Shown: positions 1 to 64,000 of the stretch, in pieces
How positions within the stretch are numbered: position 1 is the first letter of the stretch
Layout: every line of letters starts with the position of its first letter
Origin: Mobula hypostoma
Taxonomy: Eukaryota
DNA: 64,000 nucleotides
Assembly (NCBI RefSeq): GCF_963921235.1
Contig: NC_086108.1
Location: forward strand, 65,474,001 to 65,538,000
Direction: 5' to 3'
Translations under genes and position numbers: made by a program
Notes under the pieces: generated by a model
What the model was told of the DNA's origin: nothing
The model's database searches: none
What the model saw: only the letters and a program-made list of their open reading frames with translations

Positions 1-160
1 GGCTCTTGTACTACCTTCCTGATGGCAGCAACAAGGAGAGAACATTCCCTGGGTTGTGGGAGTTCCTGAAGATGGATGCTACTTTCCTGTGACAACTCTC
101 CATGTATACATGCTCAATGGTGGAGAGGACTTTACCCATGATGGACTGGGTTGTAACCTA
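1..160 (-). mobile_element. Rex1/Babar-type LINE fragment
   Basis: cttgtactaccttcctgatggcagc...gatggatgctactttcctg resembles the other minus-strand copies (e.g. 55470-55620). Confidence 0.6.
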
Positions 161-1165
161 AGTATGAATTATTTTTAAATATTCCGTTTCTAAACATCAT
201 GAATTATTTTAGTGTCAGCAAAGAAGCCTGCTGCCGAATGCAATTGAACTCATTTCCTCAGCTGATAAATCACCATTTAGAAGAAGTATGGAGGGCAATG
301 CTGAGGTGTACAGAGGAATGCACTCGTGTTGAGGACTTCAATATCCAAGACATTTGCAACTTGGTGGATCAATGCTGTTAAGGATCCTGCCATTTACTTG
401 ACTCAAAGAGTAACATTTTGTGCTTGTCTGAATTAAACTCTAACTGCCATTTCTTTGACTATACTGTAGGTCCAACTGACCTACAGTATATCCTTTGACA
501 ACCTTCTTCACTGTCCATAACTCTTTCAAATTTTGTGTTGTCTGCAAACTTTCTAATCAGTTCACATTTTTGAACAGATCATTATACTGTATGTTACAAA
601 GAGCAGAGGTTCCAAAACTGATCCCTGATATTAGTTATCAGAAAGAGAAACAATAGACCTTTACCATTGGCACAGATTCTCTTTAGGAAATGACGAAGAA
701 TCTTATGTATAATGCTTTAAAGCATTTCTCTTTCCTCAGTCTACATTACTGTGCATTGAAAAGAATCATGGCTCCATAACTCATTAAAGAACAGACAAAA
801 TTAGGAACAAGAGAGGCTCACTCAACCCCTAAGTTTCTCCACCATTAAGTAGGATCATGGTTACTTACAGAGTCTATTTACATTGGCTAGTTAATGTACT
901 AACCTGTACACCTTTGCGAGATGGGATGAAACCAGCACATATAAGGAAAGCACATGGTCACAGGGCAAACGTGCAAGCTCCACAAAGACAGGAGCCAAGG
1001 CTGGAATTGAATCCAGGTTTCTGTAGCTGTGAAGCAGCAGCTCTATTACTTGTGTCATTATACATCCCTTGCAAACTCCACGCAGGTAGGACCTGAGGTT
1101 GATTTTGAACCTGGGTCCCTGGCTTGGTATGAAGAATTTAAAATAAAATGTCGAATTTAGATTAG

Positions 1166-1550
1166 TAGACATTCTGAGGAGGCCTCCATCGGTCTGAGTT
1201 GACCATGGATATTGTGTCCTAGCTGTTTAGATATGCAAGCCTGGGCAGTACGATATGGAGAGCAAAATGTTGACCATGTAGCAAGCTCCCTCCTCACACA
1301 ACTGTTGAACCCAAAGGAATGGCAGAGACCGATATAGTTTGGTACCAGCAGCATTGCAGGAGTTGCCAGCTAGCATTGAATTCAATGTAGGACTGTCTTA
1401 GGGACTCCTGCTCCAGATTGTTCCCTTGGGGTTTACACCTGAAGCCATCCCCATGAGTGGGAATAGCCACAAGGCAGTGGAGGTTTGAGATCAGAGTTTT
1501 TCTTCTCCTAGGTGAGCTGCCAGTCACGGCTGACGAACCCCCATCTGCCC
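1166..1550 (-). mobile_element. Non-autonomous RTE-derived repeat (RTE-like 5' UTR)
   Basis: The minus strand contains GGCAGCTCACCTAGGAGAAGAAAAACTCTGATCTCAAACC, a motif recalled from RTE 5' UTRs. No intact ORF. Confidence 0.45.
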
Positions 1551-2004
1551 AAAATTAATGCATAGATATTAATGCAGGGGTAAATACTTGCGTTTCAGAT
1601 AAACGCAACCTCCAGGCTGAGACTCCCGATTGAATTGAATGGGAACTGTTCCCCAGCGTAATACTGAGGAATCTCAGCATGACACTGATCAATTTTCACA
1701 CTCCATGTGAACTCCAGTGGCAGAGTGGAGTGATGAATGTTACCAGCATTTGTGTCTCAGCACAATCCAGGTGCATGGTAGATTTGTGCAAGTCCAGGAC
1801 TTGCTCATCATATAATGGGTGCATGATTGAATGTTATGATTAATTAAGTTCCATGGAGCATTGTTCTGGTTAAAATAGGTTATTGTTACAATTTTATTTG
1901 AAAGAACTGAATGATTTTTCTTTGTTTTAAAGCCAAGGAATAAATATATTCTTCTACTTAAGTGAACTAAAACTGACAATAATATTTCTTCCTATCGTCA
2001 ACAG

Positions 2005-2340
2005 GAATTTGATGATGCTTCATTTTCTGAAGAAGAGCTAGTTGATGAACCTGGGGTGAATTTAAAGTTATTGAACTTAGATCCCAGTAATGTTGATGAT
2101 GCCGCTGAATATTTGACGACCGAGACATTGGCAAGAGATCAGTGGACCCAAAATAATGAACAGCAGCAAATATTGGTGGGTGATGAGCAAAAGGTGAACC
2201 CAGGAATTTGTGAAACGATTCATCAGCAGAATATAAATGATCAGCTGGAATATTATGAACCTTTGGCCCTAACATCTACAAGTACAATGAATAACCAGCT
2301 TCTTAATACTTCACTTTTATTTCCGTATGATACAAATGAT
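2005..2340 (+). CDS. PATJ: PATJ internal coding exon (linker after PDZ5): EFDDASFSEEELVDEPGVNLK...PYDTND, phase 0-0
   Basis: Acceptor ttcttcctatcgtcaacAG|GAA at 2004/2005 and donor GAT|GTAAGT at 2340/2341. The 336 nt are open, in the same frame as ORF 2056..2370. EEELVDEP resembles the recalled human PATJ EELVDEP. Confidence 0.85.
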
Positions 2341-3541
2341 GTAAGTATAATATTACCGATGTGTTCTTAAATAGAATCTCTAAATTTTACAGATCAGATG
2401 TCCCAAGTTTATTTAACCTGGTTTGTAAGCATACAATAAACTTAAGTAATGTTGCTTGGTTTTTAGTAATTTTTTTCTAAATTGTAAGTGTTCTCAGTTA
2501 CTTGTGTAGAGAAGTAAAAAGTAGGATCTGTAGAACACAGGAATTGCTGGATTAATAAATACAATTGCTTTCTTTCTATCGCAAGTACAGCAATAAATGT
2601 TGTTGACTAAATGTGAGAATCACTTGGTTTCTAGTAGTTTTAGACGAGATGAAGAAAAGCCATATTGGTGGAAATCCACTTAATCAAACTATGCAAGCAT
2701 ATGTATCTGCTGAAGACGAGGCAAGCGGTCCCGGGTTTGAATCCAGCCAGCTCCATGTAGGCTTTCTATCCTCGCTGGGTGAGCGCCAAGCTAGCAACTC
2801 GGCCTTGTTAAGAAAAACAGACAAAAATGCTAAAGAAATTGCAAGGTTGCTGTCAGATGCACCACAGGGCACAGATAGGAAAAAGGGAAAAAGAAAGCAT
2901 TAGCAATATTGTTTGCAGAAAACTTTTCTTCAGAACTTTTAAGATTGTTTTAATGTCTTATAAAATATCCCACATTTGTCTCTGTTTATGCAACAGCTTC
3001 TTTCTTGGTTGTGAATAAACAAAACTAACCTTTGTATGTCGTTATACTCAATACTCCTTCCTCTTTCTCCTCTTTTTCCAAGACAACATCTCCTCATCTC
3101 ATTGCTATCTTCTACACCCTCTGCTTTTCTTCTTAAGAGTTTAACTCCATTCAGAATGCTCTCGTCTGGTACAAAGATGAGAGACCAGATGCAATGCATC
3201 TGAGCTCCAGTTTGTCTCTGACTTGTATGTTCCAATGCACAAGCATAGAAGTCAGAAATGAGTTAACTCTCAATGAAGTCATCCCTTAGGGTTCGCTGAG
3301 GATCTGCTGGCTACAGGTGAGTATGATACAGCTGAATAACTAGGTTTGTGTACGAAACAATATTATTGTACTCTTGCTAGAGGATTTAAAAAAATATAAC
3401 TTCCTTGCTTTGCATTGCACGTACCTATTTAAGGAAAAGAAAGATGAATGAATGGAGGAGGAGAAGATAGAAACTAAACAATGCAGCATCAGCAATGCAG
3501 ACCTATGCCACGTGATCCACAGAATGCAGAATCTCTGTCTG

Positions 3542-5378
3542 ATAAGACCATAAGATATAGGAGCAGAAGTAGGCCATTCAGCCCATCGAGTCTGCCCCGC
3601 CATTCAATCATGGGTTGATCCAATTCATCCAGTCATCCCCGCTCCCCTGCCTTCACCCCATACCCTTTGATGCCCTGACTAGTCAAGAACCTATCTATCT
3701 CTGCCTTAAATACGCCCAATGACTTGGCCTCCACAGCCGTTCATGGCAACAAATTCCACAGATTTATCACCCTTTGACTAAAACAATTTCTTCATATCTT
3801 TGTTCTAAATTTATGTCCTTCAATCCTAAAGTTGTGCCCTCTTGTCCTAGACTCCCTTACCATGGGAGATATTTTGCCATATCTAATCTGTTCAGGCCTT
3901 TTAACATTCTGAATGTTTCAATGAGATCCCCCCTCATTCTTTTGAACTCCAGGGAATACAGCCCAAGAGCTGCCAGACATTCCTCATACGGTAACCCTTT
4001 CATTCCTGGGATTATTCTCGTGAATCTTCTCTCCAATGTCAGTATATCCTTCCTAAAATAAGGAGCCCAAAACTGCACACAATACTCCAAGTGTTACCTC
4101 ACGAGTGCCTTGTAGAGCTTCAACATCACATCCCTGCTCTTATATTCTATACCTCTAGAAATGAATGCCAACATTGCATTTGCCTTCTTCACCACCGACG
4201 CAACCTGGAGGTTAACCTTTAGGGTATTCTGCACAAGGCCTAAGTCCCAAGTCCCTTTGCATCTCTGCATTTTGAATTCTCTCCCCATCTAAGTAACAGT
4301 CTGCCCGTTTATTTCTTCCACCAAAGTGCATGACCATATACTTTCCAATGTTGTATTTCATTTGCCACTTCTTTGCCCATTCCCCTAGATTATCTATGTC
4401 TCTCTGCAGGCTGTCTGTTTTCCTCAACACTACCTGCTCCTCCACCTATCTTTGTATCATCGGCAAATTTAGCCACAAAACCATTAATCCCATAGACCAA
4501 ATCATTGACATATATCATAAAAAGCTCCGGTCCCAGCACTGACCCCTATAGAACTTCACTGGTAATCGGCAGCCAGCCAGACTAAGATCCCTTTATTCCC
4601 ACTCTGTTTTCTGCCGATCAGCCAATGCTCCACCCTTTCTAGTAACTTCCCTGTAATTCCATGGGCTCTTATTTTGCTAAGCAGCTTCATGTGTGGCACC
4701 TTGTCAAAGGCCTTCTGAAAATCCAAGTACACCACATCTACTGCATCTCCTTTGTCTACCCTGTTTGCAATTTCCTCAAAAAATTGCAATAGGTTAGTCA
4801 GGCAGGATTTTCCTTTCAGGAAACCATGCTGACTTTGGCCTATCTTGTCATGTGCCTCCAGGTACACCGTAATCTCATCCCTAACAATCAATTTCAACAA
4901 TTTCCCAACCACTGATATCAGACTAACAGGTCTATAGTTTCCTTTCTGCTGCCTCCCACCCTTCTTAAATAGCAGAGTAACATATGCAATTTTCCAGTCA
5001 TCTGGGTACAATGCCAGGATCTATCGATTCCTGAAAGATAATTGTTAATGCCTCCACGATCTCTCCAGCTACTTCCTTCAGAACCCGAGGGTGCATTCTG
5101 TTAGGTCCAGGAGATTTATCCACCCTTAGACCATTAAAGCTCCCTGAGCACCTTCTCAATCATAATTTTCACTGCACATACTTCAGTTCCCTGACACGCT
5201 TGAATGTCCGGTATACTGCAGATGTCTTCCACTGTGAAGACTGATGCAAAATACGCATTCAGTTCCTCTGCTATCTCTGTGTCTCTCATTACAATATCTC
5301 CAGCGTCATTTTCTATTGGTCCTATGCCTACCCTTGACTCTCTTTTACCCCTTATTATTTAAAAAAAGCTATTAATAT
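3542..5378 (-). mobile_element. 5'-truncated CR1 LINE (degenerate ORF2/RT)
   Basis: Minus-strand ORF pieces: DWKIA.VT.LFKKG..NYRPVSL, YLDFQKAFDKVPH, EYCVQFWAPY. The 3' tail repeat ATAAGACCATAAGA is at 3542. Confidence 0.92.
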
Positions 5379-6112
5379 CTTCAGAAAGAGCCACCTAGCT
5401 TAATTTTGTCTTCCAGTACTTTATCTGTAACCCAGCAATCTTAGTTCTTCAAGTACAGACTCAACTATATTTTAAATGTGGTCAAGATTTCTGGCTCTGG
5501 CAACTTTTCAGATAACATTCTCACTGATTCTTGGAAATCCTTTTCCTTTCATCGTTCAAAGTTGAGAAGGAACATTTGAGATAGTTCTGAGAATTTTGTG
5601 CCCATGGTTTAGGAGCAGCCAAGGACACAGCATAAAAGGCAGAAGCAGTAGGTCATTTCATAAGCTGTCTACCCTTTCAGGCACCTTGTGTCATTTGTGA
5701 CAGTTTTACAGTTCGCGCAGTGACCTCATCGGTCACTTCCCATCCCGCAAACTGGTGTGGAAGTAAATCACTCTCAGTCACGAGGGACTGCATCAGAAGA
5801 AAAAGAATAGTTAAAATTTCTATATCCTTTTTGTTCATTCTATAAAGAGAAAAATAGATTTTTTTTAATAGATTCTTTATCTAACAAGGACCATCATAAT
5901 TTTAGATACATACCTCATTTACATCACTCCTTTTCTTTTGTTATTCCAAATCTCAGCTTCTCTAATCTTTGATCAATCTGGTGACAAAAACCATTGGCTG
6001 ACTAGTGGTGTAGTTCATATATACCTTGTTGCTCTTAATGATGAGAATATAAAATATAAAGGAAAGTACCCCAAATACTTTTTGAACCACTAATTCATCT
6101 ATCTGCTACCTT

Positions 6113-6437
6113 AAGAGGAATAGATAGAGTGGATAGCCAGCGCCTCTTCCCCAGGGCACCGCTGCTCAATACAAGAGGACATGGCTTTAAGGTAAGGGGT
6201 GGGAAGTTCAAGGGGGATACTAGAGGAAGGTTTTTTACTCAGAGAGTGGTTGGTGCGTGGAATGCACTGCCTGAGTCAGTGGTGGAGGCAGATACACTAG
6301 TGAAGTTTAAGAGACTACTAGACAGGTATATGGAGGAATCTAAGGTGGGGGCTTATATGGGAGGCAGGGTTTGAGGGTCGGCACAATATTGTGGGCCGAA
6401 GGGCCTGTACTGTGCTGTACTATTCTATGTTCTATGT
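6113..6437 (+). mobile_element. Short 3' fragment of the young CR1 family at 41280-45402
   Basis: Nearly identical to 45072-45395; ORF 6129..6374 matches the end of ORF 44858..45331. Has a (TTCTATG)n tail. Confidence 0.93.
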
Positions 6438-7227
6438 TTAAAGAATCTTTGTATTTCCCTCTGTACCTCTGCACTATTCAGTAATATCCCATTAATTGTG
6501 CATCCTGTTAGATTATTGTGCCTCCTAAATGCATCGCACATGCTTGCCTGAGTTAATTTCCTTTTCCCATTTCTCCATTCAACTTCCTGGACTACCTATA
6601 CCTTCTAGAGGACCAAAGCTTTCCTCTTTAAAGTCAATAAAAGCAATATTTTCATATCATCTGTTAACTCTTCTCTCACTGCTCTCAAACTGGTGATACA
6701 GTATTATGTTAATGAAACTCTATTATGTTTTCTGAGGTGATTATAGATAGCATGAACCCCTTTCTAAGGCTTGTTAACATACAGCATTTTATGTATGTAG
6801 TAAAACATGTCTTAGGGGAGATTGCATATCTGTTATGTCCATTGTATATGCATTTAAATTTCATATTAATCCAAAGTTATTGATTTAAATACTACCTAAT
6901 TGTTGTATTGAAATGCATGTTAAACTTGCTACACAGAACTTCCATTAAGAACCTGAGAGTAACGTTAAAATCAAATGAACAATGCTACACTGACACCGAG
7001 AATGAATGAATCTTGTTTGAATGTATATATACGTGTGTGTATGTGTGTGTGTACTTTTTAATTAAGATTCTGCGATTTAGTGTTTTTTGCATAATTATTT
7101 AAACTATTTCACTATTTCTGTTTTGGTAATATAACATTTATATATGCTAAAGGTACCAAGATTGTGAGTCATGAGTGAAGTGACTATCACAAGTGCTATT
7201 TTAAATCTATATATTTTACAGTATATA

Positions 7228-8650
7228 TGTATGTCAATGATTTGGATGATGGAATTGATGGCTTTGTGGCCAAGTTTGCAGACCATATGAAGATAGGTAG
7301 AGGCGCAGGTAGTGTTGAGGAAGCAGGGTGACAGATTAGGAGAATGGGGAAAGGAGTGGCAGATGGAATAGGGTGTAGGTATGTGTATGGTCATGCCATT
7401 TAGCAGAGGAATAAGGTCATAGTCTATTTTCTGAGTGGGGGGAAATTTCAAAAATTAGAGGTGCAAGGGGACTTGGGAGTCCTTGTACAGGATTTTTTGC
7501 AGGTTGAATTGTTCATGCAGTGTTAACATTCATTTTGAGAGGACCAGAATAAAAAATCAAGGATGCAATACTGTGGCTTTATAAGGCATTGGTGAGGTCT
7601 CACTTGGAGTATTGTGAGTACTGTTGGGCCCCTTATCTAAGAAAAGATGTGCTGTCATTGGAAAGGGTCCAAAAGGAGGTTCATGAGAATGATTTCAGGA
7701 ATGAAAGGGTTAACATCTATATATAACCATATAACAATTACAGCACGGAATCAGGCCATCTCGGCCCTTCTAGTTTGTGCTGAACTCTTACTCTCACCTA
7801 GTCCCACCGCCCTGCAGTCAGCACATAACCCTCCATTCCTTTCCTGTCCATGTATCTATCCAATTTAACTTTAAACGACAACATCGAACCAGCCATCATC
7901 AAGGACCCCCACCATCCAGGCCATGCTCTCTTCTATCACGAAGGAGATTCAGGACCCTTAGGTCCTACACTACCAAGTTAAGGAACATTTATTACCCCCT
8001 CAACCAACAGGCTCTTAAACCAGAGGTAATAACTGCACTTTCTCCAACACTGGACTGATTCCACAACCTATGGGCTTACTTCTAATCTCACCCATTCTCA
8101 GTGGAAAAAGCTGCTTGCATTTACACTATCTATACCCCTCATAATTTTGTACGCTTCATCATCGTAAACTTAGGGCTGACCTCGTGTTTTCTTGATCAAC
8201 ACTGGACCGATTCTGAAGAGTGTTTGATGGTTCTGGCCCTGTACTCGCTGGAGTGTAGAAGAATTAAATATTTCATTGAACCCTTTCAAATATTGAAAGG
8301 CCTAAATAGAATGGATATGGAGAGGGAGTTTCCTATAGTGGGGGAGTCTAGGACTGGAGGGCACAGCCTCATAATAAAGAGACGTCCCTTTGGAACAGAG
8401 ATCAGGAGGAATTTCTTCAGGTAGAGAATAGTGAATCTTTGAAATTGATTTCCACAGATGGAGGCTAGGACATTGGGTATATTTAAAGCAGAGGTTGATA
8501 GGTTCTTGATTAGTCAGGGTGTCGAATGTTATGGGAGAAATCAGGAGAATGGGGTTGAGAGGGATAATAAATCAGCCATGATGGAATGGCAGAGTAGATT
8601 TGATGGGCTGAATGGCCTAATCCTGCTCTTCTGTCTTCTGGTCTTCATGT
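7228..8650 (+). mobile_element. Degenerate CR1 LINE interrupted by a minus-strand CR1 3' end (~7720-7890) and a Rex-like fragment (~7891-8060)
   Basis: Contains CR1 RT/C-terminal remnants (ggctttgtggccaagtttgcagac; ALYSLECRR; GIFKAEVDRFLISQG). The inserted TATAACCATATAACAATTACAGCACGG matches the copy at 25387. Confidence 0.75.
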
Positions 8651-8743
8651 TGAAATGATCCAGATTGAGGTGTTGAATTTAGTGTTACAAACAGTATGTT
8701 CATTTGATTGTGATGTACCATAATATATTTTGTCTTCTTTTAG

Positions 8744-8864
8744 AATGAAGAGAATTTCAATGGAAATTCATTGTCCTCTGCAAGTGATACGGACATTGTC
8801 CAAGTTATGGTGCCAGAAGATTATGAAAGAACTGTTACCATAGTGAGAAATGGCCATGATCTAG
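8744..8864 (+). CDS. PATJ: PATJ exon NEENFNGNSLSSASDTDIVQVMVPEDYERTVTIVRNGHDL(G), start of the extra PDZ domain, phase 0-1
   Basis: Acceptor tttgtcttcttttAG|AAT and donor CTAG|GTATGA; 121 nt. YERTVTIVRNGHDLG is a PDZ betaA plus carboxylate-binding loop, similar to recalled MPDZ FERTINIAKGNSSLG. Confidence 0.88.
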
Positions 8865-10104
8865 GTATGACTGGTTTTAAATAATGCATGGAATTGTGGA
8901 AGATTGCGAACCAATTCCTCATTCAGTCAATATTTTAAAACCATGCAAGTATTTTCTGGAAAACCCTCAAATATTTTCAGAAGTTTTGCTGTATTTGCAG
9001 CTTCAGGAGTATATCAAATAATACCTATCTAGAAATGGAATTAATTTGACCTAGTTTTCATAAATAGTTTGACTGTGCTTCTTGTTATCTCCTTCATCAT
9101 GTTAGACATAACTAAAAACTCACAAAACATCTCATCAGGGTGTATTGAAAGTATCACAATAATCAGCCTCATCCGTGTTCTTTGAGAAGGGTAGATTTCT
9201 GGAGCCTCCCTCAGGCTTGTTCCCTGCATTTAATGCCAGACTACAGCCAGTGATACATTTTGGGATTATCATTATCAATCAACTCCAAGTTTGATGAAGT
9301 ATCCTGGCCTGAAACATCGGTTGTTTATTCCTCTCCATGAATGCAGACCAGACCCTCTTGCTGAGCTCCTCCAACATTTTGTGCATGTTGTTCGGAATTT
9401 GCAGCATCTGCACAATCTTGTGTTTGCCAAGTTCTTCTTTCACCTCTTGTTTCTCCTGTTTGGTGTTTTCCTTTGGAAATGGGTTCTGTTGAGACTTTAC
9501 AAAGCCAAAGCAGAAACTCCATACACTTGTAAACTCTGTCCTGATCTTGCAACAGCAGAGGTGGTGATGAAGGTTTCTATTGATGATCACAGTGAAACTT
9601 GAATGGTGAGGATTGCAGACTGCATACTGGGTTTGCTCTGTTTGGGATTTAATGGGCGCTTTACCCATAAGGCTCAACGTGGCCATCTTGATATTGGCCG
9701 GGAATTGCACATGCGAGTCCCCTTATCCTGTTTTTTGTGTGTTGGACTTTGGAGATAAAGGTGTTTCCATATTCTTTTCATTATCTTACGTATGGAGATA
9801 ACTTCTACTGTGGGTAATAGAAGGAAAAAAATCAAAAATAGGGTCAAGGTGGGATATCCAATTGTTCAGATCGAGTCACAATTGATTTCAGAGTGTGAAC
9901 AGCAGTATTTCTTTTAAGCTCACTTGCCATATCTTGTGAAAACATGGGCAATGTCAGAAATACTATATTACTGTGATCACCTCCTATCAACTTCTTGGAA
10001 GGCCAACTTTAATGAATCTCTAGTCTGCTGGTGCACATGATCCGTCCTCTTTTTAACCATGACTTTGATATCCCCTGAGTGGAACAAGTTACTGTGCCTT
10101 ACTC

Positions 10105-10260
10105 TGTTGCTCCCCATCTCACCCTCACTCTGTCTCTCTGTCTGTCTGTCTGACTCGGTCACTGAATCTCCTTGACACCCTCTCCCTCTCTCGCTCTGTC
10201 TCTCTGTGTAAATCTCTTTTCCTCTGCCTCCCGCTTCCTCATTCTCCCTCTCTATCTGTG
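10105..10260. repeat. CT-rich low-complexity / degenerate (TC)n,(TGTC)n microsatellite
   Basis: ctctgtctctctgtctgtctgtctg...ctctccctctctcgctctgtctctctg. Confidence 0.7.
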
Positions 10261-11206
10261 ACTTGTCATTCAGCATTAGGACAGGTAGCATCCAAGCTGC
10301 CTTCTAAAATGAGAGCTTGCCCCATTAAATGTATAAATTTAGAGCATGATCTCCAATAGCAATAACATGTAAAAGTCAGAAAAATACAAGACAAGCCCCA
10401 CTTCCAAGCAATATAAAAGCCAGATTGATTAATTTTTTGATGTTTTACTTTTAATATTCTGAAATAATTATTTACCCTACTTAACCCTTATATTTACATC
10501 CCAAGATGCTAAAATTATATTTAAAAAATACAATCAGTAAATCTGGAGAACTGATGAAGTCTTCACCTCCTTCCTCGCCTTAACTTTAATTTCTCCATAA
10601 AGACTATCTAAGCAATATATGAATAAAACCCTGAAGGCCAAAGGAATGAAAGCTTTAGTTTTGTGTTCTACATTTGCTTGTGTTCCAAAAGGTGCACTAA
10701 TGAGCACTGCATTTCAAGAACACTAATTTAATATCAGAGTAAGGTATATTTTGCATTGGCTCTGACTCAATGAAACACGTCCTGGAAATGCATCTGCATG
10801 TTGGCAAAAAAAAACACACAAAATGATGTAACAAATTTTGTACATATTTCTGGGAGAGTTAATCCTTTCATGTCACCAAAACCATATGTTGTGAGGATAT
10901 GAACTTCCTGACCAAGAATTTATTTATAATTCCACCCAAGTTTACAAATGGCTGTTTTATGTACAGCATGTACGTAAGAGGAAGCATATGGAAGACCATT
11001 GGGATGAATTTGCCAGCTGCTGCGGAGCGGCAAAAATCTTCTACTGGGTAGAAGCACAGTTTGTGGCATTAATTTGACAACTAGAAAAAATTGCAATCCT
11101 TTGTTATGGATATGAAAATACAATATAAATATGCAGCAGTAAATAATTGCTAGGTCCTCAGTAGCTCTGTTAACTACTTTTTAAAAATAAATTTAATGGA
11201 AATCTT

Positions 11207-11530
11207 TGGGTGGCAAGCTAGCACACTTTACAGGTCACTGATCAGGGTTTGATTCTCACCGCTGTCTTTAAGGAGTTTGTAAGTTCGGTTTATGATCATG
11301 TGGGTTTCCTCTGGTTCCTCTGGTTTTCTCCCCTTATTGCCTCTCAAAGATATACACCTAGGGTTAGTAGGTGTGGATGTGTTATGTTGGCACCGGAAAG
11401 GTGCGGACAGTTGCGGGGGCTGCACCCAGCACAATACTTGCTATTTTTGATTTGATGCACATGACACATTTCATGGTATGCTTCAACGCACATATAACAA
11501 ATAAAGTTAATATTTAAATCTTTAATCTTT
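11207..11530 (+). mobile_element. tRNA-derived V-domain SINE with Rex-like tail
   Basis: B-box-like GGGTTTGATTCTC, V-domain-like GTGGGTTTCCTCTGGTTCCTCTGGTTTTCTCCC, and an AATAAAG plus (TAATCTT)n tail. Similar to 39112-39440. Confidence 0.6.
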
Positions 11531-11658
11531 TACATCAGTACAGTATATTCCATTGCAGGATGTTAATAATTGATATTGGAAATAGTTAATCTTTAATTGT
11601 AATTTTAAAAGTTTAATCAAAGTGATTTTGAATGGAAATTTGGATTGGCAATTATATA

Positions 11659-13205
11659 CAGTGGATTCTGGTCAATTGGGACACCTCTGGATCAGTACAT
11701 TTTGGCCCAATTAAGTGGTTGCACCAATTAGCCAAAGTTTCATGGGAATAGCATAAAGATGTAAAACTGCATTTAGCTCAGTAGCAAGTTATGTACTTAA
11801 ATGAAATACAGAACAAATTGGAACACTGCCGATATTACTGCAGTGTTATAAACCTGGTAGTTTTTGGCAGAGGAATTCATAGAGTGTATGTTATATTGTT
11901 CTTCTGATTTACTAAATGAACAAAATCAGCACAGACAGCGCATCCAGATAATGGCCTGGCTTCATAGAGTCATAGACCACTACAGCACAAAAACAGACCC
12001 TTTGGCCCATCTAATCCATGCCGAATCATTAATCTGTCTGGTCCCATTGACCTGCATCTGGGATATAGCCCTCCATATCCCTCCCATCCATATACCTATC
12101 TAAATTTCTTTTTAATGTTGAAATCAATCCCACATCTACCACTTGCGCTGGCAGCTGATTTCACACTCATTCCAACCACTGTGAAGAAGTTCCCTCTCAT
12201 GTTCCCCTTAAGTATTTCACCTGTCACCCTTAACCCATGACCTCTAATTGTAGTCTCGCCCAACCTTAGTGGAAAAAGCCAAATGCATTTACCCTATGTA
12301 TACCCCTCAAAATTTTATATACATCTATCAAATCTCCCCTCAGTCTTCTGAGGAATAAAGCCCTAAACTATTGAACCTTTCCCTCTAATCAGGTCCTCAA
12401 GTCTGAGTAACATCTCGTAAATTTTCTCTGCACTCTTCAATCTTATTTACATCTTTCCTCTAGGCAGGTGACCAAAACTGGACATGATACTCCAAATTAG
12501 TCCTCACCAGCATCTTACACAACTTCAACATAACATCCCAAATCCTGTACACCGTACACTGTTTTATGAAGGCCAGTGTGCTAAAAGTTTTCTTTATGAC
12601 GCTTCCAGCATGAAATATTTTCAAATATCACTGCTTTTTAATTCAGCCTTGGTCAACCTAAATGAATATTATTACACAAGCATGCGCAACTGACACTATT
12701 TAAAAACTGCTGAATCTAAGCACAGAATATTGTCTAATGGGCATATAACTGCATGTGACTGACACTAGTTAGGTGTTACATCTTCCAAATCTTCATTTTT
12801 CTTGCAACATTCAAAATTATTTTCGATATCTTCAAATTCTTAAAAGATCCTAACTTGCTGAAGAAGTAAAATTGTTTAATTTTCACTCCTGGCTGTTTCT
12901 CACATCTCCAAGGTGAATACTAAAACCACAGTGATCAAGACCCTTCTGAATTGTCTTACTGCTTATCAGTGGGTGGCGTAAATCACTGCTGTTTGAATGC
13001 AAACACACACAACTGACACTATTTAAAAACTGTTCACTGTAAGCATGGTGTAGTAGCTAACTGTTCTGCAAAAGTCTCTTGTCCCAATTAAGCAACATTG
13101 TGCCCCAAATAAGAAAGGAAATTCTGGCCATTTTCTCGATTAGTTTTTGTTCTTTAAGAATAGTCCCAATTAAGTGGCTGCCCTGATCAACCAATGGCAG
13201 AGTTA
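11659..13205. mobile_element. Old TcMar/Tigger-like non-autonomous DNA transposon with a minus-strand CR1 insertion (~11965-12600)
   Basis: Starts TA-CAGTGGATTCTGGTCAATTGGGAC, has repeated CCCAATTAAG subterminal motifs near both ends, and has an internal CR1 3' end (catagagtcatagaccactacagcac...). Confidence 0.55.
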
Positions 13206-13439
13206 ACATGCAAAAAAAATGAATTAGATTTTTTTTACTGTTTTCAATTTCAACTGTTACTGAATATCTGGTATAAATTTAGCCATCGATTGAATTATAT
13301 AAATAGGTCATCCCATTGTAGAGTTATTTTATACCGGTAATTAAGTTCAGTTAATGAAGAAATTACTTATGGAAATGGTTTAATCTCATATTTTTGCAAA
13401 AATTATTTGTTCTGCCTACCATGAAGAATTTCAAATCAT

Positions 13440-14437
13440 GTCTAATCAAATTTATTGTCATTTAATTATATACATGTATATAACGTATATGACCACATAA
13501 TGTAGATAGAAATGAGACGTTTCTTCAAACTAGGGTGTAAAGCATAGTTGTACACATAACACACTTAACACATGATAACTTATGAAGGTAAGGATAAAAT
13601 CTACAGGTGAATCACACATAAATAACAAACTAAAGTGCATTAATATTAAATATTGTGATGTACGGAACAGATTAACCAGTGACACTTTGAATACATTGTG
13701 GCAGTGATTTCAGAAGACTAATTGCTTGGGGGAAAGTCTGTTTTGCATCCTGACTGTACTTTTTTTAATGCATTGTACTCTCCTGTCTGATGGTAGAAAG
13801 TCAAAGAGGGTGCTGGGTGGATGGGTGGGCCCTGCATATACAGTGCTCCTGATAAATGTCCCTGATGGATGGTAGGGAGACCCCTGTGATCCTCTTGGCT
13901 GTTCTCACAGTCCTTATAGGAACTTCTGGTCTGATGCTCCTGTAAAACACAGTTAAGATGGTGGTGGTGGGGGGGGGTGCCCTCAATCTTCTTTGGAAGT
14001 GGAGGGGCTACTGTGCCTTCTTGTTCAGGGAGGTGATATTAAGGGACCAGATGAGATCATCTGTGATGTGAATTCCCAGGAACTTGGTGCACTTAATCTT
14101 CTCTGTGGAGGACCCATGTATTTGCAGAGGGGGGATGGTTTGTCTGCACCTTCCTGAGGTCCACAATGATTTCCTTGATCTTCTCGATGTTCAGGCTTAG
14201 GTTGTTCTTCTCACACCAATCCACCAGCCACTCCACTACCTCTCTGTACTCTATCTCGTCATCATTCTTGATAAGGCCAGCCATTATTGTGTCATCCGCA
14301 AACTTGATGACACAATTTGAACTGGATCCTGCAACACAGTCATGCATCAGTAGTGTGAACAGCAGCAGCCTAAGCACACAGCTTTGGGGAGCACCAGTGC
14401 TCAATATAATGGGAAGGGAGACATTGCTGACCACTCA
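13440..14437 (-). mobile_element. Rex1/Babar-type LINE fragment (RT)
   Basis: ORF 14093..14434 reads TGAPQSCVL..LLFTL..HDC...KFADDT...WCEKNNLSLN. Confidence 0.85.
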
Positions 14438-14445
14438 GATTGTCC

Positions 14446-14678
14446 CAAGATCCTCTCATATCCCCTTTGTCAATCATCTGTCCAGCTCTTGGCTTCATCC
14501 CTCCCCCTCCTGTCTTCTCCTATCATTTTGGATCTCCCCCTCCTCCCACTTTCAAATCTCTTACTAATGCTTCCTTCAGTTAGTCCTGACGAAGGGTCTC
14601 GGCCTGAAACATCGACTGTACCGCTTCCTAGAGATGCTGCCTGGCCTGCTGCGTTCACCAGCAGCTTTGATGTGTGCT
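14446..14678 (+). mobile_element. Penelope-like element terminal repeat (pLTR) fragment with hammerhead motif
   Basis: Same repeat as 17114, 20980, 21345 and 60528. Flanked by GATTGTCC duplication at 14438-14445 and 14679-14686. Confidence 0.8.
14582..14617 (+). ncRNA. Minimal type I hammerhead ribozyme motif (helix III variant GAAACAUC)
   Basis: AGTC-CTGACGA-AGG gtctcgg CCT-GAAA-CA-TC-GACT: stem I AGTC/GACT, core CUGAnGA...GAAA, stem II AGG/CCT. Confidence 0.7.
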
Positions 14679-16304
14679 GATTGTCCATATATTCTCTGTT
14701 TTGGCTCCCAACTTTTAAAACCTATTTTATTTTTCTCTGCCTATGAGTTCTCTGCAAAGTTTTGCTTGCCAACTGTAATGGGTTGAAATAATGTTGATTT
14801 TCTTCACTGTAAACTAGGCTTTACTAACAGGTTTCCACCTTTTACCAGGCTACCTGGCATGGAATTTAATCCATTTACGGAAATTCAAATTCCATGGATC
14901 TATGTCCTAAAACTCTGGATTGGTACCTCCATGGTAACTAATGGAAAGAATAGAGAAGCCATATGGGTTGGAATATAATGTTGCCAATTGATCTTGCAGT
15001 TCTCTTTTCCTATTTGTGTAAATAAAGGACATATCCATGATCAATTTTATTCTATCTGTGATGTGCTTAATTGCAAAGATCCTCAATTCTTATTGCATTT
15101 AGTCATTTTACAAATTTGTTGGATATTTTTGTTAGTTCCTTTTATAATATCCAGTAATTAGCCAATTGTAATGTATACTTCATCAAAATCAGTGGCAAAT
15201 GATTATCTGCAAGGTATCCCGTCACTCAGACAGAATGAGTAAGGACATTATTTTCTGGAGGTGTCTCCCCAGCTCACTCTTCATCACATCCACTTCAGGC
15301 ATTTTATGCTAAAAGTGAAGATAGGATATGTTTGTCAAATTGAATGAATGGGAACAAAGAGTGATTAAGTTAGTAAGTTGATGTTTGCAAACAATATGTT
15401 TGATATTTGATATCTTGCACTTATTGGTATTATTTAGATGCTAAATATAAAAACTCCTCTGAGATCAGTCAACATAACTTCAGTTTCCCTGAGCAGTTTG
15501 CTGCTTTCACAACCACCCTCTAGAAGCTTTGTCTGTTTTCCTCCTAGTGACTAATTGATGGAAGCATCGTGACTCTGGAATCTTAGATGTAATGGCTACT
15601 AATGAGCACCAGATTCAACAGAAGCAAACATTTCTTGCCCGAATATATCTAGCTTACTTGCTTCTCCAGCTGCTCTTCAAGAAGTCGAGAGCCTAGATTT
15701 ATTCATTGTGATTATTTAACTTCTGACATTGATCGATTTATTTGAAATGGAAAATTATGGTGTTAAAATTACACTGATTAGATAACTGACCTCCCATCTG
15801 CTCATGTTTCATGTACGAGTGCCACGTTATTCTTTACGACCCAAGTAAATGTTCTTGCAGCAAACCATAACTTGCGCCTTCGGTAATACTAATGTTTGTA
15901 GTTTGTGGCCATATGCTATTCCTAGCCAGTTACAATATCATTAAGTCATAGAGATATACAGTATGGAAACCAACCCTATTAGCCCACCAAGTCCACACTA
16001 ACCATCCATCACACAGTTTGAATATTAATTCAATCCCAACTCATTTTATTCTCCCCATACTTATGTCAATTCAGAGCCAGATTTTACCAAATACCTAGAC
16101 ACAACGGGCACTGTAGAGTGGCTAATTAACTTACCAATAGGCATATTTTTGTGATGTAACAAGAAACGAAATGGGAGCAACCAGTGGAAATCCACACCAT
16201 AATATTGAGAATGTACAAATTCTACACACACAATGCCAGAGGTCAGGATTGAACCTGGAAGAAATTCTCACATTTATTTTTTATCATTATTTTACTTGGG
16301 CTAG

Positions 16305-16500
16305 GGTTGAGCATAAAAAGTGATCACAGAGGACCTGGAGCAATCATCAAAGACATTGAGGATGAGGGAGCTGCTGGAAGAGATGGACAACTCCAGAAGG
16401 GGGATTATATTGTTGCTTTGAACATGGAGCCCATTAGTGGTCTAAGTTCAATACAGAAGCAATTAATTTTTGCCAGTAAAGCCATCAATGAGGAAATCAT
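16305..16500 (+). CDS. PATJ: PATJ exon, core of the extra PDZ: (G)LSIKSDHRGPGAIIKDIEDEGAAGRDGQLQKGDYIVALNMEPISGLSSIQKQLIFASKAINEEI(M), phase 1-2
   Basis: Acceptor ctAG|GGTTG at 16304/16305 and donor ATCAT|GTGAGT at 16500/16501. It matches ORF 16307..16504 and has the PDZ signature GAAGRDGQLQKGD.I. Phases fit both neighbours. Confidence 0.92.
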
Positions 16501-17113
16501 GTGAGTATTTCCCTTATGTTTGTTGTGCATTTTTTGATTTGATTATTGTGGTGCGTATTGTCCCAGTTTCGCAAAGGTTTTATATAGGTTGAGCACCCCT
16601 TATGCAAAATTCCAAAATCCTAAAACCTCCAAAATCCAAAGTTTTTTTGAGCGCTGCATGACATCACAAACGGAAATTTCCACTAGGCGCAGGACAAGTT
16701 CCAGGGTGCAGGTCTTTGTGGACCATGGACAGTTTTGAGAAGTGATCTCACCTATGTAGTGAACAGAAGTGAAACAAAATTAGAAAAACACTGCATAAAG
16801 TGGAAAAGGAAGATCTTGATAAGCATTGAAAGAGTGGATTCATCAGCGGCAGAATGAATATATGCCACTTAATGGTATGCTGATCATGAAACAAGCAAAG
16901 ATCTATCACTACAAACCGAAAATTGAATGTAAAGTGTCTGCTAATGATGAACCAGCAGTGAAATTCGTTGATAAATTTCCCAAGATCGTCGCTGATGAAA
17001 ATCTAACATGCATCAGTACAGATGTGTGATGAATAAGAATATGATAAAGATTGCTTATCAGTGGCACATACTGTAAATTCAGAGTCGGGAATAATGACAA
17101 AGCGAAACAGCTA

Positions 17114-17282
17114 ACAACAGGAATTCTGCAGATGCTGGAAATTCAAGCAACACACATCAAAGTTGCTGGTGAACGCAGCAGGCCAGACAGCACCTCTAGG
17201 AAGAGGTACAGTCGACGTTTCAGGCTGAGACCCTTCGTCAGGACTAACTGAAGGAAGAATTAGTAAGAGATTTGAAAGTGGG
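17114..17282 (-). mobile_element. Penelope-like pLTR fragment inserted in the Tigger, 14-bp TSD
   Basis: AAGCGAAACAGCTA is duplicated at 17100-17113 and 17283-17296. Confidence 0.88.
17210..17245 (-). ncRNA. Minimal type I hammerhead ribozyme, intact core
   Basis: Minus strand reads AGTC-CTGACGA-AGG gtctcag CCT-GAAA-CG-TC-GACT, with palindromic ACGU helix III and a GUC cleavage triplet. Confidence 0.8.
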
Positions 17283-19591
17283 AAGCGAAACAGCTACTGA
17301 CTGTCCACCTGGGCAGCTAAGGTAGTGATAGCTTATCTTTCTGATAGTTCAATACACACATTATTGTTTCATGCACAAAATTATTAAAAAAATTATATCA
17401 AACTACCTTCAAGGTATATGTACAAGTTGTAAATGAATTTCTTGTTTAGACTTGGGTCCCATCCCCAAGGTATTGCATTATTTCGATGCAAGTGTTCCAA
17501 AATCTGAAATCAGAAACACTTCCGGCCCCGGGCATTTCAGATAAGGTTTGCCCAATGTTGTGATTTTGTCACTAACCTCAGCTATTGACCAATGTCAATG
17601 GGGTCTGCCTGTAAAATAGTTTATTCTTGTGAATTATAACTTACCTAATTATGACTTCCTATAGAACTTATTTTTGGTAATTAGTCTTTTCTGTCTATAA
17701 AGTGAACACATATGCCAAGTTCACCAAGCTTCCAGACATTGTAGATTTAAGTTAGAAGCAGCAAATATGAGTCAAGCGTGTGGAGTTTAAATTAAAAACT
17801 GACGAAGATCTTGCTAATGGAAGACCATCATGCATTATTCTTTCTGTGTTCAGGATTTTTTTCTGAAGTGTTGAAAAAGATGTAGTGTTATTTGTGATTT
17901 TTTGGACTGTTTCAGCTGCATCTGTTGGAACCACTAGTGCACTGCCAATGAACTTGAACTGAGTTCTGGACTTCCACATATGTTCTCTGAGCCATGGAAA
18001 TCTGGTGTTGTAGTTACTTGAAGGCTAATTTGGCCTATTCATTCCACCATAGGATTACTTATGGGTTTCTTGTGGAGGGCTTCAGTTTGCTTGGATACCC
18101 TTTTTTTTTCCTCTGTGTGATCCTTTACAAAAATACACCTGACATAAGATCAAGAACGGTACTGTTTACATTGAGGATGGTGGGACAAAAATTTTGATGG
18201 AAGTATGAAGGTCAATTTGTTTTATTAACCTATTTTTCTGTATTGTAATGTTTAGTTATGTGGTTTTAATTTTTTTAATTGTTTTAGAAAAAACTTAACT
18301 GCCAATTGCAGTTTTTGCTGACTGTCAGAGTCAAGAGTGTTTTAGGGCAAGGTCCTGTCATCATCCACATTGTGCTGTTCGACTTTGAGGTGCACAGTGC
18401 CAACATGATAAGTCCTCCACATCAGACTAGGCATGGGTAGACTACTTGCAAATATTTCACACTTGGAGACTGGGCAGTTTCAATGTGAACTACTGTTAAT
18501 TTAATGTTACAGCCAAGGACAAATGCTGTTGAAGAAACAAATTTCCTTTAAAATGGAATTCTTGTCAATAATGAAACTTGTTTCCTGAGGCCATCATCCA
18601 AATAGTGACTGGTTATTTCGTTATTCAAGCCATGAGATTGCCTTGTCCAAAGGGAAAGTTCTTTCACTTTATCTGATTGTTGTTACGTTTCACTTCAGGC
18701 AAGATGACAGTTAACATTGTCAACTAACTCAAGCCTCAAATAGATTTTGTATGTTTTTCACTCTCACTTACTATACCCCTTTCTCTAACCTTGACAGACT
18801 CTACAATTATTCTTTTTGGCTTAGTATCAATTTTTGTTGAAATTCATTCCTGCTAAGTATCCTGATAAGTTTCTCCGTTAAAATTTTATGTTAATACGAC
18901 ATCATATTGTTATAGAAAAGTTCATTCACTTATCAATTGTCTTTCTCTTCAAGTAATAATGAATATTGGTCTTTAAATTACTAATTCTATAGTGCTTGGT
19001 TGCATGCAATTGTGCTGAAATAATGCATGTTAAAAATCCATAAGGATAAAAAGAATTATTCATGGATGATGTTGAAATGTGATAATCATGTATTCCTTAG
19101 TGCTTGTGAATACCCAAAAGGACTAGTCTACTCTTGCATGACAATATTTTTCCTGTTCCTTGCTATAAACACTGACTTTACACTGTGATTTATAAACTCT
19201 AACTCACTCTCAGAGCTTTGACTTTCCTCAAATGAGTCCTGCTTAGTTTTGAGACTTGATATTGGTCAAAGGGAATGCCGTGGGTTCTTACAGTGCAGTC
19301 CACTTCTGTATACCTTTTCAATGAGTTAATACTCAAGGGGAAAAATGCTAATTTAATTCTCCTCCATGATTTCTGGGTGCTACTTTAAACCTCGGCCCAT
19401 CAACTCCACCTGAAACTGGAGATTCATTGTGACAGCTCTGTATGAAGTATCTATTTTGTAACTAACTCTGAGCTCTTTAGTTAGTGGAATTTGTGGAAAC
19501 CAGTATAACTGGCCAAGAGAATGTTGTTTCTTTCTCTTAATTGAAATTGACTTTTAAATTACATTTCTTTTTTTGGTTGTGGGGAATTCAG

Positions 19592-19711
19592 GATTACTTA
19601 TATACCAGCAAAGGATGTGGATCACTATAAAAGATTTTTTGCTTCAAAGCAAACCAATTCTAGCAGTGCTGCAAAATTGACAACACAAGTGGGGATGAAA
19701 GCTGCTGCAAG
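19592..19711 (+). CDS. PATJ: PATJ exon (M)ITYIPAKDVDHYKRFFASKQTNSSSAAKLTTQVGMKAAA(S), end of the extra PDZ, phase 2-2
   Basis: Acceptor ttcAG|GATTACT and donor GCAAG|GTATTT; 120 nt open. ITYIPA matches recalled MPDZ ITYVPA. Confidence 0.87.
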
Positions 19712-21041
19712 GTATTTACATTGCTTCTTCTATGTATTTTTAGTTCACTTTTTAATACTTTTGGATGGATTTCCAAACTAAAAATTGTAAGCAGTTTTCC
19801 GGGGGGGGGGGGGGGTGAGTTTTGCTATTGAGATACGTAAATATTTTCAAACAAACAAAGCGCTGTCAGTATTTACAATTTGACAATGGTTGGAAGGTTC
19901 ACCAGTAGCTTCTAAATGTATATTTATAGAAATGTTTGACCAAGTTAAGGACAGATGTAGACTTTAGAGAGCAAAGCTGTACTGGGTTATCCAGTTATTA
20001 TGTCATTATTTAAGCTTATGTATTTATTCCAATTTTTATAATGTAATTTTAGAAAAGGTTTAGGGAGTCTTATATGCTCTGAAATTAGTTAAGGTCCTGA
20101 ATGACAATGACAGTGTTTTTTTTTAATTGTTTCTCATTGAAAAGGACCACCAAGGTGTATCAACTTGCTGCCATTTTCTACTACATCTTAGTGGCAGAAG
20201 TCAGATCTAACTTTACAAAAGTAAATTCTTAGAAAGCAGGTGGCTTAGAAAGGTCCTGGTTGAGTTCTGAAGTCATCTTCAACATCTTTAACCTCTCACT
20301 TAGGCAGTAGTGTACTCTTCCCATTTGCTTCAAGGAAACATCCATCTCCTTCATATCCCCAAGAAAATTAAAGTGTCCTATCACAATAATTCCAACCAGC
20401 TGTGCTACCATTGACCATAATAAAGTGCTTAAAGAGATTGACAATGGCCCACAACAGTGTTAACCTTCCAAACAATCTAGACTCTCTGCAATCTGCATTC
20501 AGTTTCAAAAAAGGACTACAGTCTACCAGTACATTCAGTACATTCAGCTCTGGATCACCTTGACAATAAATATATACCGTATACAGGTGTCCCCCACTTT
20601 TCGAATGTTCGCTTTACGAAACCTCACTGTTACGAAAGACCTACATTAGTACCCTGTTTTCGCTAACAGAAGGTGTTCTCACTGTTACGAAAAAAAGCAG
20701 CACGCGTGGAAAAAATCAGTGTGTGATAAAAGGCAGTGCGCGTCCCGAGCAGCCACTCTCCCCCGGAGTCGGAACTGCATTCTTGCCGGCATTGCTTAAA
20801 CACATGTCTGTGAGTAGCCATTTGCAAGATGAGTTCTAAGGTATCGGAAAAGCCTGAAAGAGCTGGTAAGAGTGTTACACTTAGCGTAAAACTAGACATA
20901 ATTAAGCGTTTTGATCGTGGTGAATGAAGTAAGGACTAAGTGGTTTGGCTTGTGGAAGCTGACGAAGATGATGTTGAAGCAACACACATCAAAGTTGCTG
21001 GTGAACGCAGCAGGTCAAGCAGCATCTTCAGGAAGAGGTAC

Positions 21042-21077
21042 AGTCGACGTTTCAGGCCGGGACCCTTCGTCAGGACT
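21042..21077 (-). ncRNA. Minimal type I hammerhead ribozyme, intact core
   Basis: Minus strand reads AGTC-CTGACGA-AGG gtcccgg CCT-GAAA-CG-TC-GACT. Confidence 0.8.
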
Positions 21078-21449
21078 AACTGAAGGAAGAGCTAGTAAGA
21101 GATTTGAGTAGGGGAGGGGGAGATCCAAAATGATAGAAGAAGACAGGAGGGGGAGGGATGACCAAGAAAGGATACATGGCCGTGATAGCGAGTCTGAGTC
21201 AAAATGTGGTCGAAAAGTTGAAGAGCCAAAGAAATTACAGATGGGGAGCAGTGAGAGATGGTTTCACTGAACTCCCATCGAAGAGAAGATTTAAACTTCT
21301 TCAGCGTAGGCATCACTGAAAGAGGCTTCGCAGTAGTGAATTTAAAAATGCAAACACGAGGAATTCTGCAGATGCTGGAAATTCAAGCAACACACATCAA
21401 AGTTGCTGGTGAAAGCAGCAGGTCAGGCAGCATCTTTAGGAAGAGGTAC

Positions 21450-21485
21450 AGTCGACGTTTCAGGCCGGGACCCTTTGTCAGGACT
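21450..21485 (-). ncRNA. Hammerhead ribozyme motif with core mutation (CUGACAA, G8A)
   Basis: Minus strand reads AGTC-CTGACAA-AGG gtcccgg CCT-GAAACGTC-GACT. Confidence 0.6.
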
Positions 21486-21943
21486 AACTGAAGGAAGAGC
21501 TAGTAAGAGATTTGAAAGTGGGAGGGGGAGGGGGAGATCCAAAATGATAGGAGAAGACAGGAGGATTTTGGCAACCCACGACCAAGAACTGACAGATGAA
21601 GAGCTGATGCAATTGGAAGAGGAAAGGATAACAATCGAAACCGAATGAGTAATGATAAAGTACAACTTTAATTTTGAGAGGGTACGTCGGTTTAGGGGAT
21701 ATTTGCAGGAAGGTTTGAGTGCTTACAAAGAACTGTATGATAGAAAAATGCGCGAGACTCAGCAGTCAAGCAAGCCTTCCACATCAGCCACAGCAGACGA
21801 CGAACCTCGACCTTCGACATCGAGGCGGGCAGTCATAGGAGTAGATGAGCTGCCTGCTGTAATGGAAACAGACGATGAGATGACACCCCAGTGTCCCACC
21901 ACCTCAGCACCCAGGCCGCGGACAGATACCGATTCATGGAGAA

Positions 21944-22180
21944 TGCAGCAGTAGCCGGGAAGCACCCAGCACATCTTTAAGAAAAAAGCCAAAATAAACA
22001 AACTAATTAATTAGGTACCACCTAGCACGTAATTGTCGGCCCAGATCAGAGGCAATGCAATCCACAATCATCTGTGATCTGGGCCGACATTTGCGTGCTG
22101 GGCGGCACCTAATTAATTAGCTTGTTTATTTCGGCTTTTTTTCTTAAAGATGTGCTGCGTGCCTCCGGGCTACCCCTGCA
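21944..22180. repeat. Long imperfect inverted repeat (arms of roughly 100 bp) inside the Tigger
   Basis: CAGCACATCTTTAAGAAAAAAGCC...CTAATTAATTAGGT...GTCGGCCCAGATCA pairs with TGATCTGGGCCGAC...ACCTAATTAATTAG...GGCTTTTTTCTTAAAGATGTGCTG. Confidence 0.9.
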
Positions 22181-22730
22181 TGCTTCGCGGATCGGTATCG
22201 GTTTGCTGTCCGGAAGGTGGGGGCCACTGCACCACCCAAACACCGATGACTCAGTCTAACACACCACCATCAGTGTGCTCCGCGCTTTCCCAATTCCGGT
22301 AAGTGATACTACACTGTACATACATTATTTCTACTTTAGATCGGCTGTGTATTTTTACGTGTTATTTGGTATGATTTGGCGGCTTCATAGCTTAAAGGTT
22401 ACTGGAGAGCACTTGCGCCATGTTTCTGTGGAGAGCGCTTGCGTAACATTTTCACTACAGAGAACAGTTCAGGCAATGATTGTGGAAAAGTATTTCTACT
22501 TTATATAAGCTGTGTATTTATCATATCATTCCTGCTTTTACTATATGTTACTGTTATTTTAGGTTTTATGTGTTATTTGGCATGATTTGGTAGGTTATTT
22601 TTGGGTCTGCGAACGCTCACAAAATTTTCCCATATAAATAAATGGCAATTGTTTCTTCACTTTACGACGTTCCAGCTTACGAACCATTTCACAGGAACGC
22701 TCTACCTTCTGATGGCGGGGGAAACCTGTA

Positions 22731-23449
22731 CATTCAGTGGCACTGTTCCCTCTAAGCTGCGCTGGTATGCGACCACACAGTAACGGAATTACTCCTGCAC
22801 AGATAGCTTTTGTTGCTGTGCCAAAAGAAAAAATGTATTTTCTTTTATATAATGTTTTATTAAAGTGCCATGTAAAAATATCCCGCTCAGAGCAATGGTT
22901 GATCCACGCAATTGCAAAAAAAAAATTAGAGGGCAAGTTATTCAGTGGTCACTTTATGATGTATGGAAGTGGAACCTGGTGTGGTCTTCTGCTGCTGTAG
23001 TCCATCCACTTCAAGGTTCAACATGTTGTAAATTCAGATATTCTTTCCTGCACACCATTGTTGTAACACATGGTTATTTGAGTTATTTCTGCCTTCCTGT
23101 TAACTTGAAGCAGCCTGGACCTCTCATTAACAAGTATTTTCATTCATGGAACTGTTGCTCGCTGGATTTTATTTTTCGTTTTTTTTTTGCACCATTCTCT
23201 GTAAACTCTAGAGACTTGTGTGTGAAAATCCCAAGAAATCAGCAGTTATTGAGTCACACAAACAACAACGTCTGACACCAACAATCATTCCATGGTCAAA
23301 GTCCCTTAGATTACATTTCTTCCCCATTCTTAGTTGGTCTGAGCAACAACTGAACCTCTTAACCACATCTGCATCTTTTATGCAGTGAGTTGCTGCCACA
23401 TGATTGGCTGATTAGACTGAATATTTGCATAAAGTGGCCACTGTGTGTA
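22731..23449. mobile_element. Tc1/mariner-type MITE whose left TIR is split by a hAT MITE
   Basis: TIR core CAGTGG(T/C)CACTTTAT at 22943-22957 and ATAAAGTGGCCACTG at 23429-23443. Begins TA|CATTCAGTGG. Confidence 0.75.
22741..22940. mobile_element. hAT-type MITE with 8-bp TSD
   Basis: Ends CACTGTTCCCTCTAA and TTAGAGGGCAAGTTA. TTCAGTGG is duplicated at 22733-22740 and 22941-22948. Confidence 0.75.
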
Positions 23450-23806
23450 TGTTAGGGTGTTATATGATTAGAGTTCAGTCTTCAACCCCATGATGCATAA
23501 TAAGGTGCAAGGAATTTCACTGCACATTGATGTATAATGACAATAATTTAAACTGAATCTAACCTGAATCTGATAGAAGGAACTCCTTGTCAAATTAAAT
23601 CCTTTCCTTTGAGGCCAATGATTATATATATAACCATTGCTGATTGAATAATAGTTCTGGTGATTAATAATAGTGCACATATTAAATACTTCTTAATTTG
23701 TTAGATTTTAAAATTAAAAATCTGTATTTGTATTTTTTTTCATTTTTGTTGTATAAAATTAAATGTAAACTTTGATTTTAACACAGTGTTATTCTTTTAT
23801 TATCAG

Positions 23807-23878
23807 TGAACTGCCAGAAAGAGAAGAAGGTGAAGGGGAAGAAACCCCAATTTTGAGTCATTGGGAGGCACCGCGAAG
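23807..23878 (+). CDS. PATJ: PATJ exon (S)[23 protein letters not shown](R), phase 2-2
   Basis: Acceptor tatcAG|TGAA and donor CGAAG|GTACAA; 72 nt. Near-identical to recalled human [27 protein letters not shown]. Confidence 0.95.
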
Positions 23879-24300
23879 GTACAATAGCATCAAACAGTTT
23901 AATTATTGTTTCCTACCTTGTTTCCTATTCTATTCCCTTCAAGTTTATTTATGTTTGTAGAGGCACATCATCAAAAAAGTTACATTGAACTATTGAAAAA
24001 GAAATTCTTTATCATACAAGATATGCCTAGACTTTCAAAGAAGCTCTTATGATAAATGACTATTATTATGTTTGCATTTTTTTTGATTGAAATGTAATAA
24101 AGTTGACGTTTCCTTTAGTACTGTGAGAAGTTTCATAGAAAACTTACCGGTTTTGGATGATTTTCTGTTTTTATGGGTTAAAATCAGAAAACGTGAGTTT
24201 TGATCTTGCGATATAACTACTAATTATAATGATACATTTGAATTTGATAACAAAAATACAAAGAATGATTTTTTCTCTTCATTTCTTATCTTCTTCACAG

Positions 24301-24478
24301 AGTTGAGCTTTGGCGAGTACCAGGTGAATCACTTGGTATCAGTATTGTTGGTGGTAACACAGTAATAAAAAAACTGAAAAATGGTGAGGAACTGAAAGGA
24401 ATTTTTATTAAACATGTCTTAGAGGAGAGTCCAGCTGGAAGATCAAATGCTTTGAAAACTGGGGACAAAATTATTGAG
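24301..24478 (+). CDS. PATJ: PATJ exon, N-part of the PDZ equivalent to human PATJ PDZ6: (R)[59 protein letters not shown], phase 2-0
   Basis: Long pyrimidine tract ending ttcttcacAG at 24300; donor GAG|GTAAAT; 178 nt. [18 protein letters not shown] is PATJ-type (MPDZ recalled as GMGSRLSNGEVMRGIFIK). Confidence 0.96.
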
Positions 24479-24862
24479 GTAAATTATTTTGAATTACATT
24501 ACCATTTTATCAATCAGTCTGTTCTTACTTAATAAGAGCCTAAGCAACTTCTGCTATAGTTGATGTTTGAGAATATCTTGGTACATTGAATATTTTCTTG
24601 GGATAAAAGACAAACATAAGCACTAAAGTTTTCAACCAAATTGATATGAAGAATCTTCAAACAACTATTTGTTTTGTTCTCTAAACACCATCCTGAATTT
24701 ACTGATTTTACATTTTTTTTCAAAAAACTGATTATTAAAGATTAAAAATACAATGGAAAATTATGTAGTTATGATGTTTAATTGGCAAATATATTGTAAA
24801 GTGTAATATGGAATCCAGATCTCTTTCATGCTTTCCTCATTAAAGACCTTCCCCAGCTAGGA

Positions 24863-24942
24863 CAGTGGTTCCCAACCCTTTTTATGCCATGGACCAGTAG
24901 CATTAAGCAAGGTGTCTGTGGAGTCCGGGTTGGGAATCCCTG
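24863..24942. mobile_element. Tiny hAT-Charlie-like MITE
   Basis: TIRs CAGTGGTTCCCAACC and GGTTGGGAATCCCTG; the TSD is degenerate. Confidence 0.65.
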
Positions 24943-25386
24943 ATCAAGGACATGCCCTCTTTGTTGTACTGCCATTGGGGAGGAGGTAGAGGAGCATAAA
25001 GACACACGGTCAAGAAGAACTGCTTTCTTTGTTCCCCAGTGAGATTTCAGAATGGTCCATTGAACCCATGTATCATAGTTTCATTTCTTTAGTATGTAGA
25101 ACATTAAGAATTAGTGCAGGAAAAGGACATACTGTACATAATCTGTTTTCCATCTTTAATGAAGAAAATCACTTTACCTCTGTCTTAAGTAACCAACTCT
25201 ATTCTAAAATGAAGTTTTCTAATTTTAGAATCCCCCATGAGAGAAAGCTTTTTATAATAATGGGGAACTGAGAGTAATAGCCCATGGGGGGTATTTTTAA
25301 CCTCATCAACCTCCCCCATCACCCCCAGAAATTTATGTTTCAATAAATTAAGACCTCTCAGTCTTCTAAACTCCAATGAATAGTAA

Positions 25387-25606
25387 CCATATAACCATAT
25401 AAAAATTACAGCACGGAAACAGGCCACCTTGCCCCTTCTAGTCTGTGCCGAACTCTTACTCTCACCTAGTCCCACTGACCTGCACTCAGCCCATAACCCT
25501 CCATTCCTTTCCTGTCCATATATCTATCCAATTTAACTTTAAACGACAACATCAAACCTGCCTCAACCACTTCTGCTGGAAGCTTGTTCCACAGAGCTAC
25601 CACTCT
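25387..25606 (-). mobile_element. Short CR1 3' end with 11-bp TSD
   Basis: ATGAATAGTAA is duplicated at 25376-25386 and 25607-25617. Tail (CCATATAA)n; same family as the copy near 7720. Confidence 0.8.
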
Positions 25607-25796
25607 ATGAATAGTAAGCCAACCTACTCAATCTCACTCATTACCTCCTCCAAAACTTCTCTTCAGCTTAGTACAAAGGAGCCTGTCCTTTTTTGTTTAA
25701 TGGTTTTTTTCCTATACATTTTTCTATACATGCTAACCAGGAGAAAATTCCTCTCTATTCGTAGCCTGTTAAGCTTTAAAAGAATTTTTGTAGTTT

Positions 25797-26152
25797 CATA
25801 GAAACATAGAAAACCTACAGCACAATACAAACCCTTTGACCCATGAAGCTGTGCCGAACATGTCTTTACCTTAGAAATTGCCTAAGGTTACCCATAGCCC
25901 TCTATTTTTCTGAGCCTCATTAACACGTCCAGGAGTCTCTTAAAAGACCCTATTGTATCTGCCTCCTCCACCATCACCGGCAGCCCATTCCACGTACTCA
26001 CCACTCTCTGTGTAAAAAAACTTACCCCTGACATCTCCTCTGTACCTGCTTCCAAGCACTTTAAAACTGTGCCATCTCATGCTAGTCATCTCAGCCCTGG
26101 GAAAAAGCCTCTGACTATCCACACGATCAATGCCTCTCATCACCTTATACAC
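25797..26152 (-). mobile_element. CR1 LINE 3' fragment
   Basis: ORF 25940..26158 reads VYKVMRGIDRVDSQRLFPR...; tail CATAGAAACATAGAAA. Confidence 0.85.
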
Positions 26153-26741
26153 TTTCAATAAGATTTCTTCCCAGTCTTCTAAAGTCCAGAGAATACAGGC
26201 ATACTCTAGTCAAGTTCTGCTCTTGCAGCAAACCTGCTATCCCTGTATTCAGTCTGCTTATTCTTTATGCACTCTCTCTATGGCAAGTTCATGCATACTT
26301 AGTTAGGTTCCAAGACCAAAATTGTGCACATTACTCAAAGTATGGTCGACCAAATTTCTCTTTAATGCAGTAAAACTTGTGTATCCTTGTATTCAATTTT
26401 TCCTGTTATCAATGTCGACATTCCTTTTGAATTCATAATCACTTGTACCTGCACATGAACTTTCAGTGACCCATGCATAACCCCATGTGTATAGTTCCTT
26501 TAAAACCTCTCTACTATCCAATCTGCACTACCTCCCCCACTCTAACCCCCAGGGATTAGAAACATCTGCTTCAGAGCATCCTTTTGCATGTGTTGCTGAA
26601 GTAGAGAAAATGCTCCACTATTGTTTGACGACAACATCTCCATTGCTAATGGAGTGATCGTGCGAGGACCCCCTAATGTTGCTTCAATATAACGTGCATT
26701 AAGGAAGCTAATTCTAATCTTAATTGAATATTATCTTACAG

Positions 26742-26852
26742 GTTTCTGGTATTGACCTGCAAAATGCCACACATGATGAAGCCGTAAATGTCATAAAAAA
26801 TGCTGGAAATCCAGTTGTTTTTGTGGTTCAAAGTTTATCACCTACTCCACGA
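26742..26852 (+). CDS. PATJ: PATJ exon, C-part of the same [40 protein letters not shown], phase 0-0
   Basis: Acceptor ttatcttacAG|GTTTCT and donor CGA|GTGAGT; 111 nt. Matches recalled human [37 protein letters not shown]. Confidence 0.96.
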
Positions 26853-28474
26853 GTGAGTAAACACTAGAAAATAAAATAAGATTACAATGCAATCTTTAAC
26901 AGTGTACTGTATCAGCATGTGAATTTATCTGATGGGCTTTAAAGATTACAGTGTACTTCCATATTACAGCAGTTGAGATAATGGAACCTCACCCTTACAG
27001 CATTCACAAAGCACAACCAAAATATTGAAATATGGAATAAAAATTCCCAAGGGGAATTTATGTAAAAGAAAAAAGCAAATTGAAAAAGCGTACTAAAAAC
27101 TGATATAGTTTACCAAGGACAATAATCAGAGGGGATTGGTTTACGGTGTCAAATTTGACAGTCTCTTTTACTGATTTTTGTTCAATGATCACAGTCTGCT
27201 GGCTAACTGTGAGAGGTCTCTGAAAAGATTTGCTTTGGAAACTGACAAGGCAATTTCATTTATTGAAATTTGTACAATGGTATTTATCAATCAGTGTAGC
27301 ATCCTTTTCTAGTTAATTAAAACAACAACTGTTTCGCTTCTACCTACAGCGCAATCAGAATTCCCTTTCACATTCACATACCCTTGCAGATCACATAGCC
27401 AAGGAATCAGTACAGTTGAGAGAAAAATCCCTGTAAGAGTACATCTCTACTTATAGTAAGGGATTCAATGGGGAGACAAAAGGTTTTGCATTATGGAAAA
27501 TTGTGAAACAGACACATGGATACGACATAACCCCTCCCTAATATTGGGGTACGCTGGGTTACAGAGTTTGCATATTTATAAGGTTAGGAAATGATGCAGT
27601 AAGATTATTAATAATAATTTATAAAGCATTTTGACATCCAGTTTCAATGTCAAACCTGTTTTACTTCAGCTTAACCAAAGAACAGTCCAAACTGGTTTAT
27701 TGTTTCTTTGCAATTCATTTAATTTTAAGGGACATTTATTTCTGTACATTATGTCCCTCTCAGCCTTTATACTGTTATTACACTTACAGAATTCTTCCTT
27801 TCTCTGAATTTTAATTTCTTCCCCCTCAGCTGCCAAAATACGAATTTCCATTATTTAAATGCAATCTGAAAAAATTAATTTTCGTCATCTAAATCCAATC
27901 CTATTCTTGCCTGTGGCCTCTTTGCCTCTTCCATTATTAGAGGTTCAATCAGAAACCCTACAATACTACGTTAATTTGCCTGATTAAAGTATTTTGGGTG
28001 CTGAAGAGCTTCTGTTTGAACTCCACTCAATATCTGTAAATTAATGATGCAGCTATGGAGACTGTTGTGGAGCAAAAGAATCAGTTTTTTAAGTTCATAC
28101 TAAGATCAAACCGAGAAGAATCTGTCACCTGCAGGTGGGAGCTGGCTGCATCCCCTTTTAACTACAAACCATTTACTTTCTCCTTTTGTACAAAAGATGC
28201 CATTTTATACAGATTCAGAGAGTTGTTTCTGCCATTACCTTCCGTGCATGGTCATCATATCCCTTACAGGCTTTTACCTTTGCTTCTGCTGGTTCATGCC
28301 TAAAGCATCCCCTTGTTTGGATAAGACCATGGTTACTATGGTGACAGACTCTTTATCCTAAGCATTGATGAACAGAACCTCCAACGCGAGTCTGTTGTTC
28401 CTTAAATTCAAAACTGTAGGCGGTACATTAATTTAAAACACTGCAGAAGCTGGAAGCCTGATTTAAAAAAAAAC

Positions 28475-28632
28475 AGAACACACTGAAAGCACTCCACAGG
28501 CCAGGCAGCATCTGTGGAAAGACAAAAACAGTTAATGTTTCAGGTGAAAGACACTTTTGAGTTGATGAAGTTTCTTTGACCTGAAATATTAATTTTGTTT
28601 CTATTTCCACAGATACTACCTAACTTGCAGTA
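28475..28632. repeat. Degenerate inverted pair of Penelope-like pLTR ends
   Basis: ggcagcatctgtggaaagac...aatgtttcaggt mirrors acctgaaatatt...tttccacagatactacc. Confidence 0.55.
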
Positions 28633-28738
28633 ACACCATTAGTGAGTCATGTGAGGTCTCACCAGCTCTAGATGTAATTGTAGCTGACCTTCTGTAATTT
28701 TTTACTCCCACCTCCATTGTAGTATTAATCAATATTTC

Positions 28739-29597
28739 TTTCTTTCTTTTTCAATCTTTTTATTAATTTCATAGAATGAAAACATAACATAACAATATTA
28801 CAAATAGTAGGAGATACATTGTTACAGTTAAAATAAATCATTATAAGACCGAATAGTATAAATTGACAAGACTCCCAATCGTGTAGAATAGGAATGAATA
28901 ATACAAAGCAAAAAAAAACTGAAAAAAAACATGAAAAAGAAAAAAAGCACTATCCCCAAAGAAAACTAAACTAAACAGAATTAGTCAACTAAACTAAAGA
29001 CTTGGGCAGTACTAACAACTTAAAAATGGGAAAGAAGAAAGCCTTAGTGTCGACGACTCCACTCCTCTCAACCAGCAGTACCGAGAGATAAAACAAGTTT
29101 GGAAATGGTCAACTTACATCAAATGAAAATGCTGAATGAATGGCCTCCAAGTTTTTTCAAATCTAATGGAAGGGTCATAAACCGCACTTCTAATTTTTTC
29201 CAAATTCAAACATACCATAGTTTGTGAAAACCAATGGAATACAGTAGGAGGGTTAATCTCTTTCCAATTCAGCAAAATAGGTCGTCTAGCCATTAGAGTA
29301 AGAAATGCAATCATCCTACGTGCTGAAGAGGTTAGATAATTTGAATCTATCATTTGTAATCCAAAGATAGCAGTAATTGGGTGAGGTAATAAGTCCATAT
29401 TCAAAATGGTTGAAATAATGAGAAAAATATCTTTCCAATATTTTGCCAACAAAGGACATGACCAAAACATGTGAGTTAAAGAAGGAATCACGCAATGACA
29501 TCTATCACATATTGGGTTAATGTAAGAGTAGTAACGAGATAGTTTATCTTTGGACATATAGGCCCTGTGGACTACTTTAAACTGTATCAACAATTTC
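28739..29597 (-). mobile_element. 5'-truncated L1-clade LINE (ORF2 C-terminal CCHC zinc knuckle), 11-bp TSD
   Basis: ORF reads IQFKVVHRAY...CDRC...THMFWSC. ATCAATATTTC is duplicated at 28728-28738 and 29598-29608; (TTTC)n tail on the + strand. Confidence 0.88.
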
Positions 29598-31980
29598 ATC
29601 AATATTTCATTTGCTGCCTTGATTACTTGTTGCTTACGGCAACATTCTGCAGTTTCTTTCCTTTTAAACAAAGTCTGCTTTCCTCCTCTTCCTACTAAAT
29701 AGATAGTCTCATACCTTCCATTTGTTGTTTTTCACCCATCGCCTAACCTATCTGTATCCCCTTGCAGACTCTTTCCTTCTTTTTAAGAGTTTTGCTATCC
29801 CACATATGTTTGCATCAGCAGAAAATCTGGATATGAACTTCTTTCATCAAAATCATTAGGGTTGTAAACGTATAGGTCCCAATAGTACCTTACTAGTTTT
29901 AGATTACCAACCTGAAAATGACTCATTTATCCAGATTTTTGTTCCAATCACAGATTTAAATTGAGTCTGTATTTTAAAAAAAAATTTCAATATGTTTTCT
30001 GAAAATTTGAACTCTTTTTCTGTGCTGATTTTTAAGAAGTTGAAAAACTGCAAGACATTCTTTGAAAATGTCAACACATTTGTTTCAATATAATTAGATT
30101 TTATTACAATTCTAAAAAAAGCTGATTTTATATTATTTTGCATATATATCTGCTCTGAGTGATGAACTATCAATCACCTTGGCTCGAGCTAAAGACTGAA
30201 TCCTTGTGAAAGTTGAGAACAGTATGACCTACAAGTTCATAAATTGCATTGCATTTTAATATATACTCTGGCAGCAACTTAAGATTGTGTAGCAAGAAGA
30301 AAATGTCTACTTGATTCTACTTGAACAATGAAATAAGTAATTATTCTGTATTATATGTATAAAGTTCACCATCCCTCCCTGATTCATCACTTCTTTAAAT
30401 TCTGATCAGTTTAAAGCAGTCACTTTTAAAAATGGTCAAAAACTAATTTGACTTAGTCTAGGGAGTTAATGTGCTCATTTGGTCATTAATTATAGTGTAT
30501 TTCTGGAGATAATTATATTCTGATCCATGATCCATAAAGTGTCAGTAATGCAGCACGCTTCTGTGTGTAATATGAATAATTAAGTTTAGTTACTGCCTGT
30601 CATTTAGGTATGTGCATAAAATAATAACTTGGCTTTTAATATGCAATGGAAGTTGCAGTGATGCGGACCATATTCACAAGTGTTTCCCTAACTTAAAATT
30701 GAATATCTTGTAGAACAAAATCTAAGCTGATACTGTGAAAACAAAACTTCTGTATTTCATGATTACCCAGTAACAAGCTGGCAAGTAGAGGAAAGCAGTA
30801 TCTGGGAGGTTTAATGAGGAAAGTAAAGGAGGAGAAGGAAGGCAGAGAAGCAAGGGACATAAGGAATTAATCATCTCTCTTGGAAAACAGAAGTCATATC
30901 AATTGGAACCAGAGGAGTGAAAACAAAGAAATGGAATTTTCAAGATGAAGAAAGGGGTGAGGCTGATCTTTCAGTAGGGCCTCAACTGGACGTTAAGCTC
31001 TTTATTTTCACTCTGCTTCATCCATGTGAAAAACAGTCTTCTAATAATAATATGATGTCTTAATATGAGCACAGGCCATAATGGAGGCTTGTGGCATCTT
31101 GACAACTCTTAAAGGATGTCAAGATGTTCTTCTATTTTGCTTTCTGTATCCTGTACTTGTTTAAGATTCTTACCTCTTTTATGAGGAATATGCAAACTAA
31201 GCAATGCAAATGAAAGTTTAAAAAATTAGTTTCCATTATCTTCTTATCTGAACAAAACCCTCCAGTTAAAGCCAAATTTCATTAATTATAGTCATGGAGT
31301 TTCATTATCACCGTTGGGTACTCAGGTACATTCAAGCATAACAGAAAAAGGCTCAGTTGCAGGGCACAAATGCAAATTTCAGTTGTACCACAGACTCAGG
31401 AGATGCACTAAAATTAAATGCTATTCGGGATTAGGCACTGTGATAAGATTTGCTGGTATCACAGGCTTTTTTTTTTGCTTTCACCCCTCTCCAACTCTAC
31501 AATTCAGAACACACTTCCTTTCTTTCTATTCCACTTCGGAGAGAGTCATTAACCTAAAACATTAAATCCATTTTTCTCTCCAGAAATTTGAATTTTTATT
31601 TCAACATGCCTTTACTGTTTTGCCACATTCCCTTGCAGATGCTTATGGCTGATATTTGTAAAATAATTGGTTATATAGGTATATTTGTCAGTGCGGGCTC
31701 ATTGGGTTTGTATTCCTAAATAAATTTAAAACAAGCTTTTTTGTACCCTTGCTTAGAAACCCCCTGTACTTGTAATAGACTATATTTAATATTCTGTGTG
31801 TTTTTTCATTGAATCTTTTCTAATCTTTGACACATCATTAGAAGAGGATGATTGGAAAGAAACAAAACACGCTATCTCTGTTGTAAATTGCTACAGTTTT
31901 GCAGTAGGAAGTATTTTTCATGTGGTAAAATGCTAGCTGCCATTATAAAAATGAACTTGTATCATAATTCTGTTCAACAG

Positions 31981-32037
31981 CCATATTCTGTATATCAAAG
32001 CAAAACTGAGCAAAAACAAGAAAAAGAAATAAAAACA
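31981..32037 (+). CDS. PATJ: PATJ small exon PYSVYQSKTEQKQEKEIKT, phase 0-0
   Basis: Acceptor tctgttcaacAG|CCA and donor ACA|GTAAGT; 57 nt, frame-preserving. It sits where the Q/E/K-rich linker exon is expected before PPPMxLPPPY. Confidence 0.75.
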
Positions 32038-32161
32038 GTAAGTAACTTCTTAAAGATAATTTTGGTTATAACTAAGGTGGCAACAATTGCTCTGCAGGTG
32101 CAATACAGTTATAAAGTAATTTGCCCTTTTTAAATTATGATATCTCTTGGTCCCCTTTCAG

Positions 32162-32312
32162 GCTTTGGCCCCAAATAGAGCTGGTCCACCACCACCCATG
32201 CGATTGCCTCCACCTTACAGAGAACCTGCAAGTGTGAAATTATCAGAATTGGAGAAGTCAGTGGAATTTCCAGATAATGGCAAGATTCCAAAGAAAGAAA
32301 ATGAGAGTGACC
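32162..32312 (+). CDS. PATJ: PATJ exon ALAPNRAGPPPPMRLPPPYREPASVKLSELEKSVEFPDNGKIPKKENESD(C..), phase 0-1; contains a PPPY (PY) motif
   Basis: Acceptor tcccctttcAG|GCT and donor GACC|GTAAGT; 151 nt. Matches recalled human APPPMKLPPPY. The phase-1 end fits the expected next exon (Q)KIRQRY, which is not in this window. Confidence 0.93.
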
Positions 32313-32423
32313 GTAAGTTCAATAAGATATAGTGAAATCAGCCTCAGTTTTTGATGTCATTATGAGGTGTGGGCATTGCAGATAAATCCCACATTAATAA
32401 GTCTTCAAACTTGCCTTTGAGTA

Positions 32424-33317
32424 TGTAACCCATGATAATTAAACCCAGAGATGTAATGTTAGAAAGCTCCACTTGTGGAGAGATAAAAACGAGGTTTACT
32501 GAATTAAAAAAAATAACTTGAAACGAAAAGCTATGAGAGAACGAGGCATGGCTCATGCAGTGCAGGAAAGCGAGAGAAACGCAGCAAACTATTAGAAACC
32601 AAAGATCTAAAACTGTTAGGAATGGAATTAGTAGTGAGTATCTCTATCCTACTTGGAAACCTCGGGGTGAGACCCATGGAGGAGAGATGATAGTGATAAA
32701 AGATCTATTGAAGCTACAACTATGTATAAGTTTGTATTCATTTGAAAAACCTGAATTTGATTTTATGCAAGAACTGATGATTTTTGCAAAGACTTTGATA
32801 AGTTATTGAACGCGATTTACTTTGTTTAAGAGTTGTGATGTTGGAGAATTGTCATGAAAGGAGTTAAGCTGTGTATATATAATCTTTGAATTTGAATTTG
32901 TAGATATACTGACTGGAACTGAAACTGAAGTTAACCATAATACTTAAGAATAGGAATTCAATAAGAATAACACTAGATCTAATTAGTTCGGAAATTGGAG
33001 TAACAAAGGTTATTCTAATGAAATTCACTGATTCTAATTAGAAAGGAATTTGGTTTTTGTTTGATATTGAGATTTGGAACCTAATCAGAATGTTGGAATT
33101 TTGACTTGTTCTGACTCATGTAAACATTTTGTATATCTTGTTTTTTTTTTATAAACAAAACTTGAGTTTAGAAGTGTGTGTTTTCTATTGACTTCCAATA
33201 CCTAGGGCTTCTGGTGGCCTACTAGCACCTATTGTAGTACTACATAATTTGATTTTTCTCATAAAGCCTGCAGTGACCAGTCACACGAGATAAGACCAGC
33301 GCTACGCAGATGTTAGA
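32424..33317 (+). repeat. 5' LTR
   Basis: Homologous to 37756-39094 but shorter through internal deletions; ends TGTTAGA. Confidence 0.88.
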
Positions 33318-33324
33318 TAGAACT

Positions 33325-33341
33325 TGCCCAGCCAACCAGGA
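33325..33341 (+). promoter_or_regulatory. Degenerate primer-binding site, probably tRNA-Arg(ACG)
   Basis: TGCCCAGCCAACCAGGA matches 14/17 positions of TGGCGAGCCAGCCAGGA, the complement of the recalled tRNA-Arg-ACG 3' end. It lies just after the 5' LTR. Confidence 0.6.
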
Positions 33342-35737
33342 TGCAGTGTATTAGATAACCATAGCACACTGATTAGATAACAAAACACTAAAAGAATCTT
33401 ATTGTTCAACCTCAGTTGTTCAGTTAAGATCTACAGTGAAAAAAATTGAAGTCATAGAGGAAAAGGGTGTCAAAATCCTAAATGCTATTTCAGTCAATGC
33501 ATAACACAAACAGAAAAAGATGAGGAAATATTGGACTTTCTAAAAGAATATGTTCAGTTGCCAGAGTTATTCCTCTAACTGACCCCAGTGCAGAATTTCC
33601 TAAGTCCCTCATTGTAGAGTAAAATATTGGTTCTGCCGTGCAAGATCTCTAGCCCTTGCTACCGTACGCTCAAAGGGCAAGTGGTGACCAAAATGTTTCC
33701 TACCATGTAGCTACTTTAGCCAGTGTTTACACTCAGAAAGTTGGAAAAGACACCACTCAAGTTTACATAGGTGAGTTGAAAACCTTAGCAAAGTGGGAAA
33801 GCTTATGATGAAATACTGAGGGAGGTATTAACCCAGATCAGAGATATCGAGAGTAGGGAAACAGTCACTGTTGAAACTTCTGAAGATGTGCGTAACAAGA
33901 TCACGACTCTTCAATTCAGAGCAGACATTTCTGGTACCATACTAACAGATTTGTAGAGGATGTTCAGACTACTCCTCAATATTAGAGCTGCAACTGGAAC
34001 AGAAAAAACAAAACCTGCCATCATTTACTGAATTATTGACACTTTCTACACTCCGAGGAAGACAAGCATGCTTCCAGAGCTGCATGCATGAAGCAGCATT
34101 TAGGGACAGTCAAACAACGTGCCGTTATACAGTCTCAGACCACAGGTACCTGTAAAGAAAATGATTTAGCACAGCTAATTCCAGTTACTTCTCAGCTGAC
34201 TAAATGGATCGCTGAACTTCAAAGACAACTAGCTACTCTACAAACTACAAAACAGCAGAAGGTAAAAGCGAGCTCTAAGACAGCAGGTGATACACCACCA
34301 AAAGGAAAGACTGACGTAAAAGATAAACTAGAGTCCACAACCACTAACAAACAGCCAAGTGTAAAACCAAAACCTTGGTACTGTTTTAAAGGTGGCGAAG
34401 ATGGGCACGTAGCCAGCTGTTGCTCTTATGAACCAAATCTGGTATTAGTAGCAGAAAAGTGAAGACAGCTTGAGAAGAGACAGAGTGAGTGGGAGTCATG
34501 TCAGGATACTCTTAAGCCTCATTTTAAACTAGAAGCAGTTCGTGTTGCGGGACAAACAGGGATTGATGTTGGCAAAGCGTATCCCAAAAGTTTCAAGATG
34601 TTGCTTGGTGAAACAAAGTCCCAGGAAGTGTGGGAATGCATCTTGAAGTTTACTGAAAGTCGTCTGGTGAACTCAGGTGATGCAGGTGACATTAGTGCTG
34701 CTGGTGTTGTGCAAGCTGTCTGTGAGAGTTTTCTTGTCCAGCAAACAGAACCTGCCGCAGATGTCGCCATTGCATATGTTCGATCCTTAATGATGCACTC
34801 AAGTGCTATACCTGACAGTTACACACAAGAAGATGAGTGTGGGGGATTACCAGTTATTTCTCATCTCTGATGCTAAGATTACAGACTCCCAGTTAACTGA
34901 TCCATGCATAAGGGAAGTCATCAAGCAGATGGAAACTGGAAAAAACCCATCCCCTTCGGTGCGGAACGCAATCCCCAGACTACCCTACCCTCTCAGAGAA
35001 TGGGATCCTCTAGAACTAAAAGATGGAATTCCCTACTACAGGAAGAGATTAACAGGAGATAAAACAACATGCCAGGAAAGTTGTTTTACCTGAAAAGTTT
35101 CAATCTGAGGTACTTAAGAGTCTTCACAATGACTTTGGTCACATGCTTATTGATCGTACCCTGGATTTAGTCAGAAGCCGATTCGGTTGGCCCATGATGG
35201 CTGCTGATGTGGAACACAAGATTAAAACATGCAGTCGATGTGTAAGAAGAAAGACCTTGCCTGAGAAAGCTGCTCTGTTAGTGAATATTGTGAATACTCA
35301 ACCCCTGCAACTGGTCTGTATGGACCTTCTTACATTAGAACCCGATTAAAGTAACACAAGAGATGTGTTAGTAATATCTTATCATTTCACTAAATATGCT
35401 TTGGCTATTCCTACACCTAACCAAAAAGCCAAGACGGTTGCGAAGTGCCTACTGGAGCGTTTCATCTTGGATTATGGTTATCCTGAGTGCCTACACAGCA
35501 AGAAAAAGCCTGACTTCGAATCCCACTTGATTATAGAATTGTGTGAATTTAAAATGTCAAGAAGTGAGAACTGGAATTCATTAAGTCAGAAATACACCAT
35601 ATCATTCCAGAGGAAGCCCTGTCAAGAGGTTTAACAGGACCCTCTTAAGTTTGTTGGGAACCCTGGAGATGAAATATAAAACTCGCTGGCGAGAATCTGT
35701 GAAACCCCTGGTCCATGCTTATAATTGTACTAGGAAC

Positions 35738-36572
35738 ATTCCCTAATTCAATTTAAAGTGGTTCATAGAGCACATATGTCCAAAGATAAGTTAGCGCGTT
35801 TTTACTCGCATATTAATCCTTTTTGTGATAGATGTTCGGGGCAGATAGCCTCTTTAACTCATATGTTTTGGTCTTGTCCTACTTTGGAAACTTTTTGGAG
35901 AGATATTTTTAATATTATTTCTAAGGTATTAAATATAGATATCTCTCCTCACCCTATTACTGCTATCTTTGGACTTCCTAAAATTTCTAGTAATCTTTCC
36001 CCTTCAGCCTGTAGAATGATCGCATTTCTTACTTTAATGGCGAAAAGGTGTATTTTACAACATTGGAAAGAGCTTAATGCTCCAAATACCTTTTTTTGGT
36101 TCTCTCAGACGATTTTATGTTTGAATCTGGAGAAAATTAGAAGCAACCTTTATGATTCTTCATTTAAATTTGAACAGATTTGGGGACCTTTTATTCGATA
36201 CTTTCATTTAATGTAATACATACCCTTCTTGTTTTTTTTCACTGTTTTTAAAGGAGGTCGGGATTGAGGACGTGATTTTAAGTTTAACTCTGTTTGGTTT
36301 TAAGTTAGCCCATTGCTTTGCTTTGCTTTTAGTTAGTTGCACGGTGGGTTTTTTTTTGGGGTTTTTTTTTTTTCTTTTTTTTCCATTGATATATATATAA
36401 AATTTAGTATACTATTATGTTATCTTGGTTTTTTATGTTTAAATTACATTGTTTGTAGTATTTTTTTTGGTATTGATACCTTCTGGAATTCTATTATATT
36501 TTAACATTGTATTAATGTTTATATGGTTTACCTTTTTGTATACTTATTCAATAAAAAGATTTAAAAAGAAAG
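35738..36572 (+). mobile_element. Young 5'-truncated L1-clade LINE nested in the Gypsy integrase, 15-bp TSD
   Basis: AATTGTACTAGGAAC is duplicated at 35723-35737 and 36573-36587. ORF 35758..36216 has CDRC...HMFWSC; AATAAA plus AAAGAAAG tail. Confidence 0.93.
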
Positions 36573-37755
36573 AATTGTACTAGGAACTAAGATTGGCTTT
36601 AGTCCATATGAATTGATGTTTGGATGACAACTCAGACTTCTAGTTGACTTAGCTTTCAGACTACCCTTGAAAAACAAATATGGTAGATCACACTCTCAGT
36701 ATGTACAGAATTTGAAATCTCATCTTGAGGAAAACTTCAAGATAGTTATGGGGAACTCACAGAAAATGGCAGACCAAAACAAGACCAGATATGACAAACA
36801 TGTGACAGCTTCAGAGTTGAAAGAAGGAGACTGAGTGCTAGTAAGGAATCTGTGCCTACGAGGTAAAAATAAACTTGCTGATAAATGGCAAGAAACAGTC
36901 TTTGTAGTGGTGAGCCAAGCTGGTGAACTGCCTGTCTACAAGGTGCGTCTTGAGAACTAGTCTGGACCCTTACGAACATAACATAGGGATCTATTGCTTC
37001 CTTGTGGATTTCTTCCTTCTGAAGACAATGAACAACGTTCTCCTGTCCTTGTTCACAAGTACTCAACTCACAGGAGAACTAAGAATGAACAGTCGGTTGA
37101 AGAGGAAGAAAATCCAATTGACTCTGAAGAGGACAAGGATGAAGTTTATGACCTCAGACCAAGACTTGACATTGTAGTTGAGCCTTCTAAGAGTCGAGAA
37201 ACTTGTGAATAGTTACACAGAAGAATTGTGGGCTCTAACCCCAAGCCCAAATCAGCCAATTACAACCATGTCAGTGCTGGAATCCCAAAGAAATGTAAGT
37301 AACTTACCTGATATAGAGGAATCTACTGTAGAAAGTATCTTATCTGTCAGTCCTGAAGAAAACCCAGTGGAAGAAACAACAACTGAGGAAATGCATAATT
37401 AGTGTATCCCACCTGATGGCAGTAGTCTGGAAATTTTGTCAATCCCAAATGAGATTCAACAAGAAAAAGAGACACATGATGAAGTGTTGACTAGAAAAGA
37501 TATGACAAATGAAAATTCTCACTCAGACGAGTCTGATCTCAGAAAGTCTTCCATGTACAGAGGAAAAACCTAGAACTCAAACATATCCTGAGCTAAGAAA
37601 TCCTATAGTGACAATAGTTCAGTCCTTTTTCCAAGTTCTGAGTTCAGCCATTGTAGAGTCTCTTCCAGATTTCACATATGTTGAACACCCCAAGCCCATT
37701 ACAGTGCAACCTGTAGCTGTATGCAAAGGGACTTGCATAAATTCAAGGGGGGAGG

Positions 37756-39094
37756 GGTAATCCAGGTTAATTAAACCCCAAGATGTAATGTTAGAAAGCT
37801 CCACTTGGGATAAAAACGAGGTTTATTTGATTCTGAGATGCATCCTGCGGTTGCGCTGGGCCACATCATCAGTGGTGTAACCTGGGGTCGTCGGGTGTTT
37901 CGGGTCTTTCAACATCATACGTCCTCGCCCAGGCAACCTAGCCGGGGTTGAAAAGAACTTGGGGAAAAAGCTGGCTGACACTGCGTGGCAAAGCGAGAGA
38001 TACACAGCAAACTATTAGAACAAATACTGTTAAAAGTGGAATTAGTGGTGAGTATCTGTACCCTACTTAATTGAAAACCTCAGGGTGAGACCTGTGGAGG
38101 AGAGATGATGGTGATAAAAGATCTATTGAAGCAACAGCTATAACAAGCAGCAGCTGTAACGAGATAATATCGGCAGAAATGAGTGTCCAAGATCTCTACC
38201 AGGTAACCTGGAATTAGTTCTGTTAAATCATACCAGGGGAATTGGTCAAGTTTTTTTTTTGGTACAAGTTTGTGAACTGACTTTCTGTGAATGATTAACT
38301 ATTTCATCCAATGAAACAAGAAACAAGATGGTGAGCCACCCAAGATCGAAGAACAAGCGTGGGAATGAAATGTTTAATGTTTAAAGCTCGGAATTTAATA
38401 TATGTTGATGCATAAGTTTATTTTCATTCAAAGGATCTGAATTTGATTTTCTTCAAGAACTGATTATTTTTGCAAAGATTTTGATAAGTTACTAAACGAG
38501 ATTTACTTTGTTTAAAAATTGTGATGTTGGAGAATTTGTCATAAAAGGAGTTAAGCTGTATTTGTATATATATAAACATAAACATATAAATATAATTTTT
38601 GAATTTGAATTTGTAGACATACTGACTGGAATTGAAATGGAAATTAACCATCATATTTAAGAATAGGAATTCAATAAGTTTTCTAACTAACTAGGGGTAA
38701 ATAAAAAGGGAAGGTTAGTCTGTAAACCTTTAAATAGGGAATAACTCTAGATCTAATTAGAGAAATTGGAGTAACAAAGGTTATTCTAATAAATCTCTGA
38801 TTCTAATTTAAAAGGAATTTGGTTTTTGTTTGATATCTGAGATTTGGAACCTAATCAGAATGTTGGAATTTTGAATTGTTTTACTCCTCATGTAAGTATT
38901 TTGTATATCTCGTTTTTTTTTATAAACAAAACTTGCGTTTAGAAGTGTGTGTTTTCTATTCACTATCTCCTTCTGATAACTAGAGCTTCTGATGGCCTAC
39001 GAGGACCTAGTGTAGTACTATGTAATTTGATTTTTCTCAGAAAGAGTGCGGCGACAAGTCACAGAGATAAGACCAGCGCTACACAGGTGTTACA
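37756..39094 (+). repeat. 3' LTR
   Basis: Follows the polypurine tract. Shares TAATTAAACCC..AGATGTAATGTTAGAAAGCTCCACTT and GAGATAAGACCAGCGCTAC with the 5' LTR. Confidence 0.88.
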
Positions 39095-39111
39095 AGTAGA
39101 TTCAAATTGCA

Positions 39112-39440
39112 GGGTCGCATGGTAGCTGGTAGGGCAACATGATAGCATAGTGGTTAGCCCATCACTCTACAGCGCCAGCGATAGCTAATCAGGGTTCAAT
39201 TCCCGGTGCTGCCTGTAAGCAATTTGTAAATTTACCCCATGACTACGTGAGCTGGCTCCAGGGGCTCCAGTTTCTTCCCACATTCCAAATATGTACCATT
39301 AGGGTTAGTTTTGAGCAAGCTTTGTTGGCACCAGAAACCCGGCGACACCTGCAGGCTGTCTAGCACAATTCTTACTGATTTGATTTGACACAAACAATGC
39401 ATTTCACTATATGATTCAATGTACAAATAAAGCTAATCTA
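39112..39440 (+). mobile_element. tRNA-derived V-domain SINE
   Basis: A-box-like TAGCATAGTGG and B box GGTTCAATTCC, V-domain-like GCTCCAGTTTCTTCCCACA, and an AATAAAGCTAATCT tail. Confidence 0.65.
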
Positions 39441-41474
39441 TCACCATAATCTGAAATACTGTCAACTGTATGAGTGTAAGTATGGTTGAAATACCAATAG
39501 GTGGGATTTTCCCGAGTAAACGTGTTGAGTCTGTGACTGTTCATTAGAACTTCACTAGTTCTGACTTCAGTGGTTTTCACAGACGCTGCCTGACTCACTG
39601 ATATTTTTCCAGAAATTTCTGTTTCTATTTCATATTTAAAGCATCTACAATTTTTATTTGATTTTCATTCTCTTACCACCAACTCAATCTCTGTCCTAAG
39701 CAACCATCAGAAATTGAACCAGACAGTTCCTAACTTTGCTTTCAAATCTGTGACGAGCTGATCCATACAACCACTTAGACTACATATTTTTCACTTCCAC
39801 TTCTCCAGACTATTGTTGGCCCTTCCCTGGAGAACTAAATCTGCCTGTAATAATAACAGTCTAAAACTCCTGTGTGAGAGGAACAAACTAAACTCCTAAT
39901 TCAGATCATGCATGGCTAAAGCCTATATCCGTCCTAGTCTTTGTTACCACCAGGCTTGACTATTCCCTCATTCAATCCTTTAAGAGCTTGAGGTGACCCA
40001 AACTCTGTTACTTGTGATCTCACAATAAGCCCTGATCACTCATTCTACCCCTCATCCAACCCCGTGTATGGTGATCAACTTGTCTCAGATACTTCCCTCA
40101 ATTTAAAGATTCTTTTTTTTTCCCAATTCTTTTCACAGTCTTATCCATTCCTATCTCATCCATCCTACAGTTCAAAGGTTTCAAAAGTTCAAAGGTACAT
40201 TTAATGTCAGAGAAATGTATACAATATTCATCCTGAAATTCTTTTTCTTTGCAACCATCCACAAAAACAGAGGAGTATTCCAAAGAATGAATGAATCATT
40301 AGAGTCATTAGAACCCCAAAGCCTCCCCCAGTTCCCCCCTCCCACGTAAGCAGCGGCAAAGCAATGATTCCCCCTCCCCCACCAGCAAAAACGCTGATTA
40401 GAATCAGCATTTTTTCCATTTGTGCCGCCTTGCTTTTCCTCAAATACAAATACTCCATGTTGTAGCTTTCTGTTTAACCAACAAGGCCGTTAGCTATGAG
40501 ATTCTATCTTAAGCCTCTTAGTTCCTCTACCTTGTAAGACCCTCTTCAAGTTATTAATTGTTTTCCCCAAGTATCTAAACCAAACTTTCATAATTACGTG
40601 ATGGTGAAGAACCTTAGGATAGATGTGCTGCTGTATAAATACATGTTTCTATATATTGTGTGTCAAATTAATCAACCTAAGCTTGAATGCTGTCAGGATG
40701 TTAGTGCATTTGAGCATGGAACACTGTGTTATTAATAAAATCTGTTGATTATTCAATTCTTCATTGAACGCCTGCCCTCTGAACCTTAAGTGGGAAGTAT
40801 TCTGACAAACTGAATCATTGAAAAAGTTTTTTTTCACATTGACATATACTTAAGTTATCAACTGGGAAGAGGACGAAGTGCTGTCAGAAAGAAATATATG
40901 GTTGTATTTTGTAGAGTCATCCTAATAAAATAGTATTGAATTTTTTATGATGTCGGTATTTAGCCTATTTATAAATGTTGGGAAACCATATTGTGCGGTT
41001 AATGAAAGTGAAATTCACTCCAGAGACAACAACGAACAATTGGTTGGATGTCTATTCAAGCTGCCTGATGGAACAGCGAGAGTTTGGTGCAGTGGGCAAA
41101 CCCTTGTTTCTAAGGCTTAGATACAGTGTTTTCAGTTGGTTGGCGGATACAGTGAGTGTAACACTGGGGGAGATGCGCTGAATGAAGAAGTGAGGAAATG
41201 GTGAGGAAATGGCAGAACTTTGGCATTCTTGTCTTCAAACAGGACTGAAAATCTGTACACATTTAGCACTGTCCACAGAACCCTCAGCTGATTGGGCAGT
41301 CGAGGTCAGGTGACCAAACATTTTGAAAAGCTCAAACAGATAAATAGAGCAATAGCTCAAGCGAAGCAGCCAGTGGAAAGTGGCCAGAGCGTGAGTGGGC
41401 CAGTGAAGGAGTGGAGCTTTGAGGCTTTGACGAGAAGAGGCGGAGGACAAGCTAGCTCGCAGTTAGTTTTTACA

Positions 41475-42414
41475 ATGTCTCCTGCGACGGTGATGTGCCT
41501 CTCATGTGAGATGTGGCAGTCTTGGGGGAACGCCCCTCTCCTACAGAGTCATATCTGCCAGAAGTGCATACGGCTGGGCGATCTGGAAGACCATGTAAGG
41601 AATCTGGAGCAGCAGCTGGATGACCTTCGACTCATAAGGGAGAATGAGGCAGTCATAGATGAGAGCTACAGGGAGGTAGTCACACCTAGGCTGTCGGAAG
41701 CAGGTCGTTGGGTGACAGTCAGAGGGAGGAAAGCAAAGGTGAGTAGACAGGTAATGCAGAGCACCCCTGTAGCCATTCCCCTGAATAATAAGTTATCATC
41801 CTGGATACTGTTGGTGGGGACGACCGACCAGGTGTGAGCCACGGTGGCAGGGCCTCTGGCACTGAGTCTGACCCTGTGGTGCAGAAGGGTGGGACGGAGA
41901 AGAGGAGAGCTGTCGTCATTGGAGACTCTATAGTCAGGGGAGCAGACAGGAGATTTTGTGGACGTGAGAAGGACACCCGCATGGTTTGTTGCCTCCTGGG
42001 TGCCAGGGTCCGGGATGTCTCTGACCGGGTGCATGACATCCTGGTACGAGAGGGAAAGCAACCAGAAGTCATGATACATGTTGGGACCAACGACATAGGC
42101 AGGAAGAGGGATGAGGTCCTGAAGTGTGAGTTTCGGGAATTAGGCAGAAGGCGAAGAACAGGACCTCAAGGGTGACGTTCTCAGGATTGCTGCCAGTGCT
42201 ACGTGACAGAGATGGTAAGAATTGGAGGAGATGGCAGTTGAATGCGTGGCTGAGGAGTTGGTGCAGGGAGCAGGGTTTTAGATTTTTAGATCATTGGGAT
42301 CTCTTCTGGGGAAGGTGGGACCTCTACAGATTGGATGGGTTGCACCTGAACTCGAGGGGGAGCAATATCCTTGCAGGTAGGTTTGCTAGCATGGTTCGGG
42401 AGGGTTTAAACTAA
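41475..42414 (+). pseudogene. CR1 ORF1 (esterase-type), two frameshifts near 41810-41835 and 42150-42175
   Basis: Split across ORFs 41292..41837, 41834..42175 and 42172..42414; all SGNH blocks are present. Confidence 0.85.
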
Positions 42415-42449
42415 TTTGCGAGGGGGATGGGACCCAGAGCGATAGAACA

Positions 42450-45331
42450 GTGAAAGAAGTGCATGGAGTAAAGCCAGATCTAACATACAGAGAGACTTTG
42501 AGGAAAGAGAAGCAGAATAAATGGAGTAAAGACAGTAAGGTAGAAGGGCTGAAATGTGTGTACCTCAATGCAAGAAGCATCAGGAACAAAGGTGATGAAC
42601 TGAGAGCTTGGATACATACATGGAATTATGATGCAGTGGCCATTACAGAGACTTGGCTGGCACCAGGGCAGGAATGGATTCTCAATATTCCTGGATTTCA
42701 GTGCTTTAAAAGGGATAGAGAGGGCGGAAAAAGGGGAGGAGGGGTGGCATTACTGGTCAGGGATACTATTACAGCTACAGAAAGGGTGGGTAATGTAGCA
42801 GGATCCTCTTTTGAGTCAATATGGGTGGAAGTCAGGAACAGGAAGGGAGCAGTTACTCTACTGGGGGTATTCTATAGGCCCCCTGGTAGCAGCAGAGATA
42901 CAGAGGAGCAGATTGGGAGGCAGATTTTGGAAAGGTGCAAAAATAACAGGGTTGTTATCATGGGTGACTTTAACTTCCCTAATATTGATTGGCACCTGAT
43001 TAGTTCCAAGGGTTTAGATGAGGCAGAATTTGTTAAGTGTGTCCAGGATGGATTCCTGTCACAGTATGTGGACAGGCCGACCAGGGGGAATGCCATACTA
43101 GATCTAGTACTAGGTAATGAACCGGGTCAGGTCACAGATCTCTCAGTGGGTGAGCATCTGGGGGACAGTGACCACTGCTCCCTGGCTTTTATAATTATCA
43201 TGGAAAAGGATAGAATCAAAGAGGACAGGAAAATTTTTAATTGGGGAAAGGCAAATTATGAGGCTATAAGGCTAGAACTTGCGGGTGTGAATTGGGATGA
43301 TGTTTTTGCAGGGAAATGTACTGTGGGCATATGGTCGATGTTTAGAGATCTCTTGCGGGATGTAAGGGATAAATTTGTCCTGGTGAGGAAGATAAATAAT
43401 GGTAAGGTGAAGGAACCATGGAGGTGGAAAATCTGGTCAGGTGGAAGAAGGCAGCATACATGAGGTTTAGGAAGCAAGGATCAGATGGGTCTATTGAGGA
43501 ATATAGGGAAGCAAGAAAGGAGCTTAAGAAGGGGCTGAGAAGAGCAAGAAGGGGGCAGGAGAAGGCCTTGGCGAGTAGGGTAAAGGAAAACCCCGAGGCA
43601 TTCTTTAATTATGTGAAGAAAAAAAGGATGACAGGAGTGAAGGTAGGACCAATTAGAGATAAAGGTGGGAAGATGTGCCTGGAGGCTGTGGAAGTGAGCG
43701 AGATCCTCAATGAATACTTCTGTTCGGTATTCACCAATGAGAGGGAACTTGATGATGGTGAGGACAATATGAGTGAGGTTGATGTTCTGGAGCATGTTGA
43801 TATTAAGGGAGAGGAGGTGTTGGAGTTGTTAAAATACATTAGGACGGATAAGTCCCCGGGTCCTGACGGACTATTCCCCAGGCTGCTCCACGAGGCGAGA
43901 GAAGAGATTGCTGAGCCTCTGGCTAGGATCTTTATGTCCTCATTGTCCACGGGAATGGTACCGGAGGACTGGAGGGAGGCGAATGTTGTTCCCTTGTTCA
44001 AAAAAGGTAGTAGGGATAGTCCGGGTAATTATAGACCAGTGAGCCTTACGTCTGTGGTGGGAAAGCTGTTGGAAAAGATTCTTAGAGATAGGATCTGTAG
44101 GCATTTAGAGAATCATGGTCTGATCAGGGACAGTAAGCATGGCTTTGTGAAGGGCAGATTATGTCTAACAAGCCTGATAGAGTTCTTTGAGGAGGTGACC
44201 AGGCATATAGATGAGGGTAGTGCAGTGGATGTGATCTATATGGATCTTAGTAAGGCATTTGACAAGGTTCCACACAGTAGGCTTATTCAGAAAGTTAGAA
44301 GGCATGGGATCCAGGGAAGTTTGGCCAGGTGGATTCAGAATTGGCTTGCCTGCAGAAGGCAGAGGGTGATGGTGGAGGGAGTACATTCAGATTGGAGGAT
44401 TGTGACTAGTGGTGTCCCACAAGGATCAGTTCTGGGACTTCTACTTTTCGTGATTTTTATTAACGACCTGGATGTGGGGGTAGAAGGGTGGATTGGCAAA
44501 TTTTCAGACGACACAAAGGTTGGTGGTGTTGTAGATAGTGTAGCGGATTGTCAAAGATTGCAGAGAGACATTGATAGGATGCAGAAGTGGGCTGAGAAGT
44601 GGCAGATGGAGTTTAACCCGGAGAAGTGTGAGGTGGTACACTTTGGAAGGACAAACTCCAAGGCAGAGTACAAAGTAAATGGCAGGATACTTGGTAGTGT
44701 CGAGGAGCAGAGGGATCTCGGGGTACATGTCCACAGATCCCTGAAAGTTGCCTCACAAGTGGATAGGGTAGTTAAGAAAGCTTATGGGGTGTTAGCTTTC
44801 ATAAGTCGAGGGATAGAGTTTAAGAGTCGCGATGTAATGATGTAGCTCTATAAAACTTTGGTTAGGCCACACTTGGAGTACTGTGTCCAGTTCTGGTCAC
44901 CTCACTATCGGAAGGATGTGGAAGCATTGGAAAGGGTACAGAGGAGATTTACTAGGTTGCTGCCTGGTTTAGAAAGTATGCATTATGATCAGAGATTAAG
45001 GGAGCTAGGGCTTTACTCTTTGGAGAGAAGGAGGATGAGAGGAGACATGATAGAGGTGTACAAGATAATAAAAGGAATAGATAGAGTGGATAGCGAACAC
45101 CTCTTCCCCAGGGCACCACTGCTCAATACAAGAGGACATGGCTTCAAGGTAAGGGGTGGGAAGTTCAAGGGAGATATTAGAGGAAGGTTTTTTACTCAGA
45201 GAGTGGTTGGTGCGTGGAATGCACTGCCTGAGTCAGTGGTGGAGGCAGATACACTAGTGGAATTTAAGAGACTACTAGACAGGTATATGGAGGAATTTAA
45301 GGTGGGGGCTTATATGGGAGGCAGGGTTTGA
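42450..45331 (+). pseudogene. CR1 ORF2 (APE + RT), one frameshift near 43420 and one in-frame TAG at 44843-44845
   Basis: ORFs 42450..43463, 43418..44845 and 44858..45331 are collinear. Confidence 0.92.
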
Positions 45332-45885
45332 GGGTCAGCACAACATTGTGGGCCGAAGGGCCTGTACTGTGCTGTTCTATTCTATGTTCTATGTTCTATT
45401 CTAGTGCTTTTAATTCTCAAGTCTGAATACTCATGGATATAATCTCCATTGAGCTTTGACAAAGAAGTATTGAGCATTGAATAGTACATTATAGGAATTG
45501 GCCCTCCATGTCACCATGTCTATGTCAATAATGCTAATCTAAGCAATCTCATTTACCTTATACAGTACATGGTTTGCATCCCTCTATTGCCTAATCCCCT
45601 ACTTGTTTATTTCCCTGTCTATATGTCTCTGAAACATTAGTGTGCTCGAGCTGTGCAATAATGCCTGAAGAACCAGTCAACGTGCACCCTATCGCTTTCC
45701 CCCATCACTTCACAGTACTGTGCTGGAATCTGAGAGAGCCCTCTGCTTCTCTCACAACAAATGATTGGTGAGAACTAGCTATCTGCGAAGAGTGGTGTTG
45801 GATGGAAATTCAGGGCAAAGGAGAGCTGTGCAGAAAGAGGGGAGAGAGTAACTTCCATCCTTCAGTCGGCACTCATTTGGAAGTA

Positions 45886-46039
45886 CAGGTCAACCTTCAC
45901 TAATCCGACTACTTGTAATCCGATTCCTTCGATAATCCGGCACTGATTATGCTTAATGTGATCCTTCTGTAATTCGGCATTTTCACTAATCCGGCACTCC
46001 TCAGGTCTCAAAGGGGCTGCATTAGTGAAGGTCGACCTG
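45886..46039. mobile_element. 154-bp Tigger/pogo-type MITE with TA TSD
   Basis: TA|CAGGTCAACCTTCACTAAT...ATTAGTGAAGGTCGACCTG|TA: 19-bp TIR with one mismatch and internal TAATCCG repeats. Confidence 0.88.
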
Positions 46040-48209
46040 TAATAGGAGTGAAGTTACTATGCTGGTAGGGTGCTGCCCAACACTCAGTGCTCAACAGTTG
46101 TACGTCTTGCCCAAGCCCTCTCAGATAGCTCTGGCACAGTAACACACAGCAGCAACAGAAAAGGCAGGGGATTGCTCGAGGTTCCACACACAACAGTGCT
46201 GTTAGTATTATCTTGCTGAATACTCAATACAATATTGACACAGATTACTGCAGATTCCATTAGCACTCTCGTTTCTGGGAATAAATTCTGAGCACCCAAG
46301 TGAGTTATCCAGTGTGGCTCATGAATGATCCACAGAATTGGTTAGAATTGTACATTCACTTGCAGTGTCTTTCTTCTGTTTCAGCATTCTGGCACAGCAA
46401 GTTGTGCAGCATTTCATTCTCATGAACGTCAGTGTGCAAGTGTGCAGATCTGTTTAACTTAGTTAATCAGTAGAGTAGGCTTAATAATGAAACTGTTTCA
46501 CATATCATTTACTCTGTGGAATGGACCTGGAAAAAACCTGTTTTCAGTTTTTATATCTTGCTTCGATTTGCAGTTTTCATGCTGAAAGAACAACTTAATT
46601 TAAACAATATTGTATTCAACAAAAATGTTGTTTCTTCCTTTCAATGTTTTGTGGGCTCCTAAGACTGGTTAGAAACAGTCTCTTATCTCATAACAATATA
46701 AGTATGAATAATAAACAAAAAGAACAGGAAGTGTAAATTTGACCATATAATTTAATACTGAAATTCAGTACTTCTAGCCTTTCAGCCTCAGTCTTATCCT
46801 TAGAGTGTTTTCATTCCACCCAGAAAATACTGTTGAAAGGACAGGATTGATTAAAAGAATTAGCGGGGGTGAGGTGGGGGGTGGGGGCAAGGGCAGACTT
46901 ACTCCAGAGTCTGGGCTTCTTTTCTGCTAATGTTACTTCTGCAGTTATCTCATTCCAGTAAAATGCTGTGTTTTCTTCTGTTACTTGATGAAAATGTAAA
47001 GCTAGTACAGAGAAACAGATGTCCAATTTAAAGACTAGTACAAAGTTCTTTCTGTGAAATATAGGAAAATAAGGAAATCCTGGAAGCACTCAGTAAGTCA
47101 GGTAGCATCTATGTAAAGAGAAGGAGTTAACATTTCAATCCTAAGTCCCTTCATTCACAATCCCTCCATTTTCAGTTTAAAAATTTTTTTTTCCTACATT
47201 CCTCTGGGTTGTCAGCACTAATTTACAGCTTTAAAGTGCCAAGAAAGTCCAAAGCAATTCACCACAATATTATCTAGTAAGAGAGAAGAGTCCAGGAGGG
47301 ATCTTGAAAGAAACCAGGAAGGGGGAGAATTAAGGTAAAGTACGAGACTGGGCTTGGTTCTGTAGCAGCACTGACATATATGCAGGCAAATAGGCATTAA
47401 TCCTTTGTCTTGGGGATTCACCTGCCATCTTTTGACAATAGAGCATGAAGCACGACAGATAAAAACAGATGATTACATTCGGGAAATTAATAGAGCACTA
47501 GGGCAAACTTTTATGTGGATCAGAAGATGAGTCAAAGTAAGTAAAATGCTTCACTGATGCGGAAAAAGTATACCTTGCTTGTAATTAACAAAGGAAATTT
47601 GTGTTAATTGAATTAAACAGCTTTAATTATAACTGTTAATCTGCTGCGGGATAAAGCTTAATAATTGTATCTGGCCAGGTGTTTTCTTGATCCACTTTTA
47701 AAAAAGCTTGGAGAGATACGTTGTCAGTGTGGTGTGGCAGAATTATGCGTTTCAGAATGCTGGATGATTTCATTGATAAATTTTAGGGTTATGCTATATT
47801 ATAATGTTGTCAGTTGGAAGACTTAAACCCATTTTGAATACAACCAGCATTGTTTGAACTAGTGTATTTCCTTGGAACAGTGAAACCTTTTGTTCACCAC
47901 TTGCCTGCCAGCTAAACTAGATCTTACCTTGAGTGGATCCTCTTCAAAGCAAGTTGTGACCTGATTGGCAAGGCCCTGCCAGGCACAGAGCCTTTCATTC
48001 ACGTATTTCATGATTAAAAGCTTTGATAGCTATTTAAGTCCTATCCCTGTACTATATACTTGCTGTAAATCAGACTTGTCAAACAGCTTAAATATTTATG
48101 AATTTCAGAAGTAGACACAAAATATATCATTAATAAATATGCAGTTGGAAACAATTAAATTACAGAAAAAAATCCAAAATCACTAGAAAGCACTTAAGCA
48201 ATTATGCCA

Positions 48210-48600
48210 ATAAGATCATAAGATATAAGATATAAGATATAGGAGCAGAATTAGGCCACTTTGCCTGCCAAGTCTGCTCCGACATTTCGTCATGGCTGAT
48301 CTATTTCCCTCTCAGCCCCAGTCTTCTGCCTTCTCCATGTAACCCTTCATGCCCTGACAAATCAAGAACCTATCAAATTCTGCCTTAAGTATACCCAATG
48401 ACTTGGCCTCCACAGCTGCCTAGGGCAACAAATTCCATAGATTCACCATTCTCTGGCTCAAGAAATTCCTCCTCATCTCTGTTCTAAATGGGCATCCCTC
48501 TATTCTGAGGTTGTGTCCTCTGGTCTTAAACTCTCTCATAATAGGAAACATCCTTTCCACATCTACTCTGTTGAGGCCTTTCAACATTTGATAAGTTTCC
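48210..48600 (-). mobile_element. CR1 3' fragment
   Basis: ORF 48420..48617 reads LKGLNRVDVERMFP..TRGHNLRI; tail (ATAAGAT)n. Confidence 0.85.
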
Positions 48601-48634
48601 ACGTCTCTCTCCCTCACAGTCTCTTTTTAAAAAT

Positions 48635-49470
48635 GAATGCCATCCAGGCATGGATAGAAGATTGGCTGGCAAACAAAACTGAGTCAGCATTAATTACTCT
48701 TTTTCTGGTTGATGAGTGTAACAAGTGTTAAGCCACAGAGACTGATGCCTGGGCTGCAATTTTTTACAATTTATAAAAATGTCTCAGTTGCTAAATTTGT
48801 TAATGACACAAAGATAAAAAGGAAAGTAAGTTTTGAAGAGGATTAAGGAGGATACAAAGGCACGTAAATAGGTTTAGTGATCGGGCGTATATTTGGAAAA
48901 AGATGTTTAAAATATGAAATCATTCATATTGGCTGGGAAAAGCTGGGATATTATTAGGAGGATTGAATTCAAAAGTGGTGAGATTATATTTCAGGAATAT
49001 AGGGCATTGTTGAGATCACATCTTGAGTACTTTATTGGTCTTATTACTTAAGGAACAATGTGAATGTAGTAGAAATAATTAAGAGCAAGTGTACCTGGAA
49101 TGGGTGTGTTGGCACATGCATAAAGTTTTGACAAACTAAGCTTGTGTCCACTGCAGTTTAGAAGAGTTCGAGGAAACTTGATGGAAATATTCATACTCTG
49201 GGCACTTGACAAGGTGGATGTGGAGATGATGTTCCTTTTATGGCAGAAAATAGAACTAGGGTTCATCGTTTAAAATAAAGAGGTTGCAATTTAAAATCAA
49301 GTTCAGGAAAGTTGTTTTTCTCTCTGTCAAAGGGCTATAAGTCTTTGGAACCTCCTTAAAGAGGGGTGGGAGTTGGGTTTGTCAAGATTTTTAAACAGAG
49401 GTAGCTAGATTTGTGCAATTACATGTGCAAGAAATTGGGAATGCAGAGCTGAGGCTACATCCTGTTGAAT
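48635..49470 (+). mobile_element. Old, highly degenerate CR1 fragment
   Basis: Remnants gcatggatagaagattggctgg, gctaaatttgttaatgacacaaagata and cttgacaaggtggatgtggagatgatgttcc. Confidence 0.6.
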
Positions 49471-50249
49471 AATCGAGGAGATGGCCTCTTTAAGGCTGGC
49501 AACAGCTAGGACACTAGCTTAAGCAGTGAAAAGAATTTGCTCTGCTTACAGTCTGTATAGCTCCATTTATGCAGGGTAACCAAAGTTAAAATCTGTGCCT
49601 GTATATGTCAACTGTTTAGTTTCATTCTTCCCTTGAGTGAACATGTCTTCTGTTATGCTATGTTTTATGCTGCAATAAAGATTTGCTGCAGTGCCAATAT
49701 TTATTTATTTATTTTCATTCAAAATTACTGCAGTGGTTTTCAAAGATTTGCTATTTGTATATAAATTCTTATCCAATAGCTGATCATTCATAGACTCTGT
49801 AAAAATTGATTATGGAGGACAATTATTTAAAGCCCCATGATTCTGTGATGGTAAAATGTTCAAGATAATATAATGAGTTAATATATTTTTTTTAAAACAT
49901 ACTTTATTAAAATGCATATTTTGTTTGATATCATGATAGTATGCTTAAGATTGCCGCTCGCTAACCTTGTTTGGGCACTAGACATTAAATTCTCTAATCT
50001 TGTTCAGATTGCATCAACATTTAAAGAAATATTAGATTTTCCTAAATTAACATGTCAGAATTATCTGACCCAAGTTTTATATATAATTTTTTATCAAAAA
50101 TAACTGCTATTTTGATGCACAGTCAGATGAAAAAATATAATAGATGCAAATTACAGGTACTTACAAAGCAAGAGTACTGGCCACGAGCACCATATAAAAT
50201 ACAGCATAATATGACATCATTGTTTGTTTGCGAACACGAATCAATCTAG

Positions 50250-50624
50250 AGATCTGAAAAGAGCTGTTAGTGTAACGTTGTTAGAACAGACTAGGCTGGC
50301 AGGCCTTAGAAACACTCCTTGACTGGATAAGTGCTGGCGATCATTGCAGTGCTTTGATGCTGTTCTCTCCTACTGTCTTCTGCTTGTTTCATTAACTTGG
50401 TACACAATTAAATGTGCTGGCATGCCATGTCACTTGGTATTAAATTAGGATAATTGATTGTTGGTGATAAGCGAAGAAGACATGACGGCTTGCCCTTAAG
50501 GAGAACATTCTCACGAGATTTCTCATGAGTGATTGGAAAGCAGAGGGACAGACTTTCAGACCTCAGTAGCAACTGCACATTTTATGTCAGGGATGCAATT
50601 GTCTGACAATTAACTGGAGCAGGC
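50250..50624 (+). promoter_or_regulatory. Putative internal promoter / 5' UTR of the CIPP-like isoform
   Basis: Unique, repeat-free and less AT-rich than its flanks, directly upstream of the MVQGGFP exon. Contains TCTCACGAGA (50509-50518) and TCTCATGAGT (50521-50530). Boundaries are approximate. Confidence 0.5.
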
Positions 50625-50646
50625 ATGGTGCAAGGTGGGTTTCCAG
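50625..50646 (+). CDS. PATJ: Coding part of an alternative first exon of the short PATJ isoform (CIPP-like): M-V-Q-G-G-F-P + G, phase 1
   Basis: gcaggcATGG is a strong Kozak context. ATG GTG CAA GGT GGG TTT CCA G|GTAAGA ends in a strong donor of the same phase as the 32312 donor. It resembles the recalled rodent CIPP N-terminus MVHGGFPEKIRQRY. Confidence 0.8.
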
Positions 50647-51814
50647 GTAAGAGAATTGTGCATGTCGTGCTGGAAAGATGATTGTTTAGATTGGGGGGTG
50701 GGGGAAGACTCTCTTATAAAATATATAATTTTAACCTGAGGAAATCAACATCTGTTATGCAAGCGAGGAGTAATTTTGAAGCAAATTTGACCATTAAGAT
50801 TGCAAAGCATGTTCAATATTACATCATTGCTATATTAACAAGTAATAAAAATGTCATTAAGAAATTAATGATTTTGTAGACAGGAAAGGTGTAATAACTT
50901 GAAATTAATCACTCATACATGTAATATAATTTTATCAGGATACCAGTTACACCACCAGAATCAGTCCATCTTTTTTTTTCTAAAAGAAAGACAGGCACTA
51001 TTATTTTAAAGTTTTTATTTTTATACCGGAATCCCACTCAATGCAGATGTACTTACATAATCTCATTGACATTCTTTCTTGTGATTCCAGGCTGTTATAT
51101 AGATGGAATTAATTAGCTTAATTTTCTGCTAGAACAAGTAACAATGCATTAATAGCATTAATGAGCAGATGCTTTGAAGATAAATTTGAGTAGTGTTTTC
51201 TAGTAAAGCAACAACGTTCTATTATCAGTTTATGTGAAAACCCATATTTGGCTTCAACAGTATGAACCCTTTAGTGTGGAAATACAGTCAGAAACAAATT
51301 GAACTCTTTAACACGAATTCAGTGTTCAGATTATTATTGTGCAAATGTTACTCTGTTTTTACTGTTCTTGTATTTTAAGCTACCAAATGTATGAGATGTA
51401 TTAAATTTGAAACTTTAATTGTTAAATCATGTCTTTAATAGCCTCATATTCATACAGCAGGGTGTTAGTAGTCTGTAGATGTTATTGTTGTGTTATGAAT
51501 AGTTAAATACTAAGTAGACTTTATAGAAAATATAACATTCACCTTTCACCCTTTGCTATTTGTCAACTCGTGTTTGGGTCTGCTAGAAATGTGTTTATGT
51601 CTTACATGCAATGTATAAACTGTAGATTTCATACTCAGAAATGCTTTGTGTGTATTCAGGTTCTCAGTCATTAGCATTTGCATCATGTATATTTACAATA
51701 CGTTGGAGAAAATATTAATTAGCATGATTAATTTACCATGATATTATCACATCCTTTTGCCACGTGTGTTCCCACATTCCTGGGAAAAGGCCTGCATTTG
51801 AAATTTATCCTCAC

Positions 51815-53598
51815 TCCAATTCCATCAGAAGTGGAGAGAGTAGGCAGCTTCAAGTTCCTGGGTGTCTTTCTTTCTTTTTAAATCTTTTTATTAAATAAGT
51901 ATACAAAAAGGTAAGCCATATAGACACTAATACATTGTTAGAATATAATAAAATTACAGAAGATATTAATACAAAAAAAATACTATGAACAATGTAATTT
52001 AAACATAACATACCAAGGTAACATAATAGTATACTAATTTTATATATATATATATATATCAATAGAGAAAAAGAAAAAAACCCCCCCAAAAAAAACCCAC
52101 CGTGCAACTAACTAAAAGCAAAGCAAAGCAATGGGCTAACTTGAAACCAAACAGAGTTAAACTTAAAATCACGTCCTCAATCCCGACCTCCATTAAAAAC
52201 AGTAAAAAAAACCAAGAAGGGTATATATTACATTAAATGAAAATATTGAATAAAAGATCTCCAAGTCTGTTCAAATTTAAATGAGGAGTCATAAAGATTG
52301 CTTCTAATTTTCTCCAGATTCAAGCATAATATCGTCTGAGAAAACCAAAAAAAGGTAGTTGGAGCATTAAGCTCTTTCCAATGTTGTAAGATACATCTTT
52401 TCGCCATTAAAATAAGAAATGCAATCATTCTATGGGCTGAAGTGGAGAGATTACTGGAAATTTTAGGTAGTCCAAATATAGCAGTAATAGGGTGAGGAGA
52501 GATATCTATATTCAATACCTTGATAATATTAAAAATGTCTCTCCAAAAAGTTTCCAAAGTAGGGCAAGACCAAAACATATGAGTTAAAGAGGCTATCTGC
52601 CCCGGACATCTATCACAAAAAGGATTAATATGAGAATAAAAGCGCGCTAACTTATCTTTGGACATATGTGCTCTATGAACAACTTTAAATTGAATTAGGG
52701 AATGTTTAGCACAGATAGAGGAAGTATTGACTAATTGTAAAATCTGCCCCCAGTCATCCACGGAAATGGTAAACCCCAATTCCTGTTCCCAATCTACCCT
52801 AATCTTATCAAATGGAGCTTTCCTAAGTTTCATAATAATATTATAAATCATAGCCGATGCACCTTTCTGACATGGATTAAGGTTGATTATAGTATCTAAA
52901 ATGTATGTAGGAGGAAGCATAAGTTCCTGGGTGTCAAGATCTCTGAGAACCGAACCTGGTCCCAACATATCGATATAGTTATAAAGAAGACAAGACAGTG
53001 ACTATGCTGCATTAGGAGTTTGAAGAGATTTGGTATGTCAACAAATACACTCAAAAACTTCTATAGGTGTATCATGGAGAGCATTCTGACAGGCTGCATC
53101 ACTGTCTGGTATTGGGTGGGGACTACTGCACAGGACCAGAAGAAGCTGCAGAGGATTGTAAACCTAGTCAGCTCCATCTTGTGTACTAGCCTACAAAGTA
53201 CCCAGAACATCTTCAAGGAGTGGTGTCTCAGGAAGGCAGCGTCCATTATTAAGGACATCCAGCACCCAGGATTTGCCTTTTTCTCATTGTTACCATCGGG
53301 TAGGAGGTACAGATGCCCGAAGGCAGACACTCAGCGATTCAGGAACTGCTTCTTCCCCTCTGTCATCCAATTCCTAAATCGACATTGAACCATTGAACAC
53401 TACCTCACTTCTTAATATATATTATTTCTGTTTTTTTGCACGATTTTTAATCTATTCAATAAATGTATACTGTAATTGACTGATTTATATATTTTCTTTC
53501 TTCTATATTATGTTTTGCATTGAACTGCTGCTACTAAGTTAACAAGTTTCATGACACATGCCGGTGATAATAAACCTGATTCTGATTCTTATTCTGAC
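51815..53598 (+). mobile_element. Rex1/Babar-type LINE 3' part, interrupted by an L1
   Basis: ORF 53020..53388 reads NFYRCIMESILTGCITVWY...SGRRYR (DUF1891-like); tail AATAAACCTGATTCTGATTCT. Confidence 0.85.
51867..52920 (-). mobile_element. Young 5'-truncated L1-clade LINE, 15-bp TSD
   Basis: AAGTTCCTGGGTGTC is duplicated at 51852-51866 and 52921-52935. ORF 52228..52968 is nearly identical to the 35758 copy. Confidence 0.93.
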
Positions 53599-53657
53599 TT
53601 ATATATTGGATACTCTCATTGAATTTTTCCCATGGCTCAGAAAGAACGGTGAAAGTA

Positions 53658-53945
53658 GAATCAGAATCAGGTTTATTATCACCGGCATGTGACATGAAAT
53701 TTGTTAACTTAGCAGCAGCAGTTCAATGCAATACATAATCTAGCAGTGAGAAGAAAGATAATAAATAAAATAAAAATATAATAATAAATAAACAAGTAAA
53801 TCAATTACGTGTATTGAGTAGATTTTTTAAAACGTGCAAAAACAGAAATACTGTATTTTTTTAAAAAAGTGAGGTAATGTCCAAGGTTCAATGTCCATTT
53901 AGGATCTGGATGATAGAGGGGAAGAAGCTGTTCCTGAATTGCTGA
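53658..53945 (-). mobile_element. Rex1/Babar 3' end in inverted orientation to the preceding copy
   Basis: AGAATCAGAATCAGGTTTATTATCACCGGCATGTG is the reverse complement of about 53553-53589. Confidence 0.88.
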
Positions 53946-55074
53946 TTGCAAAGTCAAGGCGGTGGGGCCTGGACTCGCACCTGAGAGCAAGGAAAGACCT
54001 GAGGTTTGATTGATTTAAGTGCTGAGCTGAATTTGAAAAGTTTGGTGTGGGTCAAATTAAGTTGGTGGGACACTGACCCGAGAGCATATCAAAGTGGCAG
54101 GGTCCCAGTTGGAGAGCAAGATCTAGATGATGTAAGTGCCGGGCCAGATTAAAAAGGACAGGATGTCGGGGCCAGTTCAGATTGCTGCTCCATGAGACTT
54201 ACTCAACTCTGCACTGAACTTCAGCTTGCTGCTCCAAACTGTGACCTGCAGCTGTCACAGTGCGGGCTCACTTTTCTGAGCTACAGTTCTGAATGCTTTG
54301 CTTACTTCTATTGTTTGCACATTTGGTGTTGGATAGCCTTCTTTTGTTTTAATGAGTTCTATTGAGTTTCTTTGTTTTGTAGCTGCCTATAAGAAGGTGA
54401 ATCTCAAGGTTGTATACTTTGATAATAAATGTATTTTGTCACCTTGGCAACTTACAACACCACACATAATGGATAGTACTTTAGCCATGATGAATGAAGT
54501 GGAGGAAATGGATGTTTACATTATTAGATCACCTACTGCTAAAGTATACACATGCATGTGTGCCAGCTGCTGTTACTCTTCTGCATGGTTGACTTCACAG
54601 ATATGTTTGTTCGGGCCATAGATGTTTTGCTTAGTTCTGCAATATACTTTCTAAAATGCTGCCTACTGCTGCCCATAAAGAAAGTAATTGTTTAGGATAG
54701 AAAATTGGATGACTATCAGACAAGTTGCTTTGTTCTGATGATGTTCTGCACTTTGAATGTGGTTAATACTCACTTGCTTGGTTCCTGATCTTTGATGATG
54801 GGAACTTTGTTGGAAGCTGCAGCTCTCATCTTTGCTTATAACATGCACTGGATTCTGTCTGGATGAAGGGAACTGGAAATCTCTGTCAAAGCATCATTGA
54901 TCTCATCACATATCAGATATTCTATCACGTATCTGATAGACATACAGTACAGATGAAGGATGCTCTATCCTTGGAATTCCTTGACTTAGAAGGTGCTGAA
55001 TCTCATTGTAGCTAAATATGGCAGGAGTTCTTGGTGAAAGGTTAGAGATTCTGCACATTTATGGGAATCGTGAG

Positions 55075-55203
55075 CAACATACACAAATTGCTGGTGAATC
55101 TCACAAGTCAGGTGGCATCTATGGAGGAGAATAAACAGTCAACATTTTGGGCTGAGACCCTTCAACAGTCCTGGTGAAGAGTCTCAGCCTGAAGCATCAA
55201 CTA
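55075..55203. repeat. Inverted pair of degenerate pLTR hammerhead motifs
   Basis: AGTCAACATTTTGGGCTGAGACCCTTCAACAG-TC-CTGGTGAAGAGTCTCAGCCTGAAGCATCAACT. Confidence 0.65.
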
Positions 55204-57600
55204 TCAGAATCAGGTTTATTATCAGAAGCAGAGACAGGTTTAGTATCACTAACTTACTGGATGTCATGAAATTGTTTGTTTTGCAGTAGCAGTACAGTGC
55301 AATACATGAACATACTATAAATTGCAATAAGAAATACATATAGGAAATCAAGTAAGTGGTGCAAAAGGAGGACAAATATTGGGAGGTACTCTTCATGGGT
55401 TCATTGACCATTCAGAAATCTGATGGTAGAGGGAAAGAGACTTCCTAAAACATTGAGTGTGTGTATTTAGGCTTTTGTACCTTCTTCCTGATGGTGGCAA
55501 TGAAAAGCCGGTATGCCCCTGGTGGTGGGGGTCCTTGATGATGGATGCTGCCTTTTTTTGAGGAACCACCTTTTGAAAATGTCCTCAATGGCGGGGAAGC
55601 TGGTGACCATGAGGGAGCTGGTTGAGTCTACAACCCTCTGCAGCTTTATCTGGTCCTGTGCAGTGGCCCCTCCGTACCAGACAGTGACACAACCAGTTAG
55701 AATGCTCTCCACAGTACATCTGTAGAAATTTGTAAGAGTCTTTGGTGACATACCAAGTCTCCTTAAACTCCAGTTGAAATATATCCGCTGGCATGCTTTC
55801 TTTATAATTGCTTCAATGTGCTGGGCCCAGGATAGGTATTCTGAGATGCTGATGCACAAGAACTTAACTGCACATCCTTTCCACTTTTGACCCCTCAATG
55901 AGGACTGATGTGTGTTTCCTTGACTTTCCCTTCCTGAGGTCCACAATCAGTTCCTTGGTCTTACTGATGTTGAGTGCAAGGTGGTGGTTGTGACATCATT
56001 CAACCACTCAACTGTCTCGCTATATACACTTCCTCATCGTCATCAGAGATTCTGCTGACAACAACTGTGTCATAAGTGAATTTTTAGATGGAGTTTTGTG
56101 CTGTGCCGCATGGCACAGTTATGAGTGTAGAGGGAGTAGAGCAGTGGGCAAAGCATGAAGTTTGAGGTGCACTTGTGTAGCTTGTCAGCAAGGAGGAGAT
56201 GTTATTTCCTTTTCACACTGGCCATTGAGGAAGTTGATGACCCAGTTGCAGAGGAATTGTTAGAAGGCCTAGGTTTTGAAGGATTGATTGTAACTGAGGG
56301 GATGATGGTGTTGAACACCGAGCTGTAGTCAATAAACAGCAACCTGACCTAGGCTTTGCTGTTGTCCAGGTGATCCAAGGCAGAATGGAGAGCCAGTGAG
56401 AGTCCATCCACTGTAGACCTGTTGTAGTGGTAGGCTAATGGTAGTGAGTCCAGGTAGTTTCTTAAGCAGGAGTTAACTATAACCATGATCAGCATCTCAA
56501 AGTACTCAATCTCAGTAGATATGAGTGCTCTGGGTGATAGTCATTGAGACAGCTCACCCTGATCTTTTGGGCACAGGTATAATTGATACCTTTTTGAAGC
56601 AGGTGGAACCTCCAACTGCAGCAGTGAGAGATTGAACATGCCTTGGAAAACTCCAGCCAGTTGGTTTGACGTATGTCGTGAAAGTTGTCATTTTACAGTA
56701 GCAGTATAGTGCAAGATATAAACAAATTACCATATTACAATAAGAAGTATATAAGAAAGAAAGAAGGAAAGTGCAAACAAAAAGCAAAATAATGAGAAAG
56801 TGTTCATGGATTAATGGACCATTCAGAAATCTGATAATTGAAAGGAAAAAGCATTTCCTTAAACATTGGGTGTGCATCTTCAGTCTCATGTACCTGCTTA
56901 CTGATTACAGTAATAAGATGGTGAGGATCCCCAATTATGGATGCCACCTTCTTGAGGCAATGCCTTTAAAGCTGTCCTCAATGGAACAGAAACTAGTGCC
57001 CATGATGAAGTAGGCTGAGTGTACAACCTTCTGCAGCTTTTACTAATCCTGTGCATTAGAGCCTCCCCACTAGAATAGTTTGCTGGAGTTTTTGGATACC
57101 ATATCAATGCAACCTCCGAATGAAGTATAGCCACTGGCATACTTTCTTTGTGATTACATCATTATGTTGGACTCAAGATAGATCCTCTGAGATGTTGACA
57201 CCCAGCAACCTGATGCTGCTCAATTCCTGACCACTCAATGAGGTTTTGGTGTATGTTTTCCCGACTTCTTCTTCCTGAAATCCACAATCTATTCCTTAGT
57301 CTTTCTGACATTGAGTGCAAGGTTGTTCTTGTGATACCACTCCCCCAGCTGATCTTTCTCACTCCTGTATGTCTCTTTGTCACGATCTGAAATTATGCTG
57401 ACAATGGTTGTGTCATAAATCAATTTATTGATGGCATTTAATCTCTGCGTTGTCAAACTGTCACGAGTGTAGAGAGAATAGAGCAGTGGACTAAGCATAT
57501 ATCCTTTAAGTGTTCTTTTGTTGGTTGTCAGTGAAGAGGAAATGTTATTTCCGATCTGCACTAGCTGTGGTTTCCTTCTGAGGAAGTCAAGTATCCAATT
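55204..57600 (-). mobile_element. Two adjacent or nested Rex1/Babar-type LINE fragments (about 55204-56670 and 56670-57600)
   Basis: ORFs contain NFYRCTVESILTGCVTVWYG, KKVSIIPVPK, LSPLLYSLYT and NNLALNVRKTKE. Confidence 0.8.
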
Positions 57601-57909
57601 ATAAGACCATATGACGTAGGAGCAGAATTAGGCCATTTGGCCTATCAATTCTGCTCTGCCATTCAATCATGGCTGATCCTTTCCTTTCCCCTCATCAGCT
57701 CCACTCCCCAGCCTTCTCCTCGTACCTTTAATGCCATGGCCGATCAAAAACCTATTTATCTCTGCCTTAAGTACACCCAATGACTTTGCCTCCAAAGCTG
57801 CCTGTGGTAACAAATTCCACAAATTCACCACCCTCTGGCTAAACAAATTTCTCCCTATCTCTTTTAAATGGAATCCGCTGTAGCCTGAGGCTGTGTCCTC
57901 TTGTCCAAG

Positions 57910-58140
57910 GGGAGGGAACATCGACTCAAACCATGAGAGGCCTGCGGCGGGCATTTTCTTGCCTTACAAGGCGCAAGTTGGAAGTCTGTGTGGGGCGCCA
58001 CTCCTCACACAGACACTAGAGCAACGTGTGGTTAAGTGCCTTGCTGAAGGACACAAGCACGCTGCCACAGCTGAGGCTCGAACTAGCGACCTTCAGATCA
58101 CTAGACGAACACCTTAACCACTTGGTCACATGCCCAACAC
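57910..58140 (-). mobile_element. tRNA-derived CORE-type SINE
   Basis: Minus strand: A box TGACCAAGTGG, B box AGTTCGAGCC, core-like TGTGTCCTTCAGCAAGGCACTTAACC. Flanked by TTGTC(C/T)AAG duplication. Confidence 0.75.
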
Positions 58141-58933
58141 TTGTCTAAGACTCCCCCACAATGGGAAACATCCTTTCCACATCTACTCTGTCTAGGCCTT
58201 TCAACATATGAAAGGTTCCAATGAGATCGCCCCTCATCCTTCTACAGGCCCAGATAATCAAACGTTCCTCATATGATAACCCTTTCATTACCAAAATCAT
58301 CCTTGTGAACCTCCTCTGAACCCTCTGTAATGCCAGCACATCTTTTCTTAGATGAGGAGCCCAAACCTGTTCACAAAACTTAAGGTGAGGCCTCACAAGT
58401 GCCTTATAAAGCCTCAATATCATATCCCCGCTCTTATATTCCATACCTCTTGAAATAAATGCTAACATTGCATTTGCCTTCCTCACCACTGACTCAATCT
58501 GTAAGATAACCTTTAGGGTGTCTGCACAAGGATTTCCAAGTCCTTCGCATCTCAGGTTTTTGGATTTTCTCCCTGTTTAGAAAACAGTTTGCACATTTAC
58601 TTCTACCAAAGTGCATGACCATGCATTTTCCAAAATTGTATTTCATTTGCCACTTTCTTTCCCATTTCCTCAACACTTCTGCCCATCCACCAATTTTTGT
58701 ATCATCTGATGATCAAACTTGGCACCAAAGCTATCTGTTACATCACCTAAATCACTCATATAAAGCATAAACAGAAGTGGTCCCAACACTGACCCCTATG
58801 GGACACCACTAGTCACTGGCAGCAAACCAGAAAAGGATCCTTTTATTTGCACTTGCTGCCTCCTACCAGTCAGCCAATGCTGTAATTATGCCAGTAACTT
58901 TCCTGTAATACCATGGGTTCTTAACTTGGTAAG

Positions 58934-59209
58934 TGTGGCGTGTGGCCAAGTGGTTAGGGCGTTGGACTAGCAATCTGAAGGTCATGGGTTCAAGCTTCGG
59001 CCGGGGCAGCGTGTATGTCCTTGAGCAAGGCACACAATGCTCCAGTCTACCCAGCTGAGAATGGGTACCGGCAAAAATGCTAGGGGTTAACCTCATGATA
59101 CACTGGCATCCTATCTGGGGTGGGGAGGGGGGTTGTCTTGTACTCTCAGTTCCTTCACGCCACGGAAGTGTCGGCCTGATGGGCCACAAAGGGTCGTGAC
59201 AGACTTTAA
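58934..59209 (+). mobile_element. tRNA-derived CORE-type SINE with 15-bp TSD
   Basis: A box TGGCCAAGTGG, B box GGTTCAAGC, core-like TGTCCTTGAGCAAGGCAC. TCTTAACTTGGTAAG is duplicated at 58919-58933 and 59210-59224. Confidence 0.85.
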
Positions 59210-60527
59210 TCTTAACTTGGTAAGCAAGCTTATGTGTGGCACCTTGTTAAAGACCTTCTGAAAGTCCAAATATACAACATCTACTGTATCCCCTTTATCT
59301 ATCCTACTTGTAATCTCCTCAAAGAATTCCAACAGGTTTGTCAGACAAGATTTTCCCTTAAGAATGCCATGCTGACTTTGTCCTATCTTGTCCTGTGTCA
59401 CCAAGTACTCCATAACCTCATCCTTAACAATTGACTCCAACATCTTCTCAACCACCGAAGTCAGGCTAAATGGTCTATAATTTGCTTTCTGCTGCCTCTC
59501 TCCGTTCCTAATGGGTGGAGTAACATTTGCAATTTTCCAGTCCTCCGGAACCATACTAGAGTCCAATGATTTTTTGAAAGATCATGACTAATGCCTCCAC
59601 AGTCTTTAATTCTACCTCTTTTAGAACCCTAGGTTGCAGTTTATCTGGTCGGGGTGACTTATGTACCTTCAGGTCCTTCAGCTTTTTGAGCACCTTCTCC
59701 CTTGTAATATAACTGCACTCACTTCTCTTTCCTCTCACACTTCAACACCTGGCACACTGCTAGTGTGTCTTCCACAGTGAAGACTGATGCAAAATACTCA
59801 TTTAGTTCATCTGCTATCTCCTTGTCCCTGTTGTTATTTCTCCAGCCTCATTTTCTAGCAGTTCCATATCCACTCTCATCTCACAGTTACTTTTTATATA
59901 CTGAAAAAGCTTTTTCTATCCACATCGATATTGTTTACTTGCTTGCTTTCATATTTCATCTTTTCCCTCTTAATGATTCTTTCAGTTGCTTTCTGTAGGT
60001 TTTTAAACGCTTCCCAATCTTTTATCTTCGCACTAATTTTTGCTTTGTTGTATGCCTTTTCTTTTACTTTTACATTAGCTGTACTTTTGTACTATTGCCA
60101 TGGTTGTCAGCCACAGATGTACTATTTTGCCATTGTTTCCTTGTTTGTTCACCTTCCTTGTTTTCCCAGAACTGCAAGCCATTGCTGCCTTGTGCCTTCC
60201 CTGTCAGCATCTCCTTCCAATTTTCTGGCAAACTTCTCTCTCGTACTGCTTTAATTTCTTTTACTCCACTGAAATACTGCTACGTCAGACTTTGCTTTCT
60301 CCCTATCAAATTTCAAGTTGAACTCAATCATATTGAGATCACTGGTTCCTAAGGGTTCTTTTACCTTAATCTTCCTAATTGCCTGCAGTTTATTACATAA
60401 CAGCCAATCCAGTATAGCTGATCCCCTGGATGGCTCAACAACAACCTGCTCTAAAAAGCCATCTCATAGGCATTCAACAAACTCACTCTCTTGAGATCCA
60501 TTACCAACCCTATTTTCCCAATCTACC

Positions 60528-60620
60528 AACACACATCAAAATTGCTGGTGAACGCAGCAGGCCAAGCAGCATCTGTAGGAAGAGGTGCAGTCGACGTTTC
60601 AGGCCGAGACCCTTCGTCAG
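60528..60620 (-). mobile_element. Penelope-like pLTR fragment truncated at the hammerhead core
   Basis: Minus strand reads CTGACGA-AGGGTCTCGGCCT-GAAACGTC-GACT, but the 5' strand of stem I is replaced by Rex-like sequence. Confidence 0.75.
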
Positions 60621-61005
60621 CACGTTGATTAGTACTGAGAGGATTATGGTATTGAACGCTGAACTGTAGACAATAAACTGCAGCCTGATGTTGGTATTGG
60701 TGTTGTCCAGGTGATCCAAGGCAGAGTGGAGAGCCAGTGAGATTGCATCCACTGTAGACCTGTTGTGATGGTAGGCTAATTGCAGCAGGTCCAGGTCCTT
60801 TCTCAGTCAAGAGTTAATTCTAGTGATCACCAACCTCTCAAAGCACTTCATCACAGTAGGTGTGATTGCAACTGGGTGATAGTCATTGAGGTAGCTCACT
60901 CGGTTCTTCTTGGGCACTGGTATGATTGATGCCCTTTTGAAGACGATGAGAACCTCTGGCTGCTGCGGTGAGGGGTTGAAGATGTCATTGAACACTCCGG
61001 CCAGT
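60621..61005 (-). mobile_element. Rex1/Babar-type LINE RT fragment
   Basis: ORFs contain FKRASIIPVPKK..LNDYHPVAITPTVMKCFERLV and DAISLALHSALDHLD..YSSAFNTI. Confidence 0.85.
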
Positions 61006-64000
61006 TGTTTATTCCCCTTCATAGATGCTGCCTGATTTGCTGAGTTTCATATGTGTAGCTGAGTAACTTAAGCCTTTCATTCTTTCCTTTCAACTCACTC
61101 TCTATATTTTTCTTCTATCATCTAAATGTTTTTATTATTACTATGTGACATGCATTTAAAAAGATGCCAGCTTGACGTTTATGTAGATATTAAATGTTCC
61201 CTGTGGGGGAAATCACAACTGAAACCAAGGCTATCCCTGCCAATGTATATCTCCATTTTCCAGTGGTGATAATGAGTTGATTAGGAGCATAGAACCCTCT
61301 CTGTATTTTCCTTTGTTTGCCCAGGAACCATAAAGCCTACTTCGAAGTCTGAGATTAGTTGACTCTTCATTGACTGGCAAACATGGGTAAACATATACAT
61401 GCCTTAGAGTGCTTGGAAATGTATTTTACATCTTATATATTCATAAGAAGAATAAATTATAATATAAATCAAAATAATGATGACTTATTTGTAATTTCAT
61501 TCTTATTAGATTTTACAAAATAATTTCAACACCTAGAAACAGTAAACACTACTAATGATCAAATATTTAAAAGTCCATAAGGGGATAAATTGTACATGAC
61601 CAATTAGGTAAAGACTTTTATTGCCAGCCTGAGTCAGAATGCGTAAACCTGTTACCCTTCGACTGTATGTAAGGCATTCATTGATGATAGAACATTTCCA
61701 ATATGAACATATATTTTAGGAGAAATTATTCAGTCAAAGAAATTTATAGTAATAATTTATGAGAGGTGAAAAAGAATGAAAAGTCCTCAATGGAGGAATG
61801 AAGCTTATGCTAGGTTGCCCAACCTGAAGATACCGTACTCAACCTGAAGGTACGAAACAGTGTATGTCAGATTTTGGTTAGGTCGGCTACAAATAGTTGA
61901 GTTAGGTCATATTGAACTGGCCATCTCCTTAAAAATAAATTCACCTAGCATTAATATGTTATTTAAAAACTGGGTACCTGATCAGAAACTAAACAACCAT
62001 TTGTGGAAGGGTTTGATTGGGTTAGATATCTGGGCTAAATTTAGATTTTGACTACTCATGGCCAGATTAAGATCAGGTTTTATTTTTTTTTTGCCTAGCA
62101 CATATAGTTTCTTCCATATGAATTTTAAAAAAAAAATCCTAAATGATATATTCCTGGAAGACTTATTCTTATTCTGTGTGGTTATCCTGTTTAACTACCT
62201 GCATTTTATATCATAAACTGAGAGCGAGCTACTGTAATTCTAGCAAAACTGCATTGCTTTGTATTATGTCCCTGTAACTTTAAGTCCTTTTTTATATTTT
62301 TGGACATTGATACATTTGCAAGAACACAGGCAATGTGTGCAAAGTAATCTGGGAATTCCATGCAAGACTGCATTTGTGAAATAGAAATGAAAACTGTGGG
62401 CTTAAGAGAATGTGGCTATTTTGCAATGTCAGTCATTGTATTCTGCCGCTGACAGCAGTTGAAAGTAGATGTAGGAAAAACACCGCTTGCTGCAGCACAG
62501 TCTCTTGGGTAGGAGCATTCCATGAAAGGCATGCCTTGCTTCAGCACCACAGAAATGACTTGTTACCTCAGTAAGCAATACTCAGCAGCTGGGCTTTAAG
62601 CTTGGAATCTTCCAGTACAAAGGTTTGAGGCTAACGAACATGGAAAATGTTGCCAGGTTAGTGTGTTTTAAGACATGATGCAGAAACTACATTTGTACTT
62701 TAATATGCATTGTTCATCATGAGGTAGAAAAAAAGACAATTGCTCTGTAGAATTCTCTGTTAACATTTATTTTACATCTGCTCTTCACAAGATTAGCATA
62801 ATGGTATTTTAAGTTTATCTGAAGTTCTGGTATTAGTATTGTTTAAAGTTTAATTTTTTTATCAATATATTTGGCCATGGCATTTAAATTTTGTCATACT
62901 TGTATGTTTTAGTGAACCTGTTTTTATTCTACATCGAGTCCCATTAAACAGTACAAATGCTATTATAAATTATTTAAATATCAAGATATTTTCTTATTTA
63001 AATTCTAAGCTCACAAAATTTAATATAGCATACCATCTGTCAGTGAGTGTGTGAGTGTGTAAAATAAGCAAGAAAAATACAAAGGTAATGAAATTGTTAC
63101 TTGCAGAATATCATAATCACTGTCCTATCTGAAGGATTTCTGAAATTAACATTTCAGTGATTTATTTGGCTTTTAATTAAAGTTGCTTTGAAGCATTGAA
63201 TCTGAACATTTGAATATATAAACAAATGTCTAATTCCTAGTTCTCACTGCCTATGTGTACTATTTCATGTATGATGCTTTTATCGATGTAAAGTGTTCTG
63301 GTGAATGTTCATGGTGATAAAGTATTGAATGGATTACTGAAGGGTTTCAGATTGTTTCAATTTCCATTCTTCACTTCAGCAACATCTAAATTCTTGTTGA
63401 AGCATGACACTATTCTTTTTTTGTAACAATTCAGTCAATAATCTTGCGTGTTTGTTGAAACTCAACAATATTCTTCCATATTGCTTAATACTTATATGTT
63501 TGAAATAACTTGGTAAATCTGAATTAAAATATAAAAGCAAAAAAAACAATATTGCCTTTCAAACAACATGCTGCATAGTGACTGAGCTGATGATGATCAT
63601 GAGCATTCCTGTTCGACTCCCCATCAATTGTATAAATATTAGTCTTACTTTCCTGTCAAATATATTTGCTTGGGGTAATAATCTGTGAGACACATAATTT
63701 TTAAATTGGTCACACATGGTTTAAATAGGTTTCTATTCAGATTAGTTTTGCTTTGATTCTGAACCTGATCAATTTACTTTAAAATCTAACCAGGCACGCT
63801 TATGAAAATTTCTTTAAGCTACTTTAGAACCTTAATATCAGTTTGACTTATTGTGATAAAGTGCTTATGTTAATTTTAAACATGAGCGTTAAATCTCTCT
63901 GTGGCTTTGCATTATGTGTCACCTTACAGTTAGTAATACTGTGGATGGCCATCTTGAAAGGAAGTTAATTATTCTTCGAGTGTTTTTAAAGAGGAAGTAA

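Follow-up and report, generated by a model that had tools for sequence, protein, structure and literature searches.

The window, i.e., the whole 64-kb stretch of Mobula hypostoma DNA that was analysed, lies in the PATJ (inaD-like/INADL) gene of this Mobula ray. With the exon at 32162-32312 as query, three of 23 candidate proteins were retrieved, all of them ray inaD-like (PATJ) proteins, and M. hypostoma P0001 showed 100% identity across the exon. Residues 819-1266 of P0001 were matched by nine exons between positions 2002 and 32312, which were closer to P0001 than to M. birostris P0009 (10 residue differences between the two proteins in this range). P0001 carries an L27_2 domain and 13 PDZ domains; the exon matches, these domains and a quick tree (see below) all identify the gene as PATJ rather than MPDZ. 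The exon at 32162-32312 ends one base into a codon, giving a phase 1 donor at 32312. No exon for P0001 residues 1267 onward was found within the 64-kb window, so the intron after 32312 is longer than 31.6 kb. A small exon of 20 codons lies at 31978-32037 (+), 124 nt upstream of the 32162 exon, and the ray isoforms P0008 and P0010 are 9-19 residues shorter before the junction; small exons near 31978-32037 may be alternatively spliced. The window also contains a LINE-type element at 42390-44845 (+), whose two overlapping frames encode endonuclease and reverse transcriptase domains, other reverse transcriptase pieces at 4559-5020 (−) and 59114-59581 (−), and zf-RVT pieces at 52231-53001 (−) and 35734-36213 (+).

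Table 1. Features in and around the large PATJ intron of M. hypostoma (positions in the window).
Feature	Position	Strand	Details
Final internal exon of long PATJ, upstream of the large intron	32162..32312	+	Encodes P0001 1217-1266, phase-1 donor
Block without self-repeats, holding the exon and the presumed promoter	48602..51864		Self-BLAST
Candidate promoter motifs TATAAAA (50193) and TGACATCA (50212), unproven	50193..50219	+	X3 contig starts inside TATAAAA
Alternative first exon, longest extent seen, true start unfixed	50197..50646	+	X3 contig
5' leader, up to 428 nt	50197..50624	+	9 upstream ATGs, stops in all three frames
Leader stretch identical in two other organisms, 118 nt	50379..50496	+	Contig comparison
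Coding part, MVQGGFP plus one base forming a Glu codon across the junction	50625..50646	+	Same seven residues in human P0030 and budgerigar P0017
Splice donor GTAAGA, phase 1	50647..50652	+	Loose ends at 50646 in X3 and X4; 8/9 consensus

Within this intron, the first-pass annotation had placed an alternative first exon of a short, CIPP-like PATJ isoform, in which an ATG in strong context opens MVQGGFP plus one nucleotide before a donor G|GTAAGA. All of these elements are present at 50625-50652. The ATG at 50625-50627 has a G at both −3 and +4, codons 50625-50645 encode MVQGGFP, and the G at 50646 is followed by GTAAGA from 50647. An in-frame stop lies upstream of the ATG, at 50604. The sequence used for scoring donors was the consensus CAG|GTAAGT. 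The donor at 50646/50647 agrees with it at 8/9 places and is one of five such sites among the 1820 GT sites in 32313-64000, where no GT site scores 9/9. Frames leading from an ATG to a phase 1 GTRAG within 21 codons or fewer were found 20 times in the same part of the intron, so the pattern of ATG plus donor is not rare by itself and proves little. It is the peptide, not this pattern, that exceeds chance: an order-2 Markov model predicts 1.4 × 10−7 exact matches to MVQGGFP followed by G|GT in 31,688 nt, and 2.9 × 10−6 when position 3 is left free.

The exon was also said to lie in a repeat-free block of a repeat-rich intron, and this agrees with the self-BLAST, in which 48602-51864 has no self-repeat cover compared with 34% for 32313-64000, the masking being blind to elements that are single-copy in the window, e.g., the LINE at 42390-44845. 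LINE-type remains flank the block on both sides. Another self-repeat-free block, 61011-64000, contains one of the 20 ATG-to-phase-1-donor frames, at 62522-62577 (+) with 16 codons, which resembles no fetched protein.

Contigs of 4 of the 16 listed sequencing runs, none of them catalogued as RNA and all guessed to be so, were compared with positions 49700-51800; they give no transcription start, strand or level. In run X3 (organism A), one contig equals 50197-50646 with 0 differences and then continues with 30 letters unlike the window. In run X4 (organism B, another study), a contig covers 50305-50646 with 11 differences and one gap in approximately 341 letters, and then continues with 26 loose letters. 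Read by eye, both loose ends supply the rest of a Glu codon begun by the G at 50646, followed by codons for P0001 residues 1268-1276, and the same letters joined to the C at 32312 give Gln, which is P0001 residue 1267. As the loose letters fit both the G at 50646 and the C at 32312, both donors use one acceptor, and the exons ending at these positions are alternative partners of it. The equal phase and common next exon proposed for the two donors were thus confirmed by frame and loose ends.

The donor at 50646/50647 is used in transcripts, as in a CIPP-type first exon, the joined form being present in 2/4 runs from two species and two studies; only the first downstream exon is visible in loose ends of 30 and 26 letters. 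In run X1, one contig (50382-50646) ends exactly at 50646 and a second one (50622-50933) is unspliced across the donor. Run X7 (organism D) covers 50298-50540, short of the donor. No contig of X3, X4 or X7 covers the intron, and spliced RNA is expected to yield just such contigs, which depart from the genome at a GT donor and continue into the next exon. The exon is shown to be transcribed and to be joined in frame to the PATJ exon that follows. The expected conservation of the block was likewise observed, as the exon block is present in contigs of two other organisms and is conserved at approximately 96%.

The first-pass start of the exon at 50250 has to be moved, since the X3 contig extends the exon to at least 50197. 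The contigs of three organisms begin at 50197, 50298 and 50305, and no 5' loose end or upstream exon was seen in the contigs of the 4 runs. The stops in all three leader frames exclude a coding cassette exon, and the question is then whether the long transcript could occasionally include the exon as an internal, non-productive cassette, its stops leading to decay and MVQGGFP staying untranslated in rays. The stops together with the nine upstream ATGs would suit such a cassette, as would an acceptor-like pyrimidine run ending near 50007 (by eye), and the contigs do not fix the 5' end of the exon. However, no contig enters the exon from elsewhere, the contigs of three organisms all stop at their own positions within 50197-50305, and 7/7 residues are kept relative to human in the right frame, which would be needless for a decay exon. 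We therefore regard the non-productive cassette as very improbable and favour an internal promoter in the large PATJ intron, which would start the transcript at or upstream of approximately 50200-50300. Acceptor-like and donor-like sites were also noted by eye around 150 nt just 5' of the exon (50008-50157, +), a segment with no contig cover in the 4 runs.

Among the candidate promoter motifs, the TATA-like one contains the beginning of the X3 contig at 50197, so some transcripts start upstream of the start expected from that box. This weakens the TATA box at 50193 as the only start signal. The frames of the nine upstream ATGs in the leader all close before 50625, and nine is close to the 8.5 expected from base composition. 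Upstream ATGs were lost in 1/8 cases covered by X4 and in 0/6 covered by X7, which is the level of the divergence (approximately 3-4%); selection on them is thus unsupported. Being no fewer than by chance, they could limit translation of the short form. The in-frame stop at 50604-50606 is altered in organism B (place 50605) and so is not conserved. The invariant 118-nt stretch of the leader gave p = 0.002 when compared with 12 variant sites placed at random, the stretch having been chosen after seeing the data. A structured RNA in the leader was rejected, with z-scores of −0.28 for 50379-50496 and +0.50 for 50197-50624, and the Rfam search yielded one sub-threshold match, outside the exon. Leader-based translational control is possible.

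The search for short homologues gave 1805 proteins, the best 120 of which were classified, and 263 proteins were fetched in all (P0016-P0278), many rows being isoforms or breeds of one species. Among the best 120 of 1805, 31 start with MVQGGFP plus Glu (human, other placentals, Tasmanian devil and two birds). Position 3 is His in two rodent rows and position 4 is Ala in one row; 13 teleost rows begin with a shorter MLPE/MVPE-type sequence, and 73 start otherwise. The corresponding numbers for the 263 fetched proteins are 62 MVQGGFPE, 8 rodent MVHGGFPE, 3 with Ala-4, 32 teleost-type and 158 other. Short PATJ proteins therefore do begin with the expected MVxGGFPE, with the rodent proteins P0183 and P0193 taken as stand-ins for mouse CIPP. 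The tetrapod-type rows show single changes only (H3 in 8 rows, A4 in 3, R4 in 1). Scored as other were also database starts that look like forced homology fits (e.g., P0018, P0019, P0110, P0113) or resemble translated intron ends (such as P0204-P0216), and many of the short rows are probably homology-built models. Nevertheless, homology projection cannot explain all rows, because proteins from assembled contigs that cross the junction carry the start (Logan P0186; P0157, with A at position 4), as do RefSeq isoforms. In 0/278 proteins was MVQGGFP preceded by long-form sequence; the sole internal case, P0166, has an unrelated extension.

The ray exon thus has the CIPP-type N-terminus, MV(Q/H)GGFP, spliced to the exon that precedes the first PDZ kept in the short form. 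The human proteins KAI4080929.1 (666 aa) and BAG57001.1/B4DE90 (452 aa), other mammals and birds have the identical seven residues and the junction Glu. Based on these comparisons, the ray exon is very probably the orthologue of the exon that starts CIPP-type short PATJ in mammals and birds. One could suppose that it arose independently of the mammalian exon by chance or convergence, given the 20 similar patterns in the intron and a likeness to bony vertebrates at the level of the peptide, not of a DNA alignment. The minute number of exact matches expected, the same junction in the same phase and the observed splicing leave this a negligible chance. What selection acts on is a different matter. 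It may keep nucleotides, namely the start context, exonic splice signals and the donor, with the seven residues being a neutral start for the first PDZ. Start context and donor leave a coding part of just 22 nt between them, teleosts seem to manage with a shorter start (13/120, best 120 of 1805), and residues 1-4 are disordered (pLDDT <50) in the structure model of the bat short form P0253, which is uninformative at a mean pLDDT of 59.8. On the other hand, the identity of ray and human at all seven positions and the single changes elsewhere fit constraint on the protein, and we give selection on nucleotides alone somewhat less than an even chance. Such selection would bear on what the peptide does and leave the exon as it is.

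No ray protein starting with the exon was found among the 15 in three fully read clusters, and no chondrichthyan short form with this start was among the matches listed in two short-protein searches (best 120 of 1805; best 120 of 139). The only named chondrichthyan rows in the chondrichthyan-directed search (best 120 of 139) were five Mustelus MPDZ-like proteins. The exon is apparently unannotated in rays; a short form may hide in another cluster with a long representative. The prediction that gene predictors miss the exon thus holds for the rays examined (0/15); it fails for mammals and birds, in which annotation of the exon is widespread.

In the quick tree of 35 hand-picked rows, the four MPDZ rows were separated from every PATJ row as a clade with support 100, and all short forms grouped with PATJ. 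The Ala-4 protein was sister to amniotes, and the killifish short and long forms came out as one gene. None of the fetched MPDZ rows starts with MVQGGFP, and 25 rows with MPDZ-type residues before the junction carry an internal exon there. Because the fetched MPDZ rows are without this start, the comparison of jawed-vertebrate rows suggests that the exon originated after the PATJ/MPDZ duplication. Judging by parsimony over the ray, mammal and bird rows, the exon probably goes back to the common ancestor of jawed vertebrates. Cartilaginous and bony fishes split approximately 450 million years ago. The proposed jawed-vertebrate age of both N-terminus and promoter is in this way supported by the peptide and the intron position, from which the age of the internal promoter would follow.

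When the frame of the exon is joined to the rest of P0001, a protein of 727 amino acids is predicted, assuming that all later P0001 exons are used, and it is without L27 and PDZs 1 to 7. Downstream of the junction, a local PDZ profile recognised six domains in each of three rays (P0001, P0002, P0003) and two MPDZ proteins (P0054, P0063). It counted five in human P0030, budgerigar P0017, bichir and two teleosts, and four in rat P0183 and human P0138. The solved structure 2daz is a match for the first PDZ that is retained. In the alignment, the second domain (P0001 1412-1490) is intact in ray and MPDZ and has decayed to a linker in bony vertebrates. Rays have kept a PDZ lost by bony vertebrates, intact in the three scanned, and their short form is predicted to have six PDZs versus four or five. 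The ancestral layout was probably that of the six-PDZ ray form, the decay of one PDZ in bony vertebrates having come later. This domain is encoded downstream of the window, and bamboo shark P0016, a fragment model, seems to be without it. The long PATJ has 13 PDZs in ray, like MPDZ, versus 10-11 in the four bony-vertebrate PATJ proteins scanned.

We propose that the first exon consists of a long leader and seven codons and that, as the observed splicing indicates, 50646 is spliced to the acceptor that the long transcript reaches from 32312, the two donors being alternatives presumably set by promoter choice. The product would be the C-terminal part of P0001 with six PDZs. We assign a probability of about 90% to the explanation as a whole, i.e., an internal-promoter PATJ transcript whose exon is orthologous to the short-form exon of mammals and birds and of jawed-vertebrate age. 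The contact with the L27N domain of Pals1 is made by PATJ's own L27. A short form without L27 should therefore not join the Pals1 polarity complex and would stand outside the Pals1/Crumbs assembly. PATJ is described as the partner of the Pals1 L27N domain in a passage of PMC2173254, and CIPP as a PATJ product in one of PMC7335742. According to the passages of PMC8555555 on rodent CIPP, the protein has four PDZs and reaches high levels in kidney and brain. Kir4.1, GluN2C and ASIC3 are among its partners, and it increases the surface expression of Kir4.1 and the current of ASIC3; neurexins and neuroligins are also partners (same passages and a title cited there). CIPP is named only in a reference in PMC11014856, and a term search of the PATJ review PMC8405222 returned no passage on isoforms, splicing or CIPP. 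In the literature searched, outside of which most subscription papers lie, nothing was found on the promoter, origin or evolution of the short isoform.

Rodent CIPP was represented by Rattus rattus inaD-like X4 (P0183) and Arvicanthis X3 (P0193), of 619 aa with four PDZs. The ray form shares with them the junction, 6/7 residues, the absence of L27 and the restriction to C-terminal PDZs, and differs in having Q instead of H at position 3 and a predicted six PDZs instead of the four by which CIPP is described in PMC8555555. Retained in the ray are the second PDZ, reduced to a linker in bony vertebrates, and also the terminal PDZ. The annotated short PATJ proteins of mammals and birds have five (P0030, P0017), four (P0138) or three (P0247) PDZs. 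Teleost short PATJ proteins (MLPE, MVPE, MLPPE, MLLSE) have a short start at the same junction and fall into the PATJ clade of the tree; unlike the ray form, they start three to four residues shorter and have five PDZs, and their first exon is presumably homologous. The MPDZ/MUPP1 paralogue (P0054, P0063) has the same six C-terminal PDZs as the ray protein, but it has an internal exon before the junction, the MVQGGFP start being absent in the fetched rows. By analogy with the mammalian work, the ray short form would be a multivalent PDZ scaffold that binds the tails of channels and receptors, and we consider it rather likely that it shares the role of rodent CIPP.

The isoform itself is known, and what is new is the lineage, cartilaginous fish, and the age, not the kind of system. 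Splicing observed directly in rays, for which no record was found, makes the exon at least as old as the split of cartilaginous and bony fishes. Such an age speaks for CIPP as a second PATJ product under selection rather than a peculiarity of rodents. As a consequence, PATJ knockouts, knockdowns and human variant studies should state which of the two products is affected. A wider reading, in which PATJ has had two promoters since the origin of jawed vertebrates, giving an epithelial polarity scaffold and a channel scaffold without L27 that ancestrally had six PDZs, with a seven-residue tip, the same from rays to humans, that is functional in targeting, turnover or binding, and a conserved leader that controls translation, is as a package less likely than not; no discussion of it was found in the literature searched. 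In tarpon, shads, salmonids and icefish (P0074, P0111, P0165, P0258, P0268, P0270), the short form is the X1 or the only RefSeq product of the locus, which reflects either an annotation split at the large intron or a duplicate that kept only the short form.
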